Source: a virus
Lineage: Duplodnaviria > Heunggongvirae > Uroviricota > Caudoviricetes
Length of the DNA stretch: 9,732 nucleotides
Direction: 5' to 3' (one strand)
IMG/VR virus record: IMGVR_UViG_2671180415_000013
Shown here: positions 1 through 9,732 of the stretch, one piece after another
Numbering within the stretch: the stretch's first letter is position 1
How the letters are laid out: every line of letters starts with the position of its first letter
Program-made: the position numbers and the translations under genes
Notes under the pieces: model-generated
Told to the model about the DNA's origin: nothing
What the model saw: the letters and a program-made list of their open reading frames with translations, nothing else
The model's database searches: none

Positions 1-91
1 GCTGTCGTTCTCAAAATCGGTGGAGCTGCATGACAAAGTCATCGGGCATTATCTGAACATAAAACACTATCAATAAGTTGGAGTCATTACC
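1..91 (+). mobile_element. IS1 right-end fragment (3' terminus with right inverted repeat at about 69-91); the window starts inside the element
   Basis: Positions 69-91 (atcaataagttggagtcattacc) match the IS1 right terminal repeat as I recall it, and are an imperfect inverse of the left repeat at 9643-9665. The preceding reading frame ends with the InsB C-terminus. Recognition is from memory, not a search. Confidence 0.8.
2..76 (+). CDS. insB: IS1 transposase InsB, C-terminal fragment (5' end lies outside the window)
   Basis: Frame 2 translates to ...LSFSKSVELHDKVIGHYLNIKHYQ followed by TAA at 74-76, which matches the InsB C-terminus as I remember it. The fragment is too short to appear in the ORF track. 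Confidence 0.7.
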   Translation: MSFSKSVELHDKVIGHYLNIKHYQ

Positions 92-223
92 AAACGGTTG
101 AAATGTATGCCGCTACTTACGGGTCCTGTAATCCTCTGAATAAACCAGAGGGAAAAGATGATTTCGACAAAATTTACCGCTTCTTGGAGGACCGCTATAT
201 CAAAAGCTTAGAGGACGCAGGGA

Positions 224-589
224 TCAAATCCCCAGTGAAGTCACCATTGTCCTGAGAACTTGCAGAACGTCATGATCATAACTTCCATCCAAACCGCGAC
301 GGCGAATTGCTTCTCGTATTACCGGAAGCAGTTCGCTGGAAATCTCGGTGCATATTTCACCTGATAATACGCTTGGCTCAAGTGAGAATATTGGTGAACT
401 TACGGTCTTGGTCTCGACAGTTTCAGAGTCAGTGCCAACATTATAAAGCTCAACGAAAGCGGTCTTGATTTTCCGGGCCAGATCTTTTGCTGGCTCGCTT
501 GCAATATCTTTCCCGATTTCTCGCAGCACAGAATGCAATGTATGAGCTGCTGTTTTCTGTACATCAGACGGTAAATCTTTAAATTCCAT
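224..589 (-). CDS. hypothetical protein (about 121 aa), function unknown
   Basis: ORF track 224..601. The internal ATG at 587-589 (MEFKDLPSDVQ...) is preceded on the minus strand by GAGG with a 6-nt spacer, so I prefer it to the ATG at 601. Its start lies 12 nt past the stop of the upstream small ORF. I recognise no family. Confidence 0.5.
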   Translation of the reverse strand: MEFKDLPSDVQKTAAHTLHSVLREIGKDIASEPAKDLARKIKTAFVELYNVGTDSETVETKTVSSPIFSLEPSVLSGEICTEISSELLPVIREAIRRRGLDGSYDHDVLQVLRTMVTSLGI

Positions 590-600
590 CGTCAGCCTCA

Positions 601-753
601 TCAGTCAGTGTTTCTGGCTAACCAGCAACGCGCGCCAGATTCGGTTTTAAACGTTTTGCTTTTGGTATACGTCATGGCGGTAAACGTTCCATCCTGGTTA
701 GGGAACACGCCGCACACCAGAGATTCGTTGTTGCCAAGATCGATAGTATCCAT
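601..753 (-). CDS. hypothetical small protein (about 50 aa from the internal ATG; the tracked ORF extends to 807)
   Basis: ORF track 601..807. The ATG at 751-753 (MDTIDLGNNES...) is preceded by GAGG with a 5-nt spacer, whereas the ATG at 805-807 has no recognisable SD. The SD-start context (atgaggtcagcATG) closely resembles that of the next gene (atgaggctgacgATG). Short, with no recognised family, so the coding call is weak. Confidence 0.35.
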   Translation of the reverse strand: MDTIDLGNNESLVCGVFPNQDGTFTAMTYTKSKTFKTESGARCWLARNTD

Positions 754-932
754 GCTGACCTCATTTCCCCTTAACGCCGGGGTGGCGGAACAAAAAACCT
801 GCTGCATAGTTAAAGATTGAACCCTGCCGTCATGTTCTTACGCCTCGGGCTGGCTACTTAACCCCTGACCACTGTCTGGTAACTCGAAGTATTGCCCTGC
901 ATTCTGTGGGGCGGGGTGGGTTGACGCCTGAA

Positions 933-977
933 ACAATAGCATCATTATTTTTTTTGATGTAAATAGCATCGCTATTG
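933..977. promoter_or_regulatory. Operator-like palindromes in the intergenic region downstream of the toxin gene (possible OL-like repressor sites)
   Basis: 961-977 AAATAGCatcGCTATTG is an inverted repeat with 6-bp arms and a 3-bp spacer. 933-949 ACAATAGCatcATTATT is a degenerate copy. Both resemble the perfect palindrome AAATAGTatcACTATTT at 2072-2088 in the repressor/cro intergenic region. Confidence 0.4.
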
Positions 978-990
978 TTTTTTGTTGGGG

Positions 991-1016
991 CAAGAAAAAA
1001 CCACCCTAAGGTGGTT
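991..1016 (-). terminator. Rho-independent terminator for the leftward repressor-antitoxin-toxin operon
   Basis: On the minus strand the stem AACCACC / GGTGGTT (plus coordinates 999-1016, 4-nt loop) is followed by TTTTCTTG. It lies 17 nt beyond the parE-like stop at 1033. The plus-strand reading of the same hairpin has no T-tract. Confidence 0.5.
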
Positions 1017-1032
1017 CTGTCGGCGGGAATAA

Positions 1033-1323
1033 TTAACTGTTTTTGCCTGGATACTGTCTTCGAGAATGCACAATATTTACTACTTCTATGCTTGATGCTG
1101 TTACTCGGTAAAGGATGATGTAGTTAGGATGAGTTACAATTTCACGAAGACCAAGAACTCGCTCGCTTGGAGGATACAGGTAAGGATGCTCTGTGAGCGG
1201 CAAAACGGATGTTTCAATTCGAATTTTCATTCTGCGTGCTGCCGCGGGATTTTCTTTAGCTATGTAGGCTACGATCTGGCGCAAATCATCACGAGCAGAT
1301 GGTAGCCATAAAACGGGTAACAT
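1033..1323 (-). CDS. parE: Type II toxin-antitoxin toxin, ParE/RelE family (96 aa)
   Basis: Translation MLPVLWLPSARDDLRQIVAYIAKENPAAARRM...LREIVTHPNYIILYRV...IEVVNIVHSRRQYP has the size and conserved pattern of ParE toxins. Its ATG (1321-1323) overlaps the stop of the upstream antitoxin ORF by 1 nt (TAATG). Confidence 0.85.
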   Translation of the reverse strand: MLPVLWLPSARDDLRQIVAYIAKENPAAARRMKIRIETSVLPLTEHPYLYPPSERVLGLREIVTHPNYIILYRVTASSIEVVNIVHSRRQYPGKNS

Positions 1324-1517
1324 TATTCACCTCTGTGAGTTGCAGCAGCAATTTGGGCAATAATTTGTTCCATTTCCGCCATTACCTCATCATGCGGAAT
1401 CGCCGGGCGGGGATCCGCGAGGCTTGCTGCTACTTTGGCCCGCAGCCATTCGTTGTAACTATTTTCTTGCTCAACTGTCTCAAATTCTGAAACCATTGGG
1501 GAAAGGACTGTACTCAT
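1323..1517 (-). CDS. paaA: Antitoxin, PaaA2-like small acidic antitoxin partner of ParE (64 aa)
   Basis: The 64-aa product MSTVLSPMVSEFETVEQENSYNEWLRAKVAASLADPRPAIPHDEVMAEMEQII... sits immediately upstream of, and is translationally coupled to, the ParE gene. SD GAGGAG lies 9 nt upstream of the ATG. It resembles the PaaA2 antitoxin of E. coli O157 prophage paaR-paaA-parE modules as I recall them. Confidence 0.7.
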   Translation of the reverse strand: MSTVLSPMVSEFETVEQENSYNEWLRAKVAASLADPRPAIPHDEVMAEMEQIIAQIAAATHRGE

Positions 1518-1536
1518 TTTACATATCTCCTCTGAT

Positions 1537-2037
1537 TTAGGCGCGACGGCCTTTTTGTGCAGCTAACCACCGCGCAACCGTACGATCCATTGATTCTTTT
1601 TTATCTTTCATCTCCTGAAGCATGTGTTCTTGATCTTCTTTCGGAAAAGCTCTGAACGTATGGATTAAATCTCGTTCCATCGGCTCTACGGCAAACGGTA
1701 GTTCATCCTCTGTTTGTTCTGTGTCTGCTGGTAATGCGACTATGTTATCTTGCTGTGGTTCTCGACAATACATCCTTGCAATTTGCAGCAAATCTACCAT
1801 GTCTGGCCTGATTGACTCAGGGGGAACTTTCAGTAAGCCAGCAAACTTTAGAACAGCCTCAAGGTTTAGTGGGGTTTGACCATTTAGGTAGTGACTTACC
1901 GCCCCTTGTGTTGAAAACCCCATAATTTCCGCCGCACGTTCCTGAGTCAATCCCAACTGAGATTTCTTTGCCATCCAGATTTCTTTCAGTCTTCTGGCGG
2001 CGTTGAGGTCGGTGTCTGACAATGATTTTCTTTTCAT
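1537..2037 (-). CDS. paaR: Prophage repressor with a lambda cI-like N-terminal HTH domain and no LexA/S24 peptidase domain (PaaR2-like), about 166 aa
   Basis: The N-terminus MKRKSLSDTDLNAARRLKEIWMAKKSQLGLTQERAAEIMGFSTQGAVSHYLNGQ... aligns by eye with the lambda cI N-terminus (...[47 protein letters not shown]...). The C-terminal ~85 aa are acidic and too short for an S24 domain. The tracked ORF extends to a GTG at 2067; I prefer the ATG at 2035-2037 from the cI alignment, but the start is uncertain. It is first in the operon with the antitoxin and toxin. Confidence 0.8.
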   Translation of the reverse strand: MKRKSLSDTDLNAARRLKEIWMAKKSQLGLTQERAAEIMGFSTQGAVSHYLNGQTPLNLEAVLKFAGLLKVPPESIRPDMVDLLQIARMYCREPQQDNIVALPADTEQTEDELPFAVEPMERDLIHTFRAFPKEDQEHMLQEMKDKKESMDRTVARWLAAQKGRRA

Positions 2038-2148
2038 ACATCCAATTCTAATAAGATTGCTAATCACTTTGAAATAGTATCACTATTTACTTTTAAAAAT
2101 AACAGTGCTATTAATTATGCATTGGTAACACATCACATAGGGCGGATT
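2038..2148. promoter_or_regulatory. Divergent immunity control region (PRM/PR-like) with operator palindromes
   Basis: Perfect 17-bp palindrome AAATAGTatcACTATTT at 2072-2088, and a related degenerate site at 2097-2115. A candidate rightward promoter is TTTACT (2086-2091), 17-nt spacer, TATTAA (2109-2114), overlapped by both sites. It lies between the leftward repressor gene and the rightward cro-like gene. Confidence 0.6.
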
Positions 2149-2412
2149 ATGAATCTTGGAGAATATTTGCATCATTTTCATATAACCCAGAGTTCATTTG
2201 CTGAGATTGTTGGCGCATCCCAAGGGATGGTCAGCCACGTTATAACGGGGCGTGCAAAACTTACAGGAGAAAAAATATTACGTTGGTGTGAAGCAACGGG
2301 ATGGGTGGTGACCCCACATGAGATTGACAGTAAAACCTACCCCAACCCAACTGACGGCTTGCCTGCTGAGTTTCAGGCTAACACACAACCATCGGCGGGG
2401 GTTGATTCATGA
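2149..2412 (+). CDS. Cro-like HTH regulator (YdaS-like), about 87 aa
   Basis: MNLGEYLHHFHITQSSFAEIVGASQGMVSHVITGRAKLTGEKI... is a small HTH protein transcribed divergently from the repressor. The tracked ORF starts at a TTG at 2122; I prefer the ATG at 2149, preceded by agggcgg. Its TGA stop overlaps the ATG of the next gene (ATGA at 2409-2412). Confidence 0.7.
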   Translation: MNLGEYLHHFHITQSSFAEIVGASQGMVSHVITGRAKLTGEKILRWCEATGWVVTPHEIDSKTYPNPTDGLPAEFQANTQPSAGVDS

Positions 2413-2834
2413 AAATCAAGCATGAACACATCCGCATGGCGATGAAAGCCTGGGCGCATCCGGACGGTGAAAAAGTTCCGGCAGCTGAAATAACCAGGGT
2501 TTATTTCGAACTGGGAATGACGTTTCCGGTTCTGCATAACGACAGCAAGCACAACACGCTTTATCTCAACACCCAAAAGATTTTCCGTTGGCTGGATAAA
2601 GACACCCCTGACGCTGTTGAAAAAATTCAGGCGTTGTTACCTGCGATCGAAAGGGCAATGCCACCTCCGCTGGTGGCTCGAATGCGCAGCCACAGTTCAG
2701 CTTATTTTCGGGAACTGGTGGAGACGCATGAACGACTGGTGAGAGACGCTGATGATTTTGTCGCAGTGGCAATCGCCGGTTTCAATCAGATGAACCGTGG
2801 TGGCCCGGCAGGAAATGCTGTGGCAGTACATTGA
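2409..2834 (+). CDS. YdaT-like protein (CII functional analogue in Rac-type prophages), 141 aa
   Basis: The N-terminus MKIKHEHI... and the ~140-aa size match my recollection of Rac YdaT. It sits directly after the cro-like gene with an ATGA overlap. Family assignment is from memory. Confidence 0.65.
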   Translation: MKIKHEHIRMAMKAWAHPDGEKVPAAEITRVYFELGMTFPVLHNDSKHNTLYLNTQKIFRWLDKDTPDAVEKIQALLPAIERAMPPPLVARMRSHSSAYFRELVETHERLVRDADDFVAVAIAGFNQMNRGGPAGNAVAVH

Positions 2835-2905
2835 CTGACAATAGCCATATCGAATCGCTCCCGGCAACTCGTGAGTAAAAAGATTCGGTATCAGAAGAGG
2901 TGAGT

Positions 2906-3970
2906 ATGGCTAACGCCTGGCTCAGATTATGGCATGACATGCCAAATGACCCTAAGTGGCGAACAATTGCCAGGGTGTCAGGGCAGCCAATTGCAACAGT
3001 GATGGCAGTGTATATCCACCTCCTGGTGAGCGCGTCACGAAATGTCACGCGAGGTCACATTGATGTCACGACAGAAGATTTGGCAAGTGCGCTCGACGTG
3101 ACAGAAGAGGTAATTGATTCAATTTTGCAGACGATGCAGGGGCGGGTACTTGATGGTGATTTAATCACTGGATGGGAAAAACGCCAGGTGCTTAAAGAGG
3201 ACAACGGCAATATTTCGCAAACCGCAAAATCTCCTGCAGAGCGCAAGAGGGCGCAGCGAGAGAGGGAAAGAAAGCGGGAACAAAATGGCGATTGTCACGG
3301 CGCGTCACGAAATGTCACGCACATGTCACGACGAGTCACGACAGATACAGATAAAGATACAGATAAAGAAGATCAAAACACTATGGTCCATGGCGTAAAA
3401 AACGCCACGAACCAGGCAGGGGATGTTCAGACCGTCAATCCTGGTCAGCCAGCAGGCTCGACACCGGAAGCCGATTCAGCGTATGCGCTGAAAGCCGATT
3501 CGGGCGCTGTGCAGCAGGTGATGACCGCAAGGCCGGAGCAATCACTCCAACTGCAGCAGCCTGAAGCCGATTCCGCCATTCAGCGGGAAGCCGATCGGGT
3601 AGCCCCGGAAAACACCGGGCAGCCTGTGGGACGAGTGGATTATCCGGATGTGTTCGAACAGGTCTGGCGGGAATACCCGTTGCGTGCCGGGGCAAACCCG
3701 AAGAAATCCGCATTCAGTGCCTGGAAGGCCAGATTGCGCGAGGGGGTGCCACCAGAGACCATGCTGGATGGTGTGAGGCGTTACGCGAGATACCTGGCGG
3801 CGACCGGGAAAGCGGGAACGGAATTTGTTCAGCGAGCGACGACGTTTTTTGGGCCGGACCGGAATTTTGAAAACCCCTGGTTGCTCCCGGTAAGCGGCAC
3901 GAACAACCAGCGTTGTGTGAATCATATTTCTGAACCGGATACCGAAATTCCGCCGGGATTCAGGGGGTGA
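2906..3970 (+). CDS. Phage replication initiator (lambda O-like / replisome organiser) with internal origin iterons, about 354 aa
   Basis: The N-terminus MANAWLRLWHDMPNDPKWRTIARVSGQPIATVMAVYIHLL is typical of enterobacterial prophage replication proteins. The gene contains the phased GTCACG repeats and lies immediately upstream of the DnaC-like gene. SD AGAGG precedes the ATG at 2906; the tracked ORF begins at a GTG at 2900. Confidence 0.7.
   Translation: MANAWLRLWHDMPNDPKWRTIARVSGQPIATVMAVYIHLLVSASRNVTRGHIDVTTEDLASALDVTEEVIDSILQTMQGRVLDGDLITGWEKRQVLKEDNGNISQTAKSPAERKRAQRERERKREQNGDCHGASRNVTHMSRRVTTDTDKDTDKEDQNTMVHGVKNATNQAGDVQTVNPGQPAGSTPEADSAYALKADSGAVQQVMTARPEQSLQLQQPEADSAIQREADRVAPENTGQPVGRVDYPDVFEQVWREYPLRAGANPKKSAFSAWKARLREGVPPETMLDGVRRYARYLAATGKAGTEFVQRATTFFGPDRNFENPWLLPVSGTNNQRCVNHISEPDTEIPPGFRG
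3031..3070. repeat. Iteron cluster 1 (four GTCACG/GTCACA hexamers at about 10-11-bp phasing), putative origin element
   Basis: GTCACG at 3033, 3043 and 3065, and GTCACA at 3054. The 20-mer cgcgtcacgaaatgtcacgc at 3031-3050 is repeated exactly at 3301-3320. Confidence 0.6.
3291..3367. repeat. Iteron cluster 2 (five GTCACG hexamers at 9-11-bp phasing) followed by an AT-rich tandem 12-mer; putative ori core
   Basis: GTCACG at 3294, 3303, 3313, 3324 and 3334. The 12-mer gatacagataaa is tandemly duplicated at 3344-3355 and 3356-3367, giving an AT-rich stretch next to the iterons, as in lambda ori within the O gene. Confidence 0.6.
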
Positions 3971-3976
3971 TGTGGC

Positions 3977-4725
3977 ATGAAAAACATTGCGGCAGCCGGG
4001 GTTCTTGAACGTATTCACAGNNNNNNNNNNNNNNNNNNNNNNNNNNNNNNNNNNNNNNNNNNNNNNNNNNNNNNNNNNNNNNNNNNNNNNNNNNNNNNNN
4101 NNNNNNNNNNNNNNNNNNNNNNNNNNNNNNNNNNNNNNNNNNNNNNNNNNNNNNNNNNNNNNNNNNNNNNNNNNNNNNNNNNNNNNNNNNNNNNNNNNNN
4201 NNNNNNNNNNNNNNNNNNNNNNNNNNNNNNNNNNNNNNNNNNNNNNNNNNNNNNNNNNNNNNNNNNNNNNNNNNNNNNNNNNNNNNNNNTGTGTTCAGCG
4301 GTAAAACCGGCACCGGGAAAAATCACCTTGCAGCGGCGATGGGTAACCGGCTGATGGCGAAGGGGCGCAGCGTGATTATCGTCACCGAGTCTGATGTCAT
4401 GAGCGTGTTGCATGACAGCTACGACAACGGCAAATCCGGTGAAAAATTTTTACAGGAGCTTTGCGGGGTTGATTTGCTGGTCCTGGATGAAATAGGCATT
4501 CAGCGGGAGACGAAAAACGAGCAGGTGGTATTGCACCAGATAATTGATCGCCGGACAGCATCACTGTGCAGTGTCGGGATGTTAACAAACCTGAATCATG
4601 CCGCAATGAGCACGCTTCTTGGTGAGAGGATTATGGACCGCATGACCATGAACGGTTGTCGGTGGGTGACGTTTAACTGGGATAGCTGGCGTTCAAATGT
4701 CAGCTTTCCGGGAGTTGTGAAGTAA
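3977..4725 (+). CDS. dnaC: DnaC-like helicase loader (AAA+ ATPase), interrupted by an N-run
   Basis: The N-terminus starts MKN like E. coli DnaC. After the gap, FSGKTGTGKNHLAAAMGNRLMAKGRSV...LLVLDEIGIQRETKNEQVVLHQIIDRR...GMLTNLNHAAMSTLLGERIMDRM...WVTFNWDSWRS closely matches DnaC Walker A/B and C-terminal motifs as I recall them. SD GGGGGTGAT precedes the ATG at 3977, and the O-like stop is at 3968-3970. The two sides of the gap are in different frames, so the N-run length is not the true length. Confidence 0.85.
4021..4289. other. Run of 269 N (assembly gap or masked segment) inside the DnaC-like gene
   Basis: Literal n characters in the sequence. Confidence 0.99.
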
Positions 4726-4746
4726 TTTTTGTTGGAGGATGTTTTA

Positions 4747-5472
4747 ATGGAAACTGTATTTGACGCACTGAAAGCACTGAAAAGAGCCTCTTCACATGTG
4801 GTGGCGTCCCGCCTTGGAATCAGCCGTGAAGATGCGGTCAACGAACTGTGGAAACTGAAGCGCCGTGGTGAAGCGGATAACAAGGGTTCGATGTGGTGGC
4901 TGATTCAGGCTGGTGAAAGTGAACCAGTGTCACCGGTACCGAAAGTGACAGCGCAAATGCTGACTGAGGCGATTGAACAACATGGCCCACAAACGGCGGA
5001 TGAGCTGGCACTGATGTTCGGGATTACCTCCCGCCGGGCGAATTCATCGCTGGCCATGGCAATCAGCAAAGGGCGTCTGATTCGCGTGAATCAGGGCGGT
5101 AAATTTCGGTACTGCATACCGGGCGCTGATTTACCGGCAGAGCCGAAAGCCGCATCCATAGCGGAAACGGATGGTAAAGTCTTTCCTCAGCCAGCAGGTG
5201 TTGCGTTACCGGTACAGGAAGCTGCAACACAGGAAGAAATTAAAACAGAAACTGTGGCGGACATTGTGCAGTCGTTGCCATCGTTCACCGAAACGCAAGC
5301 GGATGACCTGGTTTTACCATCGCTGCATATGGCAAACCGCGAACTGCGTCGGGCGAAAAGTCATGTCCAGAAGTGGGAGCGTGTCTGCGCCGCGTTGCGG
5401 GAGCTGAACAAGCACCGGGATATTGTTCGACAGATTGTCGATTCCTCCGGTCGTATTGTGTCGGAAAAGTGA
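4747..5472 (+). CDS. hypothetical protein with two tandem helix-turn-helix-like modules and a C-terminal charged/helical tail (about 241 aa)
   Basis: ORF track 4729..5472. I prefer the ATG at 4747, with GGAGGAT 8 nt upstream. Two similar segments (...[23 protein letters not shown]... and ...[29 protein letters not shown]...) suggest duplicated DNA-binding modules. Family not recognised. Confidence 0.55.
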
Positions 5473-5487
5473 TTGCCGGGGGCGCTT

Positions 5488-5892
5488 ATGGCAAAAGTAT
5501 TTACACAGGAAGAGCGGGAAAAAATTAAGGGGCAGGTTGTTGAACTCGTACGCCAGAGTGGGCGCGAGACGTTACGACAACTGGAAGCTAAAANNNNNNN
5601 NNNNNNNNNNNNNNNNNNNNNNNNNNNNNNNNNNNNNNNNNNNNNNNNNNNNNNNNNNNNNNNNNNNNNNNNNNNNNNNNNNNNNNNNNNNNNNNNNNNN
5701 NNNNNNNNNNNNNNNNNNNNNNNNNNNNNNNNNNNNNNNNNNNNNNNNNNNNNNNNNNNNNNNNNNNNNNNNNNNNNNNNNNNNNNNNNNNNNNNNNNNN
5801 NNNNNNNNNNNNNNNNNNNNNNNNNNNNNNNNNNNNNNNNNNNNNNNNNNNNNNNNNNNNNNNNNNNNNNNNNNNNAGTGCCGGAAGAGTGA
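5488..5892 (+). CDS. hypothetical protein whose interior is lost in an N-run (N-terminus MAKVFTQEEREKIKGQVVELVRQSGRETLRQLEAK...)
   Basis: ATG at 5488 follows a G-rich stretch. The frame appears continuous across the N-run to a TGA at 5890-5892 only if the N-run length is exact, which is unknown. Product unknown. Confidence 0.35.
   Translation: MAKVFTQEEREKIKGQVVELVRQSGRETLRQLEAKXXXXXXXXXXXXXXXXXXXXXXXXXXXXXXXXXXXXXXXXXXXXXXXXXXXXXXXXXXXXXXXXXXXXXXXXXXXXXXXXXXXXXXXXXXXXXXXVPEE
5594..5876. other. Run of 283 N (assembly gap or masked segment)
   Basis: Literal n characters in the sequence. Confidence 0.99.
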
Positions 5893-6007
5893 AGTTATGC
5901 AGCGTGTACCGGCTTTCTATCAGGGTGATTTTCAGGAGGCGGTACTGTGAGTGAAATTAGCTATCAGGCTTCAATTACCGCTGGCATTCGCATCAAAGGA
6001 GAGGAGC

Positions 6008-6364
6008 ATGGAAATAAAACCAGAAGATGAGTTAAGCAATATTGTTTTATTTCCGGTAAAAGAGGATAACCCTCGTAATCAGGTTAATTTTCTTTATGAG
6101 CCATCGGAAAGACCATATTGCCATCACGCTTCTGTCCGGGTTGACGAAAAAGAGCGTCAGGTCCGCTGTAAAATTTGCGGTGCAGTTGTGGAGCCATTTG
6201 ACTGGATGCTCTCTGTGGCGAAAAGAGAAACCAGACTGGCAGATGATGTAAGGCTCTTGCGCCAGGAGGAGCGGGAAAGGCGAAAAAATATAGAAAAGCT
6301 AATCCAGATTGAGCGTAATGCGAAAGCGCGGATACGCAGGGTGACAAAATATAGCCCCGAATAA
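6008..6364 (+). CDS. hypothetical small protein with a putative zinc-ribbon (C-x-HH ... C-x2-C) and a basic coiled-coil C-terminus (about 118 aa)
   Basis: Strong SD AAAGGAGAGGAGC lies immediately upstream of the ATG at 6008; the tracked ORF starts at a GTG at 5951. Motif PYCHHASVRVDEKERQVRCKICG, then an R/E/K-rich helical tail. Family not recognised. Confidence 0.55.
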   Translation: MEIKPEDELSNIVLFPVKEDNPRNQVNFLYEPSERPYCHHASVRVDEKERQVRCKICGAVVEPFDWMLSVAKRETRLADDVRLLRQEERERRKNIEKLIQIERNAKARIRRVTKYSPE

Positions 6365-6578
6365 TCAAGGTTATTTCTGGAAGTCAAGTCGTGAGTGATG
6401 AGGACTAACAAATACGGTGAACTCGATAAAGAGATTCAGGACGAACTGGAGGCCAGGAATGATTGACAAATCACCAAGTGAGTTCAGCTACAAAGATTTA
6501 TTGTCATAACGGGTTATGAGATCGACTTGGTGCGTGATATTCTTCGGGCCAGTTTGCTATGCGCCACCATGAGATGTT

Positions 6579-8411
6579 ATGGCCCGCATGTTTGATACAT
6601 TAGGATTTTACATTATGAATGTGCAACATTTTGATTTTTTTACAGATAATGAGTTTTCTAATCTGGAAAGATATCAAACTTGTAAAGCCATGGCCAAAGG
6701 TTATGCGGGCAATTACAAAACCGGGCAGTCAAGGTTGATGCATGCCCGCTCATACTGCTTCAGCATCGTAGCTGCATATTGGGATACCCTTGCAAAAAAG
6801 CAAAAAAGCAGCATTAAAATGAGGGCAGTACCGCACACTGTTTACATAGAAGACATTCCATGTGATGCACGCGAGCTCGCTGAACGAACAGGTGAGCTTA
6901 TTGCTCAATTTCCGGCGGAGGACGCTGGATATCTGATTGGGTCAATTTATACGGTAATGCTGCCATCCGCTTACCGTTCGGAATTGGGGGCTTACTATAC
7001 CCCCCCACCTTTGGTAGCGCGTCTCTTGGACCTGGCTGAAAAGTCTGGTGTTGATTTTTCTCATGCATCGGTTATTGATCCTGCGTGTGGTGGCGGTGCA
7101 TTTTTGGCACCAGTAGCCATTCGAATGTTAAAAAAAGACAAGGGGTCTTCCCCTGAATGGATGTTGAGGAGAATCAGTCGTCGTTTAAAGGGGATAGAGA
7201 TCGATCCATTTGCGGCTTGGATGAGTTTGGTATTGCTCGAATCTGTACTAATGCCACTATGTGTAAAGGTAAAACGTAGATTGCCTGAAGATACAATTAT
7301 TGTTGCTGATGCGCTTCAGCAAGATAAATTTTCTGGTTATGATCTTGTGGTAGGGAATCCGCCTTACGGACGTGTCACTCTCGATATTAAAACGAGAGAA
7401 AAATATTCTCGTTCGTTATTTGGTCATGCAAATCTATATGGATTGTTCACCGACTTAGCTGTTCGCATGGTTAAAGAGAAAACAGGAGTTATTGCATTTC
7501 TTACGCCAACTTCTTTTCTTGGTGGGCAGTATTTCACCGCGCTGCGAACCCTTTTGACCGAAAAAACTACTCCGTATGCCCTTGATTTCGTCACTGACAG
7601 GGATGGGGTCTTTGACGATGTTCTCCAGGAAACAATGTTGACAGCATTCAAGGCGGGAGAACATAAAGTTCGGGCCCAGGTATCCTCACTTGTCCCTAAG
7701 GGGTTGAACAAAGCAAAAATTGAGAAAATAGGTAATGTTGATATAGAAAAAGGTGGAGCAACGTGGCTTTTGCCACGCGTTAAAGATGATGCCTGTTTTC
7801 TTAATGTATTAAAACAGATGTCTACGCGTTTAGCTGATCTGGGATACTCAGTCTCTACAGGTCAGTTAGTCTGGAATCGATTTAAGTCGCAGTTGCGTAC
7901 GACGAAAGGAAAAAATAGCTACCCATTAGTCTGGGCGGAATCAATAACTTCAGCTGGTTTTCGTTTTAGTGCAGACAGAAAAAATCATGTTCCCTATATC
8001 GATATAACCCCACAACAGGGTTTCCTTGTGACAAAATCTGAATGTGTGCTTGTTCAGCGGACAACATCGAAGGAACAGGACAGAAGGATTTTAGCGGCAA
8101 TTTTACCTCAGGGATTTATAGATGAAACTGGTGGCGTAGTAGTTGAAAACCATATTAATATTGTATATTCAAACGGATTGTTCTCTGCGGTTCGCCCTGA
8201 TGTTATTGATATGCTACTTAATTCGCATGTTGTCGATCGGGCGTTCAGGTGTATAAGCGGAAGTGTTGCTGTTTCGGCCTATGAATTGCATTCAATCCCG
8301 TTGCCTTCTCTGGAGCAGGTGATGGAGATTCAATCGTTAATTGATGCTGGCGTCCACAGACGGATTATTGAGAGAACTATCGCTGGTTTCTATGGAGTGA
8401 TGATTGCATGA
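6579..8411 (+). CDS. N6-adenine DNA methyltransferase, gamma-class (Eco57I/TaqI-like N6_Mtase fold) with a C-terminal target-recognition region
   Basis: Motif order X then I then IV: GAYYTPPPLVARLL (motif X), VIDPACGGGAFLAP (AdoMet-binding motif I), DLVVGNPPYGRV (catalytic NPPY motif IV), followed by about 300 aa of putative TRD. The start is uncertain among ATGs at 6579, 6588 and 6615. The TGA stop overlaps the ATG of the next gene (ATGA at 8408-8411). Confidence 0.9.
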   Translation: MARMFDTLGFYIMNVQHFDFFTDNEFSNLERYQTCKAMAKGYAGNYKTGQSRLMHARSYCFSIVAAYWDTLAKKQKSSIKMRAVPHTVYIEDIPCDARELAERTGELIAQFPAEDAGYLIGSIYTVMLPSAYRSELGAYYTPPPLVARLLDLAEKSGVDFSHASVIDPACGGGAFLAPVAIRMLKKDKGSSPEWMLRRISRRLKGIEIDPFAAWMSLVLLESVLMPLCVKVKRRLPEDTIIVADALQQDKFSGYDLVVGNPPYGRVTLDIKTREKYSRSLFGHANLYGLFTDLAVRMVKEKTGVIAFLTPTSFLGGQYFTALRTLLTEKTTPYALDFVTDRDGVFDDVLQETMLTAFKAGEHKVRAQVSSLVPKGLNKAKIEKIGNVDIEKGGATWLLPRVKDDACFLNVLKQMSTRLADLGYSVSTGQLVWNRFKSQLRTTKGKNSYPLVWAESITSAGFRFSADRKNHVPYIDITPQQGFLVTKSECVLVQRTTSKEQDRRILAAILPQGFIDETGGVVVENHINIVYSNGLFSAVRPDVIDMLLNSHVVDRAFRCISGSVAVSAYELHSIPLPSLEQVMEIQSLIDAGVHRRIIERTIAGFYGVMIA

Positions 8412-9490
8412 ATCTGCCTGTTGTTCCCCCATTGAATGTTATCCGGGAAAGATTACAATTAATTTTCCCTGAAGGGACTGAGAATCGTGGATATTTAATT
8501 CGGGAAATAGCTGCAAAAACAATTTTTGTCATGTTTTATGCTGGTGCGGTTGAGGGGCTGGGGCGATGGATAAGGCCCAGCCAGGTTGTAAGTATGGGAG
8601 ATTCGCAGGCTGCTCTTACTGATGATGCGTCCAGAGAAAGCTGGGTAAAGATGACTTTCTCTAAACAAAAGATAAGGCCTGCTGATGCATGGTATGCGGA
8701 AAATACGCGTGAGCCAATACGTGATGAAACTATAAAAAATGGCCTAATACCTTGCAATGCAATTGTTGAGCGTAAAGGTATACCCACCACATCCTCTCGT
8801 CCTCGTTACAGTTTGAATCGCTCTTTTGCAGCACTCTTTGATGCCGGGCTTGAAGGAGATTCGCTGCTGAGTGCAATAAGTTCCTGGCAAGAAAATCATT
8901 TGAACAAAGCCGCTCTTGCTAGGTTGCGTTTATTGAAATCAGGGGCAGTGATTGCTGCTGATGCCGTAGTCGTCACTTTCCCAAATGGAGAGAAGAGAAC
9001 TTTAGCTCCGGGCCCGTCAAGTACAATAGCTAAGGCCGTCATCGAAGTTTTTGCTCCTAATTTTCTTAAGAATCCAACTGTGCTCTGGTTGTCTGAATCC
9101 GGGAATAAAGTTGTTGCTCAGGATGATGTATTGGCAAAAGCATTGGGGCTGAATATTGATGCCTCAAAAGCACTTCCAGATATTATTTTGATTGATTTGG
9201 GAGAGGACCGAACGGGTTCGGACATGCTTGTAGTTTTCACTGAAGTAGTTGCGACAGATGGGCCTATAAACAGGGAACGAAAAGTTACTCTCACTCATTT
9301 GGCTATTGACGCTGGGTTCAGCGAGAAAAATCTTGCATTCCTTACGGCATTTATGGACAGAAGTGCTCTGCCTTTTAAAAAGGCAATACCAGAATTGGCG
9401 TGGGGATCTTATGCATGGTTTGCTTCTGAACCGGAGCACTTAATTGATCTTCGGGATGGTTATCCGGTAAAGATCAGCCAGAGAAAATGA
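8408..9490 (+). CDS. Uncharacterised 360-aa protein translationally coupled to the methyltransferase; candidate cognate restriction endonuclease (possibly BsuBI/PstI-like), unverified
   Basis: Confident as a gene: long ORF, same strand, 4-nt overlap with the MTase stop, GGAG 10 nt upstream, same AT-richer composition as the MTase. The function is inferred only from context; I cannot point to a canonical PD-(D/E)xK motif by eye. The segment DIILIDLGEDRTGSDMLVVFTEVVATDG is a possible degenerate nuclease core. Confidence 0.6.
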   Translation: MNLPVVPPLNVIRERLQLIFPEGTENRGYLIREIAAKTIFVMFYAGAVEGLGRWIRPSQVVSMGDSQAALTDDASRESWVKMTFSKQKIRPADAWYAENTREPIRDETIKNGLIPCNAIVERKGIPTTSSRPRYSLNRSFAALFDAGLEGDSLLSAISSWQENHLNKAALARLRLLKSGAVIAADAVVVTFPNGEKRTLAPGPSSTIAKAVIEVFAPNFLKNPTVLWLSESGNKVVAQDDVLAKALGLNIDASKALPDIILIDLGEDRTGSDMLVVFTEVVATDGPINRERKVTLTHLAIDAGFSEKNLAFLTAFMDRSALPFKKAIPELAWGSYAWFASEPEHLIDLRDGYPVKISQRK

Positions 9491-9642
9491 CCAAAGTTTG
9501 ATATCCGCCACGCCCTGAAGGATGGGGGTTTTACGGTGCACTGGATAAAAAATCGGTTTCATAGATTTGCCCACCGTGGTATACGCCTGCGATAAAAACT
9601 TTATTGTCATCAACGGCAAAAGCAATAATTGTTCTGTGGCGG

Positions 9643-9732
9643 GGTGATGCTGCCAACTTACTGATTTAGTGTATGATGGTGTTTTTGAGGTGCTCCAGTG
9701 GCTTCTGTTTCTATCAGCTGTCCCTCCTGTTC
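9643..9732 (+). mobile_element. IS1 left-end fragment (left inverted repeat 9643-9665 and start of insA); the window ends inside the element
   Basis: GGTGATGCTGCCAACTTACTGAT at 9643-9665 matches the IS1 left terminal repeat as I recall it. It is followed by tttagtgtatgatggtgtttttgaggtgctccaGTGgcttctgtttctatcagctgtccctcctg, which encodes the InsA N-terminus. Confidence 0.85.
9698..9732 (+). CDS. insA: IS1 InsA N-terminal fragment (3' end lies outside the window)
   Basis: GTG at 9698, then ASVSISCPSC..., the InsA zinc-finger N-terminus. Confidence 0.75.
   Translation, partial: MASVSISCPSC

Follow-up and report, generated by a model that had tools for sequence, protein, structure and literature searches.

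Why should a stretch of phage DNA begin and end inside the same insertion sequence? The window analyzed here, a stretch of 9,732 nucleotides taken at its full length, opens with the last 91 bp of IS1 (ending ...ATCAATAAGTTGGAGTCATTACC) and closes with the first 90 bp (GGTGATGCTGCCAACTTACTGAT...), both on the plus strand with 0 mismatches, so the bracketing in direct orientation described in an earlier note on this DNA is confirmed, a direct relative orientation having by itself a prior of 50%. That note offered three explanations, namely a composite IS1-bounded unit, two independent events that truncated a prophage, and one IS1 on a small circular molecule. We conclude that the window is very probably a chromosomal lambdoid prophage remnant of Shigella sonnei that was isolated by two separate IS1 events, which retains the second explanation and sets aside the other two.

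The IS1 ends and the contents of the window

The comparison of the ends used a 768-bp sequence that we took to be canonical IS1. This choice is corroborated by the RefSeq annotation "IS1-like element IS1A/IS1B family transposase" under the BLAST matches to both ends, and by an agreement of 99.2-99.7% over full length with the IS1 copies of 12 chromosomes. Perfect identity over 90 nt is beyond coincidence. The segment adjoins the left IS1 with AAACGGTTG and the right IS1 with CTGTGGCGG, as quoted previously.

The remnant comprises an immunity region, a replication region and a restriction-modification moron (Table 1), and the makeup reported earlier (immunity, replication, toxin-antitoxin and methyltransferase genes, with N-like, Q and late genes absent) stands. 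A Pfam search of the early-left gene gave no match, and in the PaaR-like repressor it detected HTH_3 only, with no S24 peptidase domain. All nine plus-strand copies of GTCAC(G/A) in the window fall at 3034-3340, inside the initiator gene; on both strands GTCACG occurs 9 times against 3.0 expected, a count reached in 1 of 200 shuffles. The replication module of initiator, nine iteron-like repeats and DnaC-like loader is real. In the relative H1 the initiator homologue is named "phage replisome organizer" in RefSeq, and the methyltransferase "HsdM family class I SAM-dependent methyltransferase". Two stretches of the window, 4021-4289 and 5594-5876, are runs of N whose lengths are not those of the sequence found there in relatives (267 and 243 bp); corrected for this, the unique segment measures about 9,509 bp rather than 9,551.

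Table 1. Positions and supporting matches of the features in the window.
Feature	Position	Strand	Evidence
Right end of IS1 (InsB C-terminus, right inverted repeat); "left IS1", IS1#1 in complete genomes	1..91	+	IS1 alignment; RefSeq IS1A/IS1B annotation
AAACGGTTG, 9-bp target-site duplication of the left IS1, inner copy	92..100	.	Identical 9-mer directly outside IS1 in 5 genomes
Phage early-left gene, 125 aa (121 aa in some records)	224..601	-	phrog_33007, E 5e-80
ydfA-like DUF1391 gene, 50 aa	601..753	-	PF07151 gene call, corresponding position in L003-L011; 90% nt identity to K-12 ydfA
ParE-family toxin	1033..1323	-	PF05016, E 2e-17
PaaA2-type antitoxin	1323..1517	-	PF21217, E 3e-23; matches PaaA2, PDB 3zbe
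PaaR-like HTH repressor, CI position; 166 aa from start 2037 (relatives' call)	1537..2067	-	PF01381 HTH_3; PHROG transcriptional repressor families
Cro/YdaS-like regulator, divergent from repressor; 87 aa with the relatives' start at 2149	2122..2412	+	Weak HTH_3 match; gene calls
YdaT, CII-like regulator	2409..2834	+	PF06254; PDB 3c4r E 4e-79, 8bt1 E 3e-70
Replication initiator (phage replisome organizer) with putative internal origin	2900..3970	+	phrog_3729 "replication initiation protein", E 3e-250
Two arrays of iteron-like GTCAC(G/A) repeats, 4 + 5 copies, 10-11 bp apart, then AGATACAGATAA x2	3034..3342	+	
DnaC-like helicase loader, 4021-4289 masked as N	3977..4725	+	Intact 248-aa L008 product: phrog_50 "DnaC-like helicase loader", E 2e-79; PF01695/PF00308
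DUF1627 (ydaW-like) gene	4747..5472	+	PF07789, E 4e-93
DUF977 gene, mostly masked (5594-5876 = N)	5488..5950	+	PF06163 on 140-aa product, corresponding position in relatives
N6-adenine DNA methyltransferase (Eco57I/N6_Mtase domains), type II restriction-modification	6579..8411	+	PF07669, PF02384
BsuBI/PstI-family type II restriction endonuclease	8408..9490	+	PF06616, E 9e-45; PF17728, E 1e-30
3' remnant (last 36 codons + stop) of 103-aa RelE/ParE-family toxin gene cut by right IS1	9531..9642	-	
CTGTGGCGG, bases adjoining the right IS1, without a copy on its other side	9634..9642	.	Outer flank CATATAACAAAAC... in 12/12 chromosomes
Left end of IS1 (left inverted repeat, InsA start); "right IS1", IS1#2	9643..9732	+	IS1 alignment; RefSeq IS1 annotation

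Separate histories of the two IS1 junctions

The window, both junctions included, matches 12 chromosome-sized public records at 99.9-100% (99.9-100% over 1-4020 and 4290-5593, and 99.9% over 5877-9732), one of which (L018) is CP010829.1, S. sonnei FORC_011 (PMC5447701); a private SNP, 8289C, distinguishes the window from each of them. Every one of the 12 holds the segment in its chromosome, with a full 768-bp IS1 copy at each end and the two copies in direct orientation. The locus is the same in all 12 genomes, which were found through segment-encoded proteins, a search blind to strains that lack the segment or carry it elsewhere. The sequence beyond each IS1 in the window's own strain is presumably that of these near-identical genomes.

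Most probably the window represents one complete short-read contig, in which the assembler would have halted about 90 bases into each IS1 copy because IS1 is present in very many copies. IS1 is the commonest insertion sequence of Shigella, whose reference chromosomes each carry 229-348 IS copies, and insertion sequences cause deletions between homologous copies (PMC7373316). The assembly collection lists the exact endonuclease protein in 4,192 blocks, 2,158 of them on contigs of 5-10 kb and 102 on contigs of >1 Mb. A short-read contig break as the origin of the ~90-bp ends was absent from the earlier note. An IS1-bounded prophage remnant is ordinary for the IS1-laden S. sonnei, and its sequence is already in public complete genomes.

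Target-site duplications, proposed earlier as a check, are found at one junction and absent at the other. The left IS1 is enclosed by a perfect 9-bp duplication, AAACGGTTG, in five genomes (L006, L009, L010, L013 and L017), and two near-identical prophages (L019 and L015) have the empty site with AAACGGTTG in single copy. IS1#1 arrived by simple transposition into the early-left region, making this duplication. The outer flank in the other seven genomes reads ...CACGGGTCG, inside ynfF, in five and ...AAAACCGGAAA in two. The fullest left layout, that of L017, contains an extra copy, IS1#0, with its own duplication AACCGGAAA, while L016/L004 and the L018-type genomes are without exactly 1,244 bp and one IS1 between IS1#0 and IS1#1, the two forms with this loss sitting in different SNP backgrounds (7199A and 7199G). 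In these seven genomes the outer side of IS1#1 was lost later, at least twice through recombination between it and a third IS1 1.2 kb away, and a deletion reaching into ynfF contributed to the erosion.

The right junction reads ...CTGTGGCGG, IS1, CATATAACAAAAC... in 12 of 12 chromosomes, with no target duplication. On its inner side lies the truncated toxin gene (translation RHRTIIAF...SSAP*), whose intact counterpart occupies 15721-16032 of L001, where the window match ends at 15832; its outer side corresponds to K-12 position 1,630,961, in the ydfI-ydfJ spacer 48 bp upstream of ydfI. Beyond this point, intact relatives (H1, H2 and L007) continue with ParD, DUF968, RusA, Q, tRNAs, lysis and head genes. 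Since IS1#2 is without a target duplication and the toxin gene is fused directly to the ydfI-ydfJ spacer, the whole right prophage arm has been deleted. Antitoxin, Q, lysis and structural genes would have been lost, together with ydfJ, in an IS1-mediated deletion at IS1#2, either as an adjacent deletion or by recombination between two IS1 copies; we infer this mechanism and the order of events, whereas the layout, junctions and deletion end points are seen directly in the genomes. The left IS1 with its own duplication and the right IS1 at a duplication-free deletion joint together identify independent events as the correct option.

Alternative origins of the bracketed layout

One further suggestion is compatible with two separate IS1 events, namely that the segment persists through addiction to PaaA2-ParE and the PstI-family restriction-modification pair, with cells that delete it being killed. 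Both modules are present and intact, the core remains in spite of the erasure of both prophage arms, and for paaA2-parE2 an addictive effect has been shown and a role in limiting rearrangements of the CP-933P immunity region proposed (PMC8630535). We nevertheless consider this doubtful: all examined genomes were chosen through segment proteins, so that loss is invisible; L017 has lost the first 140 methyltransferase codons while its endonuclease gene is still intact, evidence against an active killer restriction-modification pair; and several IS-rich remnants persist by chance.

It is very improbable that the window is a small circle with one IS1, whose release would be due to IS1-IS1 recombination and whose upkeep would depend on the phage initiator, iterons and loader. 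A short-read contig from such a molecule would resemble the window exactly, the replication module is intact in relatives, and lambda-dv and the Rac oriJ plasmids illustrate that modules of this self-contained kind (Cro-like and CII-like regulators, an initiator with internal origin, a loader) can drive a plasmid. Recombination between IS1 repeats excises the r-determinant of R100/NR1 as a circle, the reaction proposed for this segment in the earlier note, and it is mechanically sound here: the flanking copies are mutually identical over 768 bp (L004, L008 and L010), and the neighbouring 1.2-kb interval was lost in this way at least twice. However, 12 chromosome-sized assemblies have the segment as chromosomal DNA with an IS1 copy on either side, no PLSDB plasmid covers >30% of the window, and the inner flanks at 92-100 and 9634-9642 form no duplication, which excludes a plain insertion of IS1 into a circle. 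Unlike lambda-dv and oriJ, the segment also includes a CI-type repressor, which, with no detectable S24 autocleavage domain, should silence the rightward promoter and the replication genes. A replicating circle formed from the segment is speculation. The CI-like repressor gene lies on the potentially released segment itself.

Very improbable, too, is the arrival of the segment and its two IS1 copies as one composite transposon. Two direct IS1 copies around a cargo are the architecture of Tn9, and the directly repeated pair around about 9.5 kb resembles both Tn9 and the r-determinant; both copies are full with none of the four ends missing, their open stretches and gene calls agree with intact InsA and InsB, and mechanically the unit could still transpose in future. 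The term composite holds for the layout, but as an origin it is disfavoured by the unlike outer flanks (to the left AAACGGTTG or a deletion joint, to the right CATATAACA), by the duplication that encloses the left IS1 alone, and by a cargo collinear with intact relatives in its native prophage context. The unit occupies a single locus in 12 of 12 genomes and is on no plasmid in PLSDB, and BLAST found neither junction among 5,426 complete E. coli genomes. Nothing shows that the segment has moved as a composite transposon, been excised, or existed as a small circle.

An assembly artefact, whether a chimera or an erroneous join produced by collapse at IS1, has a negligible chance of being correct: mis-joins do occur where contigs end in repeats, but the contig stops inside IS1, so that no join across the repeat was made, and the collinearity of the whole window and its junctions with 12 independent assemblies refutes this caveat of the earlier note.

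Comparison with Qin and CP-933P

The remnant takes the chromosomal position that the cryptic prophage Qin has in E. coli K-12, with ydfI/ydfJ on one side and the rsp-ynf genes on the other, and its orientation is the same. The two have homologues of ydfA and dicB-ydfD-ydfE in common (83-92% nt identity), each has a RelE-type toxin gene at the corresponding place, and both are defective with their arms lost, as are IS-eroded Shigella prophage remnants in general. They differ in their immunity and replication alleles, which in the remnant are PaaR-PaaA2-ParE, YdaS/YdaT, the initiator and the DnaC-like loader; Qin carries dicA/dicC and is devoid of replication genes. The remnant has, in addition, the PstI-family restriction-modification pair, and it ends at IS1 deletion joints instead of att sites. 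With the int end gone, proof of integration into ydfJ is out of reach.

The gene order matches the paaR2-paaA2-parE2 and ydaS-ydaT region of CP-933P in E. coli O157:H7, where PaaR2 is the CI-like regulator in the CI position and YdaS is Cro-like (PMC8630535), while the chromosomal site and neighbours differ. ParE, PaaA2 and YdaT are clear homologues of the solved CP-933P proteins. The ParE-family toxin aligns with CP-933P ParE2 (PDB 5cw7) over 93 residues, mostly identical, and the ParE and PaaA2 alignments are those of diverged rather than identical alleles.

Source of the sequence and its IS1 ends

Looking up two proteins of the window by exact match (the restriction endonuclease and an early-left protein of 125 aa) gave 12 chromosome-sized records (4.6-5.0 Mb) that match the window at 99.9-100% over three unmasked blocks and across both IS1 junctions, one of which, CP010829.1, is Shigella sonnei FORC_011 (PMC5447701). 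This agreement, taken with a SNP private to the window (8289C, for which the methyltransferase has His at residue 571; in all 17 related loci the base is A and the residue Asn), indicates an S. sonnei-type sequence that comes from none of the 12 strains. The sequence is already known, being present in public complete S. sonnei genomes, and carries little weight as a discovery. None of 5,426 complete E. coli genomes reached 80% coverage of the window, and 200 nt queries across each junction found neither IS1 junction in this set, the IS1 and phage flanks being matched separately and never joined. Searched as a degenerate pattern among GTDB species representatives, the right junction and the three known outer-left junctions gave one chance match, in Kluyvera cryocrescens.

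The bracketing of the segment by IS1 ends in direct orientation, which the earlier note had described, is confirmed. IS1 is a 768-bp element with imperfect terminal inverted repeats of about 23 bp (GGTGATGCTGCCAACTTACTGAT / GGTAATGACTCCAACTTATTGAT); bases 1-91 of the window match its right end exactly (up to ...ATCAATAAGTTGGAGTCATTACC) and the final 90 bases match its left end exactly (from GGTGATGCTGCCAACTTACTGAT onward), both on the plus strand. Full 768-bp copies stand at both places in the 12 chromosomes (the left copy is called IS1#1 and the right copy IS1#2), and in three genomes the two are identical over 768 bp. The RefSeq annotation under the BLAST matches at the window ends reads "IS1-like element IS1A/IS1B family transposase", and both copies carry the InsA/InsB domains PF03811, PF12759 and PF03400 (Zn_ribbon_InsA, HTH_Tnp_IS1 and DDE_Tnp_IS1) on gene calls of 91 aa plus 125/167 aa or on a 232-aa fusion, the window itself holding only the InsB C-terminus and the InsA start. 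The bases that adjoin the segment, at 92-100 and 9634-9642, are also as first quoted. The size of about 9.55 kb given for the interval needs correction: runs of N at 4021-4289 and 5594-5876 (269 and 283 nt) hide some of the DnaC-like loader gene and the greater part of the DUF977 gene, and the stretches that they replace measure 267 and 243 bp in each of the 12 near-identical chromosomes, so the mask lengths are not true lengths and the unique segment spans about 9,509 bp.

The window is probably a complete short-read contig broken at a repeat. The longest contig bearing the endonuclease falls in the 5-10 kb class for 2,158 of 4,192 collection blocks and exceeds 1 Mb for 102, other short contigs (L012, L019-L022) end within 5 bases of the same IS1 junctions, and IS1 is the commonest insertion sequence of Shigella, a genus with 229-348 IS copies in its reference chromosomes (PMC7373316). 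As a practical matter, about 90 bp of direct IS1 at contig ends should raise the suspicion of a repeat-induced break before that of a mobile unit or a circle. The endonuclease is also found on 2-5 kb contigs in 1,661 of the 4,192 blocks, and a 5,859-bp contig (L022) is a matching left half; in a large sublineage, the segment seems to be broken near window 5950-6000 by one more repeat, which is probably another IS.

Histories of the left and right IS1 copies

The earlier note had offered a composite IS1 unit, independent truncating insertions, or one IS1 on a small circle, and this interpretation is partly supported: independent IS1 events truncated the prophage, the left IS1 having its own duplication and empty sites, and the right IS1 being a deletion joint. 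The left copy is found in three outer contexts. In context (a), seen in L006, L009, L010, L013 and L017, the sequence runs ...GATAAAACGGTTG, IS1, AAACGGTTGAAA... with a perfect 9-bp target duplication, AAACGGTTG, and phage DNA (Rha) continues outside; two near-identical prophages, L019 and L015, have the empty site with a single AAACGGTTG. In context (b) (L003, L005, L008, L011 and L018), ...CACGGGTCG precedes IS1 and a truncated ynfF adjoins it (YnfF', 311 aa), while in context (c) (L004 and L016) the outer sequence is ...AAAACCGGAAA and dicB adjoins. The fullest layout is that of L017 (CP060117.1), in which all IS1 copies are in direct orientation and the order is ynfH-ynfG-ynfF-ynfE', an IS3-family element, 'ydfE-ydfD-dicB, a further IS1 copy (IS1#0), 1,244 bp with Rha, IS1#1, the window segment, IS1#2 and ydfI. 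Both IS1#0 and IS1#1 have 9-bp target duplications there, AACCGGAAA and AAACGGTTG respectively.

Context (c) is exactly the product expected from recombination between IS1#0 and IS1#1. In L013, ynfF' is joined to IS1#0 with the Rha interval still present, and context (b) corresponds to that structure after the same recombination. Since context (c) has 7199A and context (b) 7199G, parsimony suggests that the 1.2-kb Rha interval was lost at least two times independently. Because it carries 7199G, the window is likely to have (a) or (b) as its outer-left context. The locus serves as a worked example of stepwise IS decay, from insertion with duplication through IS1 by IS1 recombination to deletion into ynfF; the wearing away of prophages and chromosomal genes by IS1 has been described as characteristic of Shigella (PMC7373316). 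In one assembly, L020 (ABPYEJ010000019.1), the same left end has been rearranged differently: window 97-830 adjoins genes for Mu-like tail and baseplate proteins, not the immunity region.

The right junction reads ...GTTCTGTGGCGG, IS1 (768 bp), CATATAACAAAACATATAG... in 12 of 12 chromosomes, none of which has a 9-mer target-site duplication there; the search for duplications that the earlier note had proposed thus succeeds at the left IS1 (five genomes) and fails at the right one, which we read as a deletion joint. Its inner side falls within a 103-aa RelE/ParE-family toxin gene that is intact in relatives, its outer side maps to the spacer between ydfI and ydfJ in K-12, at position 1,630,961 and 48 bp upstream of ydfI, and the intact relatives continue beyond this point with ParD, DUF968, RusA, Q, tRNAs, and lysis, terminase, portal and capsid genes. 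The right IS1 therefore marks the loss of the whole right prophage arm and of ydfJ, which would have occurred either as an adjacent deletion starting at one IS1 or through recombination of two copies. Another complete IS1 (IS1#3), in direct orientation, is found 8.2 kb rightward (about 20226-20993 of L003-L011), beyond ydfI-ydfZ-rspR-ydfG-dcp-ydeJ-ydeI-dgcZ-mgtT; it has no target duplication in these loci, and up to four direct IS1 copies stand inside about 22 kb.

A Tn9-like composite transposon would likewise have two IS1 copies flanking its cargo, and only in this architecture does it fit. In place of a single flanking duplication, the outer flanks are unlike (AAACGGTTG or a deletion joint against CATATAACA), and the left IS1 has its own duplication; in place of more than one context, the same locus is found in 12 of 12 chromosomes with the cargo in its native collinear setting, neither junction is found among the 5,426 complete E. 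coli genomes and none of the PLSDB plasmids has the unit. A small circle with one IS1 is contradicted by the 12 assemblies, which place the segment in the chromosome, and coverage of the window stays at or below 30% for every PLSDB plasmid; for the window's own strain such a circle is very unlikely. Insertion of a single IS1 into a circle was also considered and rejected, because the bases at 92-100 do not repeat those at 9634-9642 and because both points occur in unchanged order, separated by about 9.5 kb, in intact relatives. Taken as a whole, the window is a prophage remnant bounded by IS1, of an ordinary kind and previously sequenced in S. sonnei, and is probably seen here through a contig broken at a repeat.

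Gene content and chromosomal position

Features of the segment, with window coordinates where available
Feature	Coordinates	Strand	Domains or families; remarks
Phage gene without assigned function; ydfA-like DUF1391 gene		minus	
Three-gene operon: HTH repressor, PaaA2 antitoxin, ParE toxin		minus	after the ydfA-like gene
Cro-like gene, then YdaT		plus	
Replication initiator		plus	phrog_3729
DnaC-like loader		plus	phrog_50 on intact relative; partly masked in window, intact in relatives
DUF1627, DUF977, unassigned ORF		plus	
Eco57I/N6-type methyltransferase	6579-8411	plus	PF07669, PF02384
BsuBI/PstI-family endonuclease	8408-9490	plus	PF17728, PF06616
RelE/ParE-family toxin remnant, last 36 codons	9531-9642	minus	

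The segment has the layout of a lambdoid early region (divergent repressor and Cro, a CII-like gene, initiator and loader, collinear with intact phages) and is collinear with prophages bearing int, xis, Q, lysis and head genes. N-like, Q and late genes are absent from the window, as the earlier note had it, and integrase, att sites and late genes were found neither in the window nor adjoining it in the 12 chromosomes, hence the label of remnant. The gene arrangement is the same as that of CP-933P of E. coli O157:H7, in which PaaR2, YdaS and YdaT have been shown to act as CI, Cro and CII (PMC8630535). Three consecutive minus-strand genes with PF21217, PF05016 and HTH_3 follow the PaaR-PaaA-ParE order, and ParE and PaaA2 are clear homologues of solved CP-933P proteins (PDB 5cw7, 3zbe), so that a three-component toxin-antitoxin system, with its toxicity and neutralisation, is predicted; the repressor is CI-like (PaaR-like), with no S24 domain detected. 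The initiator, iterons and helicase loader noted previously all stand. The initiator measures 356 aa in the window, public gene calls beginning two codons later (354 aa), and its gene contains nine GTCAC(G/A) repeats, the sole plus-strand copies in the window, in two arrays (3034-3072 and 3294-3342) with 10-11 bp spacing. Single records show further changes: in L008, C>T at window position 5933 gives a stop codon in DUF977 (135 vs. 140 aa), and in one assembly, L021 (AAVEHV010000132.1), an IS91-family element (Zn_Tnp_IS91 / Y2_Tnp, 399-aa transposase) is inserted in ydaT at about window position 2697.

The adjacent methyltransferase and endonuclease genes, with a 4-bp overlap, are predicted to form a type II restriction-modification pair of the BsuBI/PstI family. 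L017 has a 1.9-kb internal deletion, corresponding to window 5113-6999, that takes the DUF1627 C-terminus, DUF977, a 137-aa ORF and the first 140 methyltransferase codons. Its 360-aa endonuclease gene is intact despite the 5'-truncated methylase gene, which casts doubt on restriction-modification activity: in this strain either the pair would be inactive or the truncated methylase would still be protective. The closest intact relatives (H1, H2, L014 and L015; E. coli) carry the same PstI-family moron at 99% identity.

The remnant lies between ydfI and ynfE/ynfF, oriented as the cryptic prophage Qin of K-12, and has homologues of Qin ydfA and dicB-ydfD-ydfE at 83-92% identity. As both ends of the S. 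sonnei element are deleted, its assignment to the Qin site rests on position and orientation only. The closest intact relatives are integrated next to potC and not at the Qin site, so the moron and early region are passed around between lambdoid prophages that occupy different att sites. In L017, ydfE' and 'ynfE are connected by an IS3-family element of 1.27 kb (about 4190-5455, oriented), and the K-12 interval with intQ, rspAB, ynfA-D and speG (28845-37601 of the K-12 locus L024) is absent between them. This agrees with the reported complete loss of the speG locus in S. sonnei (PMC3213128), and the remnant thus adjoins the deletion that removed this antivirulence gene. An alignment end at the K-12 IS2E boundary suggested an IS2 insertion in ydfE common to the remnant and Qin; this was rejected, as the S. 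sonnei element is a different IS3-family element with no match to K-12 IS2E and the ydfE sequence runs about 290 bp further in S. sonnei.

Possible excision and persistence of the segment

Recombination between the flanking IS1 copies might release a circle of about 10.3 kb that replicates from the initiator, origin repeats and loader it carries on one fragment. The identity of IS1#1 and IS1#2, together with the removal of the neighbouring interval by the same reaction, speaks for such an event, but the segment encodes its own CI-like repressor and PLSDB holds no extrachromosomal form, and we regard a replicating circle as very unlikely. Formal parallels to such a circle would be the lambda-dv and Rac oriJ plasmids, as well as the r-determinant of R100 with its flanking IS1 copies. 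Loss of the segment would leave a solo joint of AAACGGTTG, CACGGGTCG or AACCGGAAA followed by IS1 and CATATAACAAAAC.

More modestly, two addiction-type modules may account for the persistence of the prophage core, which fits the proposal made for paaA2-parE2 (PMC8630535). Set against this idea, every genome examined was reached by way of proteins of the segment, and in L017 the endonuclease gene is retained with the first 140 methylase codons missing. It would be quite surprising if both ideas held together, with the core kept since its deletion is lethal (through PaaA2-ParE and the PstI-family pair) and the excised 10.3-kb circle persisting for a time in lambda-dv-like fashion, driven by its own initiator, iterons and DnaC-like loader. 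The locus may offer a natural test bed for the proposal that PaaA2-ParE shields prophage immunity regions from rearrangement (PMC8630535).

Follow-up and report, generated by a model that had tools for sequence, protein, structure and literature searches.

The dicBF operon of the Qin prophage of Escherichia coli K-12 is expressed as a transcript starting upstream of ydfA (bioRxiv 2023.04.14.536235). The products of ydfA, ydfB, and ydfC have been described as 'small proteins of unknown function', and induction from Plac of an operon devoid of dicF and dicB and still expressing ydfABC did not inhibit growth (PMC5069750). In the Rac prophage, expression of ydaF and ydaG was increased about 40-fold in C-protein-expressing cells with reduced racR expression (PMC6765115). 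The corresponding region of CP-933P (O157:H7) comprises the CI-like PaaR2, PaaA2, and ParE2, a terminator, an OL/PL region with operators matching OR, and small ORFs; PaaR2 and YdaS reduce expression from its promoter, PL933P, about 100-fold (PMC8630535). In lambda, the accessory genes of the PL and exo-xis regions (ral, sieB, cIII, kil, and the ea and orf genes) are small, non-essential, and mosaic early-left genes expressed upon derepression.

We have analyzed a stretch of 9,732 nucleotides of phage DNA, referred to as the window, which harbors two small leftward genes, designated A and B. Comparison with Qin revealed that the product of gene A shares 90% identity with YdfA of K-12, that the gene comes first in a unit placed behind a repressor-controlled promoter, putative in the window, and that a conserved leader is common to both. 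In intact relatives, the unit containing gene A runs on to DicF, dicB, and ydfD, as in Qin. In contrast to Qin, the second slot is occupied by gene B and a convergent gene, orf66, in place of ydfB-ydfC, with no detectable homology. In addition, a PaaR2-like repressor takes the place of DicA, and dicF and dicB have been removed by IS1.

The similarity to Rac involves YdaF, which is also a DUF1391 protein, the long C-rich leader and leader core common to both loci, a convergent gene (sieB) abutting the 3' end of the pair, and the derepression described above. However, the order is reversed in Rac (ydaG, then ydaF), the gene encoding the N-terminal domain of gene B (N-domain gene) is absent, and the division inhibitor gene located downstream is kilR rather than dicB. 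The arrangement of the immunity region is that of CP-933P, although the operator is AATAG-N5-YTATT instead of the reported GTTTAGTAA consensus (PMC8630535), with two sites per region in place of three or four. The window's immunity region is only about 80% identical to most of its E. coli relatives, indicating a different immunity specificity. No sequence or fold similarity to the lambda accessory genes was found, and the comparison with them is by position and size only.

Organization of the locus and truncation by IS1

In ETEC4090 and phage mEp460, gene A is followed by gene B, orf66, DicF, dicB, ydfD, exo, xis, and int. DicF was detected by Rfam in locus L001 (72.5 bits), and dicB was present downstream in 55 loci of a sample of 84, which is dominated by near-identical loci. 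Since the uninterrupted orthologues run on into these genes, gene A and gene B are the promoter-proximal end of an early-left, dicBF-type PL operon of a Qin/Rac/CP-933P-like lambdoid prophage. The pair is not a new system but the already catalogued, uncharacterized front end of the dicBF/PL operon of many E. coli and Shigella prophages. The prophage itself is a defective member of this type, most probably residing in Shigella sonnei.

The left end of the window matches, at 100%, IS1 family transposase elements annotated in over 5000 plasmid records. The window becomes homologous to uninterrupted prophage loci at position 92, defining an IS1 junction at 91/92, which lies 132 nt from the stop codon of gene B and is identical in three IMG/VR contigs (L008, L009, and L013). 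A search of the window downstream of the pair, in the same orientation, revealed neither DicF nor dicB; IS1 stands there instead. The window is therefore a decapitated remnant of a dicBF-type operon, in which IS1 has severed dicF and dicB from PL. The insertion also truncated orf66, removing its first 12 codons, its Shine-Dalgarno sequence, and the upstream region. The remnant matches phrog_34441 (E = 6e-36), with no PADLOC match at E ≤ 0.1 and no Pfam match. The full-length form of 66 residues is annotated in L001 and mEp460, and 'partial' proteins of S. sonnei match the truncated form.

Table 1. Positions of the features discussed, numbered from the first nucleotide of the window.
Feature	Position	Strand	Description
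IS1 end	1-91	.	Terminal 91 nt; element continues past the left edge of the window
orf66 3' remnant (phrog_34441)	92-255	+	Remaining ORF 103-255; convergent with gene B, 32-nt 3' overlap
Gene B	589-224	-	ATG 589, stop 226-224, 121 aa
Gene B, parts of the protein			N-terminal helical hairpin 1-54; disordered acidic linker ~55-86; C-terminal two-helix part 87-119
Intercistronic spacer	590-600	-	11 nt; gene B Shine-Dalgarno GAGG 599-596
Gene A, DUF1391 protein, YdfA (Qin)/YdaF (Rac) homologue	753-601	-	ATG 753, stop TGA 603-601, 50 aa
Conserved 5' leader core GTTCCGCCACCCCGGCGTTAAGGGGAAATGAGGTCAGC	754-791	-	Non-coding; holds gene A Shine-Dalgarno GAGG 762-759
Long untranslated leader, putative PL start to core	792-932	-	Common to the upstream region of Rac ydaG (alignment); C-rich ~897-916
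OL-like operator pair (935-949, 962-976) and putative PL	933-976	-	-35 TTTACA 963-958, extended -10 TGcTATTGT 941-933, 19-nt spacer
Intrinsic terminator of paaR2-paaA2-parE2 operon	994-1021	-	9-bp stem then UUUUUUC; -15.1 kcal/mol, z = -3.1
parE2-like toxin	1033-1323	-	Pfam ParE_toxin 1.8e-17
paaA2-like antitoxin	1323-1517	-	Pfam PaaA2 3e-23
paaR2-like HTH repressor (CI analogue)	1537-2067	-	Pfam HTH_3 9e-9
OR-like operator pair (2073-2087, 2098-2112)	2073-2112	.	Between the paaR2-like gene and cro-like ydaS

On the other side, the pair is bordered by the hairpin and U-run of an intrinsic terminator (Table 1), in agreement with the location between IS1 and an operon terminator proposed in an earlier note based on inspection of the sequence. 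This terminator belongs to a leftward operon encoding an HTH repressor, PaaA2, and ParE, which is divergent from a ydaS/ydaT pair (Pfam HTH_3, PaaA2, ParE_toxin, and YdaT_toxin). The window contains the 15-bp motif AATAG-N5-YTATT at four sites only, one pair at OL and another at OR (6 strand matches versus 0.03 expected by chance). The recurrence of the motif at OR substantiates the proposal that the genes occupy the position of PL-operon accessory genes, directly downstream of operator-like palindromes. The hexamers of the putative PL were inferred from an alignment with the Rac promoter; a consensus promoter scan did not pick up this candidate, which has a 19-nt spacer.

The leader core is common to loci differing by their first gene, which is ydfA, ydaG (Rac), or ydfB (L061). 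The remainder of the leader, up to the putative start of PL, showed no structure beyond that of shuffled sequence (z = +1.5) and had no Rfam match.

Coding status of gene A and gene B

The two minus-strand ORFs were found as previously described, except that the earlier ends, 604 and 227, omit the stop codons, which extend to 601 and 224, respectively. The distance separating the genes was given as 12 nt; it is 11 nt from stop codon to ATG and 14 nt from the last sense codon to ATG. The 14-nt junction is identical in all loci in which YdfA precedes an N-domain gene. The start contexts are those reported, ggggaaATGAGGTCAGC-ATG and ctgATGAGGCTGACG-ATG, each with a GAGG sequence. Their similarity is that of two ordinary Shine-Dalgarno contexts, and the proteins encoded by gene A and gene B are unrelated.

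ORF size alone was not informative, since many spurious ORFs of 60 to 150 residues are present in the window. Homology and dN/dS ratios establish that both genes are real. For gene A, dN/dS was about 0.1-0.2 with dS values of up to about 1. For gene B, it was 0.15-0.6, with no indel among orthologues displaying 75-100% identity. As judged from this pattern of conservation, gene A and gene B are separate, genuine protein-coding genes under purifying selection.

The suggestion that a single gene had been split by a frameshift, or that the region is non-coding or codes for an RNA, has in its favor no more than the resemblance between the start contexts and the tight spacing, and we attribute virtually no probability to it. 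The conserved separate frames already refute this reading: DUF1391 is complete in the 50 residues of gene A (profile positions 1-47 of 48), purifying selection acts on both frames, and their lengths are constant across hundreds of genomes. The two proteins also assort independently, as gene A is followed elsewhere by ydfB-ydfC behind the same immunity region and gene B lacks an upstream gene A in 10 of the 84 loci. Both frames being conserved, the absence of conservation or replacement by a conserved RNA envisaged in the earlier note was not observed. A conserved non-coding RNA was ruled out by Rfam searches, which returned no match above the gathering threshold in the whole window and none at E ≤ 1 for positions 1-1100.

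Gene A belongs to the YdfA/YdaF family

Neither protein had been recognized by inspection of the sequence. Gene A encodes a full-length Pfam DUF1391 (PF07151) protein of the YdfA/YdaF type (E = 1.3e-28; 98.9 bits for a gathering cut-off of 27.3). Its homologues form 303 clusters, with at least 80% identity among the 120 matches listed. It is a stand-alone protein of about 50 residues encoded in the early-left region next to the repressor, as the first gene after OL/PL, a location that matches that of its Qin counterpart and is close to that of its Rac counterpart. Searches of Pfam, NCBIfam, PADLOC, and PDB sequences for a function of gene A retrieved DUF1391 only, and the literature on DUF1391, ydfA, ydaF, and ydaG provided expression data and no functional assignment. 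The gene designated 'ydfA' in pUA1135 is a plasmid-borne gene of the ibfA operon (PMC12111858).

A 68-residue form of gene A starting at the in-frame ATG 807 was rejected, because the Pfam match begins at the internal methionine, a Shine-Dalgarno sequence is absent before position 807, and the extension is disrupted by 1-nt indels among the leader variants of relatives.

Gene B is a modular protein

Gene B matches phrog_33007 over its full length (1-121 of 121; E = 4.4e-80), and its exact sequence carries the names 'hypothetical protein [Shigella sonnei]' and Ybl81. Searches of Pfam, NCBIfam, PADLOC, and PDB sequences returned no match. The 22 close homologues originate, where the source is named, from Enterobacterales. 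The N-terminal hairpin was predicted by AF2 with a pLDDT of about 95, and the dN/dS ratio was 0.22 for this domain, 0.53 for the middle part, and 0.34 for the C-terminal part. About 95 protein clusters contain the hairpin, alone or fused to unrelated tails, and many of these proteins are stand-alone forms of about 50-66 residues. A Pfam scan of all 93 members of the N-domain family for informative fusions gave chance-level matches only and no Pfam domain. N-domain homologues of Stx phages are encoded downstream of the recombination genes, within the early-left region. Gene B is an uncharacterized modular protein whose conserved hairpin of about 50 residues is found in many enterobacterial prophages and Stx phages. 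It defines a helical-hairpin family devoid of a Pfam model, with swappable tails, that extends to Stx-converting phages.

An alternative ATG (601-599) overlaps the stop codon of gene A (TGATG) and would lead to a product of 125 residues. This form is less likely, as nearly all members of the N-domain family start with MEF or MKF and the PGAP annotation corresponds to the 121-residue form. Homology of gene B to YdfB or YdfC, whose cassette it replaces, was also discarded, the N-domain profile showing no homology to either. The negative GRAVY values of gene A and gene B and their pI of about 5 point to soluble, non-membrane proteins.

Proposed role of the pair and alternative explanations

We consider it probable, on balance, that gene A and gene B are ordinary early-operon genes, silent in the lysogen and derepressed at PL, encoding protein-binding accessory factors. 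The architecture and the homologous loci suggest that the pair would be kept silent in the lysogen by the PaaR2-like CI analogue bound to the two OL operators overlapping the putative PL, and would be transcribed once repression is lifted. The two cistrons may then be translated in close succession, owing to the 11-nt gap, the GAGG sequences, and a possible spacer hairpin, GUUAGCC/GGCUGAC, which would mask the Shine-Dalgarno sequence of gene B (z = -2.4). We tentatively propose that the products are small, soluble, non-enzymatic protein binders acting in early lytic development, possibly accessory factors of the lambda PL kind rather than essential regulators. Searches with the PADLOC models of defence proteins gave no match for gene A or gene B at E ≤ 0.1. 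The extreme conservation of gene A (at least 80% identity in the homologues listed) would be equally compatible with binding to nucleic acids or a role in regulation.

Of the proposal that A and B are two coupled small proteins, close translational packing is at most what stands, and an obligate partnership does not. An obligate, translationally coupled pair, forming a heterocomplex or a type II toxin-antitoxin-like system, would account for the 11-nt gap, the alternative overlapping stop and start codons, and the possible masking hairpin, and YdfA is encoded directly upstream of an N-domain gene in 70 of the 84 loci. However, the latter proportion is weighted by the near-identical loci dominating the sample, and the partners are exchanged. 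In FDAARGOS_944, a 99%-identical immunity region is followed by ydfA-ydfB-ydfC-dicB; in Rac, the partner of the DUF1391 gene is ydaG; and gene B is found without gene A in the 10 loci mentioned above. In L062, gene B directly follows a CI-type repressor gene, with no gene A. The association of a near-identical immunity region with ydfA-ydfB-ydfC suggests that A and B assort as independent cassettes. No match was obtained with toxin or antitoxin families of Pfam, NCBIfam, and PADLOC, and the lack of growth inhibition upon expression of ydfABC in K-12 (PMC5069750) suggests that the function is not that of a toxin. Obligate pairing is thus very improbable. We give equally little credence to the proposal that gene A, alone or with gene B, is an analogue of N in a lambdoid group devoid of N, acting at a nut-like leader element for passage through the DicF terminator. 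The position of the first gene after PL, the conservation of the leader core whatever the first gene, and the lack of an N-like gene in the annotations of mEp460 and ETEC4090 are compatible with this role, as is the leader sequence CAATCTTTAAC, which may resemble boxA. However, neither protein contains an arginine-rich motif, and the leader remains constant when the first gene varies (ydfA, ydaG, or ydfB), and hence shows no co-variation with gene A. About 10 loci have a CGCG variant that disrupts the candidate hairpin, CGCY-ACCCC-RGCG, the leader is not more structured than shuffled sequences, and no Rfam match was found. These results lend no support to a nut site or a structured RNA in the leader.

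A different function is conceivable for the C-terminal part of gene B, which may form a two-gene module with orf66. In this module, orf66 would be an exclusion or toxin-like 'moron' produced from a promoter of its own in the lysogen, neutralized by gene B made from PL, and shut off by antisense transcription from PL. The two sequences are associated in 67 of 67 loci, with a constant overlap and 74-100% identity of the C-terminal part. In L090 and L094, the first gene downstream of PL encodes a protein of 129 residues with another N-terminus and a homologous C-domain (36% over 39 aa, E = 1e-7), and here, too, the gene converges on and overlaps an orf66 homologue (54-57% identity). In addition, the dN/dS of orf66 (0.1-0.3) denotes purifying selection, a good Shine-Dalgarno sequence precedes the gene, and sieB occupies the equivalent convergent position beside ydaF in Rac. 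However, the physical overlap of 32-56 nt alone hinders separation by recombination, Cedecea phages harbor a lone orf66 homologue between cro-like and CP76 genes, a search for a sigma-70 promoter of orf66 gave no convincing candidate, and both gene B and orf66 are without a PADLOC or Pfam match. We regard this module as unlikely, and slightly more so in the wider form of an undescribed prophage module beside the immunity region, in which the N-terminal hairpin would be a generic handle fused to differing neutralizing tails and the recurrent IS1 knock-out of orf66 in S. sonnei would be a selected loss. The co-travelling gene B tail and orf66 provide a concrete, testable hypothesis.

In the favored reading, that of accessory factors expressed from PL, the hairpin of gene B may serve as a common handle and the exchangeable C-terminal part may determine specificity, probably in relation to the co-inherited orf66, a proposal made with low confidence; A and B would assort as independent cassettes, with no obligate pairing. 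Since YdfA/YdaF displays very strong conservation and its gene is the first to be expressed upon derepression, any function of gene A would be relevant to most E. coli genomes. Uncoupling of the toxic dicF/dicB part of the operon from PL by IS1 provides a further example of IS-driven prophage domestication in Shigella.

Gene A and gene B are separate coding genes

ORFs of the size of gene A and gene B commonly arise by chance within the window, and the reality of these genes must therefore rest on conservation. The product of gene A matched Pfam DUF1391 over profile positions 1-47 of 48 (98.9 bits for a cut-off of 27.3) and was 90% identical to K-12 YdfA, Rac YdaF being also close. Homologous clusters numbered 303, with at least 80% identity in all 120 listed, and pairwise dN/dS was approximately 0.1-0.2 for dS of up to approximately 1. 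For gene B, searches of Pfam, NCBIfam, and PADLOC returned no match, and phrog_33007 matched the protein end to end. Its 22 close homologues were all from Enterobacterales where a source was named, and orthologues at 75-100% identity had the same length. The dN/dS ratio of gene B was 0.15-0.6 overall; by segment, the N-terminal helical hairpin (N-domain) had 0.22, the linker 0.53, and the remaining tail (C-part) 0.34.

Gene A and gene B are thus real, separate genes. The earlier note had proposed, as one possibility, a single gene split by a frameshift; this is excluded since the reading frames are conserved in orthologues and each gene has its own family match. An Rfam search over the region returned no match. 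Neither the unconserved frames nor the non-coding RNA that the note had set against coding function was found. Both ORFs that it described are present, but its ends, 604 and 227, leave out the stop codons, and the gap is 11 nt, not 12, counted from the gene A stop. The start contexts are as it quoted, ATGAGGTCAGC-ATG and ATGAGGCTGACG-ATG, with GAGG 7-8 nt upstream of both ATG codons, and the flanks (IS1 end, upstream-operon terminator, and palindromes) are as it described them.

Longer forms had no support for either gene. For gene A, a start at ATG 807 is contradicted by 1-nt indels in the leader of relatives. For gene B, a start at ATG 601 conflicts with the N-domain family, which nearly always starts with MEF or MKF, and with the PGAP annotation, which is the 121-aa form. 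In phage records H28, H30, and H32, the gene matching window 610-923, in the gene A region, is labelled 'head-DNA stabilization protein D'. This is probably an annotation error, because the sole support found for the label was a PDB similarity no better than chance (E = 0.35 over 22 residues).

Features of the window.
Feature	Position	Strand	Remarks
IS1 end	1-91		perfect match
orf66, 3' part	92-255 (remaining ORF 103-255)	+	66-aa gene, phrog_34441
Gene B	ATG 589 to stop 226-224	-	121 aa, read from sequence
Intercistronic pairing	575-625	-	z = -2.4 vs shuffles
Gene A	ATG 753 to stop 603-601	-	50 aa, read from sequence
Leader core	754-791	-	38 nt, GTTCCGCYACCCCRGCGTTAAGGGGAAATGAGGTCAGC
Long untranslated leader	792-932	-	
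C-rich, G-poor stretch	~897-916		CAACCCACCCCGCCCCACAG
Putative PL	-35, 963-958; -10, 941-933		TTTACA; extended TGcTATTGT
Two 15-bp palindromes	935-949 and 962-976		
OL sites (the same two palindromes)	935-976		AATAG-N5-YTATT
Terminator of upstream operon	~994-1021		9-bp hairpin and U-run, -15.1 kcal/mol, z = -3.1
paaR2-like HTH repressor, then paaA2, parE2	after ydaT/ydaS, reading leftward		Pfam
Two OR sites	2073-2112		AATAG-N5-YTATT
ydaT-like and cro-like ydaS genes	rightmost, in leftward reading order	+	
Predicted restriction-modification module	6579-9490	+	ORFs of 610 aa and 360 aa

The pair lies behind a PaaR2-type immunity region

Leftward of parE2 come a terminator, the operators, the two genes, and IS1. 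From ydaT and ydaS onward, the arrangement has the layout of the CP-933P immunity region. In CP-933P, PaaR2 acts as the counterpart of CI and YdaS as that of Cro, and PL933P, a promoter downstream of parE2, is repressed approximately 100-fold by both (PMC8630535). The motif AATAG-N5-YTATT occurred at exactly four sites in the window, compared with 0.03 matches expected by chance, and differs from the published CP-933P operator consensus. Matches at 99% to the immunity region were found in only 2 of 5426 complete E. coli genomes, the rest being at approximately 80%. Judged on this rarity and on the unlike operator, the region is a distinct immunity type. The putative PL hexamers were placed by alignment with the Rac promoter; their spacer is long (19 nt), and a consensus promoter scan did not call them. 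Operators and homologous systems provide the basis for the predicted regulation of the pair.

The early-right region carries two large ORFs. In E. coli, their counterparts bear the annotations HsdM-family methyltransferase and BsuBI/PstI-family type II restriction endonuclease, from which the two ORFs are predicted to be a prophage-borne restriction-modification module.

IS1 truncates a dicBF-type operon

In two intact relatives, E. coli ETEC4090 and the genome record of phage mEp460, the order is gene A, gene B, the convergent 66-aa gene, DicF (Rfam, 72.5 bits), dicB, ydfD, exonuclease, xis, and int. This is the operon type of Qin dicBF, in which ydfA, ydfB, and ydfC, of unknown function, are promoter-proximal (PMC5069750). 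The K-12 dicBF transcript starts upstream of ydfA (bioRxiv 2023.04.14.536235), and Rac ydaF and ydaG are up approximately 40-fold in C-protein-expressing cells, in which racR expression is down (PMC6765115); both data sets fit a dicBF/PL operon.

Homology of the window to intact loci ends at position 92. Loci L010 and L011 have this allele without the interruption, and the IS1 junction is shared with L008, L009, and L013. In the window, IS1 has detached dicF and dicB from PL. The truncation of the operon by IS1 is well supported, as are the identity of the two genes, their coding status, and their place in the operon, where the pair stands at the head of a known operon type. A protein identical to that of gene B and the truncated form of orf66 both have Shigella sonnei as their named source, making S. 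sonnei the most likely source of the window. Contigs L005, L006, and L007 carry this enterobacterial prophage module at 83-98% identity within MAGs named Veillonella parvula, Geobacteraceae, and 'Proteobacteria', a placement likely due to binning contamination.

Leader and intercistronic RNA

The leader core is conserved directly 5' of the first gene after PL, whatever that gene is (ydfA, Rac ydaG, or, in locus L061, ydfB), and persists where the promoters and operators in front of it are unrelated (L003, L061, and L088). A small CGCY-ACCCC-RGCG hairpin is possible; a CGCG variant breaks the pairing. The long untranslated leader also occurs upstream of Rac ydaG and has less structure than shuffled sequence; with its C-rich stretch it resembles a Rho-loading (rut) site, for which it is a candidate. 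Between the genes, base pairing is possible between the final codons of gene A (GUUAGCC) and the Shine-Dalgarno region of gene B (GGCUGAC), so that gene B translation would depend on ribosomes completing gene A; the pairing is kept only partly in variants.

Gene A and gene B assort as cassettes

A gene B profile search of 1.84 billion representatives returned 95 clusters, 22 with E ≤ 1e-10, nearly all aligning to residues 1 to ~55 only. Many N-domain proteins stand alone (50-66 aa), others bear unrelated tails of up to ~200 aa, and no Pfam domain was found among family members. The N-domain profile showed no homology to YdfB or YdfC. The AF2 model of gene B, built from a 93-sequence alignment, predicts a helix-loop-helix hairpin (helices 8-25 and 31-54, pLDDT ~95), a disordered acidic linker (59-80), and two C-terminal helices (pLDDT ~70-79).

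At 84 loci with an N-domain gene, a sample biased to near-identical sequences, the gene directly upstream was YdfA in 70, YdfA-YdfB in 4, YdfB only in 1, and another neighbour in 9. In E. coli FDAARGOS_944 (L096, 2066-3356), the immunity region is 99% identical and the genes behind it are ydfA-ydfB-ydfC-dicB in place of ydfA-geneB-orf66, a clean case of second-slot exchange. One Enterobacter-like phage contig has gene B immediately after a CI/S24 repressor. Given these varying neighbours, gene A and gene B are independently assorting cassettes, tightly packed in one operon.

Function of the pair and the link of gene B to orf66

Neither the literature nor this analysis assigns an activity to gene A or gene B. 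Both products are, from sequence, small, soluble, and mildly acidic; K-12 ydfABC expression did not inhibit growth, and PADLOC detected no defence or toxin-antitoxin signature for the pair. As a guess at their biochemical role, held with low confidence, they may be early-expressed, small protein-binding accessory factors. The finding is real but ordinary, combining the known DUF1391 family with an already catalogued, uncharacterised phage protein; it offers one mildly novel lead, the connection of the gene B tail with orf66.

The latter gene is convergent with gene B, overlaps its 3' end by 32 nt, has a good Shine-Dalgarno sequence, and is under purifying selection (dN/dS 0.1-0.3); in the window, IS1 took its first 12 codons, Shine-Dalgarno sequence, and promoter region. 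All 67 of the 67 loci with the C-part also carried orf66. Two divergent phage contigs have a first PL gene (129 aa) with a different N-terminus and a homologous C-domain (E = 1e-7), and there too an orf66 homologue (54-57% identity) is convergent with it. This association is suggestive of a functional pair, and physical overlap could partly account for it. Gene B might, with low confidence, comprise a handle plus a specificity tail, possibly aimed at orf66. In Cedecea phages, the orf66 homologue stands alone, elsewhere.

Follow-up and report, generated by a model that had tools for sequence, protein, structure and literature searches.

In the CP-933P prophage of Escherichia coli O157:H7 EDL933, the genes paaR2-paaA2-parE2 and ydaS-ydaT are accompanied by the promoters PRM933P, PR933P and PL933P, the last with operators OL1-3 (PMC8630535). 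Both PaaR2 and YdaS footprint OR (Jurenas et al. 2021, PMC8630535), and they repress PL933P about 100-fold. The regulator is PaaR2 and not the toxin-antitoxin (TA) complex; PaaR2 is octameric in solution, and paaR2 was shown to be leaderless (PMC8630535). In the Qin prophage, DicA represses dicBp, which lies upstream of ydfA (Ragunathan et al. 2023, PMC10448788). The operator of YdaT has also been published, as TTGATT-N6-AATCAA (PMC9986795).

Here we describe a related locus in a 9,732-nucleotide stretch of Caudoviricetes DNA (the window), in which four palindromes of 15-17 bp very likely constitute the left and right operators of a lambda-type prophage switch. Between the left and right pairs of sites lies paaR-paaA-parE, an operon encoding the three-component toxin-antitoxin known from CP-933P-type E. 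coli prophages; it opposes ydaS (cro-like) and ydaT (cII-like). On the minus strand it encodes a 166-aa immunity repressor (1537-2037, start codon as annotated in a 99% relative), a PaaA2-type antitoxin (1323-1517; PF21217, E 3e-23) and a ParE-family toxin (1033-1323; PF05016, E 1.8e-17). A single terminator, 3' of parE, serves the operon. The initial annotation had placed it just before the left sites, and it is real: an intrinsic terminator at 992-1018 (minus strand) with a 9-bp stem, a UUAG loop and a U-run, the hairpin of which (997-1018) has a dG of -15.1 kcal/mol (z -3.3). This hairpin is missed by a simple scan and was confirmed by folding. On the plus strand, the cro-like HTH protein, a YdaS analogue (2149-2412, 87 aa; HTH_3 match below the Pfam cut-off), is followed by YdaT, the cII analogue (2409-2834; PF06254). 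Beyond the left sites lie, on the minus strand, the two small leftward genes noted previously, namely a ydfA-like DUF1391 gene (601-753; PF07151, E 3e-28; ydfA in the annotation of relatives) and a gene for a 125-aa protein of no known family (224-601), first and second in the PL operon. In the window, IS1 truncates this operon near position 91; in an intact relative (L001/L057) the early-left operon begins with ydfA, followed by ydfB, ydfC and dicB. Neither an N gene nor nutL was identified downstream of PL, and no antirepressor was identified in the window.

Two perfect palindromes reported in the initial annotation are present as placed. The first, AAATAGTATCACTATTT (2072-2088, 7-bp arms), is the central site of the right operator and overlaps the predicted PR -35, and the second, AAATAGCATCGCTATTG (961-977, 6-bp arms), is the promoter-distal site of the left operator and overlaps the predicted PL -35. 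They contain the only two exact matches to AATAGY-N3-RCTATT in the window (2073-2087 and 962-976), where 0.00 are expected for the exact pattern AATAGYNNNRCTATT and none of 200 shuffles reaches two. Each has a one-mismatch partner 25-27 bp away. On the left, the second site (core AATAGCATCATTATT at 935-949) overlaps the predicted PL -10; a degenerate copy had been recognized here at 933-949, but its symmetric 17-mer register is 934-950. On the right, the PR-proximal site (2097-2113, core AATAACAGTGCTATT at 2098-2112) overlaps the predicted PR -10, in the position of lambda OR1, and is the second right-hand site that an earlier interval of 2072-2115 had implied. The spacing of the left sites is 27 bp in the window and 25 bp in most relatives.

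That these sites recur by chance in AT-rich intergenic DNA has a probability close to nil. With three mismatches the motif does occur at background level (15 matches in the window, 10.2 expected), but the observed counts of close matches are reached in 0/200 shuffles of the window and 0/100 of the 41-kb prophage of the intact 99% relative, in which a scan with at most one mismatch returns the same four sites only, against 0.19 expected. In the window, up to two mismatches give exactly four matches (1.13 expected), confined to the two intergenic regions. Nothing comparable lies beyond the four sites in either sequence; the four also occupy identical positions in 49 loci (see below). A de novo repeat search, given no pattern, recovered the same palindrome family and no second repeat common to the left and right regions. 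A candidate weak third site (AATAAGATTGCTAAT, 2050-2064) is centered at -20 of the predicted PRM, 23 bp from the central right site. Its position fits lambda OR3, but a sequence with three mismatches is inseparable from chance, so that the case for it is one of position and it is kept as a candidate. By sequence, the supportable operators are two per side, compared with three in lambda.

Conservation was assessed in 49 homoimmune loci, comprising 216 kb of IMG/VR contigs and four E. coli genomes. Counted from the ATG of the repressor, the four sites lie at +43, +68, about -1055 to -1068 and -1080 to -1096 in every one of the 49, with hardly any other motif matches. A single locus (L046) fails the regular expression used, its sites being intact with a 1-nt insertion between them. 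In an alignment made without the regular expression, the two perfect sites show no variation in their AATAG and CTATT columns among loci about 20% divergent overall, and the operator centers (3-5 bp) vary at the neutral rate; the central right site has 11 alleles, which differ solely in the central 5 bp. Invariant positions number 37/40 in the outer parts of the sites versus 7/20 in the inner parts (Fisher p 5e-6) and versus 213/330 among other intergenic columns (p 1e-4), a count for which the regular expression fixed some outer positions and of which the regex-independent alignment gives the same picture. The OR intergenic region is mostly conserved, so that the invariance of half-sites on this side is in part inseparable from constraint on the promoter. 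Diversifying or hypervariable operator centers were considered and rejected, as they are no more diverse within groups than other columns that are free to vary; the centers are simply unconstrained. About 70 of 5,426 complete E. coli genomes, O104:H4 and O145:H28 strains among them, have this immunity type. Searching the genome contigs of GTDB for the repressor gave no confirmed locus, and none of the named phages in the collection searched has this immunity region, phage Evi coming closest (31% coverage).

The repressor has a composite structure. Residues 2-81 match the N-terminal domain (NTD) of lambda repressor (PDB 1lmb, E 2.9e-9), and PDB matches end at about residue 90. The C-terminal domain (CTD) is 41% and 68% identical to the PaaR-type regulators of L050 over the last 50-64 aa. 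Pfam matches are of the HTH_3 kind alone, and the same search returns no Peptidase_S24 match. By homology, then, the repressor combines a DNA-binding domain of the lambda CI type with a C-terminal domain of the PaaR type and has no peptidase: it shares the N-terminal HTH of the autocleavable lambda CI/LexA-type repressors but lacks their S24 self-cleavage domain.

Among heteroimmune relatives, the operators co-vary with the DNA-binding domains of the repressor and of Cro. Three heteroimmune types each have their own repeat common to OL and OR; in the L005 type, OL and OR have 27 8-mers in common, and the number shared by this type with the window is 0. Three of the four heteroimmune comparators (L050, L053 and L055) cease to resemble the window at 923, beside the outer left site; their similarity resumes solely in the TA genes and in the CTD of the repressor, is lacking over 1684-2337 and returns at 2338-2398. 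The L005 locus (O157:H7 strain Z1833) had been taken for CP-933P; this was rejected, because the true PaaR2 and YdaS, as given by published primers, start with MQKKEIRRL and MTLKEFIK and match the L050 type, so that L005 is another O157 prophage type and serves as a heteroimmune comparator only. The HTH segments of repressor and Cro are identical within the 78-100% group, and that of Cro is invariant in homoimmune groups and different in L005. With the same HTH segments and half-sites, the repressors of group A (the type of the window) and group B (the O104:H4 type, 78-80% identical) are predicted to be homoimmune.

As the HTHs of Cro and repressor both co-vary with the operators, the two proteins cannot be told apart on comparative grounds alone, and the palindromes might be operators of the cro-like protein only, the repressor recognizing some other sequence in the same regions. 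We consider this highly unlikely, since the repressor DNA-binding domain is a lambda CI homolog, which fits 17-bp dyads spaced 23-25 bp apart, since both proteins use overlapping sites in lambda and CP-933P, and since the left and right regions have no other repeat in common. Binding by a different factor altogether (YdaT, the PaaA2-ParE complex or a host nucleoid protein such as IHF or H-NS) is extremely improbable, even though both regions are rich in A and T and a conventional type II antitoxin-toxin complex autoregulates its own promoter. YdaT was rejected as a binder of the AATAG palindromes because its published operator differs and stands apart: TTGATTCATGAAAATCAA, at 2402-2419 on the ydaS/ydaT junction, matches the YdaT O_M consensus exactly (PMC9986795) and is the site of a separate regulator, outside the AATAG family. 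The antitoxin here matches only the short PaaA2 stability-determinant family, and the CP-933P regulator is PaaR2, which argues against the TA complex; a site for a host protein would not switch with immunity type.

The four palindromes coincide with predicted promoters. PRM (2045-2073, minus strand; TTCAAA-17-TAGAAT) is listed by a simple promoter scan, and the repressor ATG starts 7 nt past its -10, so the repressor mRNA is probably leaderless. The center of the central right site, 2080, is at -43 counted from the ATG at 2037, which matches lambda OR2, the position of CI activation. PL and PR fall below the thresholds of the same scan, their match to the sigma-70 consensus being too poor, and were placed by eye and by analogy. 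As read from the sequence, PL (933-963, minus strand) has a -35 TTTACA (963-958), a 19-bp spacer and a TGn-extended -10 TATTGT (938-933), and PR (2086-2114, plus strand), aligned with PL, reads TTTACT-17-TGn-TATTAA. The two are co-linear and form one module, AATAG-N5-CTATTTAC...AAATA-N5-TGsTATT, the left being an inverted copy of the right operator/promoter module of about 45 bp. Part of the similarity therefore reflects shared promoter elements, and the left copy might be a paralogous PR-like promoter module, duplicated or recombined, whose palindromes are passengers and unbound in vivo. The probability of this is very low: left half-site positions outside the hexamers are invariant over lineages 20% diverged whereas the adjacent centers vary, the left block switches with the repressor NTD in heteroimmune types despite the intervening common TA/CTD block, and the PL analogs of CP-933P and Qin have been found to be repressed experimentally. 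The PL leader (754-930) is conserved and has no Rfam match; a structured RNA or terminator in it was rejected, as its folding is no more stable than that of shuffled sequence (z +0.78).

The OL/OR reading of the initial annotation thus finds in-silico support in the sites established here, their significance, their place on either side of the operon, their positional conservation in 49 loci, their concerted switching with the DNA-binding domains and the homology of the NTD to CI, and in their overlap with the predicted outward promoters. On this reading of operators on both sides, we infer that dimers of the 166-aa repressor bind AATAGY-N3-RCTATT through the lambda CI-like helix-turn-helix domain, with pairwise cooperativity at the 25-bp spacing; the cro-like protein (2149-2412) very probably shares these operators with it. 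The right pair, over the PR -35 and -10, would shut off cro-ydaT and the replication genes, and from the perfect right site at -43 the repressor may activate its own PRM, as lambda CI does at OR2. The left pair, just past the operon terminator, would cover PL, which is predicted to drive an early-left operon with ydfA first and continuing to dicB and recombination genes in intact relatives. The small leftward genes are accordingly candidates for repressor-controlled early-left genes, a reading supported by the precedents of Qin dicBp/DicA and CP-933P PL933P. An OL-OR loop of 1.1 kb could be held by the PaaR-type C-terminal domain, on the assumption that this domain mediates the PaaR2 octamer.

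The locus resembles CP-933P in its ydfA-type left arm, PL, terminator, ParE, PaaA2, peptidase-less HTH regulator and divergent ydaS-ydaT, in the YdaT operator at the ydaS/ydaT junction, in the (here probably) leaderless regulator gene with a homologous C-terminal domain, and in having one operator family at PR/PRM and PL with matching promoter elements. It differs in the operator, which is AATAGY-N3-RCTATT here and of the GTTTAGTAA type in CP-933P, in the number of sites per side (two supported here, three or four reported in CP-933P), in the HTH of the cro-like protein, and in the repressor NTD, for which no relationship to that of the PaaR2-like protein was detectable; only the CTDs of the two align, and the NTD is a lambda CI homolog. 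The differences in NTD and operator sequence make the locus a heteroimmune relative of CP-933P and not the same element.

The likeness to lambda lies in the homologous repressor NTD, including the basic N-terminal arm, in 17-bp dyads spaced 23-25 bp apart, in a (predicted) leaderless PRM and in a terminator before OL/PL. Relative to PRM, the site centers are at -43 and -68 with the candidate at -20; those of the lambda operators are at about -42, -66 and -20. The repressor keeps acidic residues aligned with CI Glu34 and Asp38, which form the positive-control patch of CI. Unlike in lambda, the oligomerization domain is PaaR-type, the half-site sequence differs, and the S24 autocleavage domain is absent, which implies no direct RecA-mediated induction. 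YdaT takes the place of CII, PL is followed by no recognizable N gene or nutL, the accessory operon 3' of the repressor gene is a TA pair rather than rexAB, and the OL-OR distance is 1.1 kb rather than about 2.4 kb. As in the Qin dicA-dicC locus, a short peptidase-less repressor is predicted to control a PL analog, with ydfA (DUF1391) first in the operon and then ydfB, ydfC and dicB, as in L001/L057. DicA, however, differs both as a repressor and in its operators, the repressor operon of Qin contains no TA pair, and Qin is induced through the Rem antirepressor, no counterpart of which was identified in this window.

The left arm of the window itself is probably decaying. The PL spacer is 17 bp in relatives free of IS1 versus 19 bp here, owing to two extra T in a T8 run (948-955); relatives without IS1 have T6 at this place, L011 has T9 and L012 has T5. 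The window's own PL is probably crippled by this spacer, so that its early-left genes may have fallen silent; given also the cut by IS1, the left arm is probably a decaying remnant with intact operators. A speculative and unlikely extension is that this T-run, found as T5, T6, T8 or T9 in near-identical prophages, is a heritable switch prone to slippage. With one or two T added, the PL spacer would grow from 17 to 19-20 bp and the left operators would turn out of phase with each other (from 25 to 27-28 bp); the two changes together would silence the early-left operon, which encodes toxic cell-division inhibitors in intact relatives, or uncouple it from the repressor. If true, slippage at PL would help the host to domesticate the prophage.

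The OL/OR arrangement itself is already shown in the sister prophage CP-933P, with a different operator sequence, and its layout here will not surprise a phage specialist; the published control of PL/OL by PaaR2 and YdaS in CP-933P and by DicA in Qin supports our reading and leaves it only modestly novel. The present locus defines a second, heteroimmune specificity of this PaaR-type switch, both in its operator sequence and in the complete arrangement of operators and promoters. The switch is modular, combining a constant TA pair and C-terminal domain with interchangeable DNA-binding domains and matching OL/OR blocks, the DNA-binding domain of the present version being of the lambda CI type. 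The locus offers a natural test bed for how such a prophage is induced, and for whether a non-cleavable repressor with lambda-like DNA binding but another oligomerization domain builds a cooperative, looped and self-activating switch.

From position 92 on, the window consists of early-region DNA from a Qin/Rac/CP-933P-type lambdoid prophage of E. coli. The minus strand carries a repressor-toxin operon, in which the HTH regulator (the repressor, 1537-2037) is the first member, followed by a PaaA2-type antitoxin (1323-1517, PF21217) and a ParE toxin (1033-1323, PF05016), and which ends in a hairpin with a U-run (992-1018, dG -15.1 kcal/mol, z -3.3). Beyond it lie two leftward genes, a DUF1391/ydfA homologue (601-753, PF07151, E 3e-28) and a 125-aa ORF with no family match (224-601). 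The divergent plus strand encodes a cro-like HTH gene (2149-2412), ydaT (2409-2834, PF06254), replication genes, a DUF1627 gene and a PstI/BsuBI-type restriction-modification pair. This type II pair, located inside the early-right region (6579-9490, plus strand), consists of an N6-adenine methylase (Eco57I/N6_Mtase type) and a BsuBI/PstI-family endonuclease. Masked runs of N at about 4020-4290 and about 5600-5870 break the ORFs of the replication-gene region, which are therefore incomplete in the window record. The architecture is that of the paaR2-paaA2-parE2/ydaS-ydaT immunity region of CP-933P (PMC8630535).

The initial annotation proposed that one palindrome family flanks the repressor-toxin operon in an OL/OR-like arrangement. 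The perfect palindromes at 961-977 and 2072-2088 are confirmed in the sequence, and the family does occur on both sides of the operon, with one consensus site and one single-mismatch site per side. AATAGYNNNRCTATT has two exact matches in the window (none in 200 shuffles) and exactly four when up to two mismatches are allowed (935-949, 962-976, 2073-2087 and 2098-2112), while at three mismatches it falls to background frequency (15 found vs 10.2 expected). The family was recovered unaided by a de novo repeat search, which also identified the left and right regions as inverted copies over about 45 bp. The prophage-wide scan suggested as a check was run from integrase to tail genes on the intact, 99%-identical prophage of E. 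coli RMDEC465 (41 kb), where the same four sites are the only matches with at most one mismatch (0.19 expected).

The immunity region is present in complete E. coli genomes (two at 99% identity, about 68 at about 80%), and IMG/VR contigs provided 44 further loci with repressors 77-100% identical to that of the window. The four sites are found at fixed positions in 49/49 loci: relative to the repressor ATG, the right sites have their centres at +43 and +68, and the left site lies at about -1055 to -1068 with its partner about 25 bp farther out; stray two-mismatch matches number only a handful in 216 kb. When 37 distinct sequences (about 20% overall difference) are aligned, the AATAG and CTATT columns of both perfect sites are invariant, and the central 3-5 bp, with two or three alleles per position, are as diverse as columns free of constraint typically are. 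A supporting count gives 37/40 invariant outer positions vs 7/20 inner positions (Fisher p 5e-6) and vs 213/330 other intergenic columns (p 1e-4), the 37-sequence alignment being the unbiased version because the regex used for the count fixes some outer positions. Invariant half-sites with free centres are the signature of a dimeric HTH operator. The HTH segments of the repressor and Cro are identical across the whole homoimmune group. Near-identical relatives differ at 2078 and 2082, the two symmetric inner positions of the central right operator, where the allele series runs T..A (window), C..A, C..G; these columns are among the most variable of an otherwise almost invariant group.

The repressor shows homology to the DNA-binding domain of lambda CI over residues 2-81 (E 2.9e-9). 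This extends to a basic N-terminal arm and to acidic residues that align with CI Glu34 and Asp38, the two residues that make up the positive-control patch. Over residues ~103-166 the repressor shows homology to PaaR-type regulators (41% and 68% identity), and a Pfam search found no S24 peptidase domain in the protein. The repressor is a chimera of a lambda CI-type N-terminal domain (NTD) and a PaaR-type C-terminal domain (CTD), without peptidase.

Heteroimmune relatives have the ydfA side, the toxin-antitoxin (TA) genes and the repressor CTD in common with the window, but their NTDs differ, and each has its own repeat at both the OL and OR places; in the L005 type, 27 8-mers are common to its OL and OR, and none are common with the window. 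Similarity of the window to three of the four heteroimmune loci compared (L050, which is CP-933P-like, L053 and L055) stops exactly at 923, some 10 bp short of the outer left site, restarts at 1304-1384 within the TA genes and repressor CTD, is absent over 1684-2337 (repressor NTD, OR and Cro N-terminus), and returns at 2338-2398. L005, the fourth, aligns at 76% from 610 to 1664, with no left break, and has the same gap over 1665-2337. The break pattern therefore places the left sites in the immunity-specific DNA, and they are co-inherited with the DNA-binding domains despite the common block in between. At least four NTD types are joined to the same CTD and PaaA/ParE pair. Loci of the CP-933P-like type, L050 and L051 (2321-3125), carry two tandem regulator genes upstream of paaA/parE, encoding a 123-aa PaaR2-like protein and a 132-aa HTH protein, both with the PaaR-type CTD.

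The predicted outward early promoters PL and PR align as one module, AATAG-N5-CTATTTAC ... AAATA-N5-TG(C/G)TATT, in which the consensus and the imperfect operator overlap, respectively, the predicted -35 (TTTACT or TTTACA) and the predicted TGn-extended -10 (TATTAA or TATTGT). A promoter scan lists the repressor's own promoter, PRM, as TTCAAA-17-TAGAAT (2073-2045). Relative to the PRM-driven start, the right operators are centred at -43 (2080) and -68 (2105), which in essence reproduces the geometry of lambda OR2 and OR1. Because the repressor ATG starts 7 nt after the PRM -10, its mRNA is predicted to be leaderless, as is lambda cI mRNA. The paaR2 mRNA has been shown to be leaderless (PMC8630535). 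The shared module, the PRM geometry and the repressor domain homologies suggest repression, autoactivation and cooperativity: the repressor would shut PR and PL by promoter occlusion, PRM would be autoactivated from the -43 site, and sites about 25 bp apart would be bound with pairwise cooperativity. A 1.1-kb OL-OR loop may also form, since PaaR2 is an octamer in solution (PMC8630535). The OL/OR interpretation is supported, and we infer binding, activation and looping.

As in CP-933P, a YdaT operator is present at the ydaS/ydaT junction, an exact copy of the published sequence (TTGATT-N6-AATCAA; PMC9986795) spanning the ydaS stop and ydaT start (2402-2419), which implies that PRE-like control is conserved. 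Since this operator stands separately, YdaT is ruled out as the binder of the AATAG sites.

Roughly the first 91 bases of the window belong to the end of an IS1 element. Its junction with the prophage, at about 91/92, cuts the leftward (PL) operon short, and four IMG/VR contigs also have their break within this IS1 copy. The left operators of the window are 27 bp apart, not 25, because the T-run at 948-955 is T8, not T6, giving PL a 19-bp spacer. Among the related loci, T8 is also found in L006, L007 and L010, T9 in L011, T6 in L001, L008, L009, L013 and L014, and T5 in L012. T8 and T9 are limited to the IS1-bearing lineage, the IS1-free near-identical L008 and L014 having T6. These T-run differences among near-identical prophages alter the PL spacer (17 to 19-20 bp) and the distance between the left operators (25 to 27-28 bp). 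T-run lengthening and IS1 truncation together suggest that the early-left arm of the window is decaying or silenced, with the operators themselves intact. In the OL of another locus, L046, a single-base insertion (TGTTAAATAG) adjoins the PL -35 and sets the left operators, both intact, 26 bp apart. Conservation of the PL leader upstream of ydfA (754-923, minus strand, roughly 170 nt) is 88-96%, heteroimmune prophages included, and the leader transcript opens with a C-rich tract (ACCCACCCCGCCCCAC). No Rfam match or stable fold was found for 754-923, and a role in Rho loading or antitermination is speculation.

The OL/OR arrangement has already been shown experimentally in the sister system CP-933P, where PaaR2 and YdaS give footprints on OR, and where either protein causes about 100-fold repression of PL933P, a promoter beyond parE2 that carries OL1-3 and has hexamers identical to those of PR (PMC8630535). 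In Qin, DicA represses dicBp, the counterpart of PL located upstream of ydfA (PMC10448788). The prediction that the repressor controls the small leftward genes thus agrees with established cases. A literature search found no paper on this immunity type, and a phage collection search found no named phage with this immunity region. Unlike CP-933P, the window has another operator sequence, and its repressor NTD is of the lambda CI type, not the PaaR2 type. The locus is best described from its sequence as a heteroimmune relative of the CP-933P-type switch, in which specificity is what differs, and the comparison points to the swapping of DNA-binding domains as modules in PaaR-type repressors.

Follow-up and report, generated by a model that had tools for sequence, protein, structure and literature searches.

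What kind of genetic switch results when the repressor gene of a prophage lies in one operon with a toxin–antitoxin (TA) pair? The question is raised by a stretch of viral DNA of 9,732 nucleotides (hereafter the window), for which an earlier note, made from the sequence alone, had proposed an immunity repressor without an autocleavage domain, co-transcribed with a small antitoxin and a ParE toxin. We conclude that this is the immunity region of an Escherichia/Shigella prophage of the Qin/lambda type, which carries a TA operon of the PaaR–PaaA–ParE type and works as proposed below, a reading to which we assign a probability of about 0.85. Gene order, homologies, domain architecture, predicted operators, the terminator and the YdaT site (Table 1) were computed directly.

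Table 1. Features of the immunity region, with positions in the window
Feature	Position	Strand	Remarks
OL-like operator pair (candidate)	935..976		935-949 AATAGCATCATTATT, 962-976 AATAGCATCGCTATT; between terminator and ydfA
Intrinsic-terminator-like hairpin and U-tract, operon end	994..1021	-	From folding and conservation
parE toxin gene	1033..1323	-	96 aa
paaA antitoxin gene	1323..1517	-	64 aa; no DNA-binding domain
Repressor gene	1537..2037	-	166 aa from ATG; ORF reaches upstream to a GTG at 2067
Repressor, PaaR/DicA-type two-helix C-terminal module	1683..1540	-	Residues 119-166; from alignments
Repressor, acidic disordered linker	1764..1684	-	Residues 92-118; from AF2 model
Repressor, lambda-cI-type HTH domain	2037..1765	-	Residues 1-91; from phmmer, AF2 and Foldseek
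PRM-like promoter	2045..2073	-	TTCAAA-17-TAGAAT; from consensus scan
OR3-like site (weak candidate)	2050..2064		AATAAGATTGCTAAT; two half-site mismatches; overlaps PRM spacer and -10
OR2-like operator (candidate)	2073..2087		AATAGTATCACTATT; perfect palindrome
OR1-like operator (candidate)	2098..2112		AATAACAGTGCTATT; covers presumed PR -10 region
ydaS-like gene, Cro analogue	2149..2412	+	87 aa; HTH; divergent from repressor
YdaT operator (predicted)	2402..2419		TTGATTCATGAAAATCAA; ydaS/ydaT junction, PRE region
ydaT gene, CII analogue	2409..2834	+	141 aa

The operon and its surroundings

The three genes follow one another as the earlier note had described, the repressor first and ParE last. 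The stop codon of the repressor gene is separated from the ATG of paaA by 19 nt, within which AGGAG is found, and the paaA stop codon TAA (1325-1323) shares one base with the parE start codon ATG (1323-1321) in the sequence TAATG. Fourteen nucleotides past the parE stop codon the minus strand reads GAACCACC-UUAG-GGUGGUUU, then UUUUUUCUU. This hairpin, which agrees with the intrinsic terminator claimed for this place, folds with -15.1 kcal/mol (z = -3.2), a value equalled by 1 of 200 shuffles, and is kept in two loci of 79% identity (L004 and L005). It was found by folding and was not listed by a generic terminator scan, in which the minus strand from 1033 to 2037 was likewise free of terminator-like sites. 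From a same-strand HTH regulator gene upstream of paaA–parE, spacings of 19 nt and -1 nt and a sole terminator after parE, we infer that repressor, paaA and parE are carried on a single transcript.

As the earlier note had supposed, toxin and antitoxin are clearly homologous to ParE2 and PaaA2, both of solved structure. ParE matches Pfam ParE_toxin (1.8e-17) and, in the PDB, ParE2 (5cw7_B, E 6.7e-37, residues 1-93); its identity is 67% with ParE2 and 86% with a second O157:H7 paralogue (locus L002). The corresponding identities of PaaA are 75% and 77%, and it matches PaaA2 in both Pfam (PF21217, 3e-23, with 33 of the 33 profile positions covered) and the PDB (3zbe, E 1.4e-23); Pfam shows no domain in its 64 residues besides the PaaA2 toxin-binding region. 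The family assignments of toxin, antitoxin and HTH protein lie far beyond chance. For the homologue in CP-933P it is stated that ParE is toxic, that PaaA neutralizes it, that the antitoxin is labile to ClpAP/ClpXP and that a plasmid is stabilized (PMC8630535, citing Hallez 2010), and the TA pair of the PaaR2 locus is described as addictive (PMC8630535). Toxicity, addiction and ClpAP/ClpXP lability of PaaA would by analogy be expected at the present locus. Because ParE2 activity was undetected in both transcriptional states of CP-933P (PMC8630535), any benefit conferred by the TA pair is hypothetical.

On the other side of the repressor gene, which is placed exactly at the cI/dicA position, lie genes resembling ydaS and ydaT. 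The product of the former matches Pfam HTH_3 and PHROG 35, a transcriptional repressor (8e-17), and its gene is positioned as in CP-933P (PMC8630535); the product of the latter matches Pfam YdaT_toxin (5e-9) and PHROG 163, a CII-like activator (3e-40). The window contains a single copy of the YdaT site, an exact match to the defined sequence 5'-TTGATT-N6-AATCAA-3' (PMC9986795); since 16 of 200 shuffled sequences also contained the pattern, the assignment draws in part on the location of the site at the ydaS/ydaT junction. The same prophage has a type II restriction–modification system. In a near-identical locus in E. coli FDAARGOS_944, the prophage Q and terminase genes are frameshifted, and the switch may therefore be vestigial.

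A repressor without a peptidase domain

The repressor had been described as having a lambda cI-like HTH at its N-terminus and a C-terminal region too short and acidic for an S24 peptidase, and both halves of this description were borne out. It matches Pfam HTH_3 (8e-9) and, by phmmer against the PDB, the N-terminal domain of lambda cI (E 2.9e-9), and Foldseek placed its AlphaFold (AF2) model on 1lmb and 3kz3 with TM scores, normalized to the target, of 0.85-0.93, all matches being to the N-terminal domain. The model contains only helices (8-91, 119-129 and 133-165), with a disordered linker of 8 acidic residues and 1 basic residue. In residues 92-166 neither Peptidase_S24 nor any other Pfam family was matched, even at E<=10, and this result together with the all-helical model rules out a hidden S24 peptidase. 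The conserved Ala-Gly cleavage site and Ser/Lys dyad are absent, the sole Ala-Gly (residues 66-67) lying inside the folded HTH domain.

What stands in place of the peptidase is a helical module, formed by the last 50-60 or so residues, that aligns with PaaR2 (locus L003), the L002 repressor and DicA. To PaaR2 the alignment covers only residues 107-166, at 46% identity, and to the L002 repressor identity is 56%, with the C-terminal 61-64 residues aligned. The module gave no match to a solved structure by phmmer against the PDB or by Foldseek, and it was found in only 12 representative clusters among 1.84 billion proteins, a count that leaves a wide spread of the module unsupported. Since this module replaces the S24 peptidase, the switch would be unable to use RecA-stimulated self-cleavage and is probably RecA-independent, by analogy with the PaaR2 system, in which a cI analogue without an autocleavage peptidase motif is unreactive to mitomycin C (PMC8630535).

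A repressor that, on the model and the lack of S24, is predicted to be incapable of self-cleavage might still respond to SOS indirectly, through a LexA-controlled antirepressor encoded elsewhere, as with Tum of coliphage 186 or in the Gifsy phages, and a Salmonella relative (L009) does have a TumE-family gene some 2.5 kb from its repressor gene. We consider this unlikely for the present prophage: LexA boxes (CTGT-N8-ACAG) are absent both from the window and from 25 kb of L001, a near-identical prophage, and Pfam and PHROG reveal no member of the antirepressor families (Ant/Tum/Rha-type) among the ORFs of the window.

Operators and the proposed circuit

The candidate operators are 15-bp palindromes, AATAG-N5-CTATT, which occur at both ends of the operon in the manner of OR and OL, 1.1 kb apart, and overlap the sequences that control the divergent ydaS–ydaT genes as well as those preceding ydfA. 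The four candidates are confined to these two ends (7 strand matches, as against 0.68 expected, a count reached by 0 of 200 shuffles). In the 79%-identical relatives the half-sites are kept and the centers vary. The motif is found at OR and OL in every locus having the lambda-like type of N-terminal domain and was not found in the loci of the PaaR1, PaaR2 and DicA types. The OR3-like site is the least secure of the operator calls; an equivalent third site is found in L006-L011.

The promoters were less readily assigned. A consensus scan gave 3 promoter-like sites in the region, which is the chance expectation, and the assignment of PRM rests on its position and on the precedent of PaaR2 and cI (PMC8630535); PR and PL were missed by the scan, and their positions were set by eye. 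The PRM-like -10 element ends 7 nt before the repressor ATG, which suggests that the repressor mRNA is leaderless or nearly so. The OR2-like site is centered some 42-43 nt before the same ATG and adjoins the PRM -35 element.

These features suggest the following circuit, in which the leaderless start, repression and activation are drawn by analogy. An oligomer of the repressor would bind the palindromes at OR (2050-2112) and OL (935-976) and silence both the rightward ydaS–ydaT/replication operon and the leftward ydfA...dicB operon. The PRM-like promoter would give rise to the leaderless or near-leaderless repressor mRNA, and the OR2-like site near -42, together with Glu residues at the positions of lambda E34 and D38, suggests that autoregulation is positive, as it is in lambda. 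The transcript would extend over paaA and parE, the latter translationally coupled, as far as the terminator, so that the lysogenic state would always be accompanied by synthesis of the TA pair. Lacking a DNA-binding domain, PaaA would serve solely to neutralize ParE. Upon loss or replacement of the region, labile PaaA would decay and ParE, which may like its homologue be SOS-inducing and nucleoid-associated, would poison the cell, making the immunity region addictive. YdaS would compete for the operators in the manner of Cro, and YdaT would activate a PRE-like promoter via its site at the ydaS/ydaT junction.

The HTH protein could instead belong to a split antitoxin, of which it would be no more than the separated DNA-binding half; this idea is discussed in PMC8630535 and is in keeping with the lack of a DNA-binding domain in PaaA. 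The protein would then autoregulate the TA operon and would not be an immunity repressor. We regard this as very improbable, given that the operators flank the operon and overlap control regions of other genes, that the same operators and N-terminal domain accompany unrelated cargo in relatives and that the HTH gene occupies the cI/dicA position.

A possible cargo slot and known systems

Of 5426 complete E. coli genomes, 842 contain a match to the TA cassette, which is found linked to repressors with at least three distinct kinds of DNA-binding domain. The present allele was not found in sequenced phages, in which all matches to the repressor were below 60% identity; phage Evi is the only sequenced phage with a module of the PaaR2 type. 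In loci with the same repressor N-terminal domain and the same operators, the paaA–parE slot holds HigB–HigA (L009-L011, the HigBA-carrying relatives being in Salmonella) or HipA_2 and DUF3037 (L006-L008).

These exchanges raise the possibility that the DNA from the repressor gene to OL serves as a slot for exchangeable, PRM-expressed lysogen cargo, including defense genes, and that PaaA–ParE acts mainly as a rexAB-like exclusion or abortive-infection system against phages, instead of or besides addiction; the C-terminal module, paaA and parE would then form one recombination cassette that could be joined to any HTH within the acidic linker. The pair does sit in the position of rexAB (PMC9986795), HipA/DUF3037 is the validated defense system DS-6/HipAD (PMC13092281), and the restriction–modification system is encoded in the same prophage. 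Against this, no PADLOC model matches the repressor, PaaA or ParE, nothing beyond plasmid stabilization and post-segregational killing has been demonstrated as a phenotype for the homologue (PMC8630535) and the 12 best of 433 papers in a full-text search included no report of phage defense by PaaA–ParE. We therefore hold the exclusion reading, and the cargo slot and cassette with it, to be no more than tentative, and we prefer the addictive immunity region set out above.

The three-component design is confirmed not to be peculiar to two O157 cryptic prophages, and in the present comparison this is the first allele with a repressor recognizably lambda-cI-like in sequence. It would form a direct evolutionary bridge from cI to the short repressors of the PaaR/DicA kind, and the natural domain-swap series of 123, 133, 166 and 244 aa bears on how a non-cleavable repressor gets switched off and on whether the TA pair keeps the immunity region from being replaced. 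As targets the predicted operators are simple and testable; the overall importance is modest.

The architecture is that of paaR–paaA–parE (Hallez 2010; Jurenas 2021, PMC8630535), so that the interpretation of the earlier note is supported but not new: the system is already known, and the allele is a new immunity type. The likeness to the systems of O157 cryptic prophages that the earlier note had drawn is correct in gene order, homology of PaaA and ParE and immunity position, but does not extend to homology of the repressor with PaaR1 or PaaR2 over its full length. With paaR2–paaA2–parE2 of CP-933P/Sp12 (E. coli O157:H7) the locus shares gene order, strand and position opposite ydaS–ydaT, the succession of repressor, antitoxin and toxin followed by ydfA...dicB (PMC8630535), a promoter placed for a leaderless repressor mRNA, operator clusters of the OR and OL types and an identical YdaT operator; YdaT is 87% identical, alongside 75% for PaaA and 67% for ParE. 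PaaR2 likewise has no S24 domain and ends in the same helical module of about 50 aa. It is, however, 123 aa in length, as against 166 aa, and is described as having no sequence similarity to cI, whereas the N-terminal domain here is of the lambda cI type. Its locus has repeats of the consensus GTTTAGTAA (PMC8630535) in place of AATAG-N5-CTATT palindromes, for which L003 has no site with <=1 mismatch allowed, and BLASTP gave no match between the two YdaS proteins. Alignment shows that orthology with PaaR2 does not span the whole of the repressor; its DNA-binding domain is swapped, which makes this a heteroimmune allele. The nearest TA pair (PaaA 77%, ParE 86%) is that of L002, presumably the paaR1-type system of CP-933M. 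Its DNA is homologous to positions 610-1664 of the window (ydfA via parE and paaA to the last 130 nt or so of the repressor gene) and again to 2338-2832 (the 3' part of ydaS and ydaT), whereas homology is lacking in 1665-2337, which comprises the repressor N-terminal domain and linker, OR and the 5' part of ydaS and constitutes a heteroimmune "imm" cassette of the classical kind; L002 encodes a DicA-like repressor of 133 aa.

DicA of Qin (E. coli K-12) has the same position relative to ydfA–ydfB–ydfC–dicB, is a short repressor without S24 and has a homologous C-terminal module (29% over 51 aa, E 2e-6), but its N-terminal domain is different and Qin has no TA pair between dicA and ydfA. The NCBIfam DicA model NF007257 matches residues 106-162 only (E 7e-8), and its 32.4 bits lie far under the family cut-off of 101. 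Over 89 aa, among them those of the basic N-terminal arm, the N-terminal domain of the present repressor is 39% identical to that of lambda cI, and E34 and D38 of the positive-control patch are kept as Glu and Glu. The operator spacing of 23 and 25 bp is similar to that of lambda (23 and 24 bp), and, again as in lambda, the OR2-like site is centered near -42 of a predicted leaderless PRM and cargo (rexAB in lambda) lies downstream between the repressor gene and OL. Unlike lambda cI, the repressor has no S24 domain, linker Ala-Gly or Ser/Lys dyad, the operator sequence differs and oligomerization presumably takes place via the two-helix module; PaaR2 is reported, second-hand in PMC8630535, to octamerize. 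Classical ParD–ParE systems (RK2, Vibrio cholerae parDE2) similarly have a ParE-fold toxin and a small labile neutralizer encoded just upstream, but the present antitoxin lacks a DNA-binding domain, whether RHH or of another type, and regulation is left to a separate prophage repressor within a circuit of the Cro/CII type. What the locus adds to the published picture is the swapped DNA-binding domain, the candidate OR and OL operators that track the lambda-like domain in related loci and the presence of HigBA or HipA/DUF3037 in the slot of its relatives.

Structure of the predicted repressor–paaA–parE operon

Three consecutive open reading frames lie on the minus strand, with a cI-like repressor gene first, and the antitoxin stop and toxin start have one base in common, at position 1323, where the sequence reads TAATG (see table). 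All full-length relatives of the repressor begin with MKRK, and the 19-nt spacer upstream of the 64-aa gene contains AGGAG. The hairpin beyond the toxin gene has a predicted folding energy of -15.1 kcal/mol (z = -3.2 versus shuffles); it was not picked up by a generic terminator scan and is kept in diverged relatives.

Features of the immunity region and its surroundings (window coordinates)
Feature	Position	Strand	Remarks
ydfA (DUF1391)	601-807	minus	next gene left of terminator, downstream of OL-like operators
Candidate operators, perfect	962-976; 2073-2087
Candidate operators, one half-site mismatch each	935-949; 2098-2112
Weaker third OR site	2050-2064
Terminator-like hairpin	14 nt past toxin stop	minus	9 bp, GC-rich, then UUUUUUCUU
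Toxin ORF	1033..1323	minus	96 aa
Antitoxin ORF	1323..1517	minus	64 aa
Repressor ORF	1537..2037	minus	166 aa counted from ATG; open frame extends to GTG at 2067
PRM-like promoter	ends 7 nt upstream of repressor ATG		TTCAAA-17-TAGAAT; consensus scan
ydaS-like HTH gene	2149..2412	plus	divergent from repressor gene
YdaT operator	2402-2419		ydaS/ydaT junction; TTGATTCATGAAAATCAA, exact TTGATT-N6-AATCAA copy
ydaT	2409..2834	plus	divergent from repressor gene; 87% identical to CP-933P YdaT
N runs	4021-4289; 5594-5876		269 and 283 bases
Type II methyltransferase	6579-8411	plus	Eco57I/N6-type, 610 aa; PADLOC MTase_II 4e-300
Type II endonuclease	8408-9490	plus	BsuBI/PstI-family, 360 aa; PADLOC REase_II 3e-128
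41-aa ORF	9531-9656	minus	...FIAGVYHGGQIYETDF...; right end

The 96-aa ORF encodes a ParE toxin, judging by Pfam (1.8e-17) and by its match to ParE2 from E. coli O157:H7, whose crystal structure is solved (E 6.7e-37), and the 64-aa protein matches the complete toxin-binding profile of the PaaA2 family (Pfam, 3e-23) and PaaA2 in the PDB (1.4e-23). The antitoxin has no space left for a DNA-binding domain.

The repressor has an HTH_3 domain, and its residues 2-81 align with the N-terminal domain of lambda cI (E 2.9e-9). In an AlphaFold model built from 35 homologues (mean pLDDT 78.5), residues 8-91 are helical, residues 92-118 (8 acidic, 1 basic) are disordered, and two helices, one short (119-129) and one long (133-165), make up the C-terminus. 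In Foldseek, lambda cI structures matched the N-terminal domain with target-normalised TM scores of 0.85-0.93 and an rmsd of 1.0-2.5 A. The basic N-terminal arm of lambda cI is kept (KKKPL in lambda, KRKSL here). The positive-control residues of lambda cI are E34 and D38; both positions are Glu in the aligned repressor, and we infer that these may have the same role. No Peptidase_S24 match was found in residues 92-166, even at E<=10, and the 166-aa repressor is incapable of self-cleavage. The earlier note had described the gene order, the 1-nt overlap, and the intrinsic terminator, all correctly, and its cI-like HTH, its C-terminus without an S24 peptidase, and its ParE toxin with a small antitoxin were likewise borne out.

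Relationship to the PaaR–PaaA–ParE system

The paaR-paaA-parE system was described by Hallez et al. in 2010. The paaR2-paaA2-parE2 operon, situated within CP-933P's immunity region, was dissected by Jurenas et al. 2021 (PMC8630535): PaaR2 is the cI analogue, is translated from an mRNA that has no leader, and binds operators of the OR and OL types, YdaS has the role of Cro and YdaT that of CII, the locus is bistable, and the toxin-antitoxin pair stabilises plasmids via post-segregational killing. We took the PaaR2, PaaA2, and ParE2 references from phage Evi (L003), whose PaaR2 start, MQKKE, agrees with that report (PMC8630535), and the second O157 paralogue, presumably of the PaaR1 type (L002), from strain FRIK2069. 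Identity to L003 and L002, respectively, was 75% and 77% for PaaA, 67% and 86% for ParE, and 87% and 81% for YdaT; for the repressor it was 46% over the last 61 residues only and 56% over the last 64 residues only. The likeness to this system that the earlier note had named was found for antitoxin and toxin; for PaaR2 it held in the C-terminal 61 residues, and the rest of the repressor did not align.

The window and L002 share DNA homology from ydfA up to 1664, which lies ~130 nt inside the repressor gene as counted from its 3' end, and again from 2338, within the 3' portion of ydaS. The segment between (1665-2337) encodes the DNA-binding domain and linker of the repressor as well as the HTH of YdaS, and it includes OR. 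With these contents, and with homology to L002 confined to the flanks, it is a heteroimmune 'imm' cassette of the classical type known from lambdoid phages. Its breakpoints fall inside two genes, at the boundary of the repressor linker and C-terminal module and in mid-ydaS, so the repressor and YdaS are both chimeric, with allele-specific DNA-binding parts and common C-terminal parts. The C-terminal module is related to the DicA C-terminus (NCBIfam, E 7e-8, well under the family cut-off; BLASTP, 29%, E 2e-6) and seldom occurs outside enterobacteria (12 representative clusters among 1.84 billion proteins).

The query region (1033-2150) was matched in 842 of 5426 complete E. coli genomes, 72 of which matched at least 80% of it and thus have a repressor of the lambda-like type; identity was at least 99% in two complete E. 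coli genomes. A protein identical to the repressor is on record for Shigella sonnei, and the allele occurred in no isolated phage genome of a 50,697-record collection.

Predicted operators, promoters, and neighbouring genes

The candidate operator is a 15-bp palindrome, AATAG-N5-CTATT, present at four places. When the 9.7 kb were searched with a fuller consensus at <=3 mismatches, these four were the sole matches (7 strand matches versus 0.68 expected; 0 of 200 shuffles reached 7). Centre-to-centre spacings in OR are 23 and 25 bp; those in lambda are 23 and 24 bp. Comparison of all collected loci at <=1 mismatch lends the predicted operators good support: every locus with a lambda-like N-terminal domain (the window, L001, L004-L005, L006-L008, and L009-L011) had two to three sites between the divergent genes and two just past the downstream cargo, and the PaaR1-type (L002), PaaR2-type (L003), and DicA (L012) loci had zero. 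In the E. coli relatives L004 and L005 (repressors ~78% identical) the half-sites are kept and the central bases differ.

The promoter scan was at chance level overall (3 found, 3.0 expected); the PRM-like assignment rests on position and precedent, and PR and PL were placed by eye only. With PRM so placed, the 2073-2087 site would be centred near -42/-43, the position of OR2 in lambda, and the repressor mRNA would lack a leader entirely or almost so; leaderless mRNAs have been shown experimentally for PaaR2 and cI (PMC8630535).

The sequence at the ydaS/ydaT junction matches the operator footprinted for YdaT (PMC9986795). Right of ydaT are replication genes (a PHROG replication initiator and a DnaC/IstB-like ATPase). 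The N runs break the ATPase gene and the region past a DUF1627 (ydaW-like) gene, and ORFs spanning them are artefacts. A complete type II restriction-modification pair (genes overlapping by 4 nt; GC 43-44% versus 47% for the window) also lies in this early region. The 41-aa ORF resembles by eye the C-terminus of a RelE/ParE-type toxin; it may be a gene remnant, since stops lie upstream and it has no Pfam match. On the left, ydfA and a 125-aa ORF (PHROG 33007) whose function is unknown, both within 224-807 on the minus strand, are the first genes of the presumed PL operon.

E. coli FDAARGOS_944 has a 99.4%-identical locus (L001; NZ_CP065613.1 647490-672640), where ydfA is followed by ydfB, ydfC, and dicB, into which the presumed PL operon extends, and then by an exonuclease gene, an integrase gene, and a tRNA-Ser gene. 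This prophage lies between tRNA-Ser/mtfA and late genes and differs from the window in gene content right of ydaT; it is probably cryptic, because there are frameshifts in its genes for antiterminator Q and the large terminase. Qin has this layout, with dicC divergent from dicA and then ydfA ydfB ydfC dicF dicB, whereas here the toxin-antitoxin pair sits between the repressor gene and ydfA.

Neither the window nor a 25-kb stretch of the near-identical prophage has a LexA box (CTGT-N8-ACAG), and no antirepressor family was found among the window ORFs. For CP-933P, growth phase is the only documented influence on the switch (PMC8630535).

The proposed cargo slot and known systems

Repressor relatives of 244 aa on metagenome contigs (L006:4001-6360, L007, L008) combine, in this order, a lambda-like domain, a PaaR1/DicA-type HTH, and the same C-terminal module; the window repressor resembles such a protein with the internal HTH left out. 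In place of PaaA-ParE they are followed by HipA_2 and DUF3037, validated as defence system DS-6/HipAD (PMC13092281). A 154-aa relative with a more DicA-like C-terminus, from Salmonella enterica subsp. diarizonae and related bacteria (L009:4001-5339, L010, L011), is followed by HigB-HigA; a gene of the TumE family (antirepressors of the 186 Tum type) is located ~2.5 kb from the repressor, at L009:1207-1470. All cargo types sit downstream of the repressor gene and before the pair of OL-like operators, where lambda has rexAB. Because the slot holds other cargo, HipAD is validated, and rexAB shares the position, PaaA-ParE may have a role in defence; however, no PADLOC model covers the repressor, PaaA, or ParE, and no report of such a role was among the 12 best-ranked of 433 papers in a full-text search.

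The observation in the earlier note is confirmed and its interpretation supported, and this kind of system has already been described. What is new comes down to three points: the heteroimmune allele, in which the repressor DNA-binding domain is truly cI-like, a concrete operator prediction, and the comparison of cargo slots.

Follow-up and report, generated by a model that had tools for sequence, protein, structure and literature searches.

[quoted passage not shown] The repeats are most likely the binding sites of the initiator itself. In our best reading, cluster 2 and the AT-rich stretch beside it would be the core origin, placed, as in lambda and SPP1, at the linker between the domains, and cluster 1 would be an auxiliary initiator-binding array in the segment coding for the DNA-binding domain. 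An origin inside the gene of its own initiator is known; what is new is the two-part form with a second array upstream, a variant of the classic design. An initial annotation of the window had proposed such an embedded origin, and this is supported by selection at the DNA level, by the cores shared between the clusters and by the position of cluster 2 beside the AT-rich stretch at the linker. It had also described the origin as split in two, which holds for the existence of two clusters; a core origin with an auxiliary upstream cluster is the better description, some relatives being without cluster 1. The features are listed in Table 1.

Table 1. Features of the initiator gene and its surroundings (positions are those of the window).
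Feature	Position	Strand	Details
Replication initiator gene	2906..3970	+	354 aa; phrog_3729 'replication initiation protein', E 3e-250, end to end
Iteron cluster 1	3034..3070	+	4 direct units, GTCACR core, at 3034, 3044, 3054, 3065
Inverted iteron copy	3097..3102	-	Reads CGTGAC on + (GTCACG on -); 10th copy
Iteron cluster 2	3294..3340	+	5 direct GTCACG units at 3294, 3304, 3314, 3325, 3335
AT-rich, purine-biased stretch	3341..3380	+	GC 0.275, 75% purine on top strand; proposed DNA unwinding element
Tandem 12-mer	3343..3366		AGATACAGATAA x2; inside AT-rich stretch
C-terminal module of initiator	3375..3970	+	Exchanged independently of N-domain and iterons
Imperfect palindrome	3384..3414	.	Adjoins AT-rich stretch on right; DNA fold -8.7 kcal/mol, z -3.2
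DnaC/IstB-like helicase loader gene	3977..4725	+	IstB_IS21 1.2e-16; phrog_50 'DnaC-like helicase loader' 1.2e-53

The nine GTCACG or GTCACA hexamers that had been reported in two clusters were borne out, with the cluster limits given in Table 1. Eight of them read GTCACG, GTCACA being found only at 3054, and the + strand of the window holds no further GTCACR. The spacing is regular as claimed, with a measured range of 10-11 bp instead of 9-11 bp: successive units are 10, 10 and 11 nt apart in cluster 1, and 10, 10, 11 and 10 nt apart in cluster 2. The inverted copy, which the initial annotation had overlooked, lies 27 nt downstream of cluster 1 over codons 64-66 (DVT), and with its flanks it matches the cluster-2 unit at 3324-3335 in inverted orientation over 12 nt. 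Furthermore, the identical segment present in both clusters, described as a 20-mer, is a 21-mer (GCGCGTCACGAAATGTCACGC) at 3030-3050 and 3300-3320, whose copies are 270 nt apart and thus in frame. Cluster 1 starts 128 nt inside the gene; codons 43-56 are ASRNVTRGHIDVT, and on the predicted protein the cluster covers the end of helix 29-46 and the loop/strand preceding the helix-turn-helix. Counted on both strands of the window, GTCACR occurs 11 times against 7.1 expected, an unremarkable raw number. The shuffled-sequence control, named beforehand, places the phased clustering above chance: GTCACG forms five phased neighbour pairs, against at most two for any 6-mer in 500 dinucleotide shuffles.

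The AT-rich stretch adjoining cluster 2 has the lowest GC content in the gene and encodes an acidic linker of D, T, K and E residues. The tandem 12-mer noted beside cluster 2 is indeed there, one base to the left of the 3344-3367 first assigned to it, and a unit number of 4-5 among E. coli copies was noted for the stretch. In the distant relatives inspected, cluster 2 is followed by GATAAA, GAAGAA or GAGAAG repeats, which likewise form a purine-rich AT stretch. The palindrome on its right, flagged on the - strand by a terminator-like scan, was the sole notable match of a promoter and terminator scan that was otherwise at chance level; it is partly conserved in L167, one of the mosaic partners discussed below, and may tentatively be counted as part of the origin. 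A search for DnaA boxes returned no perfect box and one-mismatch matches at chance level, and no known RNA family was found in the window. The locus thus displays the features looked for in an iteron origin, namely at least three direct repeats in helical phase (4 + 5 units, 10-11 bp), an AT-rich candidate unwinding element next to them (3341-3380), and repeats that co-evolve with the cis-encoded initiator, the core class changing with the N-domain lineage.

The predicted layout of the initiator comprises an N-terminal origin-binding domain (about residues 1-100, winged helix), a basic helix (residues 110-126), the acidic linker, and a C-terminal loader-interaction module. No Pfam family matched above threshold. 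The protein scored 15.7 bits with Phage_rep_org_N (PF09681; cut-off 23.3), in an alignment of residues 5-123 to positions 1-119 of a model of 121, and 18.4 with TIGR01714 (cut-off 49.8), so that membership of the SPP1 G38P-type replisome organizers was rejected on scores under the curated cut-offs. PHROG replisome-organizer families matched weakly (2.4e-5 and 4e-4), and an hhalign profile comparison with SPP1 G38P found nothing (E 0.86). Membership of the lambda O family was likewise rejected: Phage_rep_O was missing from the Pfam matches that the N-terminal half gave up to E 10, a range in which the HMMER filters drop most matches above about 0.1, and the repeats are direct, with 6-bp cores and in two clusters, and not palindromes of about 18 bp. 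An AF2 model of residues 1-155 was of moderate confidence (pLDDT 72), and the fold search of its N-domain against the PDB gave nothing significant, the weak list consisting mostly of winged-helix regulators. The last 24 residues (3896-3967) resemble the C-terminus of DnaT (E 8e-4), with PDB matches to 6aep, 2ru8 and 9zbt at E 0.02-0.07. The annotation as DnaT (primosomal protein I), used in phage Evi and in pAEv1818, was rejected, since only these 24 residues match, with 18-19 bits against a cut-off of 201.

Comparison with related prophages, proposed as a check in the initial annotation, revealed that the two clusters share their core and that the core varies between lineages. The two-cluster layout recurs over about 80 species, although not all relatives carry cluster 1, with cores GTCACG, GTAACG, CGAACG, GCAACG and GTGACG. 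The relatives come from Aeromonas, Pseudomonas, Ralstonia, the Burkholderia group and many other Proteobacteria; a phased array at the gene offset of cluster 2 is present in most of 80 species-level relatives, its core being lineage-specific. The core class is identical in both clusters at 53 of 54 loci, with about nine inferred switches. Moreover, when gene offsets 100-250 were searched independently, the best phased 6-mer equalled the cluster-2 core in 44 of the 56 loci where cluster 2 is clear, and control regions of equal length matched in 1, 1 and 3. Within one group of Burkholderiaceae some loci have GCAACG exactly where others have GTGACG, in either cluster, and the peptide changes accordingly (A/N vs V/D). 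Recognition-helix residues compared between core classes gave anecdotal differences only. Fewer than two core copies at the cluster-1 position were counted in 11 of 67 relatives with an identifiable cluster 2 (about a fifth), so cluster 1 is not universally required; no compensating cluster was found within 1.5 kb on either side in the lineages without it. Conservation of the helical phase between the clusters is not convincing: the Rayleigh p ranges from 4e-4 to 0.02 according to the assumed pitch, the lineages are related by descent and thus not independent, and whole units gained or lost confound the value further.

Both clusters and the AT-rich stretch are passed on together with the N-domain. 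The initiator query is covered separately by BLAST at 1-464 and 476-1071, the two mosaic partners being L167 and L168, and the joint between the N and C modules falls inside the AT-rich stretch (window 3363-3375). The C-domain goes with the type of loader, which is DnaC-like in the window and in L167, and lambda-P-like in L168. Upstream and downstream neighbour genes differ in Aeromonas, Pseudomonas, Ralstonia and spring-water phages. The same layout, with AAGGGGCTT, is present with another initiator N-domain, for which no similarity to the first was detected; this would be an independent repeat of the two-cluster design.

Repeats within a gene could be a coding artefact, reflecting a repeated or conserved ASRNVT... 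peptide combined with codon bias. Indeed, conservation of the peptide ASRNVTRGH.DVT is high within the GTCACG group, and the protein has ASRNVT twice. However, successive hexamers are read in all three frames (S-R, V-T, G-H, V-T) because their period is 10-11 nt, and the earlier statement that the repeats are in frame is correct for the 21-mer pair only. Synonymous permutation of the ORF (5000 trials) yielded 1.95 GTCACR on average and never more than 7, whereas the gene has 9. In 20 non-redundant relatives with less than 90% nucleotide identity to each other, codon choice beneath cluster 1 is frozen at synonymous sites (relative codon entropy 0.14 vs 0.82, p 1.9e-6), and the freezing is confined to the hexamers: R49, whose third base lies in the spacer, varies freely. 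The inverted copy is conserved as well, V65 beneath it being GTG in 17 of 17 relatives and the copy itself being retained in 81 of 82 E. coli/Shigella copies. With both clusters switching core together and the peptide following, an origin of the repeats in the protein is hardly tenable. As far as sequence comparison can demonstrate it, conservation of both arrays and of the inverted copy acts on the DNA and does not depend on the code. The repeated ASRNVT peptide to which the initial annotation drew attention does exist in the protein, but it is a by-product of the DNA repeats and not a protein repeat. It is also improbable that a different protein unrelated to the initiator, such as a cII/YdaT-like regulator, the DUF1627 protein or a host factor, binds the repeats. 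Cores of 6 bp could fit many winged-helix or helix-turn-helix proteins; yet the N-terminal domain is the sole constant partner of the repeats in the relatives examined, where flanking genes, C-domain and loader vary, and a different N-domain has different repeats at the same places. The variation of the core between lineages fits a phage-specific protein and not a host factor.

Taking the repeats as an origin bound by its own initiator, the N-terminal winged-helix domain would bind each core, probably with one subunit per unit on one face of the helix, like the initiators of iteron plasmids. The five units of cluster 2 could nucleate an oligomer beside the proposed unwinding element, and the units of cluster 1 with the inverted copy, 229 bp upstream, could hold a second oligomer bridging to the first. 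Such bridging would loop or wrap the intervening DNA and help the AT-rich stretch to melt, or tune how often it does so, and the C-terminal module might then recruit host DnaB together with the DnaC-like loader. As at ori-lambda, the early rightward promoter would drive transcription across the site. Binding of the initiator, looping and the firing of the origin are steps that we infer from sequence. Cluster 1 may instead be a control element, cluster 2 and the AT-rich stretch forming the whole origin and cluster 1 acting as an autoregulatory block or in initiator titration or handcuffing, like auxiliary plasmid iterons; we regard this as rather unlikely. In its favour are the place of cluster 1, 128 nt into the coding sequence, the fact that some lineages dispense with it, and the inverted copy that accompanies it; inverted half-sites serve autorepression in iteron plasmids. 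Lambda-type lytic replication is not known to need copy control, which counts against it, and a promoter-like site overlapping cluster 1 was not found. A precedent is R6K, where initiator-mediated looping gives negative control of origin melting, as documented in work cited by PMC5043065. The sequence is equally compatible with a stimulatory role, and both roles can coexist.

The comparison with lambda O made in the initial annotation is right for the position of the origin, and wrong for homology and for the type of site. Lambda has its origin halfway along the initiator gene O, in the linker between the N-terminal origin-binding and C-terminal loader-binding domains (PMC6022878, PMC5043065). 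The iterons annotated in NC_001416 are at gene offset 348-432, which is the offset of cluster 2, and an A-rich, AT-rich stretch directly follows them; specificity resides in a module of N-domain and iterons, and the C-domain belongs with the loader. The sites of lambda are four 18-bp palindromes in a single cluster, set about 20-24 bp from one another and bound by O dimers. Those of the window are direct repeats of a 6-bp core with a period of 10-11 bp, and 229 bp upstream, within the segment coding for the DNA-binding domain, there is another cluster with an inverted copy. No sequence relationship of the window initiator to Phage_rep_O was detected, and no lambda iteron half-sites were found elsewhere in O.

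In several iteron plasmids (P1, F, RK2, R6K, pSC101 class) a distant second array controls initiation by initiator-mediated pairing or looping. Plasmid iterons are 17-22 bp long and lie outside the rep coding sequence, whereas the units in the window measure about 10 bp, of which 6 bp are the core, and are translated in both arrays. In SaPI/PICI elements a winged-helix domain reads short penta- or hexanucleotide iterons in two sets (PMC9371898). Their place is downstream of the rep ORF, with one set on each side of the AT-rich region and the orientations opposed, and the initiator is itself a helicase; in the window both sets are on the same side of the AT-rich stretch, in the same orientation and in the gene. 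The likeness to SPP1 lies in oriL within gene 38 (G38P), with AB-box iterons and an AT-rich unwinding element in mid-gene followed by loader and helicase genes, a 356-bp oriL fragment being sufficient in vitro (PMC5737612, PMC6316719); its second G38P-binding region, oriR, is about 13 kb away in the circularised genome (PMC6316719), compared with 230 bp here, upstream and within one gene. Helically phased iterons beside an AT-rich region and embedded origins are established for lambda, iteron plasmids and SPP1 (PMC5043065, PMC5737612, PMC6316719).

A stronger reading, possible but somewhat doubtful, is that the window exemplifies a widespread origin design in Proteobacterial temperate phages, in which, besides the usual array and unwinding element at the linker, a second array of the same iterons within the coding sequence of the DNA-binding domain is functionally required, via looping to the core origin or a self-roadblock. 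If so, each change of specificity would require about ten sites to be rewritten in concert with the protein, the amino acids of a loop of the binding domain would be dictated by the site that the domain binds, and the design would have arisen in at least two initiator N-domain families without detected similarity. Since synonymous recoding can erase cluster 1 with the protein left intact, a direct test could tell whether it serves as enhancer, loop anchor, roadblock or copy control. The locus is also an unusually clean natural case of a DNA-binding need shaping coding sequence, with frozen synonymous sites and a peptide that follows the site, and the many natural specificity switches offer material on how a winged-helix domain reads a 6-bp core. 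An origin with its specificity code would allow the replication modules of these prophages to be annotated and typed. The family is widespread in E. coli and Proteobacteria, yet we found no description of its origin: our literature search returned no paper linking GTCACG with phage iterons or dealing with the origin of this initiator family, and papers on the Stx-phage 'Eru' replication regions do not discuss origins.

The initiator and the loader gene, the middle of which is masked by N (4021-4289), belong to an E. coli prophage and sit in its immunity region, which is Rac-like, the resemblance to Rac being limited to immunity genes (YdaS/YdaT-like). Equivalence to Rac oriJ/YdaU was rejected: K-12 YdaU is a DUF1376 protein (2.7e-26), a family that the window initiator does not match, and YdaU is without a clearly phased array. 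Plasmid records were also rejected as a sign of autonomous replication, as they are large plasmids bearing prophages, two chromosome-sized records filed among the plasmids, and circularly assembled Pseudomonas phage genomes; two of the latter, of 50.9 kb and with the same module, are deposited as circular 'plasmids' and are not evidence of origin function. Among 5426 complete E. coli genomes the initiator gene is matched in part in 2504 and over at least 80% of its length in 1647, the matches including prophages of O157 and O145 strains.

The window corresponds to the early region of a lambdoid prophage of E. coli (see Table). On its + strand, all nine copies of the GTCACR hexamer present in the 9.7 kb lie inside the initiator ORF, where they form two clusters of four and five units. 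Moreover, an identical 21-mer occurs at 3030-3050 and 3300-3320, and the downstream cluster adjoins, at the interdomain joint of the initiator, an AT-rich stretch (3341-3380) that has the lowest GC content of the gene (0.275), contains 75% purines in its coding strand and carries the 12-mer AGATACAGATAA as a tandem repeat at 3343-3366. The initial annotation had described this array accurately overall, apart from the spacing, which is 10-11 bp rather than 9-11 bp, and from the inverted copy, which it had missed. Directly to the right of the AT-rich stretch, an imperfect palindrome, TGGTCCATGGCGTAAAAAACGCCACGAACCA, is found at 3384-3414 (DNA fold -8.7 kcal/mol, z -3.2); it is conserved only in part in L167, a locus with another N-terminal part, and we assign it to the origin tentatively. 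In lambda, a palindrome also lies to the right of the AT-rich region.

Iteron units and genes of the prophage early region
Feature	Position	Strand	Remark
Cluster 1 GTCACR units	3034, 3044, 3054, 3065	+	
Cluster 2 GTCACR units	3294, 3304, 3314, 3325, 3335	+	
Inverted hexamer copy	3097-3102	-	flanks match a cluster 2 unit over 12 nt
HTH repressor	1537-2067	-	
Cro-like HTH gene	2122-2412	+	
YdaT/cII-like gene	2409-2834	+	
Initiator ORF, 354 aa	2906-3970	+	phrog_3729 'replication initiation protein', end-to-end match, E 3e-250
DnaC/IstB-like loader	3977-4725	+	partly N-masked
DUF1627 gene	4729-5472	+	
Restriction-modification pair	6579-9490	+	

Runs of N hide the middle of the DnaC-like gene (4021-4289) and part of the region past the DUF1627 gene (5594-5876), both of which are only partly readable. 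The immunity region (1537-2834), with its repressor, YdaS-like and YdaT-like genes, is Rac-like by comparison with L165, the K-12 Rac locus (1419765-1421106). Despite this, the initiator belongs to a family other than that of Rac YdaU (DUF1376), and the immunity and replication modules meet at a mosaic joint within the window. The restriction-modification pair of this early region comprises an N6-adenine/Eco57I-like methyltransferase (610 aa) whose gene overlaps that of a BsuBI/PstI-family endonuclease (360 aa).

The window has an ordinary total of GTCACR hexamers, but their arrangement is unusual. The possibility, raised in the initial annotation, that shuffled sequence gives comparable phased counts was not borne out: in 500 dinucleotide shuffles no 6-mer exceeded two phased neighbour pairs, against five for GTCACG. 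Given the period of 10-11 nt, successive hexamers are read in each of the three frames (xxG TCA CGx, GTC ACG and xGT CAC Axx), so that the repeated peptide cannot have caused them. Furthermore, permuting synonymous codons within the ORF (5000 trials) gave a mean of 1.95 and a maximum of 7 GTCACR hexamers, compared with the 9 observed.

The strongest of the tests for selection on the DNA is codon entropy, measured at conserved, degenerate amino acid positions in 20 GTCACG-group relatives with pairwise nucleotide identities below 90%. Relative entropy is 0.14 in codons 43-56 and 0.82 elsewhere (Mann-Whitney p 1.9e-6). Under cluster 1, the codons of V47 (GTC), T48 (ACG), G50 (GGT), H51 (CAC) and V54 (GTC) are invariant, while that of R49, whose third base falls within a spacer, varies freely; the V65 codon is always GTG, which corresponds to the inverted copy. 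As judged by codon choice, these comparisons show that both arrays and the inverted copy, all of one motif, are under selection at the DNA level.

The initiator gene is matched in 2504 of 5426 complete E. coli genomes, over at least 80% of its length in 1647. The pattern of four, five and one inverted unit is intact in 75 of 82 E. coli/Shigella copies, among which the only varying feature is the number of GATAMA units (4-5) in the AT-rich stretch. The comparison with relatives suggested at the outset was extended to distant homologues of the N-terminal domain, drawn from phage records and one genome per species (80 loci), and there too the layout recurs, with one phased array at a gene offset of about 120-190 and another at about 310-490, the latter adjoined downstream by an AT stretch rich in purines.

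The core itself differs between lineages (GTCACG, GTAACG, CGAACG(C), GCAACG or GTGACG). When the best phased 6-mer was determined separately for the upstream and downstream regions of the 56 loci with a clear downstream array, the two were identical in 44, whereas equal-length control regions agreed in 1, 1 and 3 loci. Core class is concordant between clusters in 53 of 54 loci, which are phylogenetically non-independent and whose weak arrays were classed heuristically. The cluster 1 class changes about nine times on a rough, noisy NJ tree built from 79 residues outside the repeat-encoded ones. The clearest switch is found in Burkholderiaceae, where GCAACG (Ralstonia phage Hennie, Burkholderia sp., Cupriavidus) and GTGACG (two Paraburkholderia) occupy exactly identical positions in both clusters, and the peptide tracks the core (S-A-T-Q-G-N-A-D-A-T-R-G-N and S-V-T-Q-G-D-A-D-V-T-R-G-D, respectively). 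The sole discordant locus, L065 from a Pseudomonadota MAG, has a hybrid upstream array of three CGAACG followed by GTGACG (offsets 121-195) and a pure GTGACG downstream array (355-382); the locus could represent a halfway stage in a change of specificity, or else a recombinant. L006 and L168 represent a variant, seen in E. albertii and in some E. coli, in which 21 nt (7 codons) are inserted into cluster 1, ASRNVTTCHGVSLRGH (offsets ~148-180); the insertion supplies two further units without disturbing the reading frame or the helical phase (two turns). Of the 67 loci whose downstream array is identifiable, 11 have at most one copy of its core at the cluster 1 position, and no substitute array was found within 1.5 kb in these 11. 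Taken across loci, the comparisons show co-variation of the two arrays with each other and with the N-domain. Two 50.9-kb circular Pseudomonas aeruginosa 'plasmids', CP124671.1 (L250) and CP137943.1, are lambdoid-type phage genomes with this initiator module; they have no typed plasmid replicon, and the initiator gene is absent from the genes listed in the record.

A second family has the same design, which indicates that the two-cluster layout is not one lineage's peculiarity. L167 (NZ_CP018241.1, 1224815-1225906; relatives L169-L248) fuses an alternative N-part, MRDYAKVSPRFW..., to the window-type C-terminal module. This N-part has no Pfam match, and no resemblance to the window N-domain was noticed. 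Its (A)AGGGGCTT units lie at gene offsets 171, 184 and 195 and at 440, 451 and 462, with an 11-nt period (clusters 171-206 and 440-472), and are followed by GAACAG repeats. In 20 non-redundant relatives, synonymous sites are frozen in codons 62-68 (GAA GGG GCT nnn AAG GGG CTT), relative entropy being 0-0.14 at E62, G63, K66, G67 and L68, whereas it averages 0.77 outside codons 58-75. The downstream cluster appears, in many relatives, to read as the upstream cluster reverse-complemented. The element, a putative two-cluster origin, is real and widespread, and comparison supports it well.

An AF2 model of residues 1-155 (mean pLDDT 72; 81-92 over most of 11-90) predicts helices at 3-14, 16-25, 29-46, 56-63 and 67-77, a loop/strand at 47-55, a beta wing at 78-88 and a basic helix at 110-126. 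In the model this is a winged-helix-like arrangement; a PDB search with it returned no significant match. Cluster 1 codes for the end of helix 29-46 and the loop/strand after it, the inverted copy for the turn of the helix-turn-helix, and cluster 2 with the AT-rich stretch for the linker CHGASRNVTHMSRRVTTDTDKDTDKED after the basic helix. BLAST coverage breaks within the AT-rich stretch, at query 464/476 (window 3363/3375). In loci of the L168 type, the window N-part and its two clusters are fused to a DnaT-like C-domain, and the loader encoded next is lambda-P-like; in those of the L167 type, a different N-part precedes the window C-part, and next comes the same DnaC-like loader as in the window. 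These mosaics indicate that N-domain, iterons and AT-rich stretch form one module and C-domain and loader another, the latter link being seen in a handful of examples. Lambda O/P is split alike, between N-domain/origin and C-domain/loader.

Initiators are known to bind multiple phased sites, the resulting stress opening a neighbouring AT-rich region; in lambda and SPP1 such origins lie inside the initiator gene, and plasmid iterons, which are helically phased, are bound by monomers (PMC5043065, PMC5737612, PMC6316719). For the present putative origin, every functional statement rests on sequence comparison. The N-domain would bind each GTCACG, the five units at 3294-3340 and the stretch 3341-3380 would constitute the core origin, and the C-domain would recruit the DnaC-like loader together with host DnaB. 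Cluster 1 and the inverted copy, 229 bp upstream, would bind more initiator and communicate with the core origin; this communication could stimulate the core origin (loop or wrap), inhibit it (roadblock, titration or handcuffing), or do both.

The initial annotation had likened the element to an origin within lambda O. Indeed, ori-lambda is closest in function and position, its annotated iterons forming one cluster (gene offsets 348-432) with an A-rich stretch after it, but the initiator lies outside the lambda O family by sequence. It also falls below the curated thresholds for Phage_rep_org_N. SPP1 oriL is also close. Auxiliary iteron arrays are known in plasmids, outside coding sequence, whereas both arrays of the window are inside the initiator ORF. 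In SaPIs a winged helix recognises short iterons of six nucleotides, in an arrangement unlike the present one (PMC9371898). We found no description in the literature of the origin of this initiator family.

The last 24 aa of the initiator (3896-3967; …NHISEPDTEIPPGFRG) resemble the C-terminus of host DnaT (NCBIfam E 8e-4; PDB 6aep, 2ru8, 9zbt), which explains annotations as 'primosomal protein I'. Rac YdaU and other types of C-domain carry the same tail, which may be a shared docking peptide for helicase or loader. Finally, the linker of the C-terminal half contains a 36-nt direct repeat (3464-3499 and 3560-3595, 75% identity, 96 nt apart) encoding PEADSAYALKAD and PEADSAIQREAD.

Follow-up and report, generated by a model that had tools for sequence, protein, structure and literature searches.

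Three genes lie between a helicase loader and a methyltransferase

In the window, by which we mean the whole 9,732-nt stretch of DNA that was analyzed, three + strand genes occupy the interval between a DnaC/IstB-like helicase loader gene (3977-4725) and a DNA methyltransferase gene (6579-8411). This arrangement had been described from the nucleotide sequence by itself (hereafter the sequence-only reading), together with the placement of the genes in the ren/nin accessory slot of the lambdoid early-right operon, and both descriptions are borne out by the comparisons below. The features are as follows.

3977 to 4725, + strand: DnaC/IstB-like helicase loader of the YdaV type, which closes the replication module (unmasked copy: Pfam IstB_IS21, E=3e-19)
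4747 to 5472, + strand: gene 1, YdaW-family DUF1627 protein, 241 aa (PF07789, phrog_630, AlphaFold2 model m1fc78baa2697)
5488 to 5950, + strand: gene 2, DUF977/LygF, by sequence a long-form Ren homologue (PF06163, phrog_142, C-terminal motif)
5594 to 5876, no strand: N-run, 283 N covering 243 nt of real gene 2 sequence
6008 to 6364, + strand: gene 3, 118 aa (phrog_1621, alignments A2 and A4, AlphaFold2 model m67d768ce8597)
6365 to 6578, no strand: intergenic stretch with mosaic junction (blastn of the window against loci L001-L004)
6579 to 9490, + strand: type II restriction-modification (R-M) cassette (Pfam and PADLOC)
6579 to 8411, + strand: N6-adenine methyltransferase (Pfam Eco57I/N6_Mtase; PADLOC MTase_II, E=4e-300)
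8408 to 9490, + strand: BsuBI/PstI-family endonuclease (PF06616, E=9e-45; PF17728, N domain, E=1e-30; PADLOC REase_II, E=3e-128)

N-runs aside, the window matches at 100% identity a prophage remnant bounded by IS1. This remnant, carried apparently by Shigella sonnei, occurs in complete genomes as well as in about 2,000 short contigs. An unmasked copy of the identical locus (L032) has every gene intact and IS1 on its flanks. The coordinates previously given for genes 1 and 3 agree with the L032 calls (5780-6505 and 7001-7357, respectively), and the loader, whose interior is masked in the window by an N-run at 4021-4289, is intact in L032 (5012-5758) and encodes 248 aa. The N-run within gene 2 sits exactly where it had been reported; its length is not preserved (283 N in place of 243 nt), which makes the reading frame of gene 2 appear shifted. 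As a consequence, the start previously assigned to this gene (5488) is correct whereas its stop at 5890-5892 is wrong, because the frame that contains it was created by the N-run. The unmasked gene is 423 nt long and encodes an intact protein of 140 aa with the true C-terminus ...ECRKSEVMQRVPAFYQGDFQEAVL, reaching position 5950, and a real frameshift is thus ruled out. Resequencing of 5594-5876, which had been suggested, is needless since the unmasked sequence is already public. More generally, N-runs in this data set are not length-preserving and reading frames across them are unreliable.

Measured against homologues of 82-95% identity, dN/dS ranges from 0.09 to 0.28 over the three genes (0.24-0.28 for gene 1, 0.13-0.25 for gene 2 and 0.09-0.13 for gene 3), which shows purifying selection on each; by this sequence measure they are real coding genes. 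An NCBIfam search with genes 1-3 and an Rfam search over the whole window returned no match, and the literature on the PHROG ids of these genes yielded nothing relevant.

Gene 2 is related to lambda Ren

The unmasked gene 2 product matches PF06163 (DUF977) over its full length and passes the gathering threshold (105.9 bits, cutoff 22.1), and the 36 N-terminal residues readable in the window score 28 bits on their own. DUF977 has been recognised as a winged helix (Kinch et al. 2009, PMC2686095). Homologues of gene 2 carry the name LygF in phage records, and LygF/DUF977, which elsewhere is fused to Fic, stands alone here. In the PHROG comparison, for which a full-length homologue with 91% identity (L001) served as the query in place of gene 2, phrog_142 ('Ren-like exclusion protein') was matched with E=3e-47; a 75%-identical homologue (E=3e-44) and lambda Ren itself (E=1.6e-41) match the same family, all end to end. 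The sequence-only reading, which recognised none of the three genes, had named assignment to Ren as an outcome that would speak against it, and phrog_142 gives gene 2 this assignment.

Gene 2 and lambda Ren have in common an N-terminal winged helix-turn-helix (wHTH) and a C-terminal ECRKSxxMQRVxAFY motif, which reads NLVFKECRQSAAMKRVLAVY in Ren and NIICRECRKSEVMQRVPAFY in gene 2 and is detected by BLASTP (E=9e-7) as well as by hhalign (E=1e-5); direct pairwise similarity between the two proteins is confined to this motif. The likeness extends to position, as each gene directly follows the helicase-loader gene in the PR operon, and placement directly 3' of a loader or P gene is seen in the window, in lambda and in 58 of 63 related loci. 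In size and architecture gene 2 does not fit the Ren type of about 96 aa with a wHTH and a short C-terminal tail: it is 140 aa long against the 96 aa of lambda Ren, its wHTH being separated from the C-terminal motif by about 45 additional residues. Lambda Ren has no Pfam family match, whereas Pfam files gene 2 as DUF977. Judged by sequence and position, gene 2 is a homologue of lambda Ren. DUF977/LygF proteins, with matches in roughly 75% of the complete E. coli genomes, can accordingly be read from their sequences as long-form Ren homologues, for which escape from Rex-type exclusion would be a candidate function.

Gene 1 is a full-length YdaW-family protein with two winged-helix units

Gene 1 passes the gathering threshold of PF07789 (309.2 bits, cutoff 28.1, E=6e-93, profile positions 1-155) and matches phrog_630 with E=2e-121. 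It is 80% identical to ydaW of the Rac prophage and lies in the same place after ydaV; genes of this type sit after a ydaV-type loader in Rac-like prophages. The K-12 allele of Rac ydaW is short whereas gene 1 is full length, and the K-12 gene has been described as shorter than, and structurally unlike, the allele of other strains (PMC9308461).

The protein is laid out as a first wHTH (about residues 4-50), a second wHTH (69-123), an acidic disordered linker (131-182) and a basic C-terminal helical hairpin (182-239). In the AlphaFold2 model, residues 4-39 and 69-123 each form a winged-helix unit of three helices; the alignment behind this model was shallow and its mean pLDDT is 62. The best Foldseek matches were the tandem-wHTH proteins ScpB and AlkX/YcaQ and the wHTHs of ArsR/MarR proteins, none at E<=0.001, and the alignment profile of gene 1 retrieved only coiled-coil or designed-repeat noise from PDB sequences. 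The duplicated HTH-like modules noticed earlier in gene 1 thus correspond to two predicted winged-helix units. We also considered that genes 1 and 2 might be paralogues and rejected this, as hhalign of DUF1627 against DUF977 (E=0.057) reflects generic wHTH similarity only.

A similar plan has been modelled for Gp05 of phage Phi24B, with a wHTH, a PVQ repeat and a coiled coil (Donaldson 2021, PMC8614690), which corresponds in gene 1 to wHTH, Pro/Val/Gln-rich flexible linker and basic C-terminal coiled coil. The gene for Gp05 is located in the exo-xis region, and its product has a single wHTH where gene 1 has two. Phi24B is absent from the tblastn matches of gene 1, so that the likeness is one of plan only.

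An overexpression screen identified Rac ydaW as blocking RcaT, the toxin of retron-Sen2 (bioRxiv 10.1101/2020.06.22.160242). The allele overexpressed in that screen was the truncated K-12 ydaW, not the full-length form present here.

Gene 3 belongs to a large family with a zinc ribbon and a basic helix

Gene 3 matches phrog_1621 over residues 1-115 (E=1.1e-54), and its family comprises at least 1653 clusters at 50% identity (E<=1e-3). The C-x-HH...C-x2-C motif pointed out in the sequence-only reading is retained as a zinc ribbon of the form C-x-H...C-x2-C: none of C38, H40, C54 and C57 varies among 39 homologues, the most distant of them at 44% identity, and the second His, H39, is not conserved in this set. 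The N-terminus is acidic and poorly ordered with a conserved F15-P16. The tail, which had been called a basic coiled coil, is indeed basic (pI 10.5) and is predicted as a single helix of 53 residues (63-115) bearing a near-invariant LIQIERNAKARIR segment; the mean pLDDT of the model is 76.6. The family in which gene 3 falls, large and uncharacterised, combines a zinc ribbon with a basic helix and lacks a Pfam model. The earlier statement that none of the genes could be recognised fails for the other two.

Comparisons of gene 3 with more distant proteins gave no structural or sequence link to a characterised one. The model had no Foldseek match at E<=0.001 in PDB or BFVD, its alignment profiles retrieved coiled-coil or designed-repeat noise only from PDB sequences, a Pfam scan of ten longer distant relatives gave sub-threshold matches to Zn_Ribbon_TF and DUF6118 only, and a scan of viral contigs with alignment A2 found only relatives at least 96% identical. 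The best Pfam and Foldseek match is the TFIIB-type zinc ribbon, which is a resemblance only, being below threshold in both cases (PF08271, 21.6 bits, cutoff 29; 1pft, E=0.43). Lambda Orf73/TraR, one of the small zinc-finger regulators of phages, is, like gene 3, a small early phage protein with helices and one zinc site, which again is a resemblance only. Gene 3 differs from these comparators in its ligand set, C-x-H...C-x2-C in place of C4, and in its domain order, and it has no DxxDxA motif.

The three genes assort independently in the post-replication region

A survey of gene neighbourhoods had been proposed as a means of seeing whether these genes travel with the methyltransferase or with the replication module, and the result for genes 1 and 2 is that they go with the replication module; a link to R-M is not supported. 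In a set of 5426 complete E. coli genomes, gene 1 has matches in 2396, gene 2 in 4051 and gene 3 in 1679. Of the close gene 3 loci, 63 extend far enough upstream for comparison, and in these DUF977 precedes gene 3 in 58 and DUF1627 in 32; 61 extend far enough downstream, and of these 47 have DUF7167 as the next gene and 3 have R-M. The order in many prophages is replication module, (DUF1627), DUF977, (DUF4406, Ea22-like), gene 3, DUF7167 and, further on, DUF968 and RusA. Diverse gene 3 homologues adjoin NinB, RusA or DUF968 downstream of O/P or DnaC, and DUF1627 is present in none of 24 diverse genome loci with such homologues. Nin regions harbour members of the gene 3 family, and some Stx phages have theirs in the exo-xis region, as in phage ArgO145. 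Genes 1 and 2 combine with replication modules of the YdaU/YdaV, the DnaT-like/P and the lambda O type.

These data indicate that genes 1, 2 and 3 assort independently among prophages. Rac/lambda-like prophages commonly carry early accessory genes of these three kinds; the segment is a standard lambdoid prophage mosaic whose sequence is present in thousands of public genomes and whose genes fall into existing families. We conclude, with a probability of about 0.8, that the segment belongs to a Rac/Qin-type lambdoid prophage, now reduced to an IS1-bounded remnant, and represents the post-replication ('ren/nin') part of its early-right operon, with three independently assorting accessory genes.

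Expression and possible roles of the accessory genes

Genes 1-3 are closely packed on one strand behind genes for a cro-like protein, YdaT, a replisome organiser and the DnaC-like loader. Each is preceded by a Shine-Dalgarno-like motif, for example GGAGG about 8 nt 5' of the gene 1 ATG and AGGAGAGGAG before that of gene 3, and a scan of positions 4500-6800 detected no consensus promoter and no + strand terminator, including between the three genes. Given this packing on one strand without a detected terminator, genes 1-3 should be co-transcribed with the replication genes, and we infer that this transcription would begin once the adjacent repressor (1537-2067) is inactivated. Gene 2, if Ren-like, would then act at, or close to, the replication proteins of the phage and so keep early replication from triggering the Rex-type abortive-infection exclusion that resident prophages exert. 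Gene 1 may dimerise via its C-terminal hairpin and bind, through its two wHTH units, either DNA or another protein, in which capacity it might serve counter-defence. Gene 3 could form a coiled-coil oligomer, the conserved basic end of which would bind, in the early phase of infection, either nucleic acid or a conserved protein of the host.

Genes 1 and 2 might instead be true replication accessory proteins, binding the origin or modulating the O/DnaC/DnaB complex, and have no part in counter-defence. In the direction of such a role, DUF977 directly follows a loader or P gene in most loci, the order DnaC-like, DUF1627, Ren-like is kept in Shigella phage 75/02 Stx at 44% identity, both genes encode basic wHTH proteins, and iteron-like arrays lie nearby in the organiser gene. 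Furthermore, transcription of ren starts at PR together with that of O and P, and the gene has been called 'likely involved in DNA replication' (Thomason et al., bioRxiv 10.1101/2021.04.19.439022). However, lambda Ren is non-essential (PMC10695390) and so dispensable for growth, DUF1627 is missing from about half of otherwise similar prophages, both genes are paired with different replication modules as described above, and binding sites for their products were not found. We regard a true replication role as unlikely.

Another view is that genes 1-3 jointly make up an island dedicated to anti-defence, the early expression of which would disarm the immunity of the host or of prophages. In classical genetics, lambda Ren reportedly counters Rex exclusion, an observation that is said to go back to Toothman and Herskowitz in 1980. 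The movement of gene 3 between the nin and exo-xis regions, both of them hot spots of early accessory genes, would fit such an island, as would the block of the retron-Sen2 toxin by K-12 ydaW when overexpressed and the two-hybrid interactions between Ren and the Rex proteins (bioRxiv 10.1101/2021.04.19.439022). Nevertheless, PADLOC gave a single marginal match for gene 1 (SWIM_XIII, E=0.0099, with no stretch passing alone) and none for gene 2 (with the L001 homologue as query) or gene 3, no other defence-type family assignment was obtained, and gene 3 contributes nothing in support. Because the three genes assort independently they are not a unit, and we consider a dedicated island to be quite unlikely. 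Overall, a defence or anti-defence role would be a weak lead, drawn from lambda Ren acting against Rex and from YdaW blocking a retron toxin.

It is distinctly improbable in our estimate that gene 3 represents a new class of early phage effector for counter-defence or host takeover and, with the Ren-like and YdaW-like genes, marks the Rac-like post-replication slot as an anti-defence island. The gene 3 family, being large, strongly conserved and without a Pfam model, is in any event a reasonable target for anti-defence or host-takeover screens.

The downstream restriction-modification cassette is probably a separate insertion

The genes following gene 3, earlier taken for a pair of methyltransferases, are by Pfam and PADLOC one methyltransferase and one BsuBI/PstI-family endonuclease. 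The two genes overlap by ATGA, and the endonuclease has both the catalytic and the N-terminal domain and an adjacent N6-adenine methyltransferase, as expected of a BsuBI/PstI type II system. In blastn comparisons with L001-L004, similarity of the window to prophages that lack R-M ends at 6368-6379, just past the gene 3 stop codon, and the R-M cassette starts beyond this point.

The sequence-only reading had suggested a link between genes 1-3 and the methyltransferase operon, which could take the form of genes 1-3, or gene 3 alone, serving R-M, either by controlling it so that the endonuclease comes late or by alleviating restriction to shield the phage's own DNA. Some features of the locus are in keeping with this and leave a slight chance of a local functional link in the lineage with the near-identical cassette: gene 3 lies directly 5' of the methyltransferase in every genome with an R-M copy of at least 99% identity, the block that L004 has in common with the window starts 30 nt before the gene 3 ATG, and no R-M promoter was detected in the 214-nt spacer. 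The Lar restriction-alleviation family has a zinc ribbon, as does gene 3. Against this, gene 3 occurs in 1679 of the 5426 E. coli genomes (genes 1 and 2 in yet more) and the R-M cassette in 2, the gene that follows gene 3 in most close loci is DUF7167, and R-M is present at 0 of the 24 diverse gene 3 loci. Likewise, of 25 viral contigs that carry the R-M pair, the 20 with an endonuclease of 61-91% identity all lack a relative of gene 3 (HMM E<=0.01); some of these 20 are P4-like elements and others are lambdoid with R-M after other wHTH or Ren-like genes.

The specific candidates were rejected as well. R-M controller (C) proteins are small Xre-type HTH proteins that co-occur with their R-M across homologous systems. 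Gene 3 has no HTH, and this together with the 20 homologous R-M loci that have no relative of it speaks against such a protein; as a Lar/Ral restriction-alleviation protein it has no Pfam Lar match at E<=0.1. Gene 1 does not fit an R-M controller either, as DUF1627 is missing from both E. coli R-M loci (L003 and L004). We therefore judge service of R-M by these genes to be highly improbable. Very likely, the R-M pair and a ParDE-type module that IS1 now interrupts form a moron that entered at a later stage, immediately past gene 3, and does not depend on genes 1-3. A count of CTGCAG, taken as a possible hint to the specificity of this R-M system, gave 2 sites against 2.06 expected and was uninformative.

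Gene content and limits of the window

Based on ORF listing and Pfam scans, the window is a lambdoid early region with the following content.

Features of the window (ORF listing and Pfam)
1033-1517, minus strand: ParE/PaaA2 toxin-antitoxin pair, beside the repressor
1537-2067, minus strand: cI-like repressor
2122-2412: cro-like gene
2409-2834: YdaT/CII-like gene
2900-3970: replisome organiser
3977-4725: DnaC/IstB-like loader
4747-5472, 5488-5950 and 6008-6364, plus strand: genes 1, 2 and 3, between loader and methyltransferase
6579-8411: DNA methyltransferase
8408-9490: BsuBI/PstI-family type II restriction endonuclease, in ATGA start/stop overlap with the methyltransferase
9531-9642, minus strand: second RelE/ParE toxin gene of the window, downstream of the endonuclease and cut by IS1

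The ParD antitoxin of the second RelE/ParE toxin gene is lost from the window, and both window ends carry IS1 terminal sequence (1-91 and 9642-9732). Searching for the exact gene 3 protein showed that the complete chromosomes L032-L039 hold the same locus, with 99.9-100% identity outside two N-runs. The IS1 ends and the identical chromosomal loci together indicate that the window is an IS1-bounded prophage remnant. Its neighbours in the complete genomes encode mannitol dehydrogenase, YdfZ, GntR-type regulator and short-chain dehydrogenase domains. In the assembly collection, 2191 blocks contain this gene 3 protein exactly, mostly on contigs of 5-10 kb. The source name on near-identical proteins is Shigella sonnei, which points to that species as the probable organism. 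Within the replisome-organiser gene, arrays of GTCACG-containing repeats spaced by ~10 nt and, in addition, a tandem AGATACAGATAA x2 lie at 3034-3072, 3294-3342 and 3343-3366; these resemble origin iterons such as those in lambda O.

Genes 1-3 belong to catalogued prophage families

The segment 4747-6364 is an ordinary, already catalogued prophage mosaic. The sequence-only reading, which described three unassigned genes here, was largely sound as an observation, failing on one coordinate (the end of gene 2) and on the nature of the downstream "MTase pair", which is in fact a methyltransferase and a BsuBI/PstI-family type II endonuclease. Two of the genes it did not recognise can be assigned: gene 1 to DUF1627, and gene 2 to DUF977 and to phrog_142 together with lambda Ren.

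Coordinates of genes 1 and 3 agree with independent gene calls. Comparison with unmasked genomes showed that N-run 5594-5876 puts 283 N in place of 243 real nt and N-run 4021-4289 puts 269 N in place of 267 nt, so that reading frames across both runs are unreliable. In genomes without the masking, neither of the two affected genes is disrupted. There gene 2 is an intact ORF of 423 nt (140 aa). Its start at 5488 holds, whereas the end at 5892 is a wrong-frame stop, picked because the 283 N for 243 nt seem to break the frame; 3' of the N-run the gene encodes ...CRKSEVMQRVPAFYQGDFQEAVL, the conserved family C-terminus, up to the true end at 5950.

Loader, gene 1, gene 2 and gene 3 are spaced by 21, 15 and 57 nt, a Shine-Dalgarno-like motif is present at each of genes 1-3, and a scan of 4500-6800 detected no promoter or plus-strand terminator. 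This spacing and the lack of detected signals fit a putative co-transcription of genes 1-3 with the replication genes. All three are under purifying selection (dN/dS 0.09-0.28).

Gene 1 encodes a tandem winged-helix DUF1627 protein

Gene 1 matches PF07789 (309 bits) and phrog_630 (E=2e-121), its RefSeq homologues are labelled "DUF1627 domain-containing protein", and its product is 80% identical to ydaW of phage Rac. The AlphaFold2 model, built from a shallow alignment (mean pLDDT 62), contains two winged-helix units at residues 4-39 and 69-123 (pLDDT >80 in the second), which bears out the duplicated HTH-like modules noticed earlier, followed by an acidic linker modelled as disordered (131-182, net charge -7); residues 182-239 form a basic helical hairpin. 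Foldseek searches with this model gave no match at E<=0.001; top matches, at E 5e-3 to 9e-2, were the tandem-wHTH protein ScpB, AlkX/YcaQ and many ArsR/MarR wHTH domains. ydaW is listed among predicted transcription factors (PMC9308461), and in an overexpression screen the prophage genes found to block the retron-Sen2 toxin RcaT included Rac ydaW (bioRxiv 10.1101/2020.06.22.160242). This one screen-level hint at a possible counter-defence activity, taken from the literature, is the sole functional lead for gene 1.

Gene 2 is related to lambda Ren

The unmasked gene 2 product matches DUF977 over its full length (105.9 bits) and is called LygF in phage records. Like lambda Ren (E=1.6e-41), two close full-length homologues, 91% and 75% identical to gene 2, align end to end with phrog_142, "Ren-like exclusion protein" (E=3e-47 and 3e-44). 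Direct comparison of gene 2 and lambda Ren shows a common C-terminal motif (BLASTP E=9e-7, hhalign E=1e-5), and both proteins have an N-terminal wHTH. Lambda Ren lies immediately 3' of P, whereas gene 2 follows the loader with gene 1 interposed; the same order recurs in Shigella phage 75/02 Stx, where a DnaC-like gene is followed by DUF1627 (44% identity to gene 1) and a "Ren-like exclusion protein". Lambda Ren has 96 aa whereas the gene 2 product has 140 aa, too long for the Ren family on size. On its phrog_142 membership, C-terminal motif, wHTH and position we read gene 2 as a probable long-form Ren homologue.

Ren was tied to escape from Rex exclusion by classical genetics. It is dispensable in lambda (PMC10695390), and has been described as probably replication-related and as showing two-hybrid interactions with Rex proteins (bioRxiv 10.1101/2021.04.19.439022). 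A concrete, testable Ren-like role can be proposed for gene 2.

Gene 3 represents a large uncharacterised family

Gene 3 falls in phrog_1621, a family of unknown function (E=1e-54), and no Pfam family exceeds its threshold (top, Zn_Ribbon_TF, 21.6 bits where the cutoff is 29). Homologues are spread across Enterobacterales; in 39 sequences with identity down to 44%, C38, H40, C54, C57 and F15-P16 are invariant, as is most of the helix segment LR.EE..RR.NIEKLIQIERNAKARIR. Screening 1.84 billion representative proteins with a profile yielded 1653 clusters at E<=1e-3, which retain the same zinc ligands and the ERNAKAR core. In the AlphaFold2 model (mean pLDDT 76.6), an acidic, poorly ordered N-terminus leads into a small zinc ribbon built on a beta-hairpin, then into a single 53-residue helix with pLDDT >90 along most of its length; this architecture suggests, by inference only, a coiled coil that oligomerises and binds through a basic end. 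Nothing significant emerged from Foldseek against PDB and BFVD, profile searches of PDB sequences, or scanning ten longer relatives against Pfam. This large, uncharacterised family is the main residual value of the segment.

Ea22-like::gene 3 and DUF977::gene 3 fusion ORFs occur in the protein database (proteins P0006, P0043, P0039, P0041), and one viral contig (L041, 137-3954) has two copies of a DnaC-like/DUF977 block upstream of gene 3.

The R-M pair as a recent insertion

Prevalence in 5426 complete E. coli genomes (megablast)
Gene 1: any match 2396, at least 80% coverage 809
Gene 2: any match 4051, at least 80% coverage 3891
Gene 3: any match 1679, at least 80% coverage 1671
R-M block (methyltransferase and endonuclease): at least 80% coverage 2; any-match count not informative, because the IS1 end of the query matches 4963 genomes

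Close gene 3 copies were found on 80 viral contigs (63 informative upstream, 61 downstream), with DUF977 (58/63) and DUF1627 (32/63) upstream, and DUF7167 (47/61) or R-M (3/61) downstream. Gene 3 loci from other genera (n=24, 39-93% identity) map to nin regions, next to NinB, RusA or DUF968 and 3' of O/P or DnaC-like genes, with DUF1627 or R-M in 0/24; in Stx phage ArgO145 gene 3 follows an Ea22-like gene in the early-left exo-xis region. The sequence-only interpretation was partly right about the slot.

Gene 3 stands upstream of R-M in only five of 25 R-M viral contigs, those with endonucleases at least 99% identical. In the remaining 20, whose endonucleases are 61-91% identical, no relative of gene 3 was detected by HMM at E<=0.01; some are unrelated P4-like elements, and others are lambdoid phages with R-M after different wHTH or Ren-like genes, 3' of P. 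These 20 contigs and the 2/5426 genomes argue against the suggested tie of genes 1-3 to an "MTase operon". Similarity to prophages without R-M ends at 6368-6379, a few bases past the gene 3 stop. Window 5877-9642 shares 99.6% identity with E. coli FDAARGOS_943, and 5978-9642 shares 98.9% with strain VL7S7. From prevalence, neighbourhoods and junctions we conclude that the R-M pair, with the IS1-cut ParDE-type module, entered the nin region recently as a moron. After insertion, this moron spread by recombination along with its left neighbour.

No sigma-70 consensus promoter for R-M was found in the 214-nt spacer 6365-6578, although an R-M carried by a prophage would be expected to stay on in the repressed state. 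Two of the identical chromosomal loci (L034, 7608-9403; L037, 7572-9402) have a methyltransferase ORF broken into two parts and an intact endonuclease ORF, which could reflect a sequencing error or an endonuclease that is inactive or tolerated.

Follow-up and report, generated by a model that had tools for sequence, protein, structure and literature searches.

The window, by which we mean the whole 9,732-nt stretch of DNA analysed here (IMG/VR record IMGVR_UViG_2671180415_000013), carries two plus-strand open reading frames, one encoding a gamma-class N6-adenine methyltransferase (MTase) and the other a restriction endonuclease (REase) of the BsuBI/PstI/SdaI family (Table 1). The stop codon of the MTase gene overlaps the start codon of the REase gene, and GGAG lies 10 nt upstream of that start. 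The overlap had been reported in the preliminary description, which regarded the two genes as coupled, and the evidence supports a translationally coupled operon in the order MTase, then effector. The MTase probably begins at ATG 6615 rather than at 6579, giving a protein of 598 aa, because most homologues are 598 aa long and begin at the annotated Met13, and because AGGA is found 9 nt upstream of ATG 6615.

Table 1. Features of the restriction-modification (R-M) module and its right-hand border, in window coordinates
Feature	Position	Strand	Remarks
Non-coding leader of inserted R-M module	6369..6614	+	left cargo boundary ~6368/6369
Gamma-class N6-adenine DNA methyltransferase	6579..8411	+	610 aa as annotated
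YYTPP motif	6993..7007	+	MTase residues 139-143
Motif I, AdoMet binding, DPACGGGAF	7077..7103	+	MTase residues 167-175
Motif IV, catalytic, NPPYG	7356..7370	+	MTase residues 260-264
Overlap of MTase stop and REase start, ATGA	8408..8411	+	sequence context ...ATTGCATGAATCTG...
Type II restriction endonuclease, BsuBI/PstI/SdaI family	8408..9490	+	360 aa
N-terminal HTH DNA-binding domain	8435..8923	+	REase residues 10-172; Pfam PF17728
Conserved putative recognition helix	8693..8737	+	REase Y96..R110
C-terminal PD-(D/E)XK-type catalytic domain	8969..9454	+	REase residues 188-349; Pfam PF06616
P257-D258	9176..9181	+	REase
E279	9242..9244	+	REase
parE remnant	9531..9641	-	C-terminal 36 codons of neighbouring toxin gene, IS1-truncated; right edge of R-M cargo
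IS1 element end	9643..9732		

Breaks in homology delimit the module on both sides. On the left, megablast alignments with 2331 E. coli genomes break off at query positions 474-492 (window 6350-6368), and on the right, similarity to other E. coli prophages returns only at parE, at about 9545. The two genes stand alone between these boundaries, in a mapped module of about 3.2 kb. The leader (6369-6614) holds no plus-strand ORF of at least 60 aa and no candidate controller (C) gene. At the upstream position searched for such a gene, Burkholderia homologues carry a 78-aa HTH ORF. A promoter and terminator scan found no consensus sigma-70 site on the plus strand upstream of the MTase, and promoter-like sites were no commoner than in shuffled sequence.

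The GC content of the MTase gene is 43.2%, that of the REase gene 44.3% and that of the whole inserted block (6369-9530) 43.8%, in agreement with the value of about 43% previously estimated for both genes. The 58% given at the same time for the replication module was somewhat overstated: the neighbouring O-like, DnaC-like and DUF1627 genes have 54.7%, 51.4% and 53.2%, respectively, and 58-61% is reached only in local 400-nt windows. Since the immunity region (1-2900) has a GC content of 45.9%, the R-M block is not uniquely AT-rich in the window. The proposal that the block was acquired separately nevertheless stands, as horizontally acquired cargo, and is better shown by the homology breaks than by GC.

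The element that hosts the module is a decayed Qin-like lambdoid prophage remnant of Shigella sonnei. Here the module occupies the variable accessory (nin-region) slot, after the replication genes, and its genes fall within the rightward early operon of the phage, a transcription unit kept repressed in lysogens. IS1 cuts off the prophage just downstream of the module, inside parE. Complete S. sonnei genomes continue from the IS1 end straight into chromosomal genes, so the remaining prophage has been deleted. S. sonnei accumulates pseudogenes.

The gamma-class assignment of the MTase, previously made from its three motifs, was upheld. The motifs follow the gamma order: the FxGxG-like motif I precedes motif IV, of the form (D/N)PP(Y/F), and the target-recognition region (TRD) comes last, at the C terminus, where residues 285-588 can be matched to the TRD-containing portions of TIGR02987 and the PstI-like MTase. 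Pfam returned Eco57I (PF07669, 1.7e-13) and a partial match to N6_Mtase (2.1e-9; profile positions 6-183 of 311), the PADLOC model MTase_II PDLC03338 matched over the full length (4.3e-300), and M.TaqI structures matched at 3e-8.

The 360-aa partner, for which no family had been recognised, contains both Pfam domains of the BsuBI/PstI family at scores far above threshold: PF17728 (1.2e-30, 106.6 bits vs a cut-off of 27; profile positions 2-136 of 140) and PF06616 (9.3e-45, 152.2 bits vs a cut-off of 27; profile positions 2-152 of 154). The BsuBI/PstI type had been offered only as a guess, and that guess proved right. A subfamily-specific PADLOC model, REase_II PDLC03589, matched at 2.8e-128, and SdaI (PDB 2ixs) was the sole significant sequence match in the PDB (1.8e-16, residues 96-349). 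An AlphaFold2 model built with a 70-sequence alignment (mean pLDDT 91.2, compared with 35 for a single-sequence model) has an SdaI-like fold: in a Foldseek search of the PDB, 2ixs_A was retrieved with E 3e-17 and probability 1.00 over 375 aligned columns, the next match having E 0.33. The global TM-score between model and SdaI was only 0.40-0.45, which we ascribe to the two domains being oriented differently relative to each other in the predicted structure.

Residues characteristic of the family are retained. Across 70 diverse relatives, R101, R105, E279 and R291 never vary, E102, P257 and D258 are conserved in at least 90%, and the query has all of them. P257-D258 and E279, kept in 68 of the 70, align with P232-D233 and E248 of SdaI and with the Stx-phage enzyme; in SdaI, D233 and E248 are reportedly active-site residues of a PD-(D/E)XK variant. 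The use of this variant signature by the family explains why no clean PD-(D/E)XK motif had been visible in the preliminary description. Where SdaI has K251, the query subfamily carries Ala throughout and the PstI-like enzyme of Stx phages carries Thr. We rejected the replacement of K251 by Ala as a mark of an inactive or unusual nuclease; with Thr at this position in the active EcoGIII-type enzyme, and Ala across the subfamily, it is a family trait and not a defect. Identical REase copies occur on at least 1000 contigs, named in RefSeq 'BsuBI/PstI family type II restriction endonuclease [Shigella sonnei]', and PGAP gives the protein the same name in E. coli FDAARGOS_943.

The two-gene arrangement is conserved well beyond this prophage. 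Of 80 related loci across Proteobacteria, 76 have an MTase homologue immediately before the REase gene and in the same orientation, and the M-then-R arrangement is also found in Burkholderia, Serratia and Kluyvera. Measured against the Kluyvera copy, dN/dS is 0.055 for the REase and 0.056 for the MTase, values that indicate long-term constraint and strong purifying selection on both genes. The best match in a scan of species-representative genomes was 68% identical. Of 5426 complete E. coli genomes only 2 contain the module, yet in the heavily sequenced S. sonnei it seems to occur in essentially the entire population, with near-identical sequences in six aligned complete or near-complete assemblies. 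One assembly (L095) has a 1-bp indel that splits the MTase and leaves the REase intact; this is likely a sequencing error, because other genes are split in the same assembly. The subfamily of about 360-aa REases and 598-aa MTases is widespread in Proteobacteria, and we found no characterised member of it in the databases and literature searched. The literature search, which included S. sonnei and Klebsiella methylomes and S. sonnei R-M, found neither this particular system nor its motif described.

We are highly confident that the pair is a conventional two-gene Type II R-M system of the PstI/BsuBI/SdaI family, carried as nin-slot cargo of the S. sonnei Qin-like prophage remnant. The cognate MTase is adjacent to the REase and co-oriented with it, and the module contains no genes for specificity or translocase subunits. 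In such a system the gamma-class MTase would protect host copies of the target site, the N-terminal HTH domain of the endonuclease would read that site, and the C-terminal PD-(D/E)XK-variant domain would cut unmethylated incoming DNA. Both enzymes may well be active in S. sonnei, where the pair would be expressed from its own promoter within the repressed prophage, restrict phage and behave as an addiction module.

The preliminary description had alternatively suggested the effector of an uncharacterised MTase-associated defence, and had singled out the locus as the likeliest place in the window for an undescribed system. That the genes form the effector pair of such a defence (BREX-, MADS- or Type I/IIG-like) in place of a classical Type II system is exceedingly improbable. 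The MTase does give weak partial NCBIfam matches to BREX PglX and MAD2 (21-37 bits) and a PADLOC mad2 match at 1.4e-16, and PGAP names it 'HsdM family', yet the PglX and MAD2 matches cover the shared MTase core only and fall far short of the curated cut-offs of 400-900 bits. The mapped module has no other BREX, MADS or Type I (hsdS, hsdR) genes, the same two-gene module recurs in the 76 of 80 related loci, and the partner is a bona fide member of a Type II REase family. We rejected Type I R-M (HsdM), since hsdS and hsdR are missing from both the window and the homologous loci and the N6_Mtase match is partial, and likewise BREX (PglX) and MADS (MAD2), whose companion genes are absent from the module and whose NCBIfam scores (17-37 bits) fall below the cut-offs. 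The pair is thus an ordinary Type II R-M system and not an undescribed defence system, as public databases already name it as such.

A conventional system could still be genetically intact and silent, a relic in a cryptic prophage whose genes are unexpressed or whose nuclease is inactive, so that no restriction occurs in S. sonnei. The truncation of the prophage by IS1, the lack of a promoter-like site upstream and the position of the genes within a normally repressed early rightward operon would all fit, as would truncated or split MTase calls beside an intact REase in some S. sonnei assemblies. We nevertheless consider a silent relic improbable. Neither ORF is truncated and the family-invariant residues are all in place; the sequences are near-identical across the six aligned assemblies, the same REase recurs unchanged on at least 1000 contigs, and dN/dS of about 0.055 speaks for long-term constraint on both genes. 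The split genes, moreover, come from assemblies with other obvious frameshifts, and many of the 'partial' entries are contig ends.

Given a functional Type II system, the predicted target is probably CTGCAG or a close relative, methylated on adenine, because known relatives read CTGCAG-containing sites and residues of the putative recognition helix are conserved. To our knowledge, all characterised relatives (PstI, BsuBI, EcoGIII, SdaI) recognise sites containing CTGCAG, and PstI isoschizomers have been reported from many enteric bacteria. For the EcoGIII-type system the site is documented (PMC3893438). A recognition sequence other than CTGCAG, and with it a new specificity, is the less probable reading, though one we hold as a tentative possibility. 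It would accord with REase identities of only 27% to the CTGCAG-specific Stx-phage enzyme and 20% to SdaI, with an MTase that exceeds the PstI-like one by about 110 aa and differs in its N-terminal region, and with separate PADLOC models for this subfamily, the PstI-like and the SdaI-like enzymes. Positions 106-107 of the putative helix are Asp-Glu, as against Arg-Gln and Lys-Lys in CTGCAG-type enzymes, whereas (S/T)100, R101, E102 and R105 are kept family-wide. Site counts do not separate these readings: CTGCAG occurs twice in the window and not at all in the cargo, but the 3.2-kb cargo lacks 41 of the 64 palindromic hexamers and is too short to tell, and the module reached S. sonnei too recently for its site to have become avoided. 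In E. coli, methylation of ATGCAT has been attributed in the literature to the unrelated EcoKII MTase. The combination of a subfamily that recognises a non-CTGCAG site with a pair that acts as an addiction module in S. sonnei seems to us rather unlikely; addiction could explain why the IS1-mediated prophage deletion stopped 150 bp past the REase stop codon.

As a textbook Type II R-M system, correctly labelled by Pfam, PGAP and PADLOC, the conventional pair has little discovery value. If active, it would give S. sonnei a species-specific and species-wide extra m6A mark and a barrier to incoming phage, plasmid and laboratory DNA. The recognition site appears undocumented in the literature searched and is of modest practical interest; a site other than CTGCAG, if true, would be a new specificity for the PstI/BsuBI/SdaI family.

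Several known systems resemble the pair. SdaI (CCTGCA^GG) is likewise built from two domains, an HTH at the N terminus and a PD-(D/E)XK-variant nuclease at the C terminus, and has in common with the query REase the PD pair, the E and the R-E-x-x-R motif of the helix. At about 20% identity, the query REase exceeds SdaI in length by 37-40 aa and has an additional N-terminal segment, carries Ala282 and Asp284 in place of SdaI Lys251 and Lys253, and is predicted to differ in domain orientation, as the TM-score reflects. The EcoGIII-type PstI/BsuBI system of Stx2a prophages (CTGCAG; m6A) is also prophage-borne, in lambdoid phages of E. coli and Shigella, with overlapping genes in M-then-R order; it methylates CTGCAG, its R gene is biochemically active, and it shapes the host methylome (PMC3893438). 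It belongs to another subfamily (317-aa REase, 489-aa MTase; 27% and 25% identity to the window proteins, the latter at E 9e-27), lies directly downstream of cI whereas the window pair follows the replication genes, and has no DNA-level similarity to the pair. SGI1-related genomic islands (AGI1 A025-A026 and relatives) carry a BsuBI/PstI REase and an N-6 DNA methylase as cargo (PMC9035990), by description the same kind of putative two-gene R-M unit, borne by mobile elements in Enterobacteriaceae and Vibrio, although their carrier is an integrative mobilisable island and that of the window pair a prophage. The window MTase shares 60% identity with a 609-aa MTase from Vibrio mimicus. Finally, models of fused M-R enzymes of the same family, which we take to be of the YenI type (PADLOC PDLC03359, 840 positions; phrog_1639, 838), match the MTase with their N-terminal half and the REase with their C-terminal part; they represent a single polypeptide, whereas the window pair consists of separate, translationally coupled polypeptides.

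The 360-aa protein encoded directly downstream of the MTase, left unassigned in the preliminary description with a BsuBI/PstI-type enzyme as one guess, is a restriction endonuclease (REase) of exactly that family. Both Pfam domains of the family matched it, BsuBI_PstI_RE_N at residues 10–172 (1.2e-30, 106.6 bits) and BsuBI_PstI_RE at residues 188–349 (9.3e-45, 152.2 bits), each against a cut-off of 27 bits. The PADLOC model of precisely its subfamily, REase_II PDLC03589, matched at 2.8e-128 over model positions 3–350 of 364, with PstI-like and SdaI-like models matching more weakly. SdaI endonuclease (2ixs, E 1.8e-16) is its only relative of known structure. Structure prediction gave pLDDT 35 from the single sequence and a mean pLDDT of 91.2 with a 70-sequence alignment, and a Foldseek search of the REase model against the PDB returned a single significant match, 2ixs_A (E 3e-17, probability 1.00, 375 aligned columns), the next hit lying at E 0.33. 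The global TM-score to 2ixs_A was just 0.40–0.45, which we attribute to the two domains being placed differently relative to each other. An identical sequence is on record as 'BsuBI/PstI family type II restriction endonuclease [Shigella sonnei]', and PGAP likewise gives the BsuBI/PstI family name to the REase of E. coli FDAARGOS_943 (WP_001053102.1).

Features of the MTase–REase module and its surroundings
Feature	Position in window	Strand	Residues	Remark
M (MTase) ORF, 610 aa	6579..8411	+		ORF call
YYTPP			MTase 139-143	
DPACGGGAF			MTase 167-175	motif I
NPPYG			MTase 260-264	motif IV
R (REase) ORF, 360 aa	8408..9490	+		ORF call
EVVATD	9242-9259		REase 279-284	
ParE toxin 96 aa (PF05016), PaaA2-type antitoxin 64 aa (PF21217), HTH regulator 176 aa	1033-2067	-		
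parE remnant, C-terminal 36 codons of ParE toxin gene	9531-9641	-		IS1-truncated

Alignments show why no clean PD-(D/E)xK signature had been seen in the partner. REase residues P257-D258 and E279 align with P232-D233 and E248 of SdaI, and 68 of 70 diverse relatives share them. The position of SdaI Lys251 is Ala282 in all 41 sampled members of the REase's subfamily, in which the Lys253 position is Asp. The PstI-like enzyme of Stx2a phages has Thr at the Lys251 position (ESVTSHGP), and biochemical activity has been reported for the R gene of this phage system (PMC3893438). The absent lysine is therefore a family trait and not a mark of inactivation. No clear supplier of the usual catalytic lysine role emerges from the sequence, with K234 and R291 as conserved candidates. 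R101, R105 and R291 are invariant among relatives and E102 nearly so; R101, E102 and R105 fall within a stretch, Y-A-x-N-(S/T)-R-E-x-(I/F)-R, that would correspond to the recognition helix of the winged-helix domain in SdaI.

The earlier assignment of the MTase to the gamma class stands, as YYTPP, DPACGGGAF and NPPYG are all present in gamma order, followed by a long C-terminal region. The protein matched Eco57I (1.7e-13) and N6_Mtase (2.1e-9) in Pfam, MTase_II PDLC03338 in PADLOC over its full length (4.3e-300) and M.TaqI in the PDB (3e-8). Residues 240–584 are 25% identical (E 9e-27) to the 489-aa PstI-like MTase of Stx2a phages; both genes of the pair are therefore distantly related to a characterised PstI-type system. 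Almost every MTase homologue has a length of 598 aa and begins at Met13 of the 610-aa ORF (MNVQHFDF), and AGGA lies ahead of the in-frame ATG at 6615. Translation therefore probably starts there, 12 codons downstream of the annotated start at 6579. Relative to the form found in multiple Enterobacteriaceae species, the window MTase carries A339T (7593-7595) and N571H (8289-8291), neither of which falls in a catalytic motif; a single contig is on record with precisely this variant. Two other assignments were rejected. Matches to BREX PglX and MADS MAD2 were confined to the shared catalytic core and scored 17–37 bits against curated cut-offs of 400–900, and the PGAP label 'HsdM family' does not indicate a Type I system because hsdS and hsdR are both absent.

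The order M then R is kept in most related loci. The junction reads ...ATT GCA TGA / ATG AAT CTG..., in agreement with the ATGA stop/start overlap noted earlier at 8408-8411, and GGAG lies 10 nt upstream of the REase ATG. REase relatives numbered 3724 at E ≤1e-5 among the candidates scored, and 1004 clusters at 50% identity in an exhaustive search at E ≤0.001. Among 80 loci from species-representative genomes, including Burkholderia, Sphingomonas, Pseudomonas and Caulobacter, 76 had an MTase homologue directly upstream on the same strand; the four exceptions were a contig edge, a partial REase, a 2.3-kb gap and fragmentary alignments. Both genes also occur on a Burkholderia cepacia chromosome, in a lambdoid prophage of Kluyvera, within its nin region (89% protein identity), and in a P2-like Serratia marcescens prophage (L008 4208-7083; REase 75% identical), where they lie in the variable stretch that separates gpA from the portal gene. 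The Serratia example shows that phages of unrelated types exchange the module between their accessory slots. In comparison with the Kluyvera copy, R had a dN/dS of 0.055 and M one of 0.056; both genes are under strong purifying selection.

Around the pair, the window carries the early-region genes of a lambdoid prophage resembling Qin: DUF1391, a ParE-PaaA2-HTH regulator module, cro-like and YdaT genes, a replisome organiser, a DnaC/IstB-like ATPase, DUF1627 and DUF977. The ParE-PaaA2-HTH module adjoins the cro-like gene and looks like a paaR2-paaA2-parE2-type toxin-antitoxin system in place of a cI repressor. Runs of N, which are masked sequence, at 4021-4289 (DnaC-like gene) and 5594-5876 (DUF977 region) make ORF calls across them artefacts. 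Over 2300 other E. coli prophages are similar to the window up to about 6368 and then again only from parE, at about 9545, which delimits a 3.2-kb insert that contains M and R alone. In a related prophage this slot is occupied by DUF7167, small ORFs and hokD, and in FDAARGOS_943 by M, R and parDE; it is the usual variable accessory slot of the Qin-like prophage. The preliminary description had contrasted 43% GC in the pair with 58% in the replication module. The former is right (M 43.2%, R 44.3%, inserted block 43.8%) and the latter slightly overstated, as the replication genes have 51–55% overall and reach 58–61% only in local 400-nt windows. Since the immunity region has 45.9% GC, composition alone does not mark out the block.

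The window is an S. sonnei contig, 99.97% identical to complete S. sonnei genomes (4.8–5.0 Mb), and an identical REase is on record in 4192 blocks of the assembly collection and on at least 1000 contigs. Among 5426 complete E. coli genomes just 2 have the module, and no deposited phage genome does at the DNA level. Each end of the window (1-91 and 9643-9732) is the end of an IS1, and the contig is thus broken at repeats. The IS1 beginning at 9643 cuts parE short, and FDAARGOS_943 has an intact parDE pair at the matching place. In complete S. sonnei genomes (L093 9291-10052), chromosomal genes directly follow the right-hand IS1 (mannitol dehydrogenase, ydfZ, a GntR regulator, SDR and dcp); IS1 has therefore removed the prophage's entire late half, comprising Q, lysis and structural genes, the deletion ending only about 150 bp past the REase stop codon. 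In one S. sonnei assembly (L095 6209-8004), the MTase is broken by a 1-bp indel into ORFs of 133 and 428 aa, with the REase intact. This is likely a sequencing error, because the assembly contains further split genes; a real split would imply an inactive or silent REase.

The best-supported reading of the pair is a classical Type II R-M system. The MTase would methylate adenine in the target site, and the REase, translated from the shared transcript through coupling to the MTase, would cut unmodified sites in incoming DNA. A consensus promoter scan of 6369-6614 found none, and no controller gene is present. Burkholderia homologues have a 78-aa HTH ORF whose end lies 4 nt ahead of the MTase gene (L005 3965-4201), a candidate controller (C) protein that is absent from enterobacterial versions of the module. 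To our knowledge, all characterised relatives of the REase recognise CTGCAG or CCTGCAGG. Taken with the conserved R101, E102 and R105, these sites tip the balance somewhat towards a CTGCAG-type target; 27% identity to the PstI-like Stx-phage enzyme and Asp-Glu at REase positions 106-107 nevertheless leave room for another specificity. Palindrome counts do not discriminate between these alternatives. Among the papers searched, none described the pair or an S. sonnei motif.

The evidence does not support the preliminary proposal of an undescribed defence system. The pair shows every testable defining feature of the BsuBI/PstI family. It is an ordinary R-M system that databases already list and automatic annotation names correctly. 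SdaI is the closest known system for structure. Also among the closest are the BsuBI/PstI-plus-methylase cargo of SGI1-related islands, fused M-R versions of the family and the EcoGIII-type PstI/BsuBI system of Stx2a prophages, which lies downstream of cI, whereas the window pair follows the replication genes.
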